Source of the DNA: an uncultured Hyphomicrobiales bacterium
Lineage (GTDB): Bacteria > Bacteroidota > Ignavibacteria > Kapaibacteriales > UBA2268
Reading direction: 5' to 3'
Assembly (NCBI GenBank): GCA_964464375.1
Contig: CAYXFU010000005.1
Coordinates: 3,495-67,494 of the forward strand
Length of the DNA: 64,000 nucleotides
The notes beneath the pieces were generated by a model. It was not told where the DNA came from and did not search any database. It saw only the letters and a program-made list of their open reading frames with translations. Shown here piece after piece: positions 1 through 64,000 of this stretch. Every line of letters begins with the position of its first letter. The stretch's first letter is position 1. The position numbers and the translations under genes were made by a program.

Positions 1-312
1 CCGAACATATATCCTGTTGCATTCATTGCAGTCTTTTGATCACACTGTGCTACAACTTTATATCCAAGTATTCTGGCTAGCTCCTTTAGTGATACTTCAA
101 GATCACCATGCTGCAAAACGATAAATATATCTTTGCTATCGCCGATTAGTACTAGTGTTTTAATTACTAAATGCTCATCAACTTCAAGTTCAATAGCTGT
201 ATGATGAGTACCGCCTTTTTCCTCATATTCATAGAAAAAAGCTTCAAACTGTACCTTGTGCGATTTCAATAGGCGAATAGCCTGCGTAACGGGAATTTCC
301 TGCTTACTCATT
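1..312 (-). CDS. ybaK: Cys-tRNA(Pro)/Cys-tRNA(Cys) deacylase YbaK/ProX family (partial, 3' end outside window)
   Basis: Minus-strand translation starting at ATG (complement of 310-312) reads MSKQEIPVTQAIRLLKSHKVQFEAFFYEYEEKGGTHHTAIELEVDEHLVIKTLVLIGD...; this matches YbaK-type aminoacyl-tRNA deacylases. The ORF runs off the window edge. Confidence 0.65.
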
Positions 313-326
313 TGATAAGGGTAAAT

Positions 327-1136
327 CTATTGATAATATTCATATTCTGTTTTGTAGTAGCTTTTGGAACCATCAATATTAATCTTAATGTAACCGGTCA
401 TTTTCAAATTATCATCATATAAATAATTAATCTTGACCTTATTTCCTAGAAAAGCAATTTGTTCATTTAGCTTTTGTTTGCTTTTTCCATATTTGAATTT
501 AGTAGTTGAGAGAAGACGACCGTTACTTTTAACTCTCTCCTCAATTAAATTATTTTGTTTATCATACTTAAATTCATATTTATCCACAAGGATACGATCA
601 CTTTCAGATTCGACTACATTGCCTAGTTTATCTGTCTTGGGGTAAAAAGTATATCCATTCTTTTTAATTAAATTTCCCTTTTTGTCATAAATTAATTCGT
701 ATTCGCGGTATTCAGCACCAGAACTGGTAATAGTTGTATATCTGCCTAATGAATCATAATTAAACGAAGTAATCAAAGTATTTGCAGCGGCAGCTGTTTT
801 CATTTGAGTTTTCAAGTATCCATCACTATGATATTCGTACCTTGAATTTAATGAATCTTCAGTAGATTCATATTCAGAAAGGTTAATAATTTTGCCATCA
901 GGATCAAAATGAGTGACTTTAATAAGTCTGCCATTGCTGAAACTTAATGAATCATTCATATCCGCCGATGGAAGCAGGAGTGCAATATATTGAACTTTGA
1001 TCTTGTTGGTCTTGATAATTGCTCTTTGCCAAATCAGATTGGTCTGTTCATTGCTGATAGCTCTTAGCTGTGCGAATAAAGGACAACCGGAAAAAATGAA
1101 AAAGCCGAGCAAAAAAAATGTAATTATTCTAATCAT
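327..1136 (-). CDS. secreted/lipoprotein made of YD (RHS-type) repeats, no toxin domain
   Basis: N-terminal signal peptide with FIFSGC lipobox-like motif. At least five repeats follow of the form YxYDxxGxL (YEYHSDGYL, FNYDSLGRY, LIYDKKGNL, FKYDKQNNL, YLYDDNLKM). Confidence 0.6.
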   Translation of the reverse strand: MIRIITFFLLGFFIFSGCPLFAQLRAISNEQTNLIWQRAIIKTNKIKVQYIALLLPSADMNDSLSFSNGRLIKVTHFDPDGKIINLSEYESTEDSLNSRYEYHSDGYLKTQMKTAAAANTLITSFNYDSLGRYTTITSSGAEYREYELIYDKKGNLIKKNGYTFYPKTDKLGNVVESESDRILVDKYEFKYDKQNNLIEERVKSNGRLLSTTKFKYGKSKQKLNEQIAFLGNKVKINYLYDDNLKMTGYIKINIDGSKSYYKTEYEYYQ

Positions 1137-1213
1137 AAACTAATTAAAATCATTTGTAATAATAATTCAACTCTATAGACTTATTTCATAAAAAATATTG
1201 TAGATATATTTGA

Positions 1214-4200
1214 TTATAGCCAGCTGTATAAGTGGCTACGCATACCCATAATCAACTGAGACAATTCAGATTCAATGTTAATTAACTCCGCTTTATCCCA
1301 GGAGAATTCGTGAGACCAATCGTTATCTTCAGCATCTTCTATTGCTAATCTAGTGAATAATAATCTAGCTTTTATGTTCTTTTTGTCTGGATAGAGTTTA
1401 TGAACAAAATATGCATAGGTTCGCATCTGCAGTTCATAATGCTTTGCATGCGCTTCAACTGTAAATTTTTCGTTCACAATATTAGATTTCCAGTCCCATA
1501 TCTCGATTGAGTCTTCATTTTCAATAAGCAGATCGATGCTCCCGTTCAGAATATCACCATTAATAGGAAGTATCAGATTGAACTCCGGTTTTCCATTAAG
1601 TATATGTTTCAAATTATTCTTTATCAACTTTGTCCCAGCAATTTTCCGGCATTCAATCATCAATCTGGAAGAAAGACTGGATGGAGTATCAAAGTCTGCT
1701 TTAGTATATCGGGAAATTTCATTTTTCAAAGATTCAGTATTGATAATTCCATCTTTGTTTATCCACCTTGAAATACTCTGAAGAACTGAGTGAATTGCCA
1801 AACCTGCTGTAAACCCTGTAGTAATTGGCATATCGCTTTGAATTTCAAACTCCTTGTCATAATCAATTGGATTTATATCAGGCATTCCAAATATATATTT
1901 TTTTGAATAGGATAATGAATCAGACTCATAAGTCATCAATTTAGTAGGTGAAAACATTTCATTTGTTTGGGTAGATTTTATATCCTTATTGAGCATGATT
2001 TTGTCGGATGCTTTGATAATCCTAACTTCTGAAGTTATGCCCGAAATATCAATATTTGTTAAAATATCAATCGGATAAGTGATTTTTACAGGGTATATCC
2101 TGGATTGATTATATACATTCAGTTCATCCGATATGAGGATTGTATCTTTCGCAATTATTTCTGAAAATTGAATTTCCAATGAACTGATAATATCATCAAT
2201 AAATCCATTGATGGTATAAACATCCTTCTTCTCGTTGTACTTGTATGTCGATGAAATAACTATTTTACTCTTCGATCGGGTTAGTGCAACATACAGCAAT
2301 CTCTTTTTTTCGGCTTTCTCTGCAAGTTGGCTTATCCTTTTGTTAATCAGGAATTGTGGTGTATCTAAATCTTGCTTATAGAGTTCTTCTATTGCTACAG
2401 GAATTTTATAACCAATTCCGTATTCAGGTGTAATATAATAAGACGGATTATGGTTTGGTGAAAAATTACTATTAAACAATATAACTACCGGAAATTCCAA
2501 ACCCTTGGAGGCATGTATTGTCATAATATTTACAGCATTTTCACCCGTAATAATTGCTGCTTCGCTCTCGAGTATTTTATTTCCAGAGATAAAATTCATC
2601 TCCTCAACAAAATCATAGAGATTCTTAAAACCCTTATTCTCGTATTCACGTGCTATTTGAATAAATTTATCCATATTTGCTAATATCTGATATTTTGCAT
2701 TGCTATCATTGATTGTTCCATACCAGCCACAGGTCTGATTAATCATGATAATAATCTTTGATACCGGCATTGATGTTGAAGTTGCTATGATGTTTGTTAA
2801 TGAGTCAACTATAAGGTTGTAATTTGATTCAGTTATTAAATGGTTCAATTTCTCCCAAAAGGAGCCTTCAGCCTCTGATTTTGCTATTCTATAAATAGAA
2901 CTGTCGTCCATGTTGAAGTATCTTGATCTTAGGACCGAAATCAAAGCAGCATCATCATCCGGATTGTAAATAAACTTCATAAATGATAATATATCTATGA
3001 TCTCAGGAGATTGATAGAAACCTTTTCCTGAGTGAACCAGGAAAGGTATGTTGAATTCTATGAACTTTGTTGCTAATTTCTGGAAGTTATTTTTAGTCTG
3101 ACTTAAGATTGTTATATCTTTGAATTCATAATCGTTATCGGGATCATTCACAAGTTTGAGTATATATTTTGCGATTAGATTTTCTTCCAAAAAGCCTGTA
3201 TCCTCTTCTGCCTCATCAGAAGCTTCTTCTGAATTCTTTTGGTTTGACTTCTGTGGCAACTCTGACAGAAGAAATGAAATTGACCCTAACCTGGTATCTT
3301 TAATTATATTCAGGTTGTTCTCTTCCAATGTTTCTCCATCCTTTGAGCAAATCAATGGAATGTAATCAACATCATAATCAGAGTTTTTACTGTTCATTAA
3401 TTTGCCGCATACTTTGTTAACAAACGAAGCAGGCACTGGTGATAATCGAAAAGTTGTGGTTAAATTAACATTCCCAATAGAAGACTCCACATTTGCAAGA
3501 GCAGCTTCATTCGAGCTTGTTTTTGAATTCAAGTCTGATATATCTTTTCCTGCCTGCTGGAACACCCTGACATCTGCATTGCGGAAACCATAAATGCTCT
3601 GTTTAACGTCACCGACAATAAAAAGATTTATTAAATCCTTTCCCCCATCCTTGCCTTCAAGTTCCGGCATCAATTTTTTAACTATATCATACTGCAACTG
3701 ATTTGTATCCTGGAATTCATCCACCATCAGGAAATCAACCTTGCTTCGGATTCGTGCAACAACATCAGAATTGTCGAGAAGTTTGCTGGCATACATTTGC
3801 AGATCATTAATATCCAGTGCATTGAGCAATAATTTCTCTTCATCGATTGAATGTATTACAACTTTAGAAAAATCGAGCAACAGTCTTGAAAGACCAATTT
3901 GTTCTACCTGTTTGTCGAAATTATCAACATAATTCTTAACAATATCAATCTTTTTCTGCAGTTCCTTACCATCCAAACTGTTTAGATATTCAATATCATC
4001 GGCATTATCTAAACATTTTCTAAACTCAACTCTAACACCGGTATCGGTAAGCATGAATTTTTTTAGTGCCTGATACGCATCGAGAATTGCACTGATAGTT
4101 GAGTATTCCACTACATCAGTATTCAAATAATGGGATATTTTCTTTGCATAAACTAAAGCATCAGGAAATTTCTTAGTAAGGCTGTCGATTACTCCACGAT

Positions 4201-4951
4201 TGACAATTTGGATGAGTAATTCTGCATACTGCAGGAGTGGTTCAACATATTCTCTCTGCATAATCATTTTGATTTCATCAAGGATTTCCTGATCGGATTT
4301 TGCATAGAAAACATCCAGATTCTTCTTGATTTCAATCTTATCGATAATAGCCGATACGATTGTATTGACTTTATCCTGGTTTAACATTCTGAGCATCCGC
4401 TTGGAATTATTCCTTAATTCGAAGTCCGAAGATGTCAGCCAGTCTTCCAATGTACTCTCAATTGTCTTGTTGGTTAGTCTGATCTTATCAGGTTCACTCA
4501 ACTCAGCGAAATTGAGTGGCACACCGGCTTCAATAGGATATTCTTTCAATAATGAAGAACAAAAGCTATGGATTGTCGATATTCTGGCATAGGTCAAACC
4601 TTCGCGAATTTTTCTAAGAAGGTTTATTTGCTTAAAATCCTTTTTTTGACCCTCATCAGATTTAATAAGATTCGTCAGATCTTCATCAAATGAGCGGACT
4701 ACCTTCGCAAGCATTTCTGAAGCAGCTTTGCGGGTGAATGTTATTGCAAGAATCCTTGTAGGGTCAATTCTGAATTCATTACCTTTGAAGCTGTCAATCG
4801 GCAAAGTCGCATACTGTTTCAGAATTTTTTTAAATCTTTCGACAAGTACGAAAGTTTTCCCGGAACCTGCATTAGCAGTAACGGAAAGATGCTTATCTGT
4901 TGACAATGCCGATATTTGTTCACTGGTTAAGTTCACCGGGTATCCTGACAT
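1214..4951 (-). CDS. UvrD/PcrA-family superfamily-1 helicase fused to a C-terminal RecB-like PD-(D/E)XK nuclease (AddA/RecB-like helicase-nuclease)
   Basis: The 1245-aa product has an N-terminal Walker A (ANAGSGKTFVL). The C-terminus carries nuclease motifs (GSIDLLIEN..IEIWDWKSN, QMRTYAYF = QxxxY). Confidence 0.85.
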   Translation of the reverse strand: MSGYPVNLTSEQISALSTDKHLSVTANAGSGKTFVLVERFKKILKQYATLPIDSFKGNEFRIDPTRILAITFTRKAASEMLAKVVRSFDEDLTNLIKSDEGQKKDFKQINLLRKIREGLTYARISTIHSFCSSLLKEYPIEAGVPLNFAELSEPDKIRLTNKTIESTLEDWLTSSDFELRNNSKRMLRMLNQDKVNTIVSAIIDKIEIKKNLDVFYAKSDQEILDEIKMIMQREYVEPLLQYAELLIQIVNRGVIDSLTKKFPDALVYAKKISHYLNTDVVEYSTISAILDAYQALKKFMLTDTGVRVEFRKCLDNADDIEYLNSLDGKELQKKIDIVKNYVDNFDKQVEQIGLSRLLLDFSKVVIHSIDEEKLLLNALDINDLQMYASKLLDNSDVVARIRSKVDFLMVDEFQDTNQLQYDIVKKLMPELEGKDGGKDLINLFIVGDVKQSIYGFRNADVRVFQQAGKDISDLNSKTSSNEAALANVESSIGNVNLTTTFRLSPVPASFVNKVCGKLMNSKNSDYDVDYIPLICSKDGETLEENNLNIIKDTRLGSISFLLSELPQKSNQKNSEEASDEAEEDTGFLEENLIAKYILKLVNDPDNDYEFKDITILSQTKNNFQKLATKFIEFNIPFLVHSGKGFYQSPEIIDILSFMKFIYNPDDDAALISVLRSRYFNMDDSSIYRIAKSEAEGSFWEKLNHLITESNYNLIVDSLTNIIATSTSMPVSKIIIMINQTCGWYGTINDSNAKYQILANMDKFIQIAREYENKGFKNLYDFVEEMNFISGNKILESEAAIITGENAVNIMTIHASKGLEFPVVILFNSNFSPNHNPSYYITPEYGIGYKIPVAIEELYKQDLDTPQFLINKRISQLAEKAEKKRLLYVALTRSKSKIVISSTYKYNEKKDVYTINGFIDDIISSLEIQFSEIIAKDTILISDELNVYNQSRIYPVKITYPIDILTNIDISGITSEVRIIKASDKIMLNKDIKSTQTNEMFSPTKLMTYESDSLSYSKKYIFGMPDINPIDYDKEFEIQSDMPITTGFTAGLAIHSVLQSISRWINKDGIINTESLKNEISRYTKADFDTPSSLSSRLMIECRKIAGTKLIKNNLKHILNGKPEFNLILPINGDILNGSIDLLIENEDSIEIWDWKSNIVNEKFTVEAHAKHYELQMRTYAYFVHKLYPDKKNIKARLLFTRLAIEDAEDNDWSHEFSWDKAELINIESELSQLIMGMRSHLYSWL

Positions 4952-5018
4952 TTTTTAGTTTAAAAGTTAATAAATTATGAAAAATCATAAATATTGCGTA
5001 TTTTTGTATTCTAAACAT

Positions 5019-5091
5019 CGCGGGGTGGAGCAAATGGTAGCTCGTCGGGCTCATAACCCGAAGGCTCTAGGTTCAAGTCCTAGCCCCGCTA
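5019..5091 (+). tRNA. initiator tRNA-fMet (anticodon CAT)
   Basis: A 73-nt cloverleaf: acceptor CGCGGGG/CCCCGCU, U8, D-stem GAGC/GCTC, anticodon stem TCGGG/CCCGA with three consecutive G-C pairs, loop CTCATAA, T-arm CTAGG-TTCAAGT-CCTAG. Position 1 (C) is unpaired with position 72 (U). It is near-identical in layout to E. coli tRNAfMet, and CCA is not encoded. Confidence 0.88.
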
Positions 5092-5776
5092 CTAAGCAAT
5101 CTTTCGAACACTTGGTCAGTCCTTGCATTACGGACTTTTAAAGAACGCCTACTGACAAAACTACTGACAAAAAACCAATTTCATTTTCCTCTGACTTCGA
5201 AAATCACATTCGAAATATTAAAGCCAAAAACCCTGAAAATTCGAAAAATTACTTTACTCAAAAGAATTAGATTGAAAATGAATACCAGAGTTTGTTTTTA
5301 TCAACCCATTCTTTAGCATAGAGTTTGTAATAATTTAATCATTCAAAGTTTTTAATTGAGTTTGAAGTAACTCTCACATCTCCCTCACTATCTTTACTGT
5401 TTCCATATTTACCGTAACTATCTACGGTTACATCACAGGATATAACTCGGTTTAATAGAGAGCATAATGAACTATCAATCTCATAGACAAACATCAGACT
5501 AATTTAACTGCTGGAAAAAAATAACTTTCAAATATAAGACTTTTAGAGCAAAACTATGACGTGTATATTAAATCCAATGAATTATTTACTCCAGCTAACA
5601 CAAAATATTAATAAATTCGGAATTTAATTTAGTGCAAAACGTCCATTTATATGTAAGAATTTTCATCATGTGTTCAGGACGGTTAGTGAATAAGAAAAAA
5701 AATATATATTGTTGTGGATATTCCTCTTACCATATTTATTACTGTCTTAATATTTTTTAAATTTTACCGATATTAA

Positions 5777-6232
5777 GTGAATAATTATTTAAATTTAATT
5801 TTTATTCTCAATGATTGGGAGAACGCTATGCAGTGGGAGAATAACTTTGAAGTTGGTGTCAAAAGTATTGACATCGAGCATCGTGAATTAGTAAAAATGA
5901 TAACCAGGCTCGAGAACAGCCTTTCTAAGGGTATGGAATCATATCACTTGGGGTTAGTGATAAAAGATTTAGTCGCTTATACAAAACATCACTTTGCATC
6001 TGAAGAAAGTGTGATGAAACAAATTCATTTCGCTGAATTAGATAGGCATAAAAAGTTGCATGAAGATCTTATCCAGGATGTTATCAATATTTTGATAAAT
6101 CTCAAAGTGGGTAAAGATATAACGAGTAATGAGTTAATAGCTTTCTTGACAAAATGGTTAAACGAACATATAATTAATGAAGACAAGAAAATTGGAACCT
6201 ATTATGCAGGTTATATTGATATGAATCTATAG
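5777..6232 (+). CDS. bacteriohemerythrin (hemerythrin-like metal-binding protein); real start probably at 5828 (MQWENNF...)
   Basis: W-x-x-x-FEVGV-x-x-IDIEHRELV motif, plus downstream His/Glu ligand positions (HHFASEE, H..LHEDL) typical of hemerythrin-like domains. Confidence 0.75.
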   Translation: MNNYLNLIFILNDWENAMQWENNFEVGVKSIDIEHRELVKMITRLENSLSKGMESYHLGLVIKDLVAYTKHHFASEESVMKQIHFAELDRHKKLHEDLIQDVINILINLKVGKDITSNELIAFLTKWLNEHIINEDKKIGTYYAGYIDMNL

Positions 6233-6426
6233 GAAGAATAATCATGTTTCTATAGAATCTCTACCGATTGAAGGCATGAAGTAACCTTTCTGCGAGCAGT
6301 GCCAGTCGGCCCTGGAATTCATAGCCAAGAATTATTTCAAGTGAATTTCATGAAAAAAGAATGGTTCAGTACCAATTATGAAATTCGGAGAAGACCATTA
6401 CTGAGGATTTCGTTACTAATATTTAA

Positions 6427-6454
6427 CCCAGGCTTCTGCAAGCCAGGGTTTTTT
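6427..6454 (+). terminator. rho-independent terminator-like hairpin (CCCAGGCTT-ctgc-AAGCCAGGG + T6)
   Basis: GC-rich imperfect stem followed by TTTTTT, inside the decayed non-coding patch. Confidence 0.4.
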
Positions 6455-6540
6455 AATATTGAATATAAACTAATTAAAAAATTCCTTAATTTGAAGCCGA
6501 TAAAATGGCAATTCCAAAACGCTATCAAAAAATTTAGGAG

Positions 6541-6803
6541 GATTATCCGGAAGTTGCCCAAGCTTATGAAGAAATTGGAAATGGGAAATGGGAGATGCAG
6601 TGCACAGTACAGGAGCACTTGACGATAGGGCAAGAGCTTTGGTTAAGCTTGCTAGATCATCAGGGGTTCGTCTTGAGGTTGCTGTTTATTCCCATGCAAG
6701 AAAAGTATTGAAAGCCGGTTGCTCACCTGATAAGATGGAACATACGAATATGCTGGCTCTTCAAACAATCGGTCTTCCATCAACAACGGCAGCATTCAGG
6801 TGA
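6541..6803 (+). pseudogene. frameshifted remnant of a carboxymuconolactone decarboxylase (CMD/PcaC, AhpD-like) family gene
   Basis: Frame 1 (6541-~6600) reads DYPEVAQAYEEIGNGKWEM (CMD N-terminal-like). Frame 0 (6588-6803) reads GALDDRARALVKLARSSGVRLEVAVYSHARKVLKAGCSPDKMEHTNMLALQTIGLPSTTAAF, which aligns with the PcaC core (GLDRRSRSLVTLTALVARGHLPELEFHVRAALRNGVTPEEIKEVLLQTAIYAGVPAANTGF). There is no intact start. GC is locally much higher than in flanking DNA. Confidence 0.5.
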
Positions 6804-6831
6804 ATTGAGGATGTTTTAAATTAGGATTAAT

Positions 6832-7353
6832 ATGCAGAATCTTATAGCTCTATTTTGGTCATTCTTTAAGGTTGGATCATTTTCATTTGGAGGAGCGTAT
6901 TCGCTTCTACCATTGATTGAAAATGAGATTGTTGTCAATCATAGCTGGGTAACTAGGGACGAGTTCCTGAAGGTACTTGGAATGGTCGAGATCATACCCG
7001 GTGCTATTTCGATTAAATATGCAACTTATACTGGATTCAAAGTCGCCGGTGTACCTGGAATAATAGCGGCAAATTTAGGCAATATGATAATGCCTATCGG
7101 TTTGATTATACTTATTTCTAGCTTTTACTTCCATTTCGAGCAAAACAAACTGGTGATGAAAGCATTTCAGGGAGTTAAATTTGTTATAATCGGAATGATT
7201 CTTGCTGTCATGATAAAGTACCTTCAGAGCCAATACACAATGCCCAAGGAAATTATATTTATTGCTATCGGTCTTGTTCTCGCATTATTCTTTAAGTTTA
7301 ATCCTATTGTCATTATTTCAGTCGGTGTTATTCTCTCATTGATATTATTATGA
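6832..7353 (+). CDS. chrA: short-chain CHR family transporter (chromate-ion transporter ChrA-like, single half-size unit)
   Basis: CHR signature FKVGSFSFGGAYSLLPLIENEIVVNHSWVTRDEFLKVLGMVEIIPGAIS. The 173-aa product is entirely hydrophobic. Its stop overlaps the moaA start (ATGA). Confidence 0.7.
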   Translation: MQNLIALFWSFFKVGSFSFGGAYSLLPLIENEIVVNHSWVTRDEFLKVLGMVEIIPGAISIKYATYTGFKVAGVPGIIAANLGNMIMPIGLIILISSFYFHFEQNKLVMKAFQGVKFVIIGMILAVMIKYLQSQYTMPKEIIFIAIGLVLALFFKFNPIVIISVGVILSLILL

Positions 7354-8339
7354 TTCAACTCAAGGATGCATATAAACGCAAACATGACTATCTGAGGATA
7401 TCGCTTACAGACAGATGCAATTTGAATTGCATATATTGCAATCCAAACAGTAAACTTACTCTCTCTGAAAAATCAGATTTATTGACTTTTGAGGAAATTG
7501 AGAGAACTGTTGATATTTTCACATCATTAGGTGTGAATAAAATCCGTTTAACAGGTGGTGAACCACTAGCCAGGAAGAATATTACTGGTCTTTTCGTCAG
7601 ACTGAATGAAATTAAAAAAAGAAAACCATTCGAATTAGCGATTACGACTAATGGGTTATTACTTGAAGATAAGATTGAGGAACTGCAAGATTCTGGTCTA
7701 GACAGGGTCAACATTAGTCTCGATTCACTCAATCTACATACATTTGCCAGAATCACAGGCTCTGATGAGTTGATTACTGTTCTAAAATCAATAAACAAAG
7801 CTGTTCAACTAGGAATTAAAGTTAAGCTGAATACCGTTGTAATTAAGGGAATCAATGATTCGGAATTACTTGAATTCTGTAAGTTTTCAATAGATAATGG
7901 GATAAATGTCAGATTTATTGAATTTATGCCGTTCAGCAATAATGGATGGAATAATGAAAAATTCATCAGAACTGATGAAATGCTGGAACTAATTCGCTCC
8001 AAATATAAGCTTGAAAAATTACCTATTACAAATTCACCAGCTATTGATTACCAAATATCCGGAACAAAAGGAAAAATCAGCTTCATTAATTCAATTTCGG
8101 ATCATTTCTGCTCAAATTGCAACAGACTGAGATTAACTTCTATTGGAATGCTAAAGTTATGTTTGTTCTCATCTCATGAAAAAATGCTGAATTTAAAAAA
8201 GCTTATCTCCGAGAACAATGAGAACGATTCTATTGCAGCAATTATAAGCGACTACCTGCAATTGAAGGATTACGAACATCCATCACTCGAGAATTTGATT
8301 GCAATGAATAATAACAATATGATACAAATAGGTGGATGA
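7350..8339 (+). CDS. moaA: GTP 3',8-cyclase MoaA (molybdenum cofactor biosynthesis, radical SAM)
   Basis: CNLNCIYC radical-SAM cysteine triad, GGEPL, and overall MoaA length and order. Confidence 0.9.
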   Translation: MIQLKDAYKRKHDYLRISLTDRCNLNCIYCNPNSKLTLSEKSDLLTFEEIERTVDIFTSLGVNKIRLTGGEPLARKNITGLFVRLNEIKKRKPFELAITTNGLLLEDKIEELQDSGLDRVNISLDSLNLHTFARITGSDELITVLKSINKAVQLGIKVKLNTVVIKGINDSELLEFCKFSIDNGINVRFIEFMPFSNNGWNNEKFIRTDEMLELIRSKYKLEKLPITNSPAIDYQISGTKGKISFINSISDHFCSNCNRLRLTSIGMLKLCLFSSHEKMLNLKKLISENNENDSIAAIISDYLQLKDYEHPSLENLIAMNNNNMIQIGG

Positions 8340-8815
8340 TGGCTGAGTTAACACATTTGAACGAATCCGGCAAGGCACAAATGGTTGATGTTACCGATAA
8401 GGATGCTACTTACAGAACAGCATCGGCAAAGGGTGTTGTGTTGTTAAGTAACAATTCATACAATGCAATTAAAAACAACACTTTAATAAAAGGTGATGCC
8501 TTGGCAGTTGCTAAGATTGCCGGAATTCAAGCTGCTAAGAAAACAAGCGAGCTGATACCTTTATGTCATAATATATTCATTTCACAAATTGATCTCGATT
8601 TTATCCAAAACGATAGCTCACTTAGTATAACTATCATATCAAATGCTAAAACGGATGCAAAAACGGGGATTGAAATGGAAGCACTGACTGCTGTCTCTAT
8701 AGCCGCATTGACAATCTATGATATGTGCAAAAGCGTTGATAAATCAATTCAAATATCAGGTATTGAACTAATTAGCAAAACCGGTGGAAAATCCGGTGAT
8801 TATTATAAGGAATGA
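8336..8815 (+). CDS. moaC: cyclic pyranopterin monophosphate synthase MoaC
   Basis: MVDVTDK...KGDALAVAKIAGIQAAKKTSELIPLCHNI is a MoaC hallmark. Its start overlaps the moaA stop. Confidence 0.9.
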   Translation: MMAELTHLNESGKAQMVDVTDKDATYRTASAKGVVLLSNNSYNAIKNNTLIKGDALAVAKIAGIQAAKKTSELIPLCHNIFISQIDLDFIQNDSSLSITIISNAKTDAKTGIEMEALTAVSIAALTIYDMCKSVDKSIQISGIELISKTGGKSGDYYKE

Positions 8816-8816
8816 A

Positions 8817-9266
8817 ATGACAACTTCTGGCAAAATAGAAGCCATATCTATAAGTACCAAAAAGGGAATTCCAAAATCGAATATTGACTCTGCTATACTC
8901 AGAGAAAACTGGGGTATCGAAGGTGATGCCCACGCTGGTGAGTGGCACAGACAGATATCCCTATTAGCAGATGAGAGCATTGATAAGATACGCAATGCCG
9001 GGCTACCCGAAGTAAAAGCTGGAGCATTTGCCGAAAATATAACTACAAAAAATATCGATTTACTTTCAGTTCAAATTGGTTCAAAGTTAAGAATCGGGAA
9101 AGATATTATTCTCGAAATTACACAGATTGGCAAGGAATGTCATTCAAGATGTGCTATTTATCAAATCGTTGGTGACTGTGTTATGCCAAAAGAAGGTATT
9201 TTCGCTAAGGTTCTTCATGGTGGTAAGATTAGCATTGATGATAGGATAGAATACTATGATATATGA
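8817..9266 (+). CDS. MOSC domain-containing protein (YiiM-like); ORF track start 8784, likely real start 8817
   Basis: MOSC motifs GIEGDAHAG, FAENITTKNIDL, LEITQIGKECHSRC. It lies immediately after the moaC stop. Confidence 0.8.
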   Translation: MTTSGKIEAISISTKKGIPKSNIDSAILRENWGIEGDAHAGEWHRQISLLADESIDKIRNAGLPEVKAGAFAENITTKNIDLLSVQIGSKLRIGKDIILEITQIGKECHSRCAIYQIVGDCVMPKEGIFAKVLHGGKISIDDRIEYYDI

Positions 9267-9506
9267 TTAATCAACCCCACTTGTAAGTTGTTCACAATTA
9301 TGCTTTCCTTAGTAATTCAAAAGTATTTTTTCTAAGTTTTTTTATATAGTTTCGATCTTAAGTATTTATGAATTGGTAGATTAATTGTTATGATGATACT
9401 TAATAATGCAAATGAATATTCAATTATTTTTTAAATCCTAAATATTATTGAAAAGTTACCGACAATATTTATTTAATATAAATTATAATGTTTACTGAGG
9501 TGAGTA

Positions 9507-10676
9507 ATGACTGAAATTGAACGTAAAAACTTACGACTAATAATAGAGAATCTTAAAAATTTGACAAATTCCAGGAATGATTTAGAAACCATTTTGTTTA
9601 TTCCCTTAGGTAAATCTATTAAGCAGGAGGACAAGGAAATATATAGTGATTTATTCGACACTTATAACCGATTTCTTGAGAAACATGCACAGGCACAATC
9701 ATATATAAAATCTCTTGCTAAGGGAGATCTGAATGCTGTGCCACCATCAAAAAATCTTCTGGCTTCTCCCTTCAAGAATCTTCATGCAAATTTGAATCAT
9801 CTTGTTTGGCAGACAAAGCAAGTAGCTACCGGTGATTTGAACCAGAGAATGGATTTTATGGGAGAGTTTTCTAAATCATTTAATATCCTTATTAGTTCAT
9901 TGAAAGAGAAACAAAAGATAGAAGAAGAGTTAAGAGTTAATCAGCAGGACCTACAAGATTCAAATGTAACAAAAGATAGATTTCTATCCATTATTGCACA
10001 TGACTTGAGAAATCCAATCGGTGCGGTAAAAAATGCTCTTGATTTCCTGAGGGATCATCCGGAAATGCTTAGTGATTCTGACACTCCCGATTTTATTGTT
10101 GAATTAGCCGAAACATCAAAAACAGCTTATGATTTGTTGGAAAATCTGCTTACCTGGTCAAGGTCGCAAAGAGGTATTATTCAGTTCAATCCTGAAGAAA
10201 ATGATTTATATTATCTGATAAAGGAAGTCGTTCCTTTGGTACAGATTAATGCCGATAACAAGAAGATAGCAATCACTTCGAATGTGGAAGAAAATACTTT
10301 GATCGAAGCAGATTATAATATGGTGGCTACCATAATTAGAAATCTGGTAACAAATGCGATAAAGTTTACTAAAGAATCCGGAGAAGTAAAAATAAATGCT
10401 TACCCTGATGAGGCTACTAAGGATAAGAAGGATAAATATTTGGTTATTTCTATTGAAGATAATGGCGTAGGAATTAGCCAGGACAATATTGGGAAATTGT
10501 TTAAAATAGATCAGAATTATACCTCAGAAGGTACTAACAGAGAAAAGGGATCCGGATTAGGTTTAATCCTCTGCACTGAGTTTGTGGACAAACACAGCGG
10601 TAAGATATGGGTTGAAAGTCAATTAAACGTTGGGAGCAAATTCAAATTTACAGTGCCCTTATCAAAAACAGAATAA
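9507..10676 (+). CDS. sensor histidine kinase (soluble, coiled-coil/HAMP-like N-terminus, HisKA + HATPase_c)
   Basis: H-box IIAHDLRNPIGAV, then N (VTNAIKFT), G1 (DNGVGIS) and G2 (GSGLGL) boxes. No TM segment. Strong SD (GAGGTGAG) upstream. Confidence 0.85.
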   Translation: MTEIERKNLRLIIENLKNLTNSRNDLETILFIPLGKSIKQEDKEIYSDLFDTYNRFLEKHAQAQSYIKSLAKGDLNAVPPSKNLLASPFKNLHANLNHLVWQTKQVATGDLNQRMDFMGEFSKSFNILISSLKEKQKIEEELRVNQQDLQDSNVTKDRFLSIIAHDLRNPIGAVKNALDFLRDHPEMLSDSDTPDFIVELAETSKTAYDLLENLLTWSRSQRGIIQFNPEENDLYYLIKEVVPLVQINADNKKIAITSNVEENTLIEADYNMVATIIRNLVTNAIKFTKESGEVKINAYPDEATKDKKDKYLVISIEDNGVGISQDNIGKLFKIDQNYTSEGTNREKGSGLGLILCTEFVDKHSGKIWVESQLNVGSKFKFTVPLSKTE

Positions 10677-10683
10677 TATTGAT

Positions 10684-11361
10684 TTATTTGTAATAAAGTG
10701 TAATAACACCGGTAAACTGCTTTGTGAAGAAAGGTGCATTCACAGGAAGAGTTGATATAAAGGATATTTTTATTGTCTTTTTCTCAAAATCATGATCAAT
10801 TATACTAACTTGCGAATTTAATTCAAATTTAGAGTAAGTATAAATATCCATAATGTGTGATGATTTTTTTACTGTGAGAGAGAACCAACGATTGTCTGCT
10901 TTATCCTTATCCAGAACGATGGACTGTTGTTCAGCATTAGCTGCAAATTTTATTTCGAATTCTTTAACCCAATCCCAACGATAATCATTTGTAAATTCTC
11001 TATCAGTTTTTGTAGTCTGCATAGCAAGAGTAAACCAAAGAAAATTTGCTTTCGAGGCTGTATCAAGAATAATTTCCTTGTTTACAATCCTTCCTGCCCA
11101 GTAAAAATAGAACAATCTGTTATTAGCTTTATATTGTTCCTTTAATAAAATCTTTAGAGAATCAATAGTAACTTTTGTGATTGCAGTGTCGTTTCCACCA
11201 GGTGGTATTTGGACTGTATCCTTAATTAGAGGAAATATTTGAACATTTGGATCATAGCCGAGTGAATCCTTGCAGGAATAAAGAAATAATGACAACATTA
11301 CCAAACTGAGAAATATTGGAAATATTAATGAAAGGCTAATATTTGAATGTTTCTTTATCAT
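10684..11361 (-). CDS. lipoprotein of unknown function (third gene of ECF cassette 1)
   Basis: Signal peptide ending in LFLYSC lipobox. Directly abuts the stop of the upstream anti-sigma-like gene (11362). Confidence 0.6.
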   Translation of the reverse strand: MIKKHSNISLSLIFPIFLSLVMLSLFLYSCKDSLGYDPNVQIFPLIKDTVQIPPGGNDTAITKVTIDSLKILLKEQYKANNRLFYFYWAGRIVNKEIILDTASKANFLWFTLAMQTTKTDREFTNDYRWDWVKEFEIKFAANAEQQSIVLDKDKADNRWFSLTVKKSSHIMDIYTYSKFELNSQVSIIDHDFEKKTIKISFISTLPVNAPFFTKQFTGVITLYYK

Positions 11362-12558
11362 TTAGAAATTAAAGCCTAAACCGTAAATAATACCTATTTT
11401 ATTAGAATTAAAAATATTGTTCTGGTGTGTATATGTTAAAACACCAGCCTCACCGCCCAATACGAAGAATATGTCTTTATATGGGGAGTATTGAAGGCCG
11501 ATCATGGCTCTTGTTACAAGTCCGGTAGCAGTTCCGCCAACCTGTCCCTGGACAATACCTTCAAAGCCATTAGATCGAAGGAAAGTATATCTTCCGGATA
11601 ATGAAAAAGACAAATATGTAGGATTTTGCCGATATTCGAACTTTTCATTAACTTCGTTAGTACCTTTATAAACCTGATAGAAATTTTCCTGTCGTATATC
11701 CATACCTAACTTTAAATTATCTGATACTTTATAATTTAAAATTAACGAAGTATTATTCAGCAATTGATTAGAATAAATAGGCAATGTTGAGCTTGGTAAA
11801 GACCAGCTTCCATTTCCTTTGATTTCAAATGAGAGTCCTAAATCACTCTTAATTCTAATATTATCTGTAAATGAGTTGTAGATTGGTTGATCCAGGCTAT
11901 TTAGGTTCGATGAATTATTGTCAGAATTAATCTGTGCAGGCAATGTTGGATAATTAAAATTACTAAAGGATGCAAAATGAGGAACTATAGTGATATCCTT
12001 ATTTGAAGCAATTAATGCTTCTTTCTCAATGATTTGATTGCTATTGTCAGTTAAATAAACATATTTGATGATAGTGCGAACTCTTGGTGGCACTACTTCG
12101 TTAGACATGATATTAGGTACAGAATTATTATTATTTAGTGAACTCGATTCAGATTTAACTATTTGATTTGATTGAGCTACCGATTGATTATCCTGATTTT
12201 TCTCCAACGTGTGAAGACCCAGGAACAGTCCTGTAGTAACTGCAAGAGTAGCCAAACCAGAAATAATAGCCTGAGAATAAGTGCTAAAAAATGATGCAAA
12301 TGCTGATTTCCCGGCTAGAGCTGCTCCGGCAATACCGGCTGCTGTTCCAATACCCAATTGCTGGAAAATGCCAATTGTAGAAGCTGAAGTTGGCACAAAT
12401 GCACTGATTCGCTTATTAAAGGCTTTATCGAGAGAAATAGCCTGCTTCAGCTCGTTCCTTAGTTCGTCACTAGTAGATAAACCAAGAAAAAGCTGAGCTT
12501 CTCCAGCTTTATCCAGTGTACCTTCAAGAAATTCATGTATCAGTTGATTGTATTCCAT
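11362..12558 (-). CDS. putative anti-sigma factor: N-terminal cytoplasmic domain, single TM, Ser/Asn-rich linker, C-terminal outer-membrane beta-barrel-like domain with terminal Phe
   Basis: Starts 12 nt after the ECF sigma gene. The N-terminal ~60 aa are helical (LIHEFLEGTLDKAGEAQLF..LRNELKQAISL). A hydrophobic TM follows (LATLAVTTGLFLGL), then a ~110-aa S/N/P-rich low-complexity stretch. The C-terminal ~170 aa show an alternating hydrophobic beta-strand pattern and end in GIIYGLGFNF (OMP beta-signal). Confidence 0.65.
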   Translation of the reverse strand: MEYNQLIHEFLEGTLDKAGEAQLFLGLSTSDELRNELKQAISLDKAFNKRISAFVPTSASTIGIFQQLGIGTAAGIAGAALAGKSAFASFFSTYSQAIISGLATLAVTTGLFLGLHTLEKNQDNQSVAQSNQIVKSESSSLNNNNSVPNIMSNEVVPPRVRTIIKYVYLTDNSNQIIEKEALIASNKDITIVPHFASFSNFNYPTLPAQINSDNNSSNLNSLDQPIYNSFTDNIRIKSDLGLSFEIKGNGSWSLPSSTLPIYSNQLLNNTSLILNYKVSDNLKLGMDIRQENFYQVYKGTNEVNEKFEYRQNPTYLSFSLSGRYTFLRSNGFEGIVQGQVGGTATGLVTRAMIGLQYSPYKDIFFVLGGEAGVLTYTHQNNIFNSNKIGIIYGLGFNF

Positions 12559-12570
12559 ATTCTAAGTCAA

Positions 12571-13137
12571 TTATTTATTCGATAATTCTTTTAAGTAAGG
12601 ATCAAGTAAATCTTTCATTTTATGTTTTCCGGTAAAAACCAAATATCTTGCTCTTGCTGCAGTTATTTCGAGAACTTCTGCAATATCATCATAAGGCATA
12701 TCATTAAAAAACCGCATAATAATAGGTTCACGATATTCAATGTCCAGTAAGTCCAATGCTCTCATCAATAAATCGGATAGTTCAGTTTCTTCATAAGATA
12801 CACCATCTTGATAAATGAGATCATAATCATTAATCGAAATTGTATTCTTTGCATCGCGCTTAACGTTCAAACATAGGTTCCGAGCAATAGTAATTAGGAA
12901 TCCAATTATTGTTCCTCTTTCATATTCAGATTGAACTTTCTGATAAAACCTGATAAAAGTTTCCTGAAAAACATCTTCTGACATTTGCCTATCATTCAAA
13001 ATCGTCCGGATATAAGCATTAATGCGGATACCATAACGATCATATATCTCTCCGAAAGCTGTATCTGAGTCAGGCTTAGCCCCTTTCAGAATTTTAATCA
13101 GCTCTTCGTCAGTATATTTTGAAAAATCTTTCCGCAT
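12571..13137 (-). CDS. RNA polymerase sigma-70 factor, ECF subfamily
   Basis: Region 2 (DVFQETFIRFYQK, IARNLCLNVKRD) and region 4 HTH (DMPYDDIAEVLEITAARARYLVF). Confidence 0.85.
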   Translation of the reverse strand: MRKDFSKYTDEELIKILKGAKPDSDTAFGEIYDRYGIRINAYIRTILNDRQMSEDVFQETFIRFYQKVQSEYERGTIIGFLITIARNLCLNVKRDAKNTISINDYDLIYQDGVSYEETELSDLLMRALDLLDIEYREPIIMRFFNDMPYDDIAEVLEITAARARYLVFTGKHKMKDLLDPYLKELSNK

Positions 13138-13295
13138 TATAGATCGATACTTTAATAACTACACTAAAAGTAATGTTCTGTTAGAAATGAAACAATATTC
13201 AAAAGGTTACAAAATTAATAATTATTCTTTCAAAAAAATTACTAGAAATTAATTAAATTTGAAAAATTAAAATTATTATTTATTGCAGACTAATT

Positions 13296-14033
13296 ATGCA
13301 CTATTTTATTTCGGATATTCATTTAGGAATTTTAGAAAGAGAAGCTGATAAGCATCGCGAAAGTTTATTACTGGATTTTTTGGACAAAATCAAAGATGAT
13401 GCGAAGTCACTTTACATAGTAGGAGATCTGTTTGATTATTGGTTTGAGTACAAATCTGTGATACCGAAATATTACTATAGAGTTTTAGCAAAATTAGCTG
13501 AAATTAATAAATTCGGGATTGATATCATTTATCTTATGGGCAATCACGATTTCGGTCATTTTGACTTTTTCGAGAAAGAATTAGATATTCATGTTTACAA
13601 GGAAGATTTGGAAACCATTATCGATGGAAAGAAGTTTTATCTATCGCACGGTGACGGTAAAGCATACAATGATGCAGGATACCGTTTGATGAAAAAAATT
13701 CTAAGACATCCTCTATCAAACAGTTTCTTTAGGCTCATACATCCTGATTTCGGAATTAATCTTGCATCATCCTCTTCAAAGTCAAGCAGATCCTACACTG
13801 ATTCCAAAGATTTCAGCAAGAAGGAAGGTTTGGAGGATTTTGCTGAAGATATGATTAAACGTGGATTCGATTATGTTATAATGGGTCACCGTCACAAAAT
13901 AAATTATAAACAATACGAAGATGGAATATACGTCAATCTTGGAGATTGGATAAAACCTGAGCCAGTTTTTGGTCAATTCGATGGAAATGAGCTCAAATTA
14001 GTCAAAGTGAAAGAATTTTTATCTAATCATTAA
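13296..14033 (+). CDS. lpxH: UDP-2,3-diacylglucosamine diphosphatase LpxH (calcineurin-like metallophosphoesterase)
   Basis: YFISDIHLG, YIVGDLFDYW, MGNHDF, SHGDG and MGHRHK motifs align along their length with E. coli LpxH. Confidence 0.85.
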   Translation: MHYFISDIHLGILEREADKHRESLLLDFLDKIKDDAKSLYIVGDLFDYWFEYKSVIPKYYYRVLAKLAEINKFGIDIIYLMGNHDFGHFDFFEKELDIHVYKEDLETIIDGKKFYLSHGDGKAYNDAGYRLMKKILRHPLSNSFFRLIHPDFGINLASSSSKSSRSYTDSKDFSKKEGLEDFAEDMIKRGFDYVIMGHRHKINYKQYEDGIYVNLGDWIKPEPVFGQFDGNELKLVKVKEFLSNH

Positions 14034-14119
14034 TGCAATACCTGTCGATAATCTAATTTTGACTTCTAAACGATAAGTTAAAAATAATTATAAATGAACT
14101 CTTTTCTAAAAGGTGCAAC

Positions 14120-15082
14120 ATGAAAAAGATTGGTATTCTTATTGGATCGGATGACGTATTCCCAACTGCTATACTAGATTACATTAATGAAAAAATGGTG
14201 AACAAAGCTTCTGCAGAGTTCATTAAACTAGGTATTGTCAGAATAAATGATGTCAGCGAATATGACATAATTCTTGATTTGGTTTCATCTGAAATTCCCT
14301 TCTATAATTCATATCTGAAACATGGATGTCTATCCGGCGTAACTGTTATTAATAATCCATTTCTTTGTTCAGCAAATGATAATTTTCTTTTAGTTAAATT
14401 AGCAGAAAAGCTTGGAATTGAAACATTAAAGACCGCAATTCTCCCGACTAAGGAAAGACCACATGGAACTCATTCTGAGCACTTCCGAAACATGATTTTC
14501 CCAATAGTCTGGGAGGAAATCTTTGATTATATTGGTTTCCCGGCTGTAATCAAACCAAATTCCGGGATAAGTATGAATAATTCATTTATTGTTTATAATC
14601 CTGAGGAGTTTCATAATGTATATGATTGCTCAGGTTCAAGAGTAATGATAATGCAGGAATCCGTAGATTTTGATGAAACCTTCAGATGCTTTGTAATAGG
14701 CAGTAAGGTGTATACTGTCTATTATGATTCCAGAAAGCCCGTTCACATGCGTTTTTACAATGGAGAACATGGAATACCTTTGAAAATTAGAAAGACTATC
14801 GAAGATGTAAGTTTAAAATTCACACAATCAGTTGGGCTTGATTTTAATGCTGTTGATTTTGTTCTAAAGGGAAAAACACCTTATCCAATTGATTTTATTA
14901 ATGCTCCACCCAAGATAGATCATGCTCACATGCCACCAAACGTTTTCAGATGGCTTGTTGAAACATTAGCTGATTTTCTTGTTACCAAGAATAAAAACAA
15001 CACGAATATTCCTTGCGGATTTTTTTCTCTCCCTAGCGAAGCAAAGAAAGAAAGAAAACCCAGAAAGCAAAAGGAAATCTAG
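14120..15082 (+). CDS. ATP-grasp-like hypothetical protein with Lys/Arg-rich C-terminal tail
   Basis: Pre-ATP-grasp-like N-terminus (KIGILIGSDD), central FPAVIKPNSG and VMIMQESVDFDETFRCFVIG resembling ATP-grasp B and C subdomains. C-terminal tail KKERKPRKQKEI. Confidence 0.55.
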   Translation: MKKIGILIGSDDVFPTAILDYINEKMVNKASAEFIKLGIVRINDVSEYDIILDLVSSEIPFYNSYLKHGCLSGVTVINNPFLCSANDNFLLVKLAEKLGIETLKTAILPTKERPHGTHSEHFRNMIFPIVWEEIFDYIGFPAVIKPNSGISMNNSFIVYNPEEFHNVYDCSGSRVMIMQESVDFDETFRCFVIGSKVYTVYYDSRKPVHMRFYNGEHGIPLKIRKTIEDVSLKFTQSVGLDFNAVDFVLKGKTPYPIDFINAPPKIDHAHMPPNVFRWLVETLADFLVTKNKNNTNIPCGFFSLPSEAKKERKPRKQKEI

Positions 15083-15101
15083 TATTTTTTTTAATTTTTT
15101 T

Positions 15102-15144
15102 ATGGTTGTACTATTTTACAAAATACTACAACCATTTTTTTTTC
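15102..15144 (+). terminator. rho-independent terminator (ATGGTTGTACTATTTT / AAAATACTACAACCAT + T10), T-runs on both sides
   Basis: 16-bp imperfect inverted repeat flanked by T8 upstream and T10 downstream, between the ATP-grasp gene and gltX. Confidence 0.55.
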
Positions 15145-15199
15145 TACACTCTTTTTTTTGTAATTTGCATAGTTATAAATAAATGGTAGAATAAGGTTT

Positions 15200-16657
15200 A
15201 TGTCTGTTAGAGTTAGATTTGCTCCATCGCCAACCGGTTATCTCCATGTAGGAGGACTAAGAACGGCTCTGTACAATTATCTTTTTGCAAAAAAGTTTAA
15301 TGGAACTTTGATTCTAAGAATTGAAGATACCGATAGAAGCAGACTTGTTGAAAATGCTATGGACAACCTTATTGATTCATTGGAATGGGCCGGAATCAAT
15401 TTCGACGAAGGTCCGGTTAAAGATGGTGCACATGGTCCATACATACAATCAGAGAGACTCGAAATTTACAAGAAATATGCTGACTTATTAATTGAATCAG
15501 GTAAAGCATATTATGCTTTCGATACACCTGAAGAAATCGACAATATGCGTAAGAGACTTCAAGAAAGCAATGCCGATTCAAAATATGACAGAATGAATAT
15601 GAGCAATCAGCTTACTTTAGGTGAGGACAAAACAAAAGAATTTCTTAGCCAGGATAAGCAATTTGTGATTCGCTTGAAAATTCCAGATGAATTGATTGAA
15701 TTTAATGATATAATCCGTGGTAAAGTAGCTGTTCATGGAAAAGAAATTGATGACCAGGTCTTGCTCAAATCCGATGGATTTCCTACGTATCACCTGGCTA
15801 ATGTTGTTGATGATCATCTGATGGAAATTACACACGTAATCAGAGGCGAAGAATGGCTTCCATCAACGCCTAAACACGTTATTTTATATAACTGTTTTGG
15901 TTGGGAAATTCCACAATTTGCTCACCTGCCTCTATTGCTGAATAAGGATAAATCTAAATTGAGCAAGAGACAAGGAGATGTTGCAGTTGAAGACTACAGA
16001 GCCAAGGGCTATTTCAGGGATGCTTTTATAAACTTTATTGCTCTATTGGGTTGGAATCCATCAGCTGATAAAGAAATTTATACTATTGATGAATTGATTC
16101 AATCATTCAATCTTGAAAAAGTTAATAAGAGTGGAGCAGTATTTGATTTAGTTAAACTTGACTGGATGAATGCTCATTATCTCAGGAATATTGAATCGGT
16201 AGATATTCTTGCAGGTCAATTAAATGAAATTCTTATTAACAATAATATTGAAGCATCAAATTTTAGCCGGGAATATTTGGAAAAAGTTATGTTACTTTTT
16301 AGAGAAAGAGTTACATTTATTCATGAAATTCCATCTATAGCCTCTTATATGTTCAAAGATCCTGATCAATTTGATGAAGAATATAAATTAAAGTATTGGA
16401 AAGAAAATACCGGAGAGTTGTTAGCAGAACTTAAGACAGATTTGGTAAATTTGAATAATTTTGACCATTTAACAGTACACGATGAGGTTATGAAATTTGT
16501 TGAATCAAAAGGAATTAAACTTAAAGAGATTATTCATCCCATCCGATTGATTATTACAGGAAGATCTCAGGGTGCAGGTATGTTCGAAACAATGGAAGTA
16601 TTGGGTAAAGAAGTATGTTTGAAGAGATTTGAGTATTTTTTATCCAAGGTCAATTAA
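15200..16657 (+). CDS. gltX: glutamyl-tRNA synthetase
   Basis: Class I HIGH-region equivalent PSPTGYLHVGG, KLSKR (KMSKS), and overall GluRS length and order. Confidence 0.92.
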   Translation: MSVRVRFAPSPTGYLHVGGLRTALYNYLFAKKFNGTLILRIEDTDRSRLVENAMDNLIDSLEWAGINFDEGPVKDGAHGPYIQSERLEIYKKYADLLIESGKAYYAFDTPEEIDNMRKRLQESNADSKYDRMNMSNQLTLGEDKTKEFLSQDKQFVIRLKIPDELIEFNDIIRGKVAVHGKEIDDQVLLKSDGFPTYHLANVVDDHLMEITHVIRGEEWLPSTPKHVILYNCFGWEIPQFAHLPLLLNKDKSKLSKRQGDVAVEDYRAKGYFRDAFINFIALLGWNPSADKEIYTIDELIQSFNLEKVNKSGAVFDLVKLDWMNAHYLRNIESVDILAGQLNEILINNNIEASNFSREYLEKVMLLFRERVTFIHEIPSIASYMFKDPDQFDEEYKLKYWKENTGELLAELKTDLVNLNNFDHLTVHDEVMKFVESKGIKLKEIIHPIRLIITGRSQGAGMFETMEVLGKEVCLKRFEYFLSKVN

Positions 16658-16660
16658 GCT

Positions 16661-17125
16661 ATGCAAAGAAATAATTATATTAAATTTGGTAACTTTTTTA
16701 TCTTATTCGTATTATTGCTAATGTTTGAATCTTGTGGCGGAATAAAACCTTACTATTGCTTCAAAGATAAAATGAAAGAAATTAATATTAATTGGGGAGT
16801 TATTGTAAAGGACAAAATATTTTTAACCCACAGCATGCAGTCAAACGGATTAATAACATTAATGAATGCTGATAGTTCAGTTAAGAGGTTAGGTCATCTA
16901 AATGATTCTCTATCTTGTAAGCTTTTTGGAGAAATAAATAGAGCAATGCTTAAAGTACAAGCTTGCATGGATCCTGGTGATACAGTTAGGTTCCTGACAA
17001 TAGTAAATCCTGAGACTGATTTATTTATTAGAACCAGATGGAATCCAAATTTTAATAGTGAGAATTCTAAAATATTGAATCAATTATACGTTAATTTAGA
17101 AAGTTATATAAAAATTATAAATTAA
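16661..17125 (+). CDS. hypothetical secreted protein
   Basis: ORF with N-terminal hydrophobic signal-like segment. No recognisable domain. Confidence 0.45.
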   Translation: MQRNNYIKFGNFFILFVLLLMFESCGGIKPYYCFKDKMKEININWGVIVKDKIFLTHSMQSNGLITLMNADSSVKRLGHLNDSLSCKLFGEINRAMLKVQACMDPGDTVRFLTIVNPETDLFIRTRWNPNFNSENSKILNQLYVNLESYIKIIN

Positions 17126-17146
17126 GAAATTTAAACGGTAAAAATT

Positions 17147-18553
17147 ATGATAGTATTAATCGCTGACGATAATTTTGATTTTTGTTCAACAATTGCAGAT
17201 ATTGTACAATCCTTTGGATATGAGACTAATACAATTCAGGATCCTGAAGAAGCACTCATCTATCTGGAAAAAAATCAAAAGAAAGTCGGAGTATTATTGC
17301 TGGATATTGAATTTGCTCCCGAAGCTAAACTAAATGGCATAGATGTTCTGGAGCAAAGCAGAAAACATTATCCATCAATCCCAGTTATTATGATCTCCGG
17401 CAAAGGAACCATCGATACAGCTGTGAAGGCAACAAAGCTAGGTGCTATGAATTTCATCGAAAAGAGTATTCTTACAAAGGAAAGATTAAAGGAAGTACTC
17501 GCTAGTGCTATGGAACGCCATAATTACAAAGGTGAAGCACGAGAAATTCAGAAATTTCTTGAGATGAATGGAATAATCGGAAAATCGAAGTACATAATTG
17601 AATTAGGCGATAGTATTATCAGGTTTGGCAGAACCGACCTTAATGTATTGATCTCTGGCGAAACCGGCACAGGCAAGAAATTAGTAGCGAGGGCACTACA
17701 TTCAGTTAGCAGGCGTTCTAAATATCCGATTGTTACTGTTGACATTCCTAACATCCCCAGGGAATTGTTTCAAAGCGAGCTGTTCGGGCATAACAAAGGT
17801 TCATTCTCAGGAGCTACTGACACTAAGAAGGGACTATTCCAGCAGGCACATAAGGGAACTCTATTTCTAGATGAAATAGGAGATTTATCAATGGATCTTC
17901 AATCAAGTTTGTTCATTCCAATCGAGGAGAAATTAATAAGAAAAGTTGGTTCAGTGGAAACAGAAGAATTGGATGTGAGATTTGTTTCCGCCACAGACAA
18001 GGACTTGGTCTTTGCAATGAAAGAAGCAAAGTTCAGAGAACAACTTTACCACAGACTTCGCGAATGTGAAATCAGTGTTCCACCATTAAGAGACAGAATC
18101 GAAGATGTTCCTGAAATAATCGAACATTATCTTCTGAAGCATAATTATGAATATAATCAATCTAAAATGATTTCTTCCTCTGCAATTGAATTTTTGCAGG
18201 AGAAAGAATGGTCCGGGAATGTACGTGAATTGGCTAGTGTAATAAAAGTTGTGTTGCAGACAACTGAAAATGATTCAATTGAAGTTTCGGATATAAGCAA
18301 GATAATGATTAGCAATTCCTTTGCTGGTCTAAGCGATGAGAATTCCAATATTCATATTGATTCGAGTAGAACTCTGAAAGAAGATTTAGCTGAAGTTGAT
18401 AAAAAGAAAATAGAATCTACATTGGAAAAATGCGATGGCAATGTTAGTAAATCAGCAGCATTGTTAGGTATTAGCAGAGAAACGTTGCATAATAAAGTAA
18501 GAAGATATGGTATCAACACACAACTGTTCCGAGGGCGAAAAGAATTAAAGTAA
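17147..18553 (+). CDS. sigma-54-dependent response regulator (NtrC/Fis family: REC + AAA+ sigma-54 activator + Fis-type HTH)
   Basis: REC (ADDN..LLLDIEF..ISGKG). Walker A GETGTGKKL, GAFTGA-equivalent GSFSGA, ESELFGH. C-terminal HTH SKSAALLGISRETLHNKVRRYGI. Confidence 0.88.
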   Translation: MIVLIADDNFDFCSTIADIVQSFGYETNTIQDPEEALIYLEKNQKKVGVLLLDIEFAPEAKLNGIDVLEQSRKHYPSIPVIMISGKGTIDTAVKATKLGAMNFIEKSILTKERLKEVLASAMERHNYKGEAREIQKFLEMNGIIGKSKYIIELGDSIIRFGRTDLNVLISGETGTGKKLVARALHSVSRRSKYPIVTVDIPNIPRELFQSELFGHNKGSFSGATDTKKGLFQQAHKGTLFLDEIGDLSMDLQSSLFIPIEEKLIRKVGSVETEELDVRFVSATDKDLVFAMKEAKFREQLYHRLRECEISVPPLRDRIEDVPEIIEHYLLKHNYEYNQSKMISSSAIEFLQEKEWSGNVRELASVIKVVLQTTENDSIEVSDISKIMISNSFAGLSDENSNIHIDSSRTLKEDLAEVDKKKIESTLEKCDGNVSKSAALLGISRETLHNKVRRYGINTQLFRGRKELK

Positions 18554-18572
18554 GAACTAGATAAAGATTAAC

Positions 18573-19157
18573 CTATTTATTTTGTAGGCCTCTGCCTGTC
18601 TTATTAATCTTAGATTCGGATTCAAGCTTTCCGAGGATTTTGTCGAGAACACCATTTATGAAATTTCCACTCTTATCAGTCGAATACCTTTTTGCTATCT
18701 CAATAGATTCATTAATGCTAACTTTAGTTGGAATTTCAGGGAAATAGATTAATTCCACCACAGCCATTTCGATTAATATTCTGTCGAGAGACGCTATTCG
18801 ATCTAATTCCCAGTTTTCAGCTACTGCAGTAATATACTCATCAACAATATCACGTGTTTCTAATGTTTTTTCTACCAGGCTGAAAGCAAAGTCTATTTCT
18901 TCACTTTCCCAAATTATAGCCGTATCAGATTCTACTTCGACAACTTCGGCTTGAGTAAGGATTTTTTCATAATGCTCATCACCATCACCAAAATTGAAAT
19001 CACGATAAAATATATGGTCAAATGAACGGATGAGTGACTCATCCGAAATAAGATAGGTGGTAATCACCTGAAGGGCTTTTTCCCGGGCAAGTCTGCGATT
19101 GCCTTTTATCTCTTTGTTTTTTGAGAGTGGGAAAATAAGTGAAAAATTATCCATCAT
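18573..19157 (-). CDS. nusB: transcription antitermination factor NusB (with N-terminal extension or upstream false start)
   Basis: RRLAREKALQV N-terminal motif and C-terminal DKSGNFINGVLDKI are NusB hallmarks. Confidence 0.8.
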   Translation of the reverse strand: MMDNFSLIFPLSKNKEIKGNRRLAREKALQVITTYLISDESLIRSFDHIFYRDFNFGDGDEHYEKILTQAEVVEVESDTAIIWESEEIDFAFSLVEKTLETRDIVDEYITAVAENWELDRIASLDRILIEMAVVELIYFPEIPTKVSINESIEIAKRYSTDKSGNFINGVLDKILGKLESESKINKTGRGLQNK

Positions 19158-19206
19158 TAATAAAAGAACAAGAAATCAAATAATCACAATTACAAAAATA
19201 CAAAAT

Positions 19207-20883
19207 TTATTTCATTTTTTGATCGAATACAAAATTTTGTTCCAATGTTCTGCTCATAATAAATTCAACTCTACGATTCATAGCTCTATTTACGTCAGTA
19301 TCATTTGGTTTTACTGGTTGATTATAACCTCTTCCATAATGACTTAGTCTTTTATTTGCGACATTTCTTGATAAAATGTAATTATTAACTTCATTTGCAC
19401 GATGTTCTGATAATTCCTTATTATATTTCGATGTGCCCAACCTGTCTGTATGTCCAATAATTGAAATGTTAAAACATGAATATTTAAGCATGATGTCAGC
19501 AATATAATCCAATTCAGGAAAAAATTCACCCGTAATTGGCACTTCATTGAAGCCAAAATAGATTGTTTTTGTATTAAATATGATTTTCTGTAGAATTTCG
19601 TTGGAAATAAGATCCAGATTCTCTGGGACTATTCTCTTTCTTGCAAATTCAGACAAATTTCTCATTGGGATATTAATATTGACGGTTGTGATTGTGTCAT
19701 ACCTTGCTGCGTCAATCAAAATTGGTGCAGATATAAAGCTGTCGGAAATTGCAACTACCCTGTACTGCTTATCTATTGGAAGTGTAATTGCGAAATCACC
19801 TGTCAAAGGATTTGATCTGGTACTTCCTGACATTTTACCTTCTTCTGCCTGTTTATAATATACATATCCCGAAAGTGGTTCTTTGGTTATCGGGTTTATT
19901 AGTTTTCCTTTAACAACCAGGAATGGATCTGGCTTGAGTTCAACTTTCATTTTAATCTGGAATATGTCAGTTCCGCCTTCTGTATCAGTAGAAGAAACAA
20001 AATATGCTTTATCGCCACGTGAAGTAAGATAATAACCTCCTTCAGTACCAGTGGTATTGTAGGGTTTGCCTATATTTACCGGCTTTGACCAATTCGTCCA
20101 GGAATCATCAAGTCGCTTCGAGTAAAAAATATCCATGTCACCATAAGTCTCATGACCATTTGAACTGAAATAAAGTGTTGTTAAGTCAGCAGACAAAAAA
20201 GGTGTTGCCTCATTAAATTCGGTGTTTATTGTAATGCCCAAATTGATTGGTTCCGACCATTCGTTTTCGTCAAGCTTAAAGCAAACATAAAGATCCTTGT
20301 TCCCTTGCGAATCATCGCGTTCAATAGACAGTAGAAGAGTTTTCCAGTCACTACTTAAGAAAAAGCTAACATATTTATTGAGATTATAAAAGTTCTGAAT
20401 ATTAATCTTTTCGGGGTTACTCCATCCGGTTGCGGTTCTGTATGTTAAGGAACAATTCTGATCTAGTGTAGAATCTCCGGTATATTCACCGCCTACCAAT
20501 AATGAATTTCCGTCGGGAGAAATAGAACAAACGTAATTATTTCCGCCATTGTTTAATGGAAATCCAATATTTTTTGGGAATGACCATTTTCCATTTTTCT
20601 GTAGTTCTGACACCCAAATGTCATAATTTTCTTTGTTGTTTTTATACCCGATGTTCCTTGGGTCTTTACCTCTTGAAAAATAAAATGATTTCCCATCAGC
20701 AGATATTACTGGGAATGTCTCGTTGAACATGGTGTTGATTTCTGTACCAATATTTTCTTTAATAAAATCCTTTTGTAAAGAATTTTGAATTGAATTAGCC
20801 GAATCAATCTTAGAATAACAACTCAGAGTTAGCAAAAAAAACGCTGCTATCAGATTTGTTATTAAACTTTTACTAGATTTCAT
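19207..20883 (-). CDS. OmpA-family lipoprotein with TolB-like beta-propeller repeats (ORF track start 20919)
   Basis: Lipobox LLTLSC, TolB/WD40-like repeats (PVISADGKSFYFSR, PFLSADLTTLYFSS), and C-terminal OmpA/MotB peptidoglycan-binding domain (GHTDRLGTSKYNKELSEHRANEV...RRVEF). Confidence 0.8.
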   Translation of the reverse strand: MKSSKSLITNLIAAFFLLTLSCYSKIDSANSIQNSLQKDFIKENIGTEINTMFNETFPVISADGKSFYFSRGKDPRNIGYKNNKENYDIWVSELQKNGKWSFPKNIGFPLNNGGNNYVCSISPDGNSLLVGGEYTGDSTLDQNCSLTYRTATGWSNPEKINIQNFYNLNKYVSFFLSSDWKTLLLSIERDDSQGNKDLYVCFKLDENEWSEPINLGITINTEFNEATPFLSADLTTLYFSSNGHETYGDMDIFYSKRLDDSWTNWSKPVNIGKPYNTTGTEGGYYLTSRGDKAYFVSSTDTEGGTDIFQIKMKVELKPDPFLVVKGKLINPITKEPLSGYVYYKQAEEGKMSGSTRSNPLTGDFAITLPIDKQYRVVAISDSFISAPILIDAARYDTITTVNINIPMRNLSEFARKRIVPENLDLISNEILQKIIFNTKTIYFGFNEVPITGEFFPELDYIADIMLKYSCFNISIIGHTDRLGTSKYNKELSEHRANEVNNYILSRNVANKRLSHYGRGYNQPVKPNDTDVNRAMNRRVEFIMSRTLEQNFVFDQKMK

Positions 20884-20988
20884 TTCAATTTCCTGTTTTA
20901 CTTTTTTATTACGAAACAAAATTAACGATAATAATTAGCAAAAGAAATACGTGTTAATACGTAGTTTTTGAGTAAAATCAATTTATTT

Positions 20989-21666
20989 TCAAATATTTTT
21001 TGGTAATATACATTCTTCTGAATCAAAAGCAGGAAAATTAACCCTTTCATCGACCTGATAAAAATCAAAAATGGATGAATTTGCCGGTATTAGTAGTTTT
21101 TCTATTGCTTCTTTTGTCAAATTCTTTCCCAGCCAATTAATTCTATCATCAGGATCGATTATCACAGGCATTCTGTTGTGAATAATCGCAAGTTTTTCAT
21201 TAGGCTCGCAGGTGATAATAGTTGCAGAATTGATTATCTGATTTTCTTTATTATTCCATGAATCCCAAAGAGCGGCGAAAGTGAACATTTCATCTTTTGA
21301 ATTTTTTATATAATATGGAATCTTTCCCTTACTATTTGGATCAATTTTCCATTCATAATATCCTGAGGCTGGGATCAGACATCTTCTGCGAACGATTAAG
21401 TTCTTGAATGATGGTTTTTCGAATATTGTTTCTGCTCTGGCGTTAATCATTTTTGAGGCTAAAGTATCGTCCTTAGCCCAGGAAGGAATCAAACCCCACT
21501 TAAGTCTGCTCAATTCATCAGTATTGTCATTGGTTAATGCCGAGATATACTGAGTGGGAGCAATGTTATAACGGCTTGTCAATATCACTAGGATCTTGAT
21601 TTGCTTTCCAGGTAACAGTTTTTCTAACTGATCCGTTTTAACTGATAGCGAGAAACGTCCACACAT
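20989..21666 (-). CDS. SOS-response-associated peptidase (SRAP/YedK, abasic-site DNA-protein crosslink sensor); ORF track start 21756 is probably too far upstream
   Basis: MCGRFSL with Cys2 nucleophile, RYNIAPTQ, NARAET and HNRMPVI motifs. Confidence 0.85.
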   Translation of the reverse strand: MCGRFSLSVKTDQLEKLLPGKQIKILVILTSRYNIAPTQYISALTNDNTDELSRLKWGLIPSWAKDDTLASKMINARAETIFEKPSFKNLIVRRRCLIPASGYYEWKIDPNSKGKIPYYIKNSKDEMFTFAALWDSWNNKENQIINSATIITCEPNEKLAIIHNRMPVIIDPDDRINWLGKNLTKEAIEKLLIPANSSIFDFYQVDERVNFPAFDSEECILPKNI

Positions 21667-21778
21667 AATTTTCTTATAATAAAATAAAATTGAAATCAGA
21701 AGTCTTACTAATTCATCAGAAATATGATTAAATTGCATTCTTGATGACGAAATCAATAAAAATAAAATTTATGAGAAA

Positions 21779-24004
21779 TTGATGCCAGAGAGCAAAAAAG
21801 ACACTTTACCATTACAATACATTAAAGGGATTGGTCCTCAGAGAGCTCAGGCACTGGCTAAAGAAGGAATACAGACCCCTGTTGATATGCTTTTTTATCT
21901 TCCCAGAACTTATGTCACACGTTTATTAGTCCCAACTTTAGCGTCATTGAACATAACCTTACGTAAGCAAATGCAGGCTTTCGATGAGTCCTCTGTGCCG
22001 AATTTATCATATCAACAAGAATATACAATCATCGCTCAAGTTGTATCGCATAAGGAACATGTCCTCAGATTTAATAAGAAATTGCTTTTGCTGGAATTGT
22101 CTGACGGCAGTGGAAGCAAGGCTTATATTAGATTTTGGTCTTTTACCGAATTCTATAAGAAGCTATATCCTGAAGGATCCACCATCATCTTAAATGGTAA
22201 ACCACAAATGGATAGTTTTGGCAAAATATCATTCGATCATCCGGATATCCAGAAATTTGATTTTGAAGATCAAACTGATTATAATGCCGGAGCAATTCTG
22301 CCGATTTATAAGCTCAACGAGAAATTAGTTAAAGCCCACATCACTACCAGAATTCTAAGAAAAATTCTGCAATCTGTTATTGAAACACATTTGGACACAA
22401 TAAAGGATTACTTTAGTCAAGAATTTCGAGAAAAGCATTATTTAAGGGAACTTAGTGATTCAATTAAAAATCTGCATTTTCCAAAAAAAATTGAAGATGT
22501 TGAATTGTCTAAACATAGACTTAAATTTGATGAGATTTTCTTTTATGAATTAAATCTTGCTTTGAAAAATAAAGTTGTTCTTGACGAGAAAAAGGGTTTG
22601 CAGATACCTCCCAAAAGCCTGTTGGCTCGGACACTTTTGGAAAAACTTGATTTTGATTTGACAGGTGATCAGAAAAAGGTTATCCGTGAGATAGTAAATG
22701 ATTTTGAATCTGGAAAACCAATGAACAGACTTTTGCAAGGAGATGTTGGATCCGGGAAAACAATCGTTGCTATCTTGACCATGCTCTCAATCGTTGAACA
22801 TGGTTATCAAGTAGCTATAATGGCTCCAACTGAAGTACTTGCAGAACAGCACTTTCACACAATATCTAAACTTGTAGAAGGATTAGATATTACAGTTACC
22901 ACATTAACCGGAGGGCAAAAAAGCTCTATCCGAAAAGAAAGCCTTCTAAAGATTGAATCTGGAGAAGCCAAAATTATTATTGGTACTCATGCACTATTTG
23001 CAACAAAGATAAAATATCATAAATTAGGTTATGTTATCATCGATGAACAGCACAAGTTTGGGGTTATACAACGCTCAGATCTGATAGCAAATAGTAGTGA
23101 ATCATTAGGTGTAAACATAGTTCCACATGTATTGGTCATGTCCGCAACTCCTATACCCAGAACTCTTTCATTGACAATTTATGGCGAACTAGATGTTTCT
23201 ATTATACGTGAGATGCCCAAAAACAGGAAGCAAATAATTACAAAAATAGCATCTGACAGTCAATTGATTCAGGTATTTGATTTTGTAAAGAAGAAAATTG
23301 AAGAAGGAGAGCAAGCTTATATTGTATATCCATTAGTTGAAAAATCTGAAAAAATGCTACTGAAGTCAGCAATCGAACATTTTGAAATGCTTTCAAATGA
23401 AGTTTTTCAGGGATTCAAATGCGGACTTCTTCATGGGCAATTGAAATGGAAGGAAAAGGAAGCTGTTATGAAGGCATTCCTTGAAAAAGAATATCAAATT
23501 CTAATTGCCACTACTGTAATTGAGGTAGGAATAGATGTACCCAATGCATCTGTTATGATTATTGAGAATTCCGAGAGATTTGGCTTGTCCCAGCTTCATC
23601 AGTTAAGAGGCAGAGTTGGTAGAGGCACAACTCAATCCTACTGCATTCTGGTTACGAACGACAAGTTGACGCACGAAATCAAAGGTAAACCTTTAAAAGA
23701 GGATGAAAAGAGACCGGCAGTGGTAAGACTGAAAACAATGGAAAGAACTACTGATGGTTTTGATATCGCTGAGGTAGATCTCAAATTAAGAGGACCGGGT
23801 GATTTGCTGGGAACCAGACAATCAGGTCTACCCGATTTTAAATATATTGATCTGATTACCGATGGCGAAATAATAACTCAGGCTAGGAAGATTGCATTCG
23901 ACATAGCTCTAAATCCCTCTTCGTTGACTTCCTTAGAAAGTGAACATATTATGTCGGAATTCAGCAAACGTTATGGTTCTGAAAACTTTTACGGAATTGC
24001 TTAG
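21779..24004 (+). CDS. recG: ATP-dependent DNA helicase RecG
   Basis: Wedge/OB N-terminus, then helicase motifs GDVGSGKT, DEQHKFGV, SATPIPRTL, QLRGRVGRG. Confidence 0.92.
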   Translation: MMPESKKDTLPLQYIKGIGPQRAQALAKEGIQTPVDMLFYLPRTYVTRLLVPTLASLNITLRKQMQAFDESSVPNLSYQQEYTIIAQVVSHKEHVLRFNKKLLLLELSDGSGSKAYIRFWSFTEFYKKLYPEGSTIILNGKPQMDSFGKISFDHPDIQKFDFEDQTDYNAGAILPIYKLNEKLVKAHITTRILRKILQSVIETHLDTIKDYFSQEFREKHYLRELSDSIKNLHFPKKIEDVELSKHRLKFDEIFFYELNLALKNKVVLDEKKGLQIPPKSLLARTLLEKLDFDLTGDQKKVIREIVNDFESGKPMNRLLQGDVGSGKTIVAILTMLSIVEHGYQVAIMAPTEVLAEQHFHTISKLVEGLDITVTTLTGGQKSSIRKESLLKIESGEAKIIIGTHALFATKIKYHKLGYVIIDEQHKFGVIQRSDLIANSSESLGVNIVPHVLVMSATPIPRTLSLTIYGELDVSIIREMPKNRKQIITKIASDSQLIQVFDFVKKKIEEGEQAYIVYPLVEKSEKMLLKSAIEHFEMLSNEVFQGFKCGLLHGQLKWKEKEAVMKAFLEKEYQILIATTVIEVGIDVPNASVMIIENSERFGLSQLHQLRGRVGRGTTQSYCILVTNDKLTHEIKGKPLKEDEKRPAVVRLKTMERTTDGFDIAEVDLKLRGPGDLLGTRQSGLPDFKYIDLITDGEIITQARKIAFDIALNPSSLTSLESEHIMSEFSKRYGSENFYGIA

Positions 24005-24040
24005 ATCGATTGCGATAATTATGATAATCAGTTCAAAGGA

Positions 24041-24649
24041 TTATTTGATGACATTACAGTCAGCAAACTTAAGATAATCAGATTCTGGAAATTCTCTTTT
24101 TAGCCTTTGGAAGTATCCTGTAGCTAGATCTTTTTTATCCATAATGCAGTATAATTGACCTAATCTTACTATTGACTTCTCTAATACCAGGTGGTCTGTA
24201 GTTGATTTCTCAGTCAATTGTTTTAATAATTCTTCAGCCTTGTTGTTCTCGCCAAACTGAATCAGACATTCAGCCAGATAGAATTGAATATTATAATATT
24301 TTAGATTTGGTTTTTCAATTGTCTGTATTATTTCACTAAAGATTTTTTCTGCTTCTCTGTAGTTCCCATCATCAAAAAATTGTAAAGCTTGATTGAAATT
24401 ATCCGGAACTTCAGAGTCATGTTTTTTTTCAGAAGTAATAAAAACCACAGTCGTATCATCATAACGATTATGGTATTTTGACTTCATTCTTTTAAGTTCC
24501 TGCTCTTTCTTTATTTCAGACTTTTCAGTCTTAGACTGTTCGTCAAGTGGTTTCGTTAGGTTTACTGTACGGGTTTTTACTGAAGAACAGAAAGTAAAAA
24601 CAAGTAAAAATATGACCAGAATTGAAAATGTTTGATAAAAACGTTTCAT
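24041..24649 (-). CDS. secreted TPR-like hypothetical protein
   Basis: Signal peptide, Lys/Glu-rich linker, TPR-like helical repeats (NYREAEKIF, NNKAEELLKQL). Confidence 0.5.
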   Translation of the reverse strand: MKRFYQTFSILVIFLLVFTFCSSVKTRTVNLTKPLDEQSKTEKSEIKKEQELKRMKSKYHNRYDDTTVVFITSEKKHDSEVPDNFNQALQFFDDGNYREAEKIFSEIIQTIEKPNLKYYNIQFYLAECLIQFGENNKAEELLKQLTEKSTTDHLVLEKSIVRLGQLYCIMDKKDLATGYFQRLKREFPESDYLKFADCNVIK

Positions 24650-24849
24650 AGTTATTTATTGATATTATTGGTACTTATGCGAATTTAAATTAAATCTGAC
24701 AAACCCTAAAAATAATTTATAATTAATTGTTTGTCAATATAAAAATTTGTATTTTTGTAACCGATTTTAATGGTAAATTTTTTATTGAATTCATACTAGA
24801 TTTAGTATTTGTTTAGACTAACTTTTATTTGTCACTTTTATAAACGCAG

Positions 24850-27216
24850 ATGTTATTAAGATCAATATCAAAACTAATAAATTCTTTTGTAATTTTAATA
24901 ATTATTATCAATTTTTCGGTTCTTAAATCAGAAGAAAAGAAAATTACATTATCAGGGAAAATTACAAACAAAGCCGGCGATCCAATTCCTTCGGTGAGAA
25001 TTTACATCTCAGACCAGAAAAAGCAAACATTTTCTGCCACCAATGGTACGTTTCATATTACTCAAATTAAACCAGGTAGCTTTAAGCTTGGTTTGGCTAG
25101 AATTGGTTATTCGAATTTAGACACGCTTTTAGACCTATCAAAGTCAATTGAGAATTTGCTGTTCGTTTTAAATGAATCAGATGTAATTACAGATGATGTG
25201 GTTATAACAGGAACTCGTTCCTATAAGCATATCGAAGATTTGCCAATTCCTACTGAAGTTGTTTCAAAAAGTGAGATCAAGAATCAGGGTTATCTCAGAC
25301 TTAATGAAGTTATCAATCAGGAAATGGGAATCCCCATGACTGAAGATAAATTCCGCGGTATGCAGGTTCAGGGCTTGGATGCTGATTATACATTGATATT
25401 GATTAACGGTGAACCTCTGACTGGCAGAACCGGTGGTAACCTTGATATATCCAGATTTTCCGTCGCCAATCTCAGCAGAGTCGAAGTTGTTAGGGGTCCT
25501 TCATCATCGCTATACGGAAGTTCTGCTCTTGCCGGTGTTGTTAACCTAATAACCGAAAAACCTACAAAACCATTGACGCTCAACGCCGCAGGAAGATATG
25601 GATCGCACAGTACTTATGATATTGCAGGTGATGTTTCAGCTGCAACAAAGGATAAAACATTAGGTATTAATCTTTTTATTGACAGTTATAGAACTCAGGG
25701 ATTTTCTGTTTTACCTGGTGTAGTTTCAAAAACAGTACCCGACAATCAAAATCTTTCTATTAGTTCTGATATTTTTTATGATATCACTCATATTGCTACA
25801 ACCAGGCTAGGTGGTAGATTAAAAAATGAAGAAATCAAAAATGATTTTTGGTCGTATATTATTGAAAATGGAATTAAAAAGGACTCATCATTGATTGATG
25901 ATAAAGTAAATAATAGTGAATATTCTCTTGGATTAGATATTAATCACAAAATATCTAACAGATATGGTCTCGAAGGCAGATTATTCTATACAAAATTCAA
26001 AACTGAAACTTTTGATAAGTACAAAACAACCGGTTCCTTATTTGAAAAATATCTTTTCCAGCAGAGCACTTTTAAAGGAGAAGTTCAATCGACTTCGCTA
26101 CTAGGAACAAATCAGATAATTGGAGGTTTTGGTGTACAAATTGAAAGTGCTGAAAGTGACCGGATTGCGGATTCAAATCAATCAATTAGATTAATCTATG
26201 GTTATTTGCAGGATGACTGGCAAATAAATGATCAGATTAATTTAATAGGCAGTCTGAGGTACGATGCTCACAGTGCTTATGCAGACAACTTAAGTCCTAA
26301 GCTTGCCGTTTCATGGAAATCACTACCCGGTTTAACATTACGGGCTTCCGTAGGATCTGGCTTCAAAGCTCCTTCTTTTGAGGAACTTTATCTCAACTGG
26401 TCACTTGCATCCGAAGGTTATACTGTTCTTGGAATAAAGAACTTTATCGCTGATTTTGGTAAGCTTGGAGCGAGCGGGCAAATAGCGGATACTTTAATCA
26501 ATGTTACACAAGTCAATGATTTATTGCCCGAAAGGTCATGGGCTATGGATATTGGCGGAGATTATACCTTAAATGATATCATTGATTTTAGAATTAACCT
26601 TTTCAGAAATAACATTAATGATTTAATTGAATTTCTTCCTGTTGCCGTTAAGACAAATGGACGCTTGCTTTATACATATTTTAACGTTAGAAAAATTCAT
26701 ACTCAGGGCATTGAAACCAGGGTTAGATTTTATCCAATTACTGAAATCAATGTCGAGTTAAATTATCAACTTCTTTATAGTGCAGATGATGAAGTTGAGA
26801 AAACACTGAACGATCCGAATCAAACAAAGTATTGGAAACGAGACGGTGACAACGATAGAAAAGTCAGACCCGACGAGTATGGAGGTCTGATGAATAGATC
26901 AAGGCACAGTGGTGCAGTTAGACTTACTTGGGATAACAAAGATCTGGATTTATATTTAACATTAAGAGGTGTTTTTAAATCACAATATGGATTTGCTGAT
27001 GCAAATGGAAATACCATACTTGATGTTGATAATCCTAAGGAATATTCACCGGGATATTCGATGTGGTACATTTCAGCAACAAAAAAGATTTATAAATCTT
27101 TTTCAATACAGGCAGGAATTGACAATCTTGCCGATTATAAAACACATGGCACAAGATTGATTACTTCCGGAAGAACCGGTTACGTAAGCTTGTTATTTAA
27201 TTATATATTTGATTAA
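24850..27216 (+). CDS. TonB-dependent outer-membrane receptor (CarbopepD_reg-like N-domain + plug + barrel)
   Basis: KITLSGKITNKAGDPIPSVRIYI (CarbopepD_reg), DVVITGTR, and plug motif VEVVRGPSSSLYGSSALAGVVNLIT. 788 aa. Confidence 0.88.
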   Translation: MLLRSISKLINSFVILIIIINFSVLKSEEKKITLSGKITNKAGDPIPSVRIYISDQKKQTFSATNGTFHITQIKPGSFKLGLARIGYSNLDTLLDLSKSIENLLFVLNESDVITDDVVITGTRSYKHIEDLPIPTEVVSKSEIKNQGYLRLNEVINQEMGIPMTEDKFRGMQVQGLDADYTLILINGEPLTGRTGGNLDISRFSVANLSRVEVVRGPSSSLYGSSALAGVVNLITEKPTKPLTLNAAGRYGSHSTYDIAGDVSAATKDKTLGINLFIDSYRTQGFSVLPGVVSKTVPDNQNLSISSDIFYDITHIATTRLGGRLKNEEIKNDFWSYIIENGIKKDSSLIDDKVNNSEYSLGLDINHKISNRYGLEGRLFYTKFKTETFDKYKTTGSLFEKYLFQQSTFKGEVQSTSLLGTNQIIGGFGVQIESAESDRIADSNQSIRLIYGYLQDDWQINDQINLIGSLRYDAHSAYADNLSPKLAVSWKSLPGLTLRASVGSGFKAPSFEELYLNWSLASEGYTVLGIKNFIADFGKLGASGQIADTLINVTQVNDLLPERSWAMDIGGDYTLNDIIDFRINLFRNNINDLIEFLPVAVKTNGRLLYTYFNVRKIHTQGIETRVRFYPITEINVELNYQLLYSADDEVEKTLNDPNQTKYWKRDGDNDRKVRPDEYGGLMNRSRHSGAVRLTWDNKDLDLYLTLRGVFKSQYGFADANGNTILDVDNPKEYSPGYSMWYISATKKIYKSFSIQAGIDNLADYKTHGTRLITSGRTGYVSLLFNYIFD

Positions 27217-27239
27217 CCTTTTTTATTTTAGGAGGATTT

Positions 27240-27809
27240 ATGTTTAAAGTATTAGCAACAATTTGCCTTGCATCAACCCTGTTGCTTATCAGTTGCAAAG
27301 AAACTACAACCGATAACAACAATAATACTAATCTCAATTCAGTTAAAGTTACAAACTTTAGTGCAGACACCAGTGGTCAGACATTCAAATTGTTCAGTTT
27401 CAAGAATAATGCAGTTGTTCCTGTTTCTGATTCAGCTACCACAAAATGGGATATTGGATTCAAATCAACAAGTATCATCGTAAATAGTGCCCCTAATGGA
27501 CCTGGTCTTGCAGGAATCCAGCTTTTACCGGGAACTGATTTTGCTACACTGAAAATTGCTCCTGAGACCGGCTACAGATTAGGTAGTATCGATCCGGCAA
27601 CAAAATGGTATAATTATAATCCGGATACACATATTATTTCACCTGTACCAGGAGTTGTTATCGTAATGAAAACAGCCGATGGCAAATATGTCAAAATGAG
27701 AATTTCCAGCTATTATAAAGATAATCCTGCAACACCAGATCAGACAAGTCTTTCGAGATTCTTTACATTCGAATTTGTATATCAGCCTGACGGAACAAAG
27801 AATTTCTAA
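27240..27809 (+). CDS. lipoprotein immediately downstream of the TonB-dependent receptor (possible HmuY-like accessory protein)
   Basis: Signal peptide plus lipobox LLISC. Co-directional and 24 nt after the receptor gene. Family assignment is uncertain. Confidence 0.5.
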   Translation: MFKVLATICLASTLLLISCKETTTDNNNNTNLNSVKVTNFSADTSGQTFKLFSFKNNAVVPVSDSATTKWDIGFKSTSIIVNSAPNGPGLAGIQLLPGTDFATLKIAPETGYRLGSIDPATKWYNYNPDTHIISPVPGVVIVMKTADGKYVKMRISSYYKDNPATPDQTSLSRFFTFEFVYQPDGTKNF

Positions 27810-27830
27810 TTCTTAATAAAAATCTACTTT

Positions 27831-27863
27831 AAAGCCATACTTTTCGGGGTATGGCTTTTTTTA
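27831..27863 (+). terminator. rho-independent terminator (AGCCATAC-ttttcggg-GTATGGCT + T6)
   Basis: Perfect 8-bp stem followed by T-run, 22 nt after the lipoprotein stop. Confidence 0.65.
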
Positions 27864-27947
27864 TTTTTTATTATTAATCAAAAATTAATAAATTATACTT
27901 TCTGTTTTTATTATTTTCAAACTCTCTGTTAATATTTAATTCTCCTG

Positions 27948-28805
27948 ATGATAAATAGTTCAGAAATAATGATCGATGTGCAAGGCTTACAAAAGTATTT
28001 TGGAGAACATCATATTATCAAAGGTGTTAGTTTCCAGGTGCGTAAAGGTGAGTTGATTTCTGTAATTGGTCGTTCCGGTTGTGGCAAAACTACATTACTC
28101 AGATGTTTGAATTGTCTTGAGCTATTCGATGAAGGTGGCATTTTCATCGCCGGGATTGCTTTAAACCGAACATTATCAGGTAAATCTCAGGAAGCTGATA
28201 AATCTAAGTCAAAAAAAGTGCTTTCCAAAATGGCACTACCTTTCACAGGCTTCGAAAAAGAGAAACAACTCGATGATGATTTCAGAATCAAAGCTCATAC
28301 ACTTAGAACGCGAGTCGGAATGCTATTCCAGAGTCTGAATTTATTCCCTCATCTTACTGTTCTCGAAAATGTATCATTAGCACCAATAATTGTAAAAAAC
28401 GAAAATAAAAATGATGTTCATCAAAAAGCAAAAGAACTACTCAAAAAGGTTGGTCTTGAGCAATTCACAGAACGCTATCCTTCACAGCTGTCAGGAGGGC
28501 AGGCACAAAGAGTAGCTATAGCTAGAGCTTTATCTATGTCTCCACAGGTAATGCTTTATGATGAACCTACATCTGCATTGGATCCAGAGCTGGTAGGCGA
28601 AGTTCTCGAAGTTATGAAAAATCTCCATGACGAAGGAATGACGCAGGTTGTAGTTACTCATGCTCTGGGTTTTGCTCAAAATGCTTCGGACAGAGTAATT
28701 TATATGGAAGAAGGACATATTATAGAAATGTCAACTCCTGATGTAATATTCAAAAATCCTAAAGACGATAGAACATTGAAGTATATAAATATATTAAAAG
28801 ACTAA
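27948..28805 (+). CDS. polar amino-acid ABC transporter ATP-binding protein (GlnQ/HisP-like) with an unusual ~50-aa insertion
   Basis: Walker [10 protein letters not shown], signature [15 protein letters not shown], Walker [12 protein letters not shown]. An inserted segment [46 protein letters not shown] sits between Walker A and the Q-loop. Confidence 0.88.
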
Positions 28806-28837
28806 TAAGAAACATTAAGACTTTAATTACATATTGT

Positions 28838-30331
28838 TTGATTCTAATCATCACTACCATCCTAGTTAATAGTGCGGAAAAGCCTATTTTAAGATGGGCG
28901 GCTGACGCTGAAGGCAATGCTCCGTATATCATTCCAGATCCTAGAAACCCAACTCTGAATATAGGCTTTGAAGTTGATATAGCAAATGCCCTTGCTGAAA
29001 CTATGGGAATGAGAGCAGAATTTGTTCAGAATCAGTGGGATGGTCTAATCCCGGGTCTTCAAAATAAAAATTATGATGTTGCCATTAATGGGATTGAAAT
29101 TACAGACGACAGAAAGCAGGAAGTTAATTTTTCTGCTCCTTATTATTTGACTTATGAACAACTTGTAGTCAACAAAGATAGAGAAGACATCAACTGCCTT
29201 TCAGATTTGGTTGGTAAAAAGGCTGGTGCTTTAAAAGGTTCATTGGCTGAAAGAATTCTTCAGGTTCCCGGTGTTGATATTAAAACCTATGACAGCGAGG
29301 TTGCCGCTTTGACAGATATGGCAAATGGAAGACTGGATGCTGTGCTATGCGATGCGCCAATTGCATTGTATTATGGGAAACCGGATCCTAGATTTAAACT
29401 AGTAGGTCAACCTATAGGTGAAATATCTTATGGAATTGTTCTCAGGAAAGATGATACTCAACTTTTAAACAAAATAAATTCAGCAATAAATAAGATATCT
29501 ACTTCCGGTAAGCTGAGAGAAATCCTTGAACGATGGAATTTATGGCATTATTTAATGGCAGTATATCTGAACGATAAAGGACCATCTAATATTCTGCCAA
29601 CAAAGTATGATTACTATATGAGTAATACAGGTCAAGCAAAAACCTTTGCAGATAAATTGAATCGTTACTGGGAATTTAGATCTCTTTTTATTTGGGGTAT
29701 TGTAAATACTCTTGGAGTTTCTATTGTCGCAATGATTGTGGCAATAATCTGGGGTCTGTTTATTGCCTTAACTCGATTGTATGCTCCAAAGCCATTTTCG
29801 AAGCTTGCTGTTCTCTATATTGAGTTAATTAGAGGCACTCCTTTACTAGTTCAATTGTACTTTATATATTACGCATTGCCAAATGTTGGCATCAGTATGT
29901 CTCCTTTCTTGGCGGCTGTAATTGGACTTGGTCTTAATTATGCAGCTTATGAAGCCGAGAATTATAGAGCCGGGTTATTCTCTGTACCAAGGGGACAGAT
30001 GGAAGCCGCTGTAGCACTTGGAATGAGCAGGAATCAAGCATTAAGACATATTATTGTACCCCAGGGTATTCGATTAGTTATTCCACCAATGACTAATGAT
30101 TTTATTTCACTTCTAAAGGATTCTTCGCTGATAGCTGTTATCACAATGAATGATCTGACCAAAGCATATTTCCAATTTGCAACTACATATTTCGACTTTC
30201 TCGGAGCTGGCGTGCTGGTTGCGCTGCTTTATCTCATTATTGGACTGCCTTTTGTCAAACTTGCCAAGTATGCTGAAGTAAAATTTTCAACCTTTCGCAC
30301 AAGAGAAGAAGAAAATAGAATGAAATTATAA
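28838..30331 (+). CDS. fused periplasmic substrate-binding domain (SBP family 3) + polar amino-acid ABC permease
   Basis: N-terminal SBP_bac_3-like domain (AINGIEITDDRKQEVNFSAPYY), then a permease domain with EAA-like loop (LIRGTPLLVQLYFIYYALP, MSRNQALRHIIVPQGIRLVIPPMTN). Confidence 0.85.
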   Translation: MILIITTILVNSAEKPILRWAADAEGNAPYIIPDPRNPTLNIGFEVDIANALAETMGMRAEFVQNQWDGLIPGLQNKNYDVAINGIEITDDRKQEVNFSAPYYLTYEQLVVNKDREDINCLSDLVGKKAGALKGSLAERILQVPGVDIKTYDSEVAALTDMANGRLDAVLCDAPIALYYGKPDPRFKLVGQPIGEISYGIVLRKDDTQLLNKINSAINKISTSGKLREILERWNLWHYLMAVYLNDKGPSNILPTKYDYYMSNTGQAKTFADKLNRYWEFRSLFIWGIVNTLGVSIVAMIVAIIWGLFIALTRLYAPKPFSKLAVLYIELIRGTPLLVQLYFIYYALPNVGISMSPFLAAVIGLGLNYAAYEAENYRAGLFSVPRGQMEAAVALGMSRNQALRHIIVPQGIRLVIPPMTNDFISLLKDSSLIAVITMNDLTKAYFQFATTYFDFLGAGVLVALLYLIIGLPFVKLAKYAEVKFSTFRTREEENRMKL

Positions 30332-30385
30332 AAATATTTTTTTTATAATCTAGTCTAAGTATAATAAATAATATTTGGTAGGGAC

Positions 30386-31810
30386 ATGAAGTATATTCTT
30401 TTTCTTGTAATAGTAAGCATAGCAATTTCAACCAATAGTTTCGCTCAGAAACTACCCAAAATAAATCCGGCAGTTAAGCCAACGGTTGACAAAATAATCA
30501 AACCAGTGATTAAAGAAATCCAATCCTTAAAAGACAGTGTTTCAAAAAGAATCAAACCCTTAAGATCCCAAGCGGATACTTCTCTTTCGAGTGCTGTTAA
30601 ATCTCCTGAAAACACAAAAAAATTGAATTTGACAAATAAAAAATTAACTAAGTTTCCAGCAGAGATATTAAAATTGTCTGAGCTGGAAGTTCTGATTCTT
30701 TCAAGAAATAATATTACAACTTTTCCTTCCGAAATCAAAGACCTGAAGAAACTCAAAGTTCTGGATTTATCAGAAAACACTCTGGATAGAATTCCACCTG
30801 AAGTTTTTACGATTTTAAGTCTGACTGAACTTATTTTATCAGATAATAATATTTCAAATATTCCTGATGATATTTCTCATTTGATAAATCTTAAGAACAT
30901 TGTGCTGAAACGTAATAAAATAGAAACAATTACTGAGAAATTCTCGGATCTCGTTAACCTTCAGAATATATCATTGGAATTTAATAAATTATCTGCTTTA
31001 CCTGCATCAATCACAAAAATATCTGGTTTGCAGAAACTCAATCTTGCTTCCAACAGTATTCAACAAATACCAGCCAGCATTGTAAATTTAGTCAATCTTA
31101 GGACATTTGTGATTCAGAATAATAAATTAACCCAATTACCCAAAGAAATCGGGAAATTAAAAAAACTTATTGAATTTAGCCTAAATGAAAATCAAATTAC
31201 TATATTGCCAGATGAAATCTCTGAAATGGATGGTTTAAGAAAATTATCAATTCAGAAGAACAATCTTACTGCTATACCGAAAGCTATCTTTGGACTTAAA
31301 AATCTTGAAATTCTATATCTTCACGAAAATAAATTAACTGAAATACCCAAAGATATAGAACAAATGAAGAAATTAAAAGAATTGGGCTTGAGTGCTAATT
31401 CAATTTTAAAAATAAATGCTGATTTGAAATCAATCCTAACACTTCAAAAGTTAAATTTAAGTAAAAACAACTTAAATCAAATCCCTGAAGTAGTTTTTGG
31501 CTTAATTAATCTTACAGAATTAGATTTATCATTCAATCAGTTAACAAAAATTCAAGATAATATTTCAATGCTTAAAAATTTAACTGTATTGAAACTTGAT
31601 CAAAACCAAATAACCGAATTGCCAACATCTATAACACAATTAAATAAATTAAAAACTCTATCACTGACATCCAACAAACTTTCTATTCTTCCTTCTGGAT
31701 TAGAGGCATTAACTACTCTGAAATTGCTAAACATCAAGAATAATGCCTTTACTGACGAATATAAAAGCAAATTAAAAGGATTGTTTAAAGGTACAAGGCT
31801 AAATTTTTAA
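30386..31810 (+). CDS. secreted leucine-rich repeat (LRR) protein, ~17 tandem 23-residue LRR units
   Basis: Signal peptide (SIAISTNSFAQ), then repeats of LxxLxxLxLxxNxLxxLPxxIxx throughout. Confidence 0.8.
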   Translation: MKYILFLVIVSIAISTNSFAQKLPKINPAVKPTVDKIIKPVIKEIQSLKDSVSKRIKPLRSQADTSLSSAVKSPENTKKLNLTNKKLTKFPAEILKLSELEVLILSRNNITTFPSEIKDLKKLKVLDLSENTLDRIPPEVFTILSLTELILSDNNISNIPDDISHLINLKNIVLKRNKIETITEKFSDLVNLQNISLEFNKLSALPASITKISGLQKLNLASNSIQQIPASIVNLVNLRTFVIQNNKLTQLPKEIGKLKKLIEFSLNENQITILPDEISEMDGLRKLSIQKNNLTAIPKAIFGLKNLEILYLHENKLTEIPKDIEQMKKLKELGLSANSILKINADLKSILTLQKLNLSKNNLNQIPEVVFGLINLTELDLSFNQLTKIQDNISMLKNLTVLKLDQNQITELPTSITQLNKLKTLSLTSNKLSILPSGLEALTTLKLLNIKNNAFTDEYKSKLKGLFKGTRLNF

Positions 31811-31839
31811 ATATTAATTTCATATTTTTTGAAACTTTT

Positions 31840-32427
31840 TTGTTTTCATGGTGTTATTGCTTTAGGATGAATAATCTAGACCAATATAACGATAATGAAT
31901 TGTTTGATTTGCTGAATTCTGATAAGAAGACGGCAGAGATGGCGTTTGCCGAGTTGTATTTAAGACATTCACCAAGGATCTATGCGTATTGTAGAAGATT
32001 TCTCGGCAATAAGAATGATGCACAAGATGTTTTCCAGGATACATTTGTCAGATTCGTAGAAAGTTCTAAAAAGCCTAGATTAATGACAAACGTCCCTGCT
32101 TATTTGTTGAAAATTGCTCGTAATTTATGTGTTAACGTTAAAAGACATGAAAAATATCCGGTAACGTTTGAAGACTATATGGTTCCTGATGATCACAATA
32201 ATGATAATGATGAGCTGTTAAAACTTATAAAAATGGCTATTGACATACTTCCTGTAGAATACAAAGATATTTTTATTCTTAGGGAATATGATGGACTTAC
32301 TTACACAGAAATAGCAGAAGTTACAAACACTACTTTGGCGGCGGTTAAGATTAAATTATTCAGAGCTAAACAGAAGGTACGTGAAATATTATCTCCTTAT
32401 TTATCTGAATTAAATAAATATTTATAG
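31840..32427 (+). CDS. RNA polymerase sigma-70 factor, ECF subfamily (cassette 2; possible real start 31867)
   Basis: DVFQDTFVRFVES, IARNLCVNVKRH, C-terminal HTH LTYTEIAEVTNTTLAAVKIKLFRA. Paralogous to 12571-13137. Confidence 0.85.
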   Translation: MFSWCYCFRMNNLDQYNDNELFDLLNSDKKTAEMAFAELYLRHSPRIYAYCRRFLGNKNDAQDVFQDTFVRFVESSKKPRLMTNVPAYLLKIARNLCVNVKRHEKYPVTFEDYMVPDDHNNDNDELLKLIKMAIDILPVEYKDIFILREYDGLTYTEIAEVTNTTLAAVKIKLFRAKQKVREILSPYLSELNKYL

Positions 32428-32456
32428 AAAATTGTTAAACTAAATATAAAATTAAA

Positions 32457-33662
32457 ATGAACAATTTAACAGGGAATAATTCATCCGAAATGCTCCATCT
32501 TCTTCTTGACGGAGAATTGGCTCAGGTTCAGGAAGTACCATTATTTTCTGCACTTGCCGCGAATGAGAATCTTCGGGGAGAGATGAAGGATTTAATATCA
32601 ATACGCAATACGGTTCATAGAGATGATGAGGCTTTCGTCCCACCATTTGCAGCAACCGCAGCAGTATTCCAAAGTACAGGATTTTCTCTGCCAATGGCAG
32701 GTACAGCTTTATCGGCAGGAACAGCTGGCGGAGGATTTTACGGTTTTTTGAAGTCTGTATGGATCCCTATTCTAGTCGCAGGTATGTCTTCATTAATAAC
32801 TTACTACATTGTTTCTGGTAACTATAACGATCAAATAGCATCGATGAAATCAGTTAGTCAGAAAAGTACTGTTTCAAATAATTCTCAATCAAACGCAGGC
32901 TTTGGAGAAAATTTGATAAATAATCAAGCTCCGGCACCTAAGGTTATTATTAAATATGTAAAAGTTCCGACTATCACTTCAAGTGAATCAACCGTTTCTA
33001 AAGCAGAAGCATTACCAACTGTTGAACCTGTTGATGAAAAGATATCAAGTACAAGCATTCATTATCAAAATATCTCTCCAATTCGCTCTAATTCAATGCT
33101 GAGTACACCTTTCAGACCGACAAGTTCATCTTATGAGCCAATGTATGCCACCCTGAACATTCACCCTAAAGAGTATATGTTTATTGTGAGAGGATTGACG
33201 GGAGTCACTATGCCATCTGTTAACGCATCTACACCAGCTGGTTCTGGATTAACAAATATATCTCTGGGTTTTTATTTCCTTTCACCATATAGCAATATCC
33301 ATATTGGTGTAGAAGGTGGGCAGGAACCATTTTCTCAGAATTTTGTTAATACTGAGGGTAGCAGGAAATTCCGTTATGAACAACGTCCTAATGTTGTTTT
33401 TGGAGGAGTAGGAGCAATTGGTAAATTAAATTCAAAAATAGATTTCTTATATGATGCCCAACCTTTTGGTCAATTATTTATTGGTGGCTCCGAATTGGGA
33501 CCTTTAGGGAAAATGATGGCAGGTCTCACATGGGGTTCTGATTCATGGGGTTTGAATGCTTTCTTAGCATTGGAAGGCTCATTCCTGGCATATCAAAATC
33601 AGAGTATATGGTACTCATCCCAGAAGATGGGTATCACTTATGGTTTTTCTGTACAATTTTAA
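32457..33662 (+). CDS. putative anti-sigma factor with single TM and C-terminal outer-membrane beta-barrel-like domain (paralog of 11362-12558)
   Basis: N-terminal LHLLLDGELAQVQEVPLF..LRGEMKDLISI parallels its paralog. TM VWIPILVAGMSSLITYYIV, S/T/P-rich linker, C-terminal beta-pattern ending GITYGFSVQF. Confidence 0.65.
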   Translation: MNNLTGNNSSEMLHLLLDGELAQVQEVPLFSALAANENLRGEMKDLISIRNTVHRDDEAFVPPFAATAAVFQSTGFSLPMAGTALSAGTAGGGFYGFLKSVWIPILVAGMSSLITYYIVSGNYNDQIASMKSVSQKSTVSNNSQSNAGFGENLINNQAPAPKVIIKYVKVPTITSSESTVSKAEALPTVEPVDEKISSTSIHYQNISPIRSNSMLSTPFRPTSSSYEPMYATLNIHPKEYMFIVRGLTGVTMPSVNASTPAGSGLTNISLGFYFLSPYSNIHIGVEGGQEPFSQNFVNTEGSRKFRYEQRPNVVFGGVGAIGKLNSKIDFLYDAQPFGQLFIGGSELGPLGKMMAGLTWGSDSWGLNAFLALEGSFLAYQNQSIWYSSQKMGITYGFSVQF

Positions 33663-33673
33663 GGTTAAAAACG

Positions 33674-34408
33674 ATGAAAATATTAATTAGGTTAAATATT
33701 ATTTTTGCAGCACTTGCTTTGTTTATATCAGCATGTACTTCGCCGATGGATGTTAATACTCCACGAGATCAAAAGCTAATACCCGGAGAAAATTACAAAA
33801 TTTCCGGAAATATTTCTGAGATGAGTTTTGAGGAAAATGGTGTGCAATGCTCATTCAATTTAGGTGAGAATACATTTGAGATAGACACTACAGTTAATCC
33901 AGCAAGAATTTGGCTAAGAGTTAAATTAACCGATAATGAAAATTTTAATGCTACACAAAGTAGAATTTCGGTGAAAAGGATTGACATCAGATTGGATTCG
34001 TTGGATATTTCTAGCCCTTACACATTCACCGGCAGAAAAATCGGGGATAATTTTGCCATTATTGATATCGAACGTGGATTAAATACTTCTAAGGATACTT
34101 CAGTATATTTCGGGCAGGATTTAAATACTGCAGAAGTCACTTTCAATTATAATAAATCAAAAGGTGAACTTTGGGCTTATACATTATCCAAGGTTTACGA
34201 GAATAAAATCTGGCTGGAATACCATGATTCTACTTATACTGATTATATTACAGTGACCAGACCTGATACTACCTATGACAATAATGGTAAAATGATTATC
34301 ACTTTAAAAACTGAAAAGATTGCAAAAGAAGTAACTATTAAATTAGAAGAAGAAAAAATGCTTAAAGATTCTTTGTTTTTAACAGGAAAGTTTAAATTTA
34401 AATTTTAA
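33674..34408 (+). CDS. lipoprotein of unknown function (third gene of ECF cassette 2)
   Basis: MKILIRLNIIFAALALFISAC lipobox. Starts 12 nt after the anti-sigma-like stop. The ORF-track start at 33545 overlaps the upstream gene and is unlikely. Confidence 0.6.
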   Translation: MKILIRLNIIFAALALFISACTSPMDVNTPRDQKLIPGENYKISGNISEMSFEENGVQCSFNLGENTFEIDTTVNPARIWLRVKLTDNENFNATQSRISVKRIDIRLDSLDISSPYTFTGRKIGDNFAIIDIERGLNTSKDTSVYFGQDLNTAEVTFNYNKSKGELWAYTLSKVYENKIWLEYHDSTYTDYITVTRPDTTYDNNGKMIITLKTEKIAKEVTIKLEEEKMLKDSLFLTGKFKFKF

Positions 34409-34459
34409 TTGCTTATATTTGCTAAGAAACCTATTTACATATATTTAACAGGTGATGAC

Positions 34460-37015
34460 ATGAATAAAATGTACCGTTATTTCTTCATTTTTCTTGCTTT
34501 CACATTGCAGTTTGCCATTACTAATGCATTCAATCTCGATGCTCCTCAAAGACTGACAGCAACTACAGGTCAAGATAATCAGGGCTCTTATGTTGATTTA
34601 TCCTGGTATTTCCAGAGTAATAATGATCAACCATATGCCTTTTATATTTACCAAGCGACTAAACAAACCCAGGACAAAAAGGACTTCCAGGTTTTTGGTA
34701 AAGTTAAATTTGACCCAAACACAAATCAATTTACTTACAGACAATATCTACAGACCGGTACTTTTAGTTTCTATGTAACGGCAATTGGTATTGATGGGAA
34801 TAACTTAGTAGAGAGCAACGGTTCTAATATTGTTACAGTTCAGATTGCAAAAGATCCAAACAAACCATTTATACAAATTGTTTCACAACCAAATGTATAT
34901 TCCAAGATTGGTGATAAATATTCTTATCAAATAAAAGCTAAAACAAATCTTGATCCCTCATGCCCATTAGTATATAGGTTGCTCGATGGACCTAAAGATA
35001 TGCAAATAGATGAAACAAATGGTTTAATTACATGGGCTCCCTCAAGTAATGGTTCATTCCCGGTTGCTGTCCAGGTAGGAACAACATGCAAAATTGCTGT
35101 TGATTTTCCTGTTCAAAAATTCATGATTAACGTTGGTGATGTGAATAACGGACCCTATGTAAGATTCGAATCAAAACCTCTACCAACAATTCCTGTTGGT
35201 AAAATGTATGTTTATCAAATTGTTGCAAGCTCTAATGTAAAATGCCCTATTAAATTTGAGTTAATATCAAATACCCCCAATATTAAATTTGATAATGTAA
35301 AGGGTGAACTTTACATTTATTCAGATGTTCCAACAATGATAACCGGTGGCATTAAAGCATATCTCGAATGTGATCCAAAAGTAATGGCATACCAGCAGTT
35401 CGCTATCAAAATTGTTCAGGATCAGCCACAAGAAGATCTTTGTGCAGTTATCAAAGGTAATATTGTTCTCGAGGATGGAACTCTTCCAAGAGAAGGCAAA
35501 GTTATCGCTTGGAGACTTACCGAGAAATCTAATAAAATTCCAGCTTATCCTGGTTACATAAAAGAAGGAAAATTTGAAGTTAATGTTCCGACAGGTGCTT
35601 TCATTCTAGAGTTTGACAGTCCCGTGTTTATGCATGAATACTATCTGGATGCTAATTCAATTGATAAAGCACAGAAAATTGATGTAAAATGTAAAGATGT
35701 TGTTGAAATTGATGTTGCCGTTACAGCTCGTCCAGTTCCAAAAACAAACTCTGTAAGCGGTACAGTTACTTCCATATTGGACAACAGTCCTGTATTCGCA
35801 GTCGTTGAGTTCTATCCTGTTGATCCGAAAAATAATATTAATCAGAAGACTGGTATGGTATTCCAGACAAAAACTGATGCAAATGGAAATTACTCAATTG
35901 AACTGACAGACGATATGACTTATCGTGCTCATTGCAGACCAATGGCTAATATACCATATAAAGATCAATGGTACGATCAGGTAGACAATCCAAACCAGGC
36001 AGATTTGATCTATCCCGATCAACCATTAACCGGAATTGATTTTAAATTAAGTAAAGCAGATTTGATTAAAAACAGTTTTGCAGGCTCAGTTAAAGATGCT
36101 AATGGAGTTTCTGTAAGGTCACGTATTTTAGCTTTGCCTGTCAAAGCAAATCCTAGCAACAATACTAACGCAGGTCAATTTATAACAGAATCTAAGGATG
36201 ATGGTTCATTTATGTTCCAAAATCTTCCTTATGGAAATTATGTTTTACTTTCATTACCCGTTGACAGAAAATTCTTACCAGGATATTACAAATCATCTGA
36301 TTTTGCCACTTTAAAATGGCGTGAAGCAACGCAGATAACTGTTGGCGACAATATGCCGGCTATGATCTACGAAATCAAACACAAGCTGAGAACAGGCTTT
36401 AAAGGTTTGATCAGAATTGATGGAAATATCATCGCCAGCGGAATGGCAAAGAAAAATATAGATATTCCGCAATCAAACGGATCTCCTGTTGAAGATGCTT
36501 TGGTCTATATAATTGATGAGCAGGGTGAAGTCAGCGATTTCGCTTTGACTGATGCTGCAGGTTACTTCGCAATGTCTGAAGTATCTGAAGGTAATTGTAA
36601 ACTATTTGTTGATAAAGTTGGATTCAATACTTTCGAAAAATCATTAACAAATGATTATACCAAGAGCTTCTCATCAAATGTTGATGTAGTCTTAGAACTT
36701 GAAGTAGCCGGAGTTGAAGAAGAACAAGTTGTTTCAAATCTAACCATTTATCCTAATCCTACACAAAATGTAGCAAATATTATTATATCTGGGTATGTAT
36801 ATGCGTCAACTCAAGCAGTTGTAAGAGTAGTTGATGTTATGGGGAATATAATATTAAGTAAAGATGTAAATTTAGAATTTTTAAGTGCAGAAGTCCGTAT
36901 TATGACTTCCACCATGGTTTCATTAGATATTAGCTCATTAGCACACGGAATTTATATAATTGAGGTCATCTCTGGAAACACTAAGACACAAACAAAGCTG
37001 AATGTTATAAGATAA
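34460..37015 (+). CDS. large cell-surface protein with cadherin-like/Ig-like and CarboxypepD_reg-like repeats and a T9SS C-terminal sorting domain
   Basis: Signal peptide MNKMYRYFFIFLAFTLQFAITNA. Repeated putative Ig domain units (YSYQIKA...DGPKDMQIDETNGLITWAP; YVYQIVA...). C-terminal T9SS type-A CTD (NLTIYPNPTQNVANIII...GIYIIEVISGNTKTQTKLNVIR). Confidence 0.8.
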   Translation: MNKMYRYFFIFLAFTLQFAITNAFNLDAPQRLTATTGQDNQGSYVDLSWYFQSNNDQPYAFYIYQATKQTQDKKDFQVFGKVKFDPNTNQFTYRQYLQTGTFSFYVTAIGIDGNNLVESNGSNIVTVQIAKDPNKPFIQIVSQPNVYSKIGDKYSYQIKAKTNLDPSCPLVYRLLDGPKDMQIDETNGLITWAPSSNGSFPVAVQVGTTCKIAVDFPVQKFMINVGDVNNGPYVRFESKPLPTIPVGKMYVYQIVASSNVKCPIKFELISNTPNIKFDNVKGELYIYSDVPTMITGGIKAYLECDPKVMAYQQFAIKIVQDQPQEDLCAVIKGNIVLEDGTLPREGKVIAWRLTEKSNKIPAYPGYIKEGKFEVNVPTGAFILEFDSPVFMHEYYLDANSIDKAQKIDVKCKDVVEIDVAVTARPVPKTNSVSGTVTSILDNSPVFAVVEFYPVDPKNNINQKTGMVFQTKTDANGNYSIELTDDMTYRAHCRPMANIPYKDQWYDQVDNPNQADLIYPDQPLTGIDFKLSKADLIKNSFAGSVKDANGVSVRSRILALPVKANPSNNTNAGQFITESKDDGSFMFQNLPYGNYVLLSLPVDRKFLPGYYKSSDFATLKWREATQITVGDNMPAMIYEIKHKLRTGFKGLIRIDGNIIASGMAKKNIDIPQSNGSPVEDALVYIIDEQGEVSDFALTDAAGYFAMSEVSEGNCKLFVDKVGFNTFEKSLTNDYTKSFSSNVDVVLELEVAGVEEEQVVSNLTIYPNPTQNVANIIISGYVYASTQAVVRVVDVMGNIILSKDVNLEFLSAEVRIMTSTMVSLDISSLAHGIYIIEVISGNTKTQTKLNVIR

Positions 37016-37039
37016 AAGTCTAATCTCTATTTAACAAGA

Positions 37040-37066
37040 AAAGCCGGGTTTTGCCCGGCTTTTCTA
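37040..37066. terminator. bidirectional rho-independent terminator (AGCCGGG-tttt-GCCCGGCT flanked by A/T runs)
   Basis: GC-rich perfect stem with A-run upstream and T-run downstream, between convergent genes. Confidence 0.6.
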
Positions 37067-37084
37067 TTAGTAAGAACAATAAGA

Positions 37085-37261
37085 TTATATAATTGCTTTT
37101 TTGATTTTCTCTACTGATGCCGGTCCATAATAAGCACAAACACCTTTCTTTGCGTCAGGTTCAAGATTCAATGATTCAATTGCTTTTTTAACTTTTCCAA
37201 CTGAAACACCAACTGCTTCTGCTATTTTAGCTGATGTTAATAAATCTGATTTTTCTGCCAT
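37085..37261 (-). CDS. small (58 aa) hypothetical protein with strong ribosome-binding site; not in the ORF track (<60 aa)
   Basis: ATG at complement 37259-37261, preceded by AGGTGGA 5 nt upstream. Product MAEKSDLLTSAKIAEAVGVSVGKVKKAIESLNLEPDAKKGVCAYYGPASVEKIKKAII. It lies between two terminators. Confidence 0.45.
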   Translation of the reverse strand: MAEKSDLLTSAKIAEAVGVSVGKVKKAIESLNLEPDAKKGVCAYYGPASVEKIKKAII

Positions 37262-37285
37262 AATCCACCTAATTATAATTTAAAA

Positions 37286-38236
37286 TTAATCTTCCCAGTT
37301 GATTCTTGTTTGATGAAGAAGCTGTGCTATCTTCTTGGCATCTTCCGGGGAGAAATTGTTTTTACCCAATTCTAAACTGTCTAAATGACCTAGATTTCTT
37401 ATAGAATCAGGTAAATTGGTTAGCTCATTACAACTGAGATCTAATTCCTCTAACTTTGTAAGATTGCCAATTGAATCAGGAATAACAGAAATTTCATTTT
37501 CGTGAATGAAAAATTTCTCAAGATTGACTAACTCACCAATACTATCCGGAATTTCGGTTAGGATATTCTGGAATAATCTCAATTTGGTGAGACCTTTCAT
37601 TTTACCGATTGATTCAGGAATCAAACTTAAATTATTTGTTTGTGCTTCGAGTTTTTCTAAACTTGTTAGGTTACAAATACTAGTGGGGAGTACCGATAGA
37701 TGATTGCTAGAAATTCTCAATTTAATAAGATTTGCAAGATTACCTATTGAATCAGGCAACGATGTTAGTTCATTGTCATTGAGAACAAGAATTTTGAGAT
37801 TGACCAACTTCCCAATACTACCGGACAAAGAAGTAAGTTTATTATGATTTAGACTCAAATCTACAAGATTACCCAATTTACCAATTGAATCAGGAACAGC
37901 TGATATTTCATTCCAGCTCAATACAAGGACTTTGAGATCAGAAAGTTCAGTAATTTCCTCTGGAAAATCAGTAAAGTTGTTACCACTAAGTTCAAGCTTT
38001 CTAAGTTTTGAGAGCTTTGAGATATGAGCTGGCACAGAACTAAGCTTATTATTGAGAAGATTCAATTCCAGTAGGTTTGAGAATTCAAACACTTGTTCAG
38101 GAATTTCAGTTAATTTTTTTAAATGTAAATCAAGTCGTAATACTTTTTGTGGATTCAGAAGTGCTTTGTCGATGGAATAGTATGTGTTTTCAGGAGCGAT
38201 AGCTCCTGATGGTTCTACAGGCAACTCGGTGTTCAT
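37286..38236 (-). CDS. leaderless (predicted cytoplasmic) leucine-rich repeat protein, ~11 LRR units
   Basis: No signal peptide (MNTELPVEPSGAIAPEN...). Repeats LxxLxxLxLxxNxLTxLPxSIGx. Non-LRR C-terminal cap NNFSPEDAKKIAQLLHQTRINWED. Confidence 0.8.
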   Translation of the reverse strand: MNTELPVEPSGAIAPENTYYSIDKALLNPQKVLRLDLHLKKLTEIPEQVFEFSNLLELNLLNNKLSSVPAHISKLSKLRKLELSGNNFTDFPEEITELSDLKVLVLSWNEISAVPDSIGKLGNLVDLSLNHNKLTSLSGSIGKLVNLKILVLNDNELTSLPDSIGNLANLIKLRISSNHLSVLPTSICNLTSLEKLEAQTNNLSLIPESIGKMKGLTKLRLFQNILTEIPDSIGELVNLEKFFIHENEISVIPDSIGNLTKLEELDLSCNELTNLPDSIRNLGHLDSLELGKNNFSPEDAKKIAQLLHQTRINWED

Positions 38237-38417
38237 TTGTACCTCCTTATTCGGTTTAAGCTATTATAATGATTAAAATTATTGAAACTTAATACGATGT
38301 TAATTCTATTTTATTATTGAATTAAATATTTCAAACAATTTAATAAAATCTTTAGTAATTTAAAGGAAATAATTCATAAAATTCAAAAAAACTTGCTAAA
38401 TTTATTTGGAATCGTAA

Positions 38418-40430
38418 ATGAAATTGATTTTTAACTTATTTATTTTTGTTCTTATTCATTGTCTATTCAATGAATCAACAGCTAAAATAGGCGATAAAAC
38501 TATTCTACCAATGTCAGTTGATATATCTTCACCAACTTTGCATCTGAATCAGGCATTTGATGTAATAAATTATTCTGCAGATATTGATTTGAGAAAAGCA
38601 CCATCAACTGAAATGACCGGAATCTCAAGAATAAAAGTATTCTGGAAGGATAATCCTGAAGTTAACTTATTTTATTTTCATTTGAGAAGCTTAATAGTTG
38701 ACTCCGTTTTTTATAATGGTTTTAAGGTTTCCACATCTGCCATTGAAACACCGGTTTCACCAATTTTTCATTATAGTATGGAGCCACCGCCAGGTTCACC
38801 ACAGGATACTGCAGTTATTAGTGTTTATTATCATGGCAATATGACAGCCGCTAATGGAGATAGTTTTGGAGGAGTTTTCTCTCAGGATAGTATTCTTTAT
38901 TCTATCGGTGTAGGTCTTCGCAATAACTACGTATCAGCAACCGAACATTGGCTTGCCTGCTACGATCATCCGTCAGACAAGGCTACTCTCGATTTTAGAT
39001 TCATCACTGATAATGGATTTGTTGTTGCTTCCAACGGATTACTTAAACTAGAGAAAACAACAATAGATAGTAAAGATTATGATGTATACCATTGGAAATC
39101 GGATATACAGACTGCGACATACTTAATGACATTTGCTTGCGGTAAATTTAAGGCTGTGAATTTTACCGGTTTTTACTATCCTATAGTTGTTTATTGCAGA
39201 CCTGGTGATACAAATGCTGTAAAATATACATTTCAAAAAGTACCAGAGATGGTAACTGCATTCCAGAACAGATTTGGAAAGTATTTATTCGAAAAAGTAG
39301 GATATGTTTTAACTCCAATGACCGGTGGAGCAATGGAGCATCAAACAATGATTACCATGCCCGAGCTTGAAATTAGAAAACTATTCAAATCAAAAGATAC
39401 AGTTAATATTACAGCGGCTCACGAGTTATCTCATGGTTGGTTTGGTAATTCTGTAACTCCATATGATTTCCGCGATGCCTGGCTGAATGAAGGCTTTGCG
39501 AAATTTGCTGAAACAACATGGCTTGAGGAAGTGAATGGGTATAATAGCTATCTGACTGGAATCACGAAAGCTATTAATAATTATATAATGACTGATATGT
39601 CTAATGAAGGTACATTTCCTTTATATGATTTTCCACATAATGCTCCATCTTCGAACTATCCATTTACAATATACGATAAAGGATGTGTAGTAACAGCAAT
39701 GCTTAGGTATTACCTTGGAGACGATGAATTCTATTCTGCAATGATGAATTACCTCGATTATTACGCATTTCGTAATAGTACCACTGATTCATTAGAGAAA
39801 TATTTGGAGGAATTCACCGGACAAAATCTTAGCTGGTTCTTTGATCAATGGGTCTATAAGAAGGGTTTTCCTATTATTGATGTGCAGATTTACAAAAGTC
39901 AATCCCAAGTAAATGGATTATTCAAAGCAGAAATAAAAATTACCCAGGTTCAGCCCGGTGATTATGGAGTATATACTAATCTTCCTGTGGAGATAACTTT
40001 CAATCCAGTTAATGGTGCAGCCAAAAGTGTTATATATAATATGACAAATAAAGAGCAAACATTTTATTCAGATTCTCTACCAGATTTTATTTCAGTTTTA
40101 GTAAACAAAGGTCCTACCGTCAGGACTTTAATAAAGTTGAAAAATCTGACTACTTCTTTGCATGAAAAAGAAGATACAGCTGAGGAAATTAATTTTTATC
40201 CAAATCCTGTAACAAACATAATAAATCTGCTTATTAAGGGTATATCTCATAATCTGAATTATTCGATTGTAAATCTTGACGGTACAGAGTTGTTAAAAGG
40301 CACAATAGAAGCCGATGATAGCGGTACCATCACTAAAAAGTTTATCGTTGAAGATTTTGCTGTTGGTAATTATTATCTAAAATTAGAAGGTAATAATTTC
40401 TTTAGAATTTTAAATTTTATTAAGTTGTAA
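38418..40430 (+). CDS. M1-family (gluzincin) aminopeptidase with T9SS C-terminal sorting domain
   Basis: Signal peptide, GAMEH (GAMEN variant), HELSHGWFGNSVT...WLNEGFAKF (HExxH-x18-E), and C-terminal T9SS CTD (INFYPNPVTNIINLLIKG...YYLKLEGNNFFRILNFIKL). Confidence 0.85.
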   Translation: MKLIFNLFIFVLIHCLFNESTAKIGDKTILPMSVDISSPTLHLNQAFDVINYSADIDLRKAPSTEMTGISRIKVFWKDNPEVNLFYFHLRSLIVDSVFYNGFKVSTSAIETPVSPIFHYSMEPPPGSPQDTAVISVYYHGNMTAANGDSFGGVFSQDSILYSIGVGLRNNYVSATEHWLACYDHPSDKATLDFRFITDNGFVVASNGLLKLEKTTIDSKDYDVYHWKSDIQTATYLMTFACGKFKAVNFTGFYYPIVVYCRPGDTNAVKYTFQKVPEMVTAFQNRFGKYLFEKVGYVLTPMTGGAMEHQTMITMPELEIRKLFKSKDTVNITAAHELSHGWFGNSVTPYDFRDAWLNEGFAKFAETTWLEEVNGYNSYLTGITKAINNYIMTDMSNEGTFPLYDFPHNAPSSNYPFTIYDKGCVVTAMLRYYLGDDEFYSAMMNYLDYYAFRNSTTDSLEKYLEEFTGQNLSWFFDQWVYKKGFPIIDVQIYKSQSQVNGLFKAEIKITQVQPGDYGVYTNLPVEITFNPVNGAAKSVIYNMTNKEQTFYSDSLPDFISVLVNKGPTVRTLIKLKNLTTSLHEKEDTAEEINFYPNPVTNIINLLIKGISHNLNYSIVNLDGTELLKGTIEADDSGTITKKFIVEDFAVGNYYLKLEGNNFFRILNFIKL

Positions 40431-40443
40431 CTCAAGGGTATAT

Positions 40444-41172
40444 ATGGAAAATAGACTTTTAGAAGTTCACGAACTCGAACAGAATTGGGATTATATACAG
40501 GATAGAATTGAAACCGCTGCAAAGAAGGCTGGAAGGAACCTTTCAGATATTCAAGTTATTGCTGTTTCTAAGTCACATCCCCCTGAACTTCTGGAAAAAG
40601 CTTTGAAGGCTGGCATAAAAGTATTTGGCGAAAATTATGCTCAGGAAATCAGGAATAAAAACGAAGCACTTTCTCTTTATCAAAACAAGATTATTTGGCA
40701 TTTCATCGGTCATCTTCAATCAAATAAAATTAAGTATATTTGTCCCTTTATAGATACTATTCAATCAGTCGATACGATTGAACTTGCACAAGAGATATCT
40801 AATTATGCCGAAAAACATGAAAGAGATATTAATATCCTCCTTCAGGTAAACACATCTGGTGAGATTCAGAAATCCGGTTGTTCACCTGAAGATGTTTTTG
40901 ATTTAGCAGAGAAAGCCAATGTATTGCCAAATTTGAAAATAAAAGGGATTATGACTATCGGATCATTTTCTGAGAATGAAATAAAGGTCAGGTCTGAATT
41001 TGCTTTGCTCAGATCTACATTGGAGAGATTAAATGTGAAATTTCCAAGTCTGGAATTAAAGGAATTATCTATGGGTATGTCTGGGGATTATCATTGGGCA
41101 GTGCAGGATGGGGCAACAATGCTCAGAATTGGGACAGCTATATTTGGACACAGAATTTATAATGAGGATTAA
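40444..41172 (+). CDS. yggS: YggS-family pyridoxal phosphate homeostasis protein
   Basis: VIAVSKSHPPELLEKALKAGIKVFGENYAQE with PLP-lysine, and overall alanine racemase N-domain-like fold. Length 242 aa. Confidence 0.85.
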   Translation: MENRLLEVHELEQNWDYIQDRIETAAKKAGRNLSDIQVIAVSKSHPPELLEKALKAGIKVFGENYAQEIRNKNEALSLYQNKIIWHFIGHLQSNKIKYICPFIDTIQSVDTIELAQEISNYAEKHERDINILLQVNTSGEIQKSGCSPEDVFDLAEKANVLPNLKIKGIMTIGSFSENEIKVRSEFALLRSTLERLNVKFPSLELKELSMGMSGDYHWAVQDGATMLRIGTAIFGHRIYNED

Positions 41173-41181
41173 GATAAAATA

Positions 41182-42009
41182 ATGAATCAGTCAGATTTAC
41201 AAAGAAAAGTTAAAGAAGCATTAGGTGCCATTTCAGCCAGAACAGAACAGAAACCCTCAATAGGTATTATTCTTGGCACTGGTCTTGGTGATTTAGCACA
41301 TCATATTGAACCAATAGAAATTATACCATACGATGAAATTCCAAATTTCCCAATATCTACCGTAGAATTTCACTCCGGTCAATTTATTATTGGAAAATTG
41401 AGTGGTAAAATTGTTGTTGCTATGCAGGGCAGATTCCATCATTATGAAGGTTATTCACTCCAGGAAGTGACTTTCCCGATTAGGGTGATGCATCAGATGG
41501 GAGTCGAAACTCTGATTATCTCTAATGCATGCGGATCTATGAATCCCAATATGCCCAAAAAGAGCATTATGATTATAGAAGATCATATTAATCTTTTAGG
41601 AGCAAATCCTCTGACAGGCATTAATGATGATTCATTCGGTCCTCGTTTTGTTGATTTGAGCGAACCATATTCTGCTAGATTGATAAGTTTGGTTGAGAAA
41701 ATAGCAAAAACTAAAAATATTAATATTAACAAAGGCGTCTATTGTGCTATGATGGGTCCGAGCCTTGAAACAAGAGCAGAATACAGGATGATGAAGATCA
41801 TAGGTGCTGACGTTGTGGGTATGAGTACTGTTCCTGAATGTATTGTGGCTAGGCAAATGGGTATGGAAGTTCTAGGATTATCAATAATAACAGATGACTG
41901 TGATCCAGAAAATTTGAAGGCTGTTAATATTGATGAAATCATTGCAAACGCAATTAGTGCTGAACCTGATTTAACAACAATAGTAAAATCTTTGGTAGAA
42001 AAACTTTGA
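41182..42009 (+). CDS. punA: purine nucleoside phosphorylase (trimeric PNP family I)
   Basis: IGIILGTGLG, GRFHHYEGY, GVETLIISNACGS, MMGPSLETRAEYRMMKIIGADVVGMSTVPE. Confidence 0.88.
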   Translation: MNQSDLQRKVKEALGAISARTEQKPSIGIILGTGLGDLAHHIEPIEIIPYDEIPNFPISTVEFHSGQFIIGKLSGKIVVAMQGRFHHYEGYSLQEVTFPIRVMHQMGVETLIISNACGSMNPNMPKKSIMIIEDHINLLGANPLTGINDDSFGPRFVDLSEPYSARLISLVEKIAKTKNININKGVYCAMMGPSLETRAEYRMMKIIGADVVGMSTVPECIVARQMGMEVLGLSIITDDCDPENLKAVNIDEIIANAISAEPDLTTIVKSLVEKL

Positions 42010-43046
42010 AAAAATACTTTAAAATATTGCTTATTATCTTGCTAGGAATCTCAACATTATCTTGTGCTAATGAAAAGATTGTTGAAAACACTCAGGACAG
42101 CTGGAAAGTTCTGATTTCAATTAAAAATCCAACACCTGTACTTGCTTTATATGAATATCCATCTGGAAAAGTTCTATCACAGGATGTCTATTTAGAAAAT
42201 AATGGCTCTTCCCTCTCTTCTGTTCCCGAAAAGATGGCAGAATATGCAAATGCTATATTTCTTATCTTTACTGATGGTAAAAAGATTGTTTCTTTGAACT
42301 CAAAGTCATTCAAGACTAATGGAGAATTAGATTTTTCAGGCACCAACAAATCGCCAATTAGTATGTGCTTTGCTAATGCCACAACAGCTTATATCATCTA
42401 TAAAAACGATTCAATAGTTGATGTTTTAGATTTAACTGTATTTAAAATATCCAGATCAGTCAATATTGGTAAGATTACCACAGCTATTGCCTGCTATGGT
42501 AACCGGATTGCTATTGTTAACGGACCAAGCAATACAGTTACTATCATGGCAACCAATGATAATTCTGTCATAGGGAGTATAAATGTAGAGCCTTATCCAT
42601 GTTTGGTTGATTTTACAGCCGACGGTGCGAAAGCTGTCGTAATCTCAGCTGGAAATGGCAAATTTGATAGTACTGCAAAGTCGAATGCAGTTGCTCAAAC
42701 TATTGATTACAATCTAATGCAGCCTCTGGAAAAGATAGATCTTGGAATAGGAATAGTAAAATCTATCGAGCAAATTCCTCAATCTATGGCTACTAATGCC
42801 AAGATTTACTGCTTTGTCGGGACACAGCAGTATTTGTTAAGATATATAACACGTACAGGTAATCAGATTTCAAGAATAGACAACGGGAACTATCTATCTG
42901 TAATTTATAATTTCAAAAGAGAAGAAATGATTTACGTGAAACAAACTGGTACTACATTTCAACTTAAAACATCTGATCCTTCTACTTCTGAAATAAAAGC
43001 CACTTACACTTTACCTTCAGGCTATGTTGCTTTATTACCATTATAA
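42006..43046 (+). CDS. lipoprotein with YVTN-type beta-propeller-like repeats (TTG start overlapping PNP stop)
   Basis: Signal/lipobox LSC. Repeated segments of the form v.vid..t..v.g.i.vg..P..v.f..dG.ka.v. Confidence 0.55.
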   Translation: MKKYFKILLIILLGISTLSCANEKIVENTQDSWKVLISIKNPTPVLALYEYPSGKVLSQDVYLENNGSSLSSVPEKMAEYANAIFLIFTDGKKIVSLNSKSFKTNGELDFSGTNKSPISMCFANATTAYIIYKNDSIVDVLDLTVFKISRSVNIGKITTAIACYGNRIAIVNGPSNTVTIMATNDNSVIGSINVEPYPCLVDFTADGAKAVVISAGNGKFDSTAKSNAVAQTIDYNLMQPLEKIDLGIGIVKSIEQIPQSMATNAKIYCFVGTQQYLLRYITRTGNQISRIDNGNYLSVIYNFKREEMIYVKQTGTTFQLKTSDPSTSEIKATYTLPSGYVALLPL

Positions 43047-43052
43047 AATCCT

Positions 43053-44735
43053 ATGAACATTAAGTCAGTACTCCCGATTAATCTTGAATCCTTGATTGAG
43101 TTAAGCGCAAGACTTAATGAGACTCATGATTTAGCGTTCATTTTGAATGCTGCATTATTAAGTTTGATGGGAAAGCTTAAGGTTTTTAGTGGTTGCGTTC
43201 TTATTCCCGATGAAGAAAAAAATGAATTCAAAACTATTATCTGCAAGGGTAAACTTTCGTTTAATAAGGCTGAATTCATGAAGATTCAAGAGTTCAGAGC
43301 AGTGGATAGTTCTCCCAATGATAATTACTATTATGAAAATGGTGTTCGATATTTTAGCCCCATTGTCTATCAAAATGAGATGATTGCTTTAATCTGTTTA
43401 GGCAAAAGATTAGTCAATGGAGAATTCACAAAGACCGAAGTTCACTATGCAAATCTAGTATCATCTATTACAGCTAATGCTCTTCAGAATGCCAAGAATC
43501 ACCTGACTCTGTTGGAGACTAAGAACAAAGTAGAGCAACGCAATCTGATGCTCTCCTCTCTATTTGAGATTAGCAGAGATTTCTCTATGCTGCTGTCACG
43601 GAACCAGATTACCAAGATGCTCTCTTATAGATTGATGGGTCAGCTCATGGTGAGTAAATTTGCTGTTTATCTGATGAATGAAAATTACGGTTATCTTCCA
43701 CTGTTAAACAGATTTGAAAAGGAAATTGATTCTGGAATTTTCGATGACATCGATATTGATAGCATCCGATTTGTTAAGGAAATGGAATTCACTGAAACTA
43801 ATATTGAAATGATGAAATCAATCGGTATTGAACTGATTTCCCCTATGATCAATCAGGGACTTGTGAAGGGTTACCTTTTAATTGGACATAAAATGTCCGG
43901 TGAGGTAGTTACAAATGAGAACCTGTCATTTGCCGAGGCATTGGGCAATACAGCTCTTTTTGCACTGGAAAACGAAAGACTATTCCTCGAAGAGCTGGAA
44001 AAGAAACGTTTGGAAAGTGAAATGAATCTTGCCCTTGATATTCAAAAGCGTCTTCTTCCGAAATCAGCTCCAATTATTGAAGGATATGATGTATCAGGGT
44101 TGACTGTTCCTTCAAGGCATGTTGGCGGTGATTATTATGATTTTATTAAACTTCCCAATGGGGAAACACTATTCGTAATAGCTGATGTTTCCGGCAAGGG
44201 AATGCCTGCATCACTCATTATGGCTAATCTTCAGGCGGCACTTAAAGTACTTTGCCCATTAGGTTTGAGTTTGAATCAGCTGATATTAAATCTAAATAAT
44301 GTAGTTTATCAAAATACTTCTGCCGATAAATTTGTTACTTTGTTCTGTGGGATTCTTAATCCTAATGAGCATACATTCCATTACATTAACGCAGGTCACA
44401 ATCCACCATTATTGATTAATGAGGATGGAAAGCTTAATACCCTGTCAGAGGGTGGATTAATTCTCGGAATAGTAGATTATGAATATCCTTATGAGGATAC
44501 AACAATTGTACTCTCAGCAGGCGATTTAATCCTGATGTACACAGATGGAGTTACTGAAGCCAAATCAAAGGATGACGATGAATACGGAGAAGGAAGATTG
44601 GAAAATTTTGGAGTATCTAATCGGAATCTAAAAGCCAGTGAACTTACAGATGCAATTTATCATGACCTTCAGCATTTTTTCACCGGTGCGATTCAATCGG
44701 ACGATATTACATTGACTGTACTAAAGAGACTTTAA
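43053..44735 (+). CDS. GAF-domain-containing PP2C-type serine phosphatase (SpoIIE/RsbU family)
   Basis: N-terminal GAF-like region. C-terminal DIQKRLLPK...HVGGDYYDF...FVIADVSGKGMPASLIMANL...GHNPPLL is characteristic of RsbU/SpoIIE. Confidence 0.85.
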   Translation: MNIKSVLPINLESLIELSARLNETHDLAFILNAALLSLMGKLKVFSGCVLIPDEEKNEFKTIICKGKLSFNKAEFMKIQEFRAVDSSPNDNYYYENGVRYFSPIVYQNEMIALICLGKRLVNGEFTKTEVHYANLVSSITANALQNAKNHLTLLETKNKVEQRNLMLSSLFEISRDFSMLLSRNQITKMLSYRLMGQLMVSKFAVYLMNENYGYLPLLNRFEKEIDSGIFDDIDIDSIRFVKEMEFTETNIEMMKSIGIELISPMINQGLVKGYLLIGHKMSGEVVTNENLSFAEALGNTALFALENERLFLEELEKKRLESEMNLALDIQKRLLPKSAPIIEGYDVSGLTVPSRHVGGDYYDFIKLPNGETLFVIADVSGKGMPASLIMANLQAALKVLCPLGLSLNQLILNLNNVVYQNTSADKFVTLFCGILNPNEHTFHYINAGHNPPLLINEDGKLNTLSEGGLILGIVDYEYPYEDTTIVLSAGDLILMYTDGVTEAKSKDDDEYGEGRLENFGVSNRNLKASELTDAIYHDLQHFFTGAIQSDDITLTVLKRL

Positions 44736-44756
44736 ATTTACATTCAGAACGCAAAA

Positions 44757-44793
44757 AACTGGGCTGTCCAACTTTTGAATCAGCCCAGTTTTT
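44757..44793. terminator. bidirectional rho-independent terminator (AACTGGGCTG...CAGCCCAGTT + T5, A6 upstream)
   Basis: 10-bp stem between convergent genes. Confidence 0.65.
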
Positions 44794-44809
44794 AATAATT
44801 TTTATTATA

Positions 44810-45283
44810 TTAATTTGCTTGGGTTTTGAATTTGAAAATGAAATTAACATTTTCCCATTTAAATTCGATATCTCTTTCAAGAATATTTCCGACACTGTCA
44901 ATCTGATTGCAAAGTACTGTATCAAAAGGGGCATCTTTTGATTTAAGCATGACAAAAATAAACTTTACATCTGAATCAACCGGATGAACTTCAATTTGAT
45001 CGTGAGCTTTATAGTCGCGATAGAAAAATCCATATTTGGGTAAATTGGGTTGAATTGAGTATTTATCCTGAACATATTGCTCTAGCTTAATTGTAATAAT
45101 TAGATTATAAAGTGATTCGCATATAGATTCAACTTCTTCAAATTCTTCATAGTTTTGATATTTAACCTGGGCTTTTTCGAGTTCAGGCGCTATTGACATC
45201 AATGCATCTTTATAAAGATTCATGAGCTTATTTATCGCCAAAACTACGTGCTTTGTCTCTTCTTCTTTTACGTTTTTGGGCAT
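44810..45283 (-). CDS. hypothetical cytoplasmic protein
   Basis: 157-aa ORF, no recognisable motif. Divergent from ffh. Confidence 0.5.
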   Translation of the reverse strand: MPKNVKEEETKHVVLAINKLMNLYKDALMSIAPELEKAQVKYQNYEEFEEVESICESLYNLIITIKLEQYVQDKYSIQPNLPKYGFFYRDYKAHDQIEVHPVDSDVKFIFVMLKSKDAPFDTVLCNQIDSVGNILERDIEFKWENVNFIFKFKTQAN

Positions 45284-45465
45284 AAATCAATCCTAAATTT
45301 AATTATATTTCATTTTTTTAAAATCAAATATAAGGAAAAAAAATCTTATAGCTTAATTGAATTTAAATTTGGCTCAATATTTTTTTTTGATAAATTCCTT
45401 TATTATTTTGGACATATAGAATAAAAGCTTTAATTTTGTTGTTCGGATAATTTCATTATTACAAT

Positions 45466-46803
45466 ATGTTTGAGAATTTACAAGACAAATTAGAGCACGC
45501 GCTAAAGCGTTTCCGCGGTCAGGCAACCATTAGCGAAGAGAATATTGATGAAGCATTGCGAGAGATTCGCCGTGCTTTGATTGAAGCTGACGTTAATCTA
45601 AACGTAACCAATAAATTCGTTGAGGATGTAAAGTCCAAGGCTATCGGTACTGAAGTAAAGGGAAAGCTTCTTCCTGAGCAATTAATCGTAAAAATTGTGC
45701 ACGAAGAACTTGTTGAACTGCTTGGAAGTAAGCAAAGTGATCTTCAATTTGCATCCCATCCACCGACAGTAATCATGGTTGCTGGTTTACAAGGATCAGG
45801 TAAGACCACTTTTTGCGCTAAATTAGCTAAAAATTTACGTAAGAAAGGTCGTCAGCCCCTTCTTGTTGCATGCGATGTACACCGTCCTGCAGCTATTGAA
45901 CAGCTAAAACAGCTTGGGCAAACCATCAATCTTCCGGTTTTTGCTACTGATGAGAAAAACCCAGTCAAGATCGCAAGTGATGCTATTATTTACGCAAAGA
46001 AATTTGCACGCGATGTTGTTATAATTGATACAGCCGGTCGTTTGACTATCGATCAGGAGATGATGAAAGAGGTTCAGGATATCAGCAATGCTGTTAATCC
46101 TAACGAAACACTCTTTGTGTGTGATGCTATGATTGGTCAGGATGCTGTAACAACTGCAAAAGCCTTTCATGAAATATTAAGTCTAACAGGTGTTGTTCTA
46201 ACTAAATTAGATGGCGACACAAGAGGTGGTGCGGCTTTATCAGTAATGAATGTAGTCGGAAAACCTATTAAATTTGTTGGTACCGGTGAGAAGGTAGATG
46301 CTTTAGAGCCTTTCCATCCTGAAAGAATTGCTTCAAGAATTCTTGGTATGGGTGATATTCTCACTCTTGTTGAAAAAGCAGAACAGCAACTCGATGAAGA
46401 TCAGGCAAAAAAACTTGAAGAAAAAATTAAAAAGAATGAATTTTCATTCGAGGATTTTCTAGAACAGCTTAGAACTATCCGTAAAATGGGATCGTTAAAA
46501 GATCTTTTGGGGCTTATTCCAGGCATGGATAAAGCAATGAGGAATGTCAATATTGATGATGGTGCTTTCAACAAAGTTGAAGCAGTTATTTTATCTATGA
46601 CTAAATTCGAACGTGAAAATCCAAAATTGCTTAATGGTTCAAGAAGAAAAAGAATTGCAGATGGTAGTGGCACAACCGTCCAGGATGTTAACAGATTGAT
46701 TAAGCAGTTCGACGACATGACAAAAATGATGAAGAATGTATCCCGGGGCGGAAAATCCAGATTTCTTAAATCATTTGGATTGCCACAGAATCTAGGGATG
46801 TAA
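45466..46803 (+). CDS. ffh: signal recognition particle protein Ffh
   Basis: N-domain, G-domain (GLQGSGKTT, DTAGR, TKLDGD) and Met-rich M-domain. Confidence 0.93.
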   Translation: MFENLQDKLEHALKRFRGQATISEENIDEALREIRRALIEADVNLNVTNKFVEDVKSKAIGTEVKGKLLPEQLIVKIVHEELVELLGSKQSDLQFASHPPTVIMVAGLQGSGKTTFCAKLAKNLRKKGRQPLLVACDVHRPAAIEQLKQLGQTINLPVFATDEKNPVKIASDAIIYAKKFARDVVIIDTAGRLTIDQEMMKEVQDISNAVNPNETLFVCDAMIGQDAVTTAKAFHEILSLTGVVLTKLDGDTRGGAALSVMNVVGKPIKFVGTGEKVDALEPFHPERIASRILGMGDILTLVEKAEQQLDEDQAKKLEEKIKKNEFSFEDFLEQLRTIRKMGSLKDLLGLIPGMDKAMRNVNIDDGAFNKVEAVILSMTKFERENPKLLNGSRRKRIADGSGTTVQDVNRLIKQFDDMTKMMKNVSRGGKSRFLKSFGLPQNLGM

Positions 46804-46855
46804 CAAATATTGAATATTCAATTAATTTTATATATTTATTTTAGGAATTTTTAAA

Positions 46856-47308
46856 ATGGTTAAACTTCGTTTACGCAGAAAAGGCAGAACACATTATCCA
46901 GTCTATGATATCATTGCCGTTGATTCAAGAAAAAAACGCGACGGTGATTTCTTGGAAAGACTCGGATATTATGATCCACATTCACAGCCTTCAACGATTT
47001 CAGTTGACCCGACAAGAGCAATTTATTGGCTTAATGTTGGTGCTCAGCCCACAGATCTAGTTCGTGAACTTTTAAGCTATGAGGGAGTTCTTCTTCGTAG
47101 AACTTTAGAATTCAAAGGGAAAACAGCTGAGGAAATTGAGAATGAAATTGAAAAGCATAAAGTAGTTGCTCATGATAGATATTTCCGCCGCTTAGAACTT
47201 CGCAAGAAGAGAGAAGAAGCGAAAATTAAAGCTAAAGCTGATGCTGAAGCAGCAGCTGCCGCTGAAGCAGCGAAACCAGCAGAAGCACCTGCAGTAGCAG
47301 AAGCTTAA
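46856..47308 (+). CDS. rpsP: 30S ribosomal protein S16 with Ala/Glu-rich C-terminal extension
   Basis: MVKLRLRRKGRTHYPVYDIIAVDSRKKRDG. The tail is KAKADAEAAAAAEAAKPAEAPAVAEA. Confidence 0.9.
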   Translation: MVKLRLRRKGRTHYPVYDIIAVDSRKKRDGDFLERLGYYDPHSQPSTISVDPTRAIYWLNVGAQPTDLVRELLSYEGVLLRRTLEFKGKTAEEIENEIEKHKVVAHDRYFRRLELRKKREEAKIKAKADAEAAAAAEAAKPAEAPAVAEA

Positions 47309-47330
47309 TTTTGTTTTAAAATTTGATCAA

Positions 47331-47361
47331 AAGGGTTGTCTCATAAGACAACCCTTTTTTG
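47331..47361. terminator. bidirectional rho-independent terminator (GGGTTGTCT-cataa-GACAACCC + T6; A-run upstream)
   Basis: Perfect stem-loop between rpsP (+) and glgP (-). Confidence 0.65.
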
Positions 47362-47469
47362 GTTTATCGACATTCAGTGAAATCGGGTGCCTAAGTCCTG
47401 AGAAGAAGATCATGTTTGCATAAAGGACCTAGTTTTATTCGCTTCGTTTCAATTTTTTTTTATTCTTAC

Positions 47470-50028
47470 TTATACCTTAGCCCAGGCACATGAATACAAA
47501 TCTGAGTTATTAACCATCATAGGATGTTTTGGCAATATTCTGATTGTGAAACCCTGCTCCCCGGTGTCCGGACAAATGTAAGAGCCTTCATAGTTGTGAT
47601 TCTGCCCTTCTGAATTTTTCAATGATAATGGTGTATATTGAGTATTAATTAACTCACCATCAGGATGAACAGAACCATAATACGCTTGAACAACAACGTC
47701 TGATGGGGTAAGGTTCCCAAGTTTAACTGTTGCTGATACATTTATCGGCTTCCCGACAAAAGCTTCACCTGAGTCATTTATGCCTATTTCAACGACTTCT
47801 ACATGATTCCATTCTGATCTGACTTTTTCTTTCCAGAATTTAAGCTCTGTCGCTTTCTCTGCATTTGAAGCAGTCATTATTTTGTATGCTGATAATGCAG
47901 GCAAATAGAATTTATTAGTATATTCTTTTAACATCCGAATCGTAGAAAATCTCCCGGCAATAGTTTTAATGCTATTTTTCATAAAACCAACCCATTTTTC
48001 AGGAATTTTTCCTTTAGAGGATCTGTTATAAAACATTGGTACAATTACCTGTTCAAGTAATTCATAAAGAGAACCGGCTTCAATGATATCCTGTTCTTCA
48101 TGGTTAGCATATTCCTCACCATGTCCGATAGCAAATCCATTTGAACCATCGAATGATTCATCCCACCAGCCATCGAGAATACTAAGATTAAGTGTACCGT
48201 TGACAGCTGCTTTCATTCCACTTGTCCCACTTGCTTCGAGAGGTCTTACCGGTGTGTTAAGCCAAATATCACACCCTTTAACCATTAGTCTAGCTATAAC
48301 CATATCATAATCTTCAAGAAAAACAATATGATTCTCAAGACCATACTCTTTAACTCTCTGAATAATTGTTTGTATAACTTCTTTTCCTTGCGTATCATGA
48401 GGATGTGCTTTACCTGCAATTATCATTTGGACAGGTCTATCAGAATTCTTGAGGATTTTAGTTAATCTGTCCATATCGCTGAAAACAAGTGTAGCTCTTT
48501 TATATGATGCAAATCTACGTGCAAATCCAATAGTCAAAGCATCAGGATCGAGATACTCGTTAATTTTGTTGTATTGATCAGGAGCCAGAAAACTCTTTTG
48601 TTTCTTCTGCAAATATTGACGAGCAAAGAGTACAACTCTAACTCTGCGTCTTTGCTTTTCTCTCCAGATTTCTTCGGTAGGTATTAGATCCACTTTATCC
48701 CAGAGCTCCTGACTGTCAGTATCAGTTTTCCATCTTGGTGTTAAATATCTGTCAAGTATTTCAGAAAATTCTCTTGCCATCCATGTAGTTGTGTGTATTC
48801 CATTGGTAACATGTCCAATAGGAACTTCATTCTCAGGGAAACATTTCCAGATTTGATGCCACATCTTACGTGCAACCACACCGTGAAGAGCACTAACTCC
48901 ATTATAGTATCCAGTCATTTTCAAACCAAGAATTGTCATCGAGAATCCTGTATTTGAATCAAAATTTCCTTCCTGTCCGAGCGAAATGAACTCTTCTCTG
49001 CTGATGCCAAAAGGTTTGATGTAATTAGTGAAATAATTATTCATCCTGTCCAGCTCGAACATTTCATTGCCTGCTGGAACTGGAGTATGAGTTGTGAAAA
49101 TACTGGTAGATTTAGAAATCTGCTTTGCAGAAATGAAGTCAATATGATAATCATCCATGAAGTACTTGCATCGTTCAAATAAAGCGAAAGCTGCATGTCC
49201 CTCATTTATATGAATAACGGCAGGATTAATACCTAAGGCTCTCAACGCTCTCATGCCACCAATTCCCAAAAACATTTCTTGCTGAATTCTTGTATCCCTG
49301 GTACCGCCATAAAGTTGGTCTGTTATATCGCGATACTCATCAAGTTTGTTCTGGTGAACATTTGTATCGAGTAGATAAAGTGGAATTTTTCCAATTTGGA
49401 GTTTCCATATTTGAGCATAAGCCGTCCCTTTAGGGAGATCTATAGCAATAATAATTGGTTCTCCATTCTGATTTTTTTGAAGAATCAGAGGCATTGAATA
49501 AAAATCATTAAACAAATACATTTCATTCTGCCAGCCATTTTGGGTTAAATGCTGACGGAAATATCCTTGCTGGTATAGTAAACCTATTCCGACAAGGGGT
49601 AGTCCTAAATCGCTTGATGATTTCATATGATCGCCTGATAAAACTCCTAGACCACCTGAATAGTTTGGAAAACTTTCATTTATACCATATTCAGTACTAA
49701 AATAGGCTACAACATCATCTTTAGGGATATTTAGAGAATCAAACCATGATTGACTCTCCATGTATTGGATGAATTTATTATAAACATAATCGAGAAAGCT
49801 TGTAAAATCTGCTTGTTCTGCTAATTCTTCCAGTTTTTCCTGTGAAAGACTGTTGAGCATTGCAACAGGATTATGGTTGACCTTCTCCCATAAAGCAGTA
49901 TCGATACGCATAAAAATTTCTTTTCCATGGTAATTCCAACACCACCAGTAGTTGAATGCTAATTCTTTTAGCTTTGCAATGCGTGCTGGAAGGTTAGCCG
50001 AAACAATAAAACTATGAGCCGGTTTCAT
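47470..50028 (-). CDS. glgP: alpha-1,4-glucan (glycogen/maltodextrin) phosphorylase, GT35 family with DUF3417-type N-terminus
   Basis: WWCWN N-terminal motif, EGHAAFALFER, TTHTPVPAGNE, PLP-site GTSGMKAAVNG. Confidence 0.9.
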   Translation of the reverse strand: MKPAHSFIVSANLPARIAKLKELAFNYWWCWNYHGKEIFMRIDTALWEKVNHNPVAMLNSLSQEKLEELAEQADFTSFLDYVYNKFIQYMESQSWFDSLNIPKDDVVAYFSTEYGINESFPNYSGGLGVLSGDHMKSSSDLGLPLVGIGLLYQQGYFRQHLTQNGWQNEMYLFNDFYSMPLILQKNQNGEPIIIAIDLPKGTAYAQIWKLQIGKIPLYLLDTNVHQNKLDEYRDITDQLYGGTRDTRIQQEMFLGIGGMRALRALGINPAVIHINEGHAAFALFERCKYFMDDYHIDFISAKQISKSTSIFTTHTPVPAGNEMFELDRMNNYFTNYIKPFGISREEFISLGQEGNFDSNTGFSMTILGLKMTGYYNGVSALHGVVARKMWHQIWKCFPENEVPIGHVTNGIHTTTWMAREFSEILDRYLTPRWKTDTDSQELWDKVDLIPTEEIWREKQRRRVRVVLFARQYLQKKQKSFLAPDQYNKINEYLDPDALTIGFARRFASYKRATLVFSDMDRLTKILKNSDRPVQMIIAGKAHPHDTQGKEVIQTIIQRVKEYGLENHIVFLEDYDMVIARLMVKGCDIWLNTPVRPLEASGTSGMKAAVNGTLNLSILDGWWDESFDGSNGFAIGHGEEYANHEEQDIIEAGSLYELLEQVIVPMFYNRSSKGKIPEKWVGFMKNSIKTIAGRFSTIRMLKEYTNKFYLPALSAYKIMTASNAEKATELKFWKEKVRSEWNHVEVVEIGINDSGEAFVGKPINVSATVKLGNLTPSDVVVQAYYGSVHPDGELINTQYTPLSLKNSEGQNHNYEGSYICPDTGEQGFTIRILPKHPMMVNNSDLYSCAWAKV

Positions 50029-50121
50029 AAAATCTCCAATATTTAATAAATTCTATGTATTTTTCGTCAATTTTGAAAATAAATTGAATAATTTTCCAAA
50101 AAAATAGATAATTTCCATTAT

Positions 50122-50778
50122 ATGACAACAGAAATTACAAAAATTTTCTCTAATAATCCAGATTTTGATCTACTCTCTGAATCAGTTAAAAGACTTGCCG
50201 ATTCAGAACCTTTCATATTCCCGACAGAAACAGTTTATGGAATTGGCTGTAGATTAAGCGATATCCAATCAATTGAAAGAATTTTTGAACTAAAGCATCG
50301 GGATTTTTCAAAACCAATGGCGGCACATGTTTCATCTATTAATCAGGTTTATGAATTATGTGAAGAAATTCCAAATGATTTTGAAAAACTACTTGGAGTT
50401 TTTTTCCCCGGACCCCTCTCAATTGTCATGAAAAAGAAAAAAAATATTCCCGATCTGATAACTGCCGGATTCAACTCAATTGCAATACGTTATCCCGATG
50501 ATATAATTTTTAACTCTATTTGTGAAACTCTTGGTGAGCCAATAATCGCAACATCGGCAAATATTTCAGGTAACAAATCACAGATTGATACTTTTGGCAT
50601 TATAAGTGAATTTAATGGAAAGGTAAGACTAATCATAGATTCAGGTATAACAAAGTATAAAGGTGATTCTTCTGTGTTAAGTCTTACTCAAAAAGAGCCG
50701 ATATTATTACGTGAAGGTGTTGTCAGTTTGAAACAAATTGAGAATGTTTTAAACAAACCAGTAAAAAGAATAAGCTGA
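50122..50778 (+). CDS. tsaC: L-threonylcarbamoyladenylate synthase (YrdC/TsaC family, t6A biosynthesis)
   Basis: FIFPTETVYGIGCRL, SANISG; 218 aa. Confidence 0.8.
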   Translation: MTTEITKIFSNNPDFDLLSESVKRLADSEPFIFPTETVYGIGCRLSDIQSIERIFELKHRDFSKPMAAHVSSINQVYELCEEIPNDFEKLLGVFFPGPLSIVMKKKKNIPDLITAGFNSIAIRYPDDIIFNSICETLGEPIIATSANISGNKSQIDTFGIISEFNGKVRLIIDSGITKYKGDSSVLSLTQKEPILLREGVVSLKQIENVLNKPVKRIS

Positions 50779-50871
50779 TTTCTGCAGTTCGATTTATTAT
50801 CAATGAAGTGTGAATATTTATTAGAAAATTATTAGTAATTTTGCGTTTGTATTAAATTAAAAAAATAAAGA

Positions 50872-51135
50872 ATGATTGAACAGTTAGTAGAAGTAGTGAA
50901 TAGAGCCGGCATCCATACCAGGCCTGCAGCTATGATCGTAAAACTTGCGGCGAAATTTAAATCAGATATATATCTAATACGGGATGGTTTTTCGATTAAT
51001 GCTAAGAGCATCATAGGTGTAATGACTTTAGCCGCCGAACAGGGAGCAAAGATAATTGTTAAAATTGATGGGCAGGATGAACAGATGGCAACTGATGAAT
51101 TAACTCAGCTCTTTGCTAGTGGTTTTGGTGAGTAA
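50872..51135 (+). CDS. ptsH: phosphocarrier protein HPr
   Basis: GIHTRPAA (His15) and NAKSIIGVM (Ser46) motifs; 87 aa. Confidence 0.85.
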   Translation: MIEQLVEVVNRAGIHTRPAAMIVKLAAKFKSDIYLIRDGFSINAKSIIGVMTLAAEQGAKIIVKIDGQDEQMATDELTQLFASGFGE

Positions 51136-51169
51136 TTTATTGTTTTAATTAAATTACAGGAAAAAATTA

Positions 51170-52921
51170 TTGAACCTGATTAATGGAAGTACAACTGCAC
51201 TTACAAAAAGAGATGATGAACAAGAACTACTTGTTAAAGGTATCCCCTCTTCACCCGGACTTGTTTTAGGGCGAGCTGTTGTTATTGCTCCACAACCAAT
51301 ATTCGTTATCTCGGAATTAATCACCCTTGATGAAATATCAGTGGAAATAGAAAGATTTAGAACTGCCACTAAAATCTTTTCAGATGAAATCAGATCATTA
51401 ATATCTAAATCTAAATCTGAAAATAGAAATATACTAAATCTCCTTGAAACAAATCTCTTCATTTTACAAGATAAATTTCTTATAGACTCAATAGAAAATT
51501 TGATTAGTGATGGATTATCGGCTGAAATGGCTTTGGTTGAAGAATTCGATACCCAAAAACAATTCTTGCTTAACTCCCAAGACTCTCTGATCAAAGAAAG
51601 ATCTATTGAATTTGATCAAATCAAGCATAGGTTGATTTCAATTCTTAGGAATCAAAACACAGCTCTCAAGGCCGGTAAAGGCAGTATAATTGTTTGTCAA
51701 AGCATAACCCCGGCTGAAGTCATTAAAATTCATGAAGTTGGTGTCGTTGGTATTATCACCGAAATTGGAGGCATATCTTCTCATAGTGCCATTCTTGCAA
51801 GATCCTATGACATAGCACAGGTAATTGGTGTCAAAGATATCACTTCACAGGTAAATAATGGTGATTTTCTTATCATTGATGGTAATACCGGTATTATTCA
51901 GATAAATCCATCTGAGGAATCATTAGTAGCTTTTACTATTAAAAAGAAGAAGGAGAAAGAACATAAAAAGTTACTTGGTAAGCTGATCAAGTTACCGGCT
52001 ACAACTTTAGACGGCAAGGAGATTATTCTTCGGGCGAACATAAATTTTCCTGAGGATATGGTGTCTATGCAGACTGTGGGTGCTTATGGTGCTGGATTAG
52101 TCCGAACAGAGCATCTTGTGATTCAAAGAGGAAAATTCCCGAGTCTCGAAGAACAACAAGAATGGTATGATGAAATTGCTCATCAATCCTACCCTCATCC
52201 AGTAACTCTTAGGATATTTGATATTGGCAGTGATAAAATTGCAGAAGGACTTCCTATTCATGAGAATAATCCTGCTTTGGGTTTGAGGGGCATTAGATTT
52301 CTTCTTCAAAGAATCGATATTTTGAAAACACAGATTAGTGCCATTTTGCGTGCATCCAAATTAAAAAATGTTAGAATTTTATTACCTATGCTCTCCTCAA
52401 TAGAAGAACTGGAGCAAACAATCCAAGTTATTGATGACTGTAAAGCCAATCTAAAAGAACTTAGCATTCCATTTGATGAAATGATTCAAATTGGAGTTAT
52501 GATAGAAACCCCGGGAGCCGCATTAATTGCCGAAGAACTCGCAACCAAATGTGACTTTTTTAGTATTGGAACTAACGATTTGACTCAATATACATTAGCC
52601 GCCGATAGAACCAATGAGTTGATTGCTCATCACTTTGATACTTTTCATCCAGCTGTTTTAAAATTGATTCTAATGGCGATTACGGCAGCAAAAAATCATA
52701 ATATTAAGGCTAGTATATGTGGTGAAATGGCTGGACATGCTGCTGCTACAAGTCTGTTAATCGGCATGGGAATTGATGAACTGAGTATTGTGCCTTCAAT
52801 TTTATTGGAAATCAAGAAGAGAATTAGAACCGTTACCGATTTAGAATCCATAGCATTTGCTAACTCTATTCTTTCATGTAATTCTGTAATCGATATTCAC
52901 AAAAAACTTGGTTTAATGTAA
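51170..52921 (+). CDS. ptsI: phosphoenolpyruvate-protein phosphotransferase (PTS Enzyme I)
   Basis: GGISSHSAILARS (phospho-His), GLVRTEHL, IETPGAAL, FFSIGTNDLTQY. Confidence 0.92.
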   Translation: MNLINGSTTALTKRDDEQELLVKGIPSSPGLVLGRAVVIAPQPIFVISELITLDEISVEIERFRTATKIFSDEIRSLISKSKSENRNILNLLETNLFILQDKFLIDSIENLISDGLSAEMALVEEFDTQKQFLLNSQDSLIKERSIEFDQIKHRLISILRNQNTALKAGKGSIIVCQSITPAEVIKIHEVGVVGIITEIGGISSHSAILARSYDIAQVIGVKDITSQVNNGDFLIIDGNTGIIQINPSEESLVAFTIKKKKEKEHKKLLGKLIKLPATTLDGKEIILRANINFPEDMVSMQTVGAYGAGLVRTEHLVIQRGKFPSLEEQQEWYDEIAHQSYPHPVTLRIFDIGSDKIAEGLPIHENNPALGLRGIRFLLQRIDILKTQISAILRASKLKNVRILLPMLSSIEELEQTIQVIDDCKANLKELSIPFDEMIQIGVMIETPGAALIAEELATKCDFFSIGTNDLTQYTLAADRTNELIAHHFDTFHPAVLKLILMAITAAKNHNIKASICGEMAGHAAATSLLIGMGIDELSIVPSILLEIKKRIRTVTDLESIAFANSILSCNSVIDIHKKLGLM

Positions 52922-52927
52922 AAAAAA

Positions 52928-52960
52928 ATCGTCAGAAACACTCTGACGATTTAATGATTT
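52928..52960. terminator. bidirectional terminator (ATCGTCAG-aaacact-CTGACGAT; T9 follows on the minus strand)
   Basis: 8-bp perfect stem. On the minus strand it is followed by nine T, giving a strong terminator for the gatE-gatD operon. The T-run is weaker on the plus strand after ptsI. Confidence 0.6.
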
Positions 52961-52976
52961 TTAATGCTACCACTTT

Positions 52977-54362
52977 TTACTTGCGATATTTCGAAATAAA
53001 TTCTTCCACTTCCGGTATTCCACCCTGAAATATTAGATAACCGTTGCTTGGCTCCCTATCTGTTATTTCGTTGGCTATTGGTGTTAACATAATTTCTTTT
53101 ACTTTTTCTAAATCTTGGGATTGTCCCAAAGCCCATCCTAGTTTCATGTAAGCAACCTCAGGTAACATATTCCCGGCTGGAACGACTCCGAGATCCATCA
53201 TATCACGACCAGTATCGTAAACATACATCTGCACATAGCCCCATAGTGTTTGAACAGTCATGTAAACTGCAATTCCTTTGTCCTGCGCACGTTTAAGGGC
53301 AGGATAAAGTGGCTTGTTCACATGTCCAAGACCGGTTCCAGCTATCACGATACCTTTATAGCCATTGTCGATCAATGAATCTATTATATCAGCCTTCATA
53401 TTGGGATAATAATATACAATTGCAACTCTATCATCGAAAGCTGTATTTATGATCACATTTCTATCATCACGGCGCTTTCTGTAATCGTTCCTCAGTGGAG
53501 TAATCTTTTGTCTGTCAACCATTGCAATCGGAATTTCACCAATAGTTCTGAAGGTTGATCTATATGATGAATGCATTTTTCTAACACGTGTACCCTGATG
53601 TAAGAGTCCGTAAAGGTCTGATGTCGGACCAAACATACAAACCATAACCTCAGCAATATCACTATCTGCAGCAGTTTTCACACTATGCATTAAATTTAAA
53701 GCCGCATCTGATGATGGTCTGTCACTGGAACGTTGTGAGCCAACCATAACAATAGGAACTGGTGAATTTTGTACCATGAATGATAGTATTGCTGACGTAT
53801 GATGCATTGTGTCGGTACCATGCCCAATTACTATCCCTTTAGCACCATTCTGAATCTCTCTACCGATTGCTTCTGCGGTTCCTCTCCATTGATCAGGTCC
53901 CATATTCTCACTAAAAACTCCATATAGTTTTTCAGTTTGAAGATTGCATATATCTGCAAGTTCTGGAACTGAACCATAGAGTTCTCCTGGAGAAAATGCA
54001 GGAATTACAGCACCAGTTCTATAGTCCAGACGACTTGCAATTGTGCCGCCTGTACCCAGAAGTTTAACATTGGGTTTCTTAGGATCATAAGGGAAAGCTT
54101 TTTCTGGAATTTTATAATGAGCTTCTTTTCTTCCATTAATTTGAATATCTTCTACTTTCTCTGCTGCTATACCAACGTTATAACCTGATCTTAGTTTGAT
54201 AACAATATGCTTATCGTCTCCATTCTCAGAACGTGGAAGAATGATTCCGATATGTTTTCCGGTTGCTGTTTTAATCTCAACGTCACTCCATACCAAAGCA
54301 TCAAAATTCTTCAATGTACTTAATGCCTGACCTCTATAACCTTTATATGATTCATCTGCCAT
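52977..54362 (-). CDS. gatD: Glu-tRNA(Gln) amidotransferase subunit D, archaeal type (GatD; asparaginase-like)
   Basis: LKLRSGYNVG, GTGGTIASRLDYRTGAV, HGTDTMHHTSAILSFM, QRSSDRPSSDAALN. These align closely with archaeal GatD. Confidence 0.88.
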   Translation of the reverse strand: MADESYKGYRGQALSTLKNFDALVWSDVEIKTATGKHIGIILPRSENGDDKHIVIKLRSGYNVGIAAEKVEDIQINGRKEAHYKIPEKAFPYDPKKPNVKLLGTGGTIASRLDYRTGAVIPAFSPGELYGSVPELADICNLQTEKLYGVFSENMGPDQWRGTAEAIGREIQNGAKGIVIGHGTDTMHHTSAILSFMVQNSPVPIVMVGSQRSSDRPSSDAALNLMHSVKTAADSDIAEVMVCMFGPTSDLYGLLHQGTRVRKMHSSYRSTFRTIGEIPIAMVDRQKITPLRNDYRKRRDDRNVIINTAFDDRVAIVYYYPNMKADIIDSLIDNGYKGIVIAGTGLGHVNKPLYPALKRAQDKGIAVYMTVQTLWGYVQMYVYDTGRDMMDLGVVPAGNMLPEVAYMKLGWALGQSQDLEKVKEIMLTPIANEITDREPSNGYLIFQGGIPEVEEFISKYRK

Positions 54363-54363
54363 C

Positions 54364-56286
54364 TTATGCCTCCATCTTGTAATTATTTGTTACATACTTT
54401 CTAATATGTTGTCCGCTGCATCTTCCAATAAGGTCTGCCATGATTAATCCAATTAAAAATTCTGGCTTTTTGTCATGATTATGAAATTTTTGAGCATTCA
54501 TATCTTTTAAGCATTTTTCAAATGATTGTTTGATATCTGCATCGGAAGCTGGTAATGTGATATTCCCATCAAATTTACCATCGTTTTTAATGATCATTTC
54601 CATGGAAAATAATATACCATCCTTTGTCAATGAACCATCAGACACTGATTTGAATAATAGTTCCAAATTTGAATTATTAAGTAAATCAATACTTAATTTT
54701 TTCTTTTTTAATCTTTTAGTGAACTGAATTAATGCATGAGCAACTAAAATAGGATTTAATTTTAAAGTGTTAACTGCATAGTCGAAAACTGTTGCAAATT
54801 TAGATATTGACAACGGTTCAGCGATATCGGGAGATATGTTTAAATCCAAGTACTCCTTCAATCTAATCCAATAGGGAGCTAGTATTTCTGACTTTAACCT
54901 GATTAAACGTTCCTTAGTTATCATTATAGGGGGTAAATCAGTATCAGGATACATTCTATCAGCACCTGGAAGGATACGTTCAAAGCCGTTTGTGCCATCA
55001 CGAAAAGCCTGACGGGTTTCAGATGGGATTCCGATTGTAGCTTCTTTTGCTCTAATAATTATTTCTTTGGAGGCAGTATCAGTATCGGTTTCATCGCCCC
55101 ATACTAATACTAAAGTGTCTTCTTCTTTTGCTGAAACACTTTTGCGTATCTTTTGCCCATCTGCCGATGAGATAGTATTTTCGGCACTATCAGAATGAAC
55201 CATATTAGGTGTATTTGACAAACATGCAATGACTCGTACTCTGTCAGAGACTTCCTTGCCAAAGAAAGTGTCAGTCTGAGTCTTCCAGCTTAGTAAACCT
55301 TTGAATCCTGTGAGAGTAACACATTTTACAAGTAATCCCTTTGAGATAGCATTGGCAATTGGTTCATATTGTGTTTTCTTTAATAATTTTGTTACATCAT
55401 CAGTTTTTGAGTGGAATGTATCCGTTGTTATTCCACGCTTACTGAGTTCTTCTCTTAATCTAAGAAGATTCCACTGACGCATCGCTTCGTTATATGTTAA
55501 GAGTGGAATAGATTTAATATGGGCTACCCCCTTAATTTCAATTCTAGTACCCCCTGTTACACTAACATTAACATCTTCTCTACCTGCACCAATTCCTGTT
55601 CTAGCCTTTCCAGTACTACGGGCAACCTTACGAATGATTTGATTCACATCCGCTACTTCCTGAGGAGTAAGCATTTCAGGTGCTGTTACTGTTTCAATCA
55701 AAGGCATTCCGAGTCTGTCTGTTTTGTAAACTCTTCTATGTCCAAAATCGCTAATTTCTCTGCAAGAATCTTCCTCGATAGACATTTGAATTATATTAAT
55801 TTCCCTGTCTTTATATGGAATTTTACCATTTACACTTACTATAGCTGTACGCTGAAAACCGGTAGGAATACTGCCGTCAAGATACTGCTTTCTGGCTATA
55901 TGCAATTCATCAACTATATTGCAGTCCATTAACTGTCCTACTTGAATAGCCACATCCAAAGCTTGGTCATTCATAATAAAAGGTGGGGTATCGTCCATTT
56001 CGTAAGTGCAAACAGTAGCTCTGTTTATCCTATAGACAATATCCTTTTTAGTTTTAAATTCCATCAAAGCAGTGCCATCGTACTCTCCAAGTTCTGAAAG
56101 AGTTGGTCTCATGTGCCTTAATATTTCAGCATGATATTCCTCACTATATTGACCGGCAGGACACCTGCAGAAAAGTTTACGGTCAGTGTAAAGTTGTTGA
56201 TGAACTTCCAAACCTGATTTGAAGCCTATTCTCGAGTAGTCTTCCTGTGTCATTTCTTCGAATGGCTTAAAAACAAAATCTTCCAT
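54364..56286 (-). CDS. gatE: Glu-tRNA(Gln) amidotransferase subunit E, archaeal type (GatE)
   Basis: GLEVHQQL..KLFCRCP, RPTLSELGEYD, TGFQRTAIVSVNG, DRLGMPLIETVTAPE. Collinear with archaeal GatE. Its stop lies 1 nt before the gatD start. Confidence 0.88.
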   Translation of the reverse strand: MEDFVFKPFEEMTQEDYSRIGFKSGLEVHQQLYTDRKLFCRCPAGQYSEEYHAEILRHMRPTLSELGEYDGTALMEFKTKKDIVYRINRATVCTYEMDDTPPFIMNDQALDVAIQVGQLMDCNIVDELHIARKQYLDGSIPTGFQRTAIVSVNGKIPYKDREINIIQMSIEEDSCREISDFGHRRVYKTDRLGMPLIETVTAPEMLTPQEVADVNQIIRKVARSTGKARTGIGAGREDVNVSVTGGTRIEIKGVAHIKSIPLLTYNEAMRQWNLLRLREELSKRGITTDTFHSKTDDVTKLLKKTQYEPIANAISKGLLVKCVTLTGFKGLLSWKTQTDTFFGKEVSDRVRVIACLSNTPNMVHSDSAENTISSADGQKIRKSVSAKEEDTLVLVWGDETDTDTASKEIIIRAKEATIGIPSETRQAFRDGTNGFERILPGADRMYPDTDLPPIMITKERLIRLKSEILAPYWIRLKEYLDLNISPDIAEPLSISKFATVFDYAVNTLKLNPILVAHALIQFTKRLKKKKLSIDLLNNSNLELLFKSVSDGSLTKDGILFSMEMIIKNDGKFDGNITLPASDADIKQSFEKCLKDMNAQKFHNHDKKPEFLIGLIMADLIGRCSGQHIRKYVTNNYKMEA

Positions 56287-56478
56287 AACTACCTTATCAA
56301 AGTATCTTTATAATTATTATAATTTTAACATTATACGAACTTCAAATTTACGAAAAATATTTAATTTTGTGGCTGTAAGGCACAATATTTATTAAGGAAA
56401 CTCACAGGAAAAAATATTTTTATAGTTGCAAGCGTTAATATCACCAAAAACTATCTATTAATAAATTAAAGGACAATA

Positions 56479-56952
56479 ATGAAAAAAATATTGCTGCTAC
56501 TCATCATTGCATCTTCGATGTTGATATCCAACAATGAAGCCAAAGCTCAAATTGAAGATACAAAACTTGCCAAAATGGATCTCAGTGAATACTTAGGTGC
56601 AAGGTTATATAAACTTTTCCAGACATTCGGAACTCCGGATGATATTGCATGTTCAAATGATGAACGAGGAGAACCAATTCTTGATTTTGGTAAATTTGCT
56701 TTCCAGATTGGAGCAAAAACTGTAAATATTATTTATTTCTGGGAGAATTATCCCGGTAAAGTGATGGGATTTAAGGTTGGTGATAGCCGTGCAGACTTAG
56801 AAAAGAAATATGGTAAACCCAATGTTGAAAAGGATGCCAAGGATGGTAGTCTTATTTGGATTTATAATTTTAAAGAAATTGATAGATATTTTGTTGTGTT
56901 TTTTGATGATGACGCAAAAATCAAAAAAATGCAACTAGAGCTGATGATTTAA
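56479..56952 (+). CDS. hypothetical secreted protein
   Basis: Signal peptide MKKILLLLIIASSMLISNNEAKA; 157 aa with no recognisable domain. Confidence 0.5.
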   Translation: MKKILLLLIIASSMLISNNEAKAQIEDTKLAKMDLSEYLGARLYKLFQTFGTPDDIACSNDERGEPILDFGKFAFQIGAKTVNIIYFWENYPGKVMGFKVGDSRADLEKKYGKPNVEKDAKDGSLIWIYNFKEIDRYFVVFFDDDAKIKKMQLELMI

Positions 56953-57060
56953 TTTGGATTTAAAAAATGAATATCGCAAAAGTTTCAATTCATGTCATTC
57001 CCTCAAAAGAGGCTTAGTGAAATGTTGGTAATTGCGTTAATTCTGAGAATTAAAAACATA

Positions 57061-57230
57061 GGATGGGATACCCAATAAATGAGACTGTGTGAAAACTACG
57101 ATTACGTCATTCTGAGGGAGCGAAGCGACCGTGAGAATCCAGTATTCATGCGGTCTGGATTCTTCACTGCGTTCAGAATGACATCTAGAAATGACTTTTC
57201 ACACAATCTCTAAATCCGGGAATCCCATCC
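57061..57230. repeat. ~170-bp nested imperfect palindrome (MITE/REP-like element or structured RNA) between convergent genes
   Basis: Four concentric inverted-repeat pairs: GGATGGGATACCC (57061-73) with GGGAATCCCATCC (57218-30); GAGACTGTGTGAAAA (57081-95) with TTTTCACACAATCTC (57196-210); GTCATTCTGAG (57106-16) with TCAGAATGAC (57173-82); GAGAATCCAG (57133-42) with CTGGATTCTTC (57155-65). A degenerate half-copy (GTCATTCCCTCAAAAGAGG, ATTCTGAGAAT) lies just upstream at 56990-57060. Confidence 0.6.
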
Positions 57231-57261
57231 ATAAGGCATTTATTATTAAACTTTTGATCTA

Positions 57262-60126
57262 TCACTTTTCAAGTATTATACTCTTATACCTTTGGTATAA
57301 ATACGATACTGTGAGCAATATCAATCCTAAAGCGATGAATGAGATTATTCTGTACAAAGTTTCCAGGAATGATAAATCAAATACGAATACTTTAAGAATC
57401 GTTACACCAAACAGACCTATGGATAGTAGCCGTAGAAGCTTTATCCTTCGCCATATACCAATCATGAGCATAAATATAGAGTAAAAAATCCATATTCCCG
57501 ATAACGACAATTGTTGCATATTTCGGAATTTGCTTAATTCGCTGAAGATAAATTTGATATTATTATCATTGCTGGATTTATTGAGATTTTCAATTATCTT
57601 ATTGAAGTAATCGCTTGTTTCGGCACTTATCAGGATAACTATCATTAATATAAACATAATGAATAGAGTACCTGCGACCTTTTCCATCCAATTTGGATAA
57701 TCAATGTTTTTATTTGTAATGTTTAAAATTAATGCAGTAGAGATTATGACTATACTAAAAGCAAGGAACCTGTAATTCATAATTAAATTGAACTGATTGA
57801 TTGGATCAAAAGCAAATCCACCAAATACTGTTATTAATACACCAATAGCAATGCATCCTAAAGCTACATATATTGCAGGGTTTGTTTTTGTCTTGAAACC
57901 ATAATAAATCAAAGGTACAGAGTATATTACAAGAGAGAATGCATACGTTAAAGTACGATTAAAATAGATTGAATCTAGATTATATTTATGAGATAAATAT
58001 GCTAAATGTTCATGATAGACAGAAATTTCTGAACATATTGGAATGATTACAAAAAGAATGCATGTGGTAAATATAGCATTCGCAGCTTTTGAAAACCTTT
58101 GCGAATAATCCAAGCTCCTTTTGGTAATTACATAAATAATCGCAAGAGAAATAATAACAATCAGAAATGACAAAAAACTATAGTTCATGATAATTTGATA
58201 TGGTTCAGGCATTAGATATGTAGTACCTCCGATAAGAGTCACCACTACCCCAATACAAATGCTACCAAATGCAACATAGATTGCCGGTTCTGTTTTGGTT
58301 CTGAAACCATAATAAATGAGAGGAATGGCATAAATCAATAGCGAAAAGCCATAGGTCAGCTTTTGAGTAGATTCTATAAAGGAAGCATACTCCCAATTAG
58401 TAATGATTTGCAGATGTGTGTGATAATTAGTTATTTCATTAAAAATCAGATAAACCAGCGAAATACTCCAGAGATAGCTGTAAATTTCTGAGATATTCAA
58501 ATAATGTGTTTTATCCTGTTTCTTAAGCATGAAGCTACATAAAAAAGCCGCTACAGCTATTGAAAGAGAGGCAAACATCATTGGGTTAAGTATAATCCAA
58601 TAATTTCCAACTTTAGTATATTCCTGAGTATTAGAAATAATGAATTTGATAACAGCAAGTCCAAATGTTATCATTGTCAGTTTGTTCAGAACTTTTAGTT
58701 TTTTATTCAATCCGAAATACAAAAAGATCACTGCTTCACCGGCTAAGACTGCAACTGTTACATAATCTTTGAACTGTATAAAAGTAGCAATTACGAACAG
58801 AGCAGCGGATGAAATGAGTAATATATCTCTTCGTTGGGTATCTGAGGGATTCTTCAAGGATGATATCCGGAATAATCCGAAGTAAACAACTGCAATAATA
58901 AGTGTACACAGTCCCATCCAAGCATGATGATGTCCATCGACCACATAATTTAAATTAGAATAGAATATAACAAGGCTGATAACATTCGTGATTTTAAAAA
59001 TATCTGTATTCTTAATTTTACCTGAGTAAATAGCATAAAACTCAACTAAGACAAATAAAATCCAGAAAATGATAAGAAATATAGATGTAATCATTACATC
59101 CAATCTTGGATTATAATACTCACTGAACCATGCAAAATAAGTGAGATAAGTACCAACCAAAACCATCGGATAGATAAATTCCCATTCATTCTTTTTGATG
59201 AAAATGAGCAGAATACCAATATCAAGTAGAGAAACATAAGTAAAAAGTCCGATCTCATTTGCCTGACCGGTGCTGAGCATGAATGGAGTTAGAAAACCTC
59301 CAAGCCAGCCAAGAATCGCAACCGCCATTGAATTGTATTTGATTCCCAGCCAGAAAGTAAAAGCTGTAATTGCTGACATCATTATGAATGCAACAATCTG
59401 AGGGACCAAATGGTAAAAGTTAAAAGATGCAAATACTGATAGGAACAAAGTTGCTATACCGGCACCAATCAATCCTTGAGAGAATATTTTAAAATCCCGT
59501 TTATTAAATTGCCAGCCACCAATTATCAATGCAAAACCTGAAACAAAGCCAATTCCAACTCTTACCCATTCACTTATCCAGTTTTTATCGAAAGCATATT
59601 TGAGGAAAAAGCCGATACCGATTATCAATGCCAGAGAACCGATACGATTTAATAATTTGCCTCCAATCAACGATTCAAGTTCTTTGTTAGCAAACCAGTT
59701 TGTAGATGTTTTTCTTGGAGTTTCATTTATAAATGGAATACGTTCTTGCGGAATATCAACAGTGGGTACTTCCTGTTCTACTTTTATGTCAGGAATTTCA
59801 TCTTCAATCTCATTCTGTTGAATATATGTAAATTCTGAAACAGGCTCAACCATAGCGGGAATATTTATTTCACCGGGATCTACTGATTCTGTTATCTCAT
59901 CTGCTTGGATGACATGTTCTTGCTTCTCTGCTGATCTAGCTTCAGCATGCTGTTTAACAATTTCAGAATATGTATCGGTTTTAAAGAATTGTTGTTTCAG
60001 GAACCTGACATCATGGAAGAGCATCTTCAAATCATGTTCAACTTTACTAATTCTATTATGGTAAACCACAAGAACAATAATTGGTACAAGAAAGACAACT
60101 ATAACAATGAATATTACTCCGCCCAT
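57262..60126 (-). CDS. large polytopic membrane protein (DUF2339-like), >20 predicted TM helices
   Basis: 954 aa. N-terminal TM plus coiled region, acidic linker, then continuous hydrophobic helices with internal duplication (..IYYGFRTKTEPAIYVAFGSICIGV.. / ..IYYGFKTKTNPAIYVALGCIAIGV..). Confidence 0.7.
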   Translation of the reverse strand: MGGVIFIVIVVFLVPIIVLVVYHNRISKVEHDLKMLFHDVRFLKQQFFKTDTYSEIVKQHAEARSAEKQEHVIQADEITESVDPGEINIPAMVEPVSEFTYIQQNEIEDEIPDIKVEQEVPTVDIPQERIPFINETPRKTSTNWFANKELESLIGGKLLNRIGSLALIIGIGFFLKYAFDKNWISEWVRVGIGFVSGFALIIGGWQFNKRDFKIFSQGLIGAGIATLFLSVFASFNFYHLVPQIVAFIMMSAITAFTFWLGIKYNSMAVAILGWLGGFLTPFMLSTGQANEIGLFTYVSLLDIGILLIFIKKNEWEFIYPMVLVGTYLTYFAWFSEYYNPRLDVMITSIFLIIFWILFVLVEFYAIYSGKIKNTDIFKITNVISLVIFYSNLNYVVDGHHHAWMGLCTLIIAVVYFGLFRISSLKNPSDTQRRDILLISSAALFVIATFIQFKDYVTVAVLAGEAVIFLYFGLNKKLKVLNKLTMITFGLAVIKFIISNTQEYTKVGNYWIILNPMMFASLSIAVAAFLCSFMLKKQDKTHYLNISEIYSYLWSISLVYLIFNEITNYHTHLQIITNWEYASFIESTQKLTYGFSLLIYAIPLIYYGFRTKTEPAIYVAFGSICIGVVVTLIGGTTYLMPEPYQIIMNYSFLSFLIVIISLAIIYVITKRSLDYSQRFSKAANAIFTTCILFVIIPICSEISVYHEHLAYLSHKYNLDSIYFNRTLTYAFSLVIYSVPLIYYGFKTKTNPAIYVALGCIAIGVLITVFGGFAFDPINQFNLIMNYRFLAFSIVIISTALILNITNKNIDYPNWMEKVAGTLFIMFILMIVILISAETSDYFNKIIENLNKSSNDNNIKFIFSELSKFRNMQQLSLSGIWIFYSIFMLMIGIWRRIKLLRLLSIGLFGVTILKVFVFDLSFLETLYRIISFIALGLILLTVSYLYQRYKSIILEK

Positions 60127-60319
60127 AAATACTCTCCTTTGGCTTCCCGTAAATTTTTTTTATTAAATTACTGAAAAAAGGGGTAAAATTAAAAAATTAA
60201 CTAATCAATTGTTAGAATAATACTATTATTTTTTTAAAATCCGATAATTTTTGATAAATTTGAAAGATGCTAAGTAGCATTTTTGGTTGTATATTATTTG
60301 TCATTTATATAGATTTATC

Positions 60320-60985
60320 ATGAAGCTCATTTTTCTATTTAGTTCCATTTTTCTTGTGACTTTAAGCTTAACTACATCATCGAAAATTGCATCGTCACAT
60401 CATGACTTCAGCGGTCAATCTTGGGCGAACAACGAAATATGTATTGTTTGCCATACACCACATAATGCAAGCACAACGGTTACTGATGCTCCTCTCTGGA
60501 ACCATCAGGTTACTACAGCGACCTTTCAGGTTTATTCTAGTAATACACTAAATGCTACAATCGGTCAACCTATTGGTCCAACTAAATTATGTTTATCTTG
60601 TCATGATGGTACTGTTGCTTATGATAACTATGGAACTTCAACTAGTGGCTCTAGATTTATCTCAAGTACAAATGCAGGATACTTAGGAACTGATTTGAGA
60701 CACGAACATCCTGTTTCGTTTGAGTATAATACTGCATTAGCAGCATCAGATGGAGGACTTTACGACCCTTCAGCACAGTCTTCAGGTTTGGGTGGTACAA
60801 TTGCAAATGATTTACTTATGAATGGAAGATTAGAATGTACATCATGTCATGATGTGCACATTAAAAGAAATACTGCCGGCACTTGTACAGGTTGTCATAG
60901 TATTCATCCTATGAGAACAACATCTTTATCATTAAGAAAATCCAATACAGGGAGTGCATTGTGCCTAACATGTCATATAAAGTAA
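60320..60985 (+). CDS. small pentaheme c-type cytochrome (five CxxCH motifs), secreted or membrane-anchored
   Basis: N-terminal hydrophobic segment MKLIFLFSSIFLVTLSL. Heme-binding motifs CIVCH, CLSCH, CTSCH, CTGCH, CLTCH in ~200 aa. Confidence 0.8.
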   Translation: MKLIFLFSSIFLVTLSLTTSSKIASSHHDFSGQSWANNEICIVCHTPHNASTTVTDAPLWNHQVTTATFQVYSSNTLNATIGQPIGPTKLCLSCHDGTVAYDNYGTSTSGSRFISSTNAGYLGTDLRHEHPVSFEYNTALAASDGGLYDPSAQSSGLGGTIANDLLMNGRLECTSCHDVHIKRNTAGTCTGCHSIHPMRTTSLSLRKSNTGSALCLTCHIK

Positions 60986-60997
60986 AATCATTAATAA

Positions 60998-61025
60998 AAA
61001 GCCGCTTATAAAACGGCTTTTTTAT
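60998..61025. terminator. bidirectional rho-independent terminator (AGCCG-cttataaaa-CGGCT flanked by A5 / T5)
   Basis: Stem-loop between the cytochrome gene (+) and ftsY (-). Confidence 0.55.
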
Positions 61026-61032
61026 TAATTTC

Positions 61033-62025
61033 CTATTCTCCGAACAACGCATCTATAAAGGCTGTTGGACTGAACAGCTGCAGATCGTCTATCTTTTCAC
61101 CGACACCGATATAGCGAACAGGGATTTTTAATTCTGCGGCAATTGGAATAACGACTCCACCTTTGGCAGTTCCATCAAGTTTAGTAAGTACTATACCTGT
61201 GATCGGTGAGACCTTCATAAACTCCTTTGCCTGCTGAATTGCATTTTGTCCTGTTGTGGCATCTAGAACAAGATAAACATCCTCAGGTCCTTCGGGTTTC
61301 AATTTTTTGATTACACGAGAAATCTTGTCCAGCTCAGCCATCAGGTTCATCTTATTATGCAATCTTCCTGCCGTATCTATTATGACTACATCCAAATCAC
61401 GTGAAATTGCAGAATTAACAGTATCGTAAGCAACAGCGGCGGGATCAGCACCATGTTTCTGCTGAACAATCTGGACTCCGGCTCGGTCAGCCCATATTTC
61501 GAGCTGTTCATTAGCTGCAGCTCTGAAAGTATCTGCGGCACCAATAACAACAGATCTTCCGGCGTTTTTGTAATTATACGCAAGTTTACCGATTGTAGTA
61601 GTCTTTCCAACGCCATTAACTCCTACAACCAGAATTGTATGAGGTTTTCTTTCGGGATTGATATTATAGACAGCATCATTATGTGCAGAAGGTGACTTAA
61701 TGAGGATTTTCAGCAATTCATCTTTAAGAATATCAAAAACGTCTTCAGCATTCTCATGACCTTCTTTTTTAACTCTTTCGCGAACAGAATTGATGATTTG
61801 TTCCGATGTGTCAAATCCAATATCTGCGGTTATGAGTATCTCCTCAAGCTGAGTAAGTAATTGTGCATCTATCTTCCTGCCAACACCTAAAACTCCCTGA
61901 ATCCGGCTGAGAAATGTATCACGGGTTTTGCTAAGTCCGTCTTTTAATTTTGTAAATCCAAGTGCATCTGTTGTCGATTGTACAACAGAGCTTACTTTCT
62001 CTTTAAATCTATCGAATATTCCCAT
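61033..62025 (-). CDS. ftsY: signal recognition particle receptor FtsY
   Basis: NG domain (VVGVNGVGKTTTIGKLA, DTAGRLHNK, TKLDGTAKGG); 330 aa without the long acidic A-domain. Confidence 0.92.
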   Translation of the reverse strand: MGIFDRFKEKVSSVVQSTTDALGFTKLKDGLSKTRDTFLSRIQGVLGVGRKIDAQLLTQLEEILITADIGFDTSEQIINSVRERVKKEGHENAEDVFDILKDELLKILIKSPSAHNDAVYNINPERKPHTILVVGVNGVGKTTTIGKLAYNYKNAGRSVVIGAADTFRAAANEQLEIWADRAGVQIVQQKHGADPAAVAYDTVNSAISRDLDVVIIDTAGRLHNKMNLMAELDKISRVIKKLKPEGPEDVYLVLDATTGQNAIQQAKEFMKVSPITGIVLTKLDGTAKGGVVIPIAAELKIPVRYIGVGEKIDDLQLFSPTAFIDALFGE

Positions 62026-62433
62026 TAATTAATCTGTTTCGTAATAAAATGAATTACAAAAATATGAAATGATACTATATTAAAATAATATAAATTTAAA
62101 GTTTCTTTTCGATCGTGAGCTTCACATTTTAATTCATCAGTGAAAATCGAAATATATTAGCTAAAGATAATGCAAAGGCAATTCTATTCTTCTTTCTATC
62201 AATTTGTAATTGGTGCAATTTTACAATAATCAAATCATAAAATGATAAAATTCATTTAGTCAGAATATTTCTTATCGATTAATAAAATTTTCGTTTATTT
62301 TTGTAATCTTATTGGTCGAATATATTTAATCATTTGCAAGAATTTTTGAAACTTATTCTTCGATTGGTCGTTATTTCATATACAATCCATTTATAATTTT
62401 TTAATAATTTGTTTAACAAATTTATAAAACACT

Positions 62434-63723
62434 ATGCTAAAGAAATTAATTTTTATTCTAATGTTTTCCCTGCCATTGGCCGTATTTTCTCAGGAAGAAA
62501 TTTATCTTGCGAAAGCTCAACAAGCATTGAACAAAAAGAACTATACAGAAGCAATTAGTTTTTACTCTCAGGCTATTTCAGAGAATGACAAGAATCCGGA
62601 ATCATTCTACAACAGAGGTTTAGCCTATATGTTTATTCAAAGATTTGATGATGCTTTATCAGACTTTAATAGTGTTATCAAATTGGATACTACAGTAGTT
62701 GATGCTTTTAACAACCGTGGGTATCTTTTCTATCTTAATAGTCAATACGATTTTGCTTTGGATGATTTCAATAAGGCTATAAGTTTAGACAGTAAATTTA
62801 CAGAAGCTTATATCAATCGTGGTTCCAATTACATTGATATGAAAAAGTATAATGAAGCAATCACCGATCTCATCAAAGCTCAGTCCTTCGACAAAAAGAA
62901 TCCTTCGATTAATCTTGAACTTGGTCGTGCTTATTATAAGAAAAAGGAATATGAAAAAGCAATAGATAACTATTCAAAATCTATAAAAAAAGGTTTGAAG
63001 AACTCTAAAATTTATTATAATCGTGGAAATGCTTACTATAATTTAAAAGATTACAAGAATGCTATTAAAGACTATTCATTTGGAATCAAACTCGATTCTA
63101 CTGATGCCGAATGTCTGAATAACCGAGCGATTGCCTACGACAAAATTGGAGACACTGTGTCAGCTGAAAATGACAGGAAAAGATTAGGTACTTTGTCCGG
63201 GAATAGTGAAATGTTTGTTCCTTATGAAACGATTAAATACATACCTTTGAAGGATTCTACAGGAAGAATCAATTTTTCAATTCCATCTTCATGGAAAATG
63301 CATGAACTACAAACTGAAAAAGTATCTGAATTGATTGTTTCTCCGGAGCCTTTAGCACTTTTCACATCACCATTTAATGTTGGTGTGAGAATGTCATTGA
63401 ATTCGAATATGTTTAGTCAATATCAGATTGAGAATAAGGATTCTTTGCTTGAGTTTTGGCATGGAAGCATTCTACAGAATTCAAAAAATTACTTCTCATA
63501 TAATATTATGTCCGAGAAAGTACTTGTCAAAGGACAATACAAGGGCAGATTAAATAAAGTTTTGGTTCAATTTGATAAAGATGGTTATAAATATATCTTT
63601 TATGAATTCGGATTGGCAAAGGAAAATGAATTATTTTTTGCTTTTTTCCAGGTACCAGATAAGCAATACGAATACTTCGCCCCAATTTTTGAAAAAATTA
63701 TTGATTCAATTAATATAAACTAG
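62434..63723 (+). CDS. secreted tetratricopeptide-repeat (TPR) protein
   Basis: Signal peptide; at least six TPR units (W-LG-Y-A-F-A-P pattern, e.g. AISFYSQAISENDKNPESFYNRGLAYMF). Confidence 0.8.
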   Translation: MLKKLIFILMFSLPLAVFSQEEIYLAKAQQALNKKNYTEAISFYSQAISENDKNPESFYNRGLAYMFIQRFDDALSDFNSVIKLDTTVVDAFNNRGYLFYLNSQYDFALDDFNKAISLDSKFTEAYINRGSNYIDMKKYNEAITDLIKAQSFDKKNPSINLELGRAYYKKKEYEKAIDNYSKSIKKGLKNSKIYYNRGNAYYNLKDYKNAIKDYSFGIKLDSTDAECLNNRAIAYDKIGDTVSAENDRKRLGTLSGNSEMFVPYETIKYIPLKDSTGRINFSIPSSWKMHELQTEKVSELIVSPEPLALFTSPFNVGVRMSLNSNMFSQYQIENKDSLLEFWHGSILQNSKNYFSYNIMSEKVLVKGQYKGRLNKVLVQFDKDGYKYIFYEFGLAKENELFFAFFQVPDKQYEYFAPIFEKIIDSININ

Positions 63724-63724
63724 C

Positions 63725-64000
63725 ATGGAAAAATCTTTGATCATTATCGCTTCTCCAAGCGGTGGCGGTAAATCGACTGTTGCAAAGCATTTATTAAAAG
63801 TTTTCACACTTGAGTTTTCTATCTCTGCCACAACACGTACTAAACGTCCGGGTGAAGAACATGGCAGGGAGTATTATTTTATTTCAAATGATGAATTCAA
63901 GTATAAGATTGAAAACGAGGAATTTGTTGAGTATGAAGAAATATTTGGGAACCAATACGGCACATTAAAATCTGAAATCGATAAAGCACTTCTTAATAAT
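63725..64000 (+). CDS. gmk: guanylate kinase (partial, 3' end outside window)
   Basis: LIIIASPSGGGKST (P-loop), SISATTRTKRPGEEHGREYYFIS, GNQYGT. ATG at 63725, 1 nt after the upstream stop. Confidence 0.85.
   Translation, partial: MEKSLIIIASPSGGGKSTVAKHLLKVFTLEFSISATTRTKRPGEEHGREYYFISNDEFKYKIENEEFVEYEEIFGNQYGTLKSEIDKALLNN

Follow-up and report, generated by a model that had tools for sequence, protein, structure and literature searches.

Nested layers in an intergenic palindrome: a putative 130-bp mobile unit carrying a CGTC-type REP dimer

Genomic setting and fold of the palindrome

In the 64-kb window (the whole stretch of DNA that was analysed), an interrupted palindrome occupies much of a 309-nt spacer between a 157-aa open reading frame (ORF) and a DUF2339 gene, confirming the convergent intergenic placement given in the original prediction. 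The four inverted-repeat pairs described there were all found in place (Table 1). The interior of 57081-57210 was free of ORFs, in line with the proposed lack of coding capacity; a 97-aa ORF at 57191-57484 overlaps the DUF2339 gene on the opposite strand.

Folded as RNA, each strand of a 182-nt stretch formed a single long, interrupted hairpin, with free energies of -72.6 and -75.9 kcal/mol for the two strands and z-scores of -8.5 and -8.0 against shuffled sequences, of which 0/200 folded as well. Folding the inner 130 nt as DNA gave z = -5.4 on both strands. The earlier description of a single hairpin thus holds for RNA folded from either strand; the long hairpin is not, however, the conserved feature, because the family arms described below each keep their own small stem-loop and the stems of a dimer often differ. 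At the DNA level, the palindrome is three stacked, nested hairpin layers rather than one structure.

Table 1. Features in and around the intergenic palindrome (window coordinates; a point in the strand column marks features listed on neither strand)
Feature	Position	Strand	Remarks
157-aa ORF	56479-56952	+	left neighbour of the spacer
REP head and 5' stem fragment TGTCATTCC	56992..57000	+	remnant, status uncertain
Perfect 17-nt palindrome TTAATTCTGAGAATTAA	57039..57055	.	
Outer pair	57061-57073/57218-57230		13 nt, 92% complementary
Second pair	57081-57095/57196-57210		15 nt, 93% complementary
Third pair	57106-57115/57173-57182		10 nt, 100% complementary
Innermost pair	57134-57142/57155-57163		9 nt, 100% complementary
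Host hairpin, left arm GGATGGGATACCC	57061..57073	.	pairs with 57218-57230; older than the insertion
Direct repeat TAAAT, left copy	57076..57080	.	abuts left TIR; target-site duplication
MITE-like non-coding unit (TIR, spacer, REP dimer, spacer, TIR)	57081..57210	.	130 bp
Left terminal inverted repeat (TIR) GAGACTGTGTGAAAA	57081..57095	+	inverted-repeat pairing
Core REP dimer, outward-facing arms (C/T)GTC-ATTCT...AGAAT-CCAG	57105-57183		
Long-form REP/SRM arm CGTC-ATTCT-GAGGGAGCGAAGCGACCGTG-AGAAT-CCAG	57105..57142	+	own 5-nt stem complement, then C
Inter-arm spacer	57143..57154	.	12 nt, tail to tail
Short-form REP/SRM arm TGTC-ATTCT-GAACGCAGTGA-AGAAT-CCAG	57155..57183	-	read on the minus strand
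Right TIR TTTTCACACAATCTC	57196..57210	-	14/15; copy 2 has G instead of A at 57206
Direct repeat TAAAT, right copy	57211..57215	.	abuts right TIR
Host hairpin, right arm GGGAATCCCATCC	57218..57230	.	probable terminator stem, 31 nt beyond the stop codon of DUF2339
DUF2339 gene	57262-60126	-	right neighbour of the spacer

The outer hairpin and the inserted unit

The outer pair is probably a pre-existing 13-bp hairpin of the host that serves as the DUF2339 terminator. Removal of the insert together with one TAAAT yielded the rebuilt pre-insertion site GGATGGGATACCCAATAAATCCGGGAATCCCATCC, with an RNA fold of -19.5 kcal/mol and a DNA fold of -10.5 kcal/mol (z = -3.7). On the minus strand the host stem is followed by TATGTTTTTAATT, and on the DUF2339 strand the rebuilt hairpin is followed by UAUGUUUUUAAUU. 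A consensus terminator scan of the present sequence found no site. The effect of the insertion on the host was probably small, amounting to a longer terminator hairpin.

Within the host hairpin, the 130-bp unit is closed by 15-nt TIRs that match at 14/15 positions in the window (copy 1) and at 15/15 in a second copy. The element is not unique in its genome, a point on which the original prediction had hinged: copy 2, on another contig of the same organism (L173, 3615-3744), is identical at 129/130 positions, with the sole difference at 57206, and its flanks are unrelated, with a PAS kinase gene on one side and a T9SS protein gene on the other. It is bordered by GCAT/GCAT; its host is a REP hairpin, TGTC-ATTCCTGT-GCAT-ACGGGAAT-C, in whose loop it lies. 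A further contig (L054) is identical to the window as far as base 57081, where it passes into a different flank. The sharp bounds, the duplicated flanks and the 99% identical second copy constitute direct sequence evidence of recent movement, and on this evidence 57081-57210 is taken to be a small, non-coding piece of mobile DNA inserted in the loop of an intergenic hairpin. The region is accordingly to be annotated as mobile repeat DNA within a probable terminator, and neither as a gene nor as a riboswitch-like RNA.

An unusually long intrinsic terminator, bidirectional and found in this spacer only, would agree with the convergent intergenic site and with the T-run behind the outer 13-bp stem on the DUF2339 strand. 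Recurrence of the inner 130 bp elsewhere in other flanks refutes this explanation for 57081-57210; moreover, the arms form a cross-phylum repeat family (see below), the terminator scan was negative, and only the outer pair fits. We consider a terminator of this kind extremely improbable.

A diverged relative of the unit was found in an Ignavibacteria MAG (L139, 366-511), set in the same REP type as the copy 2 site, in opposite orientation and at a non-homologous locus. It was rejected as an orthologue of copy 2, the similarity being confined to the unit and the surrounding REP hairpin. With both insertions described here and that in L139 lying in hairpin loops, a structural target is suggested. 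The duplication varies in length: it is 5 bp long in copy 1, whereas copy 2 and L139 have the 4-bp GCAT; direct repeats of 5 bp were also present in other relatives (AAGTT/AAGTT in L096, L101 and L113; AACTT/AACTT in L166). The left TIR is of the same type as GAGACCTCTGCGAAA, which occurs 9-12 nt outside the dimers of 127-136-bp units from Desulfobacterota and Planctomycetota, and units of that size in Desulfobacterota combine GAGAC-type TIRs with 5-bp direct repeats.

In Logan assemblies (k = 31), 4/4 contigs covering the left side ended at 57107 and 2/2 covering the right side ended at 57176, in keeping with a repeat that is shared only as far as the lone TIR mismatch, 57206. An inversion or foldback artefact behind these breaks was rejected, since it would branch at 57116 and not at 57108. 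Only two copies were seen directly, and a third is suggested by the Logan break at 57107. Neither blastn nor nhmmer detected a second copy within the 64-kb window, and a 21-mer of the outer repeat returned two unrelated-looking matches (L049, L050), both lacking a palindromic partner, from a metagenome collection in which the source samples are evidently missing. No empty site was recovered from the relatives L171 and L175, which differ in synteny; in L171, an 82% homologue of the 157-aa ORF adjoins S16, with a plain terminator. Those relatives of the T9SS gene whose DNA was available differ in the region upstream and yielded no empty site for copy 2.

Directly upstream (56990-57060), where a degenerate tandem copy had been proposed, two short repeat-like fragments do occur; by blastn and nhmmer, they are not a decayed copy of the 170-bp palindrome. 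The first, TGTCATTCC, has the head and stem of the REP hairpin hosting copy 2 (TGTCATTCCTGTGCAT), and no matching 3' half was found within 36 nt. The second, TTAATTCTGAGAATTAA, is possibly a collapsed arm (ATTCT-G-AGAAT) devoid of a head. Each is improbable by chance within 70 nt, as judged after the fact. These pieces are probably fragments of other REP units.

The core dimer and its arm family

At its core, the unit carries a dimer of two REP-like arms in opposite orientation, 12 nt apart. In both arms, ATTCT...AGAAT is followed by CCA, the palindrome being immediately preceded by GTC and immediately followed by C; the heads are CGTC at 57105-57108 (plus strand) and TGTC at 57183-57180 (read on the minus strand). 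The short arm has ACGCAGT in place of the usual GCGAAGC, with pair 12-18 changed in a compensated manner from G-C to A-T. Its stem comprises 5 bp, G.A/A.G, 2 bp and a 3-nt loop, i.e., nine stacked positions of which two are non-canonical. The interior of the long arm measures 20 nt. These two arms were the only ones in the 64-kb window, all remaining matches being at chance level.

The published SRM pattern, HGTCWYN(0-2)YYVSBRHN(0-5)WNVSBRGN(0-2)RNCYNB (PMC11893778), gave 0 matches on both strands of the window. Both arms miss it at the S/B positions because G.A mismatches replace the G/C pairs there. Single arms, when folded with standard DNA energy parameters, did not exceed their shuffles in stability (z about 0), so that covariation is the one line of evidence for the arm-level fold. 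An arm carried its own stem complement in 358/750 boxes, compared with 23 for mismatched controls, and the tail started with C in about 95% of these 358 self-complementary arms. Double-sided stem changes numbered 106, compared with 50 ± 8 in shuffles, and 0/500 shuffles reached 106; slid controls all stayed below the observed value. In 68/101 dimers, the two arms had different stems, each of them self-consistent.

The family is widely distributed. Among the matches listed, which do not include the source genome, the arm 23-mer GTCATYCTGAGGGAGYGWAGCGA was present in >115 genome contigs from about 15 phyla, and the dimer pattern GTCATYCTGAG...YTCAGRATGAC was found in 37 IMG/VR contigs. Roughly three in four dimers from other genomes lack an outer inverted repeat. 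A full-text search for 11-mers returned primers only.

CGTC REPs have been defined by an unpaired CGTC head (variants TGTC and CCTC), complementary A-T residues at stem positions 1 and 2, a stem of 8-9 bp, a loop of 4-5 nt and a 3-nt tail close to CCA; they occur in many copies per genome, mostly as extragenic inverted pairs 3' of convergent or co-directional genes (PMC3733652). The arms described here share the CGTC/TGTC head, the A-T stem start, the CCA tail and the arrangement as short-spacer inverted dimers, as well as the site between convergent genes and the lack of an adjacent transposase. They differ in that the stem is made of 5 bp, tandem G.A and 2 bp instead of a clean 8-9 bp, that one arm is of the long form, and that the hosts (Ignavibacteria/Kapabacteria-like bacteria, Chloroflexota, Desulfobacterota, CPR and others) lie outside the five phyla listed in 2013 (PMC3733652). 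As in the present unit, the CGTC-1 dimers of H. neapolitanus are embedded in a longer palindrome of 41 bp (PMC3733652), which (GGGaaGCTT-GAAAaACC ...) resembles the GAGAC...GAAAA outer repeat found here; unlike in CGTC-1, the embedding palindrome constitutes a discrete unit here, one that has duplicated flanks and occurs in a second copy.

The Neisseria NTS (CGTCATTCCCGCGMAVGCGGGAATCYRG) agrees with CGTCATTC...GAATCCAG of the window in head, stem start and tail (PMC11893778). Like NTS and SRM, the arms are directional hairpins in which GTC precedes the palindrome and C follows it (PMC11893778). We assign the arms on these shared motifs to the CGTC-tagged REP class, together with Neisseria dRS3/NTS and Ssn-related motifs.

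Association with GIY-YIG nuclease genes

Searching the surroundings of related arms revealed GIY-YIG genes (PF01541) between or beside them at four loci (L141, L145, L111 and L164), with the order arm-gene-arm in the first three. Near-identical long-form arms flank the GIY-YIG genes of L141 and L213, and CCA-tailed arms flank those of L213 and L215; in L213, long and short arms are spaced by 12 nt as in the window. Around the GIY-YIG gene of a Chloroherpetonaceae MAG, 13 window-type arms were counted. At loci of IMG/VR homologues, arms lay within 300 nt in 20/37 cases, 12 of which had them on both sides. A protein search returned at least 8,000 close GIY-YIG relatives, none of which could be linked to the source organism.

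The outward arms around small single-domain GIY-YIG genes in these relatives correspond to the NTS-ssnA-NTS layout of Neisseria. Neisseria SsnA binds and cuts hairpins of single-stranded DNA only, on one strand only, and does not bind RNA; its cleavage needs the GTC head and its binding needs the C after the stem (PMC11893778). Units bounded by TIRs and flanked by duplications are not reported in that study (Chenal et al. 2025; PMC11893778). In contrast to the Neisseria system, no ssn gene was found in roughly 100 kb of sequence from the source organism. The same sequence contained no transposase.

The original prediction had also raised the option of a regulatory RNA for DUF2339. Either a small RNA or an element in the 3'-UTR, regulating or stabilising the transcript of DUF2339 or of the 157-aa ORF, would be consistent with the very stable RNA fold on both strands and with the position just 3' of two genes, and many REPs were suggested by Di Nocera et al. 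to be transcribed and to act as RNA hairpins (PMC3733652). An Rfam covariance-model search with E up to 10 gave only chance-level, sub-gathering snoRNA matches outside the element. Equal folding on both strands is what is expected of a DNA palindrome, the near-identical copy 2 lies upstream of an unrelated gene, and the unlike arms of many dimers break the long hairpin while keeping the arm stems. Furthermore, the conserved features are those important for binding and cutting of single-stranded DNA, on which the partner protein of the class exclusively acts (PMC11893778). The proposed role in regulating DUF2339 was hence not upheld, and we regard a structured RNA as very unlikely. A hammerhead-like reading of CUGAnGA...GAA was dropped, the core positions being a misfit and Rfam being silent.

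REPIN/RAYT systems were reportedly described by Bertels and Rainey in 2011 and by Nunvar in 2010. They share with the present unit the inverted REP doublet that forms a hairpin, and both are presumed to be non-autonomous miniatures relying on a single-copy enzyme that reads hairpins of single-stranded DNA. Accordingly, a REPIN, i.e., two REPs moved via a single-stranded intermediate by RAYT, a Y1 HUH transposase of the IS200/IS605 type, would account for two inverted, extragenic REP-like units able to fold singly or jointly and showing hairpin features of the single-stranded type. The head is CGTC/TGTC here, as opposed to GTAG in REPINs, and the gene found between such arms encodes a GIY-YIG nuclease and not a Y1 transposase. 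Insertion of the IS200/IS605 type proceeds without target duplication, and REPIN families are lineage-specific, whereas the arm sequence described here is common to several phyla. CGTC-type REPs were, in addition, found not to flank RAYT genes (PMC3733652). Taken together, these data leave very little probability for a REPIN.

Proposed origin and movement of the unit

We consider it probable that the palindrome comprises three layers, namely the host hairpin, an inserted 130-bp non-autonomous unit, and a heterodimer of a long and a short CGTC REP/SRM arm. The MITE and REP/BIME options of the original prediction both turned out to be right, as the object is nested: a REP-type dimer is contained in a TIR-bounded, duplication-flanked unit of 130 bp.

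With regard to the enzyme responsible, the unit could be an ordinary cut-and-paste MITE, whose 15-bp GAGAC TIRs would be read by a DDE transposase encoded at another locus, which would also create the 5-bp duplication, and whose REP/SRM dimer would be cargo or an earlier insertion without a role in movement. The TIRs, short direct repeats and near-identical copies make up a classic MITE signature, and the dimer is separable from the outer repeat, which is missing from about three quarters of dimers. On the other hand, the combination of GAGAC-type repeat, 9-13-nt spacer and dimer (127-136 bp) recurs in Desulfobacterota, Planctomycetota and the Ignavibacteria-like organism, a similar palindrome surrounds the CGTC-1 dimers of H. 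neapolitanus (PMC3733652), and the interior of a MITE is not usually conserved between phyla. Clustering of about 1,500 ORFs adjoining hairpins gave spurious repeat translations, cellular genes, phage genes and the GIY-YIG nuclease, and no recurrent transposase family. A DDE-driven MITE is hence rather unlikely.

In the three-layer reading that we hold to be probable, the unit would be a gene-less miniature of an arm-ssn-arm element. Each arm is a small stem-loop composed of a (C/T)GTC head, a 5-bp stem with an AT start, tandem G.A, a mini-hairpin of the GCGAAGC type and a C(CA) tail, and, by analogy, the arms would be hairpin sites on single-stranded DNA for a nuclease supplied in trans. Following the example of Neisseria SsnA, the cuts of this nuclease would fall a few nucleotides 5' of each head; as the heads face outward, there would be one cut per strand, each in the spacer adjoining a TIR. 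The unit probably entered the loop of the host hairpin with duplication of 5 bp of the loop (TAAAT). We know of no target-site duplication activity of GIY-YIG nucleases, and the Ssn link thus accounts for the arms and not for the insertion chemistry. Tentatively, and with a low probability attached, we further propose that the 130-bp units, with their GAGAC-type outer repeats around a long and a short SRM arm, may be miniatures of a cross-phylum transposon class moved by an Ssn-type GIY-YIG nuclease and not by a DDE or HUH enzyme, with a preference for single-stranded hairpin loops (terminators and other REPs) and a duplication of 4-5 nt.

Relation to other miniature elements and significance

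The Correia elements of Neisseria are bacterial MITEs whose target duplication is TA and which lack a conserved REP dimer in their interior. They resemble the present unit in being about 100-150 bp long, non-coding and intergenic, with TIRs, a short target duplication and long hairpins in transcripts, and have no sequence relationship to it.

To our knowledge, CGTC-type REPs (dRS3, RPE and NTS) have been known for decades without an established mechanism of spread. Ssn, the nuclease that partners them, was not characterised until 2025 (PMC11893778). An Ssn-dependent transposon class, if true, would explain how these repeats spread without a known transposase and would make concrete the idea that NTS-ssnA-NTS looks like an IS (PMC11893778). 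The stem type with G.A mismatches and a GCGAAGC mini-hairpin is spread over about 15 phyla, CPR bacteria and phage contigs among them; as it escapes the published SRM pattern, surveys based on that pattern undercount the family.

The palindrome contains a bounded, recently copied unit

The original prediction described a nested palindrome of four concentric inverted repeats, and these were present with lengths of 13, 15, 10 and 9 nt and complementarities of 92-100%, within a 309-nt spacer bounded by the 3' ends of two genes (see the table). As RNA, the stretch folds into a single long interrupted hairpin from either strand (z = -8.5 and -8.0), while the inner 130 nt as DNA gave a fold z of -5.4. 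A long hairpin could be read as a regulatory RNA, as had also been suggested, or as a mere long terminator; an Rfam search of the palindrome region returned zero matches, a consensus terminator scan of it revealed no terminator-like site, and both readings are considered unlikely. The palindrome is instead layered, and its middle layer is a discrete repeat.

Features of the window and of related contigs (window coordinates unless a contig is named)
Feature	Position	Strand	Remark
GatD/GatE pair	52977-56286	-	461 aa and 640 aa
157-aa ORF	56479-56952	+	flanks palindrome spacer
REP head-plus-stem TGTCATTCC	56992-57000
Perfect palindrome TTAATTCTGAGAATTAA	57039-57055
Four concentric inverted repeats	57061-57230
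TAAAT flanks of copy 1	57076-57080, 57211-57215
Unit, copy 1	57081-57210		130 bp
DUF2339 membrane-protein gene	57262-60126	-	flanks palindrome spacer
Duplication within DUF2339 gene	57838-57915, 58246-58323		78 nt
Multi-haem cytochrome c gene	60287-60985	+	divergent neighbour of DUF2339 gene
Unit, copy 2	L173 3615-3744
Unit in GCAT loop	L139 345-533, L173 3598-3765		two genomes
Copy 1/copy 2 flank junction	L054 3886-4322		JGI 3300045131, Ga0485169_0021537
Tandem dimer arrays	L026 8546-8969, L038 9003-9429		IMG/VR; 5 and 4 units
GIY-YIG gene and arms among cas genes	L215-L218 1-2505		JGI 3300059600 / 3300066321

Several independent observations define 57081-57210 as one unit. All four Logan contigs (k = 31) covering the side of the 157-aa ORF stop at 57107 and both of those covering the DUF2339 side at 57176, which means that more than one context exists for each of the 30-mers 57078-57107 and 57176-57205; 57206 is the sole base at which the right terminal repeat differs from the left. 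The JGI contig L054 matches the window at 100% from 61146 down to 57081 and then departs into a different flank with a different gene. This flank is that of a second unit copy in the same organism (copy 2, on contig L173), whose neighbours are a PAS sensor kinase gene on one side and a T9SS protein gene on the other. Copy 2 is identical to copy 1 at 129/130 positions, the only difference being at 57206; within the 64-kb window, no second copy was found. The unit ends in 15-bp terminal inverted repeats (TIRs), GAGACTGTGTGAAAA, and is flanked on each side by TAAAT in copy 1 and by GCAT in copy 2. The unit has been copied recently within the source genome, into hairpin loops, with duplication of 4-5 nt. 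The proposed MITE/REP nature of the element is thus upheld by a bounded unit, a second copy at 129/130 and a core with the architecture of CGTC REPs and Ssn-related motifs (SRMs).

L054 connects, through the 130-bp repeat, the DUF2339 flank of copy 1 with the copy 2 flank that carries the T9SS gene; chimeric assembly across the repeat is the most likely source of this junction, but it could also stem from a real recombinant in the sample. The Logan stop at 57107, not 57110, requires another copy or a strain variant carrying AAT plus the left terminal repeat. Since copy 2 has TGC where AAT is needed, a third copy is implied, although none was observed. Just upstream of the element, a REP head-plus-stem and a perfect palindrome look like remnants of other arms. 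The two halves of the duplication within the DUF2339 gene share 78% identity, and the neighbouring cytochrome is c7-like with a doubled CXXCH motif.

Both copies occupy loops of older hairpins

When the unit and one TAAAT copy are taken out of the window, what remains is GGATGGGATACCC-AATAAATCC-GGGAATCCCATCC, a 13-bp hairpin with -19.5 kcal/mol as RNA and z = -3.7 as DNA. It is located 31 nt beyond the DUF2339 stop and is followed on the DUF2339 strand by UAUGUUUUUAAUU, and is therefore probably the terminator of that gene. Copy 2 occupies the 4-nt loop of a hairpin that is a CGTC-type REP in its own right, TGTC-ATTCCTGT-GCAT-ACGGGAAT-C.

In an Ignavibacteria MAG (L139), a diverged version of the unit, with a 20-bp insert and 77% identity when this is counted, lies in a REP hairpin of the type that hosts copy 2 and has the same GCAT flanks; the two loci are non-homologous and the unit orientation is opposite. 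That the unit occurs in the GCAT loop of one REP hairpin type in two genomes means that it either entered this loop repeatedly or was inverted in place.

The arm is the conserved feature of a widespread repeat family

The inner left arm 23-mer was found exactly in two IMG/VR contigs, and the dimer pattern in 37, some as tandem arrays. Two such arrays, with units spaced at ~78-127 bp, both lie at contig ends. When slight degeneracy was allowed, the 23-mer matched more than 115 genome contigs (at least), including Chloroflexota, Desulfobacterota, Gemmatimonadota, Bacillota, Bacteroidota, Ignavibacteria, Planctomycetota, several Patescibacteria lineages, Fermentibacteria, WOR-3, Acidobacteriota, Actinomycetota, Fibrobacterota, Myxococcota, Campylobacterota and one gammaproteobacterium. 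By these matches, the unit core can be assigned to a very large repeat family.

What is conserved is the arm and not the long hairpin. Each arm is composed of (C/T)GTC, a 5-nt stem ATTCT, GA, a GCGAAGC-type mini-hairpin, GA, the stem complement AGAAT and C, with two length classes of 24 and 32 nt and the C immediately 3' of the stem in ~95% of arms. Single arms evaluated with standard DNA energy parameters showed no gain over shuffles; the case for a predicted fold at the level of the arm is one of covariation, and three tests support it. Among 750 distinct head boxes, picked by their 5' half only, 358 were followed downstream by their own stem complement, compared with a mean of 23 when another arm's stem was used, and self-matching was seen for six stem types (ATTCT, ATCCT, ATTGC, ACCCT, ATGCT and ATGTT). 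When pairs were formally counted in 150 arms, likewise selected by the 5' half only, 106 cells showed changes on both sides versus 50 ± 8 in shuffles (0/500 as high), and all slid controls were lower than observed. Finally, the two arms carried different stems in 68/101 dimers, each arm matching itself. The commonest dimer combines a long and a short arm, the spacer having a median of 21 nt; the dimer in the window is such a pair, and its short arm has ACGCAGT instead of GCGAAGC, a compensated change.

Outer inverted repeats were present in about a quarter of 144 dimers. In roughly a dozen, all from Desulfobacterota, (TT)GAGACYTCTGCGAAA lies outside the heads at a distance of 4-17 nt, mostly 9-12; by the same measure, GAGACTGTGTGAAAA of the window lies 10 and 13 nt from the heads. 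Two Planctomycetota units (L143, L120) have a similar outer repeat. Whole units in these outer-repeat relatives span 127-136 bp, with 5-bp direct repeats flanking relatives' units (AAGTT in L096, L101 and L113; AACTT in L166). The recurrence of outer repeats, unit sizes and 5-bp flanks argues that the composite, with its 5-bp duplication, is an architecture shared between phyla and no local accident.

Arms are linked to GIY-YIG genes

Clustering of ORFs adjoining the hairpins revealed no transposase family. Action of a DDE transposase on the TIRs is a less likely but serious alternative; a RAYT is unlikely. The single recurrent nuclease family in these clusters was a single-domain GIY-YIG protein of ~95-110 aa (PF01541 confirmed). 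In L141 and L145, its gene has one arm on the left and one on the right, heads outward; in L111 and L164, arms lie at 38-125 nt on both sides. At IMG/VR homologue loci, arms were found within 300 nt in 20/37 cases, on both sides in 12 and in many with the canonical NTS core, where ~1 of 37 was expected by chance from a window control. In a Chloroherpetonaceae MAG (L213), 13 window-type arms with CCA tails, alternately long and short and spaced at 12 nt, surround the GIY-YIG gene. On several JGI contigs, a 103-aa GIY-YIG (Ssn-like) gene with window-type arms is located between cas1 and cas2-cas4, where the repeat/nuclease unit appears to be inserted inside a CRISPR adaptation module. Given the arm-flanked genes elsewhere, the inner 79 bp are best read as an arm-ssn-arm element in miniature that lacks the gene; the ~100 kb of source-organism sequence searched contained no ssn gene.

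CGTC-tagged REPs have a CGTC/TGTC head, A-T pairs opening the stem and a CCA tail, and occur mostly as inverted dimers between convergent genes, without an associated transposase (Di Nocera et al., PMC3733652). The window arms share this architecture, and the nested layout is that of CGTC-1 dimers from H. neapolitanus, which lie inside a 41-bp palindrome (GGGaaGCTT-GAAAaACC...) that was never seen empty (PMC3733652). The Neisseria dRS3 is a CGTC-1 repeat that Chenal et al. (PMC11893778) lengthened to the 28-nt NTS, CGTCATTCCCGCGMAVGCGGGAATCYRG. It is bound by the 94-aa GIY-YIG protein SsnA solely as an ssDNA hairpin, on one strand only, and cut a few nucleotides upstream; cutting depends critically on the three bases preceding the palindrome and binding on the C following it, and ssn genes are typically bordered by such motifs, IS-like (PMC11893778). 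Window arms and NTS have head, stem start and tail in common, but the arms do not match the published degenerate SRM pattern (PMC11893778) because G.A mismatches stand in for G/C pairs.

The unit core belongs to the hairpin repeat class read by Ssn nucleases. In a single-stranded DNA state, each arm would fold on its own strand, where an Ssn-type nuclease acting in trans could bind it and nick 5' of the head; with heads outward, this would give one nick per strand, within the spacers of 9-12 nt that adjoin the TIRs on their inner side. By architecture, the element falls into the known classes of CGTC REPs and SRMs and does not constitute a new type of system. New are a stem type that escapes the published motif, the packaging as a unit bounded by TIRs with duplications at its flanks and the direct evidence of recent movement. 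The element offers a concrete handle on the spread of CGTC REP/SRM repeats.

Source organism

The source genome (G+C of 34%) is bacterial. Contigs of the same strain encode bS16, Ffh, FtsY, Mur ligase and MraY, the product of a nearby-type gene has a T9SS sorting domain and relatives named Kapabacteria, and the closest relative of the element, among the matches listed, is carried by an Ignavibacteria MAG. GatDE is usually viewed as archaeal. The GatD/GatE pair of the window scores above the equivalog cut-offs of NCBIfam (GatD, 519 bits versus 310; GatE, 527 versus 456) and also passes the TIGR archaeal-type models gatD_arch and gatE_arch, despite clearly bacterial surroundings (bS16, Ffh, Mur ligase, MraY and a T9SS protein).
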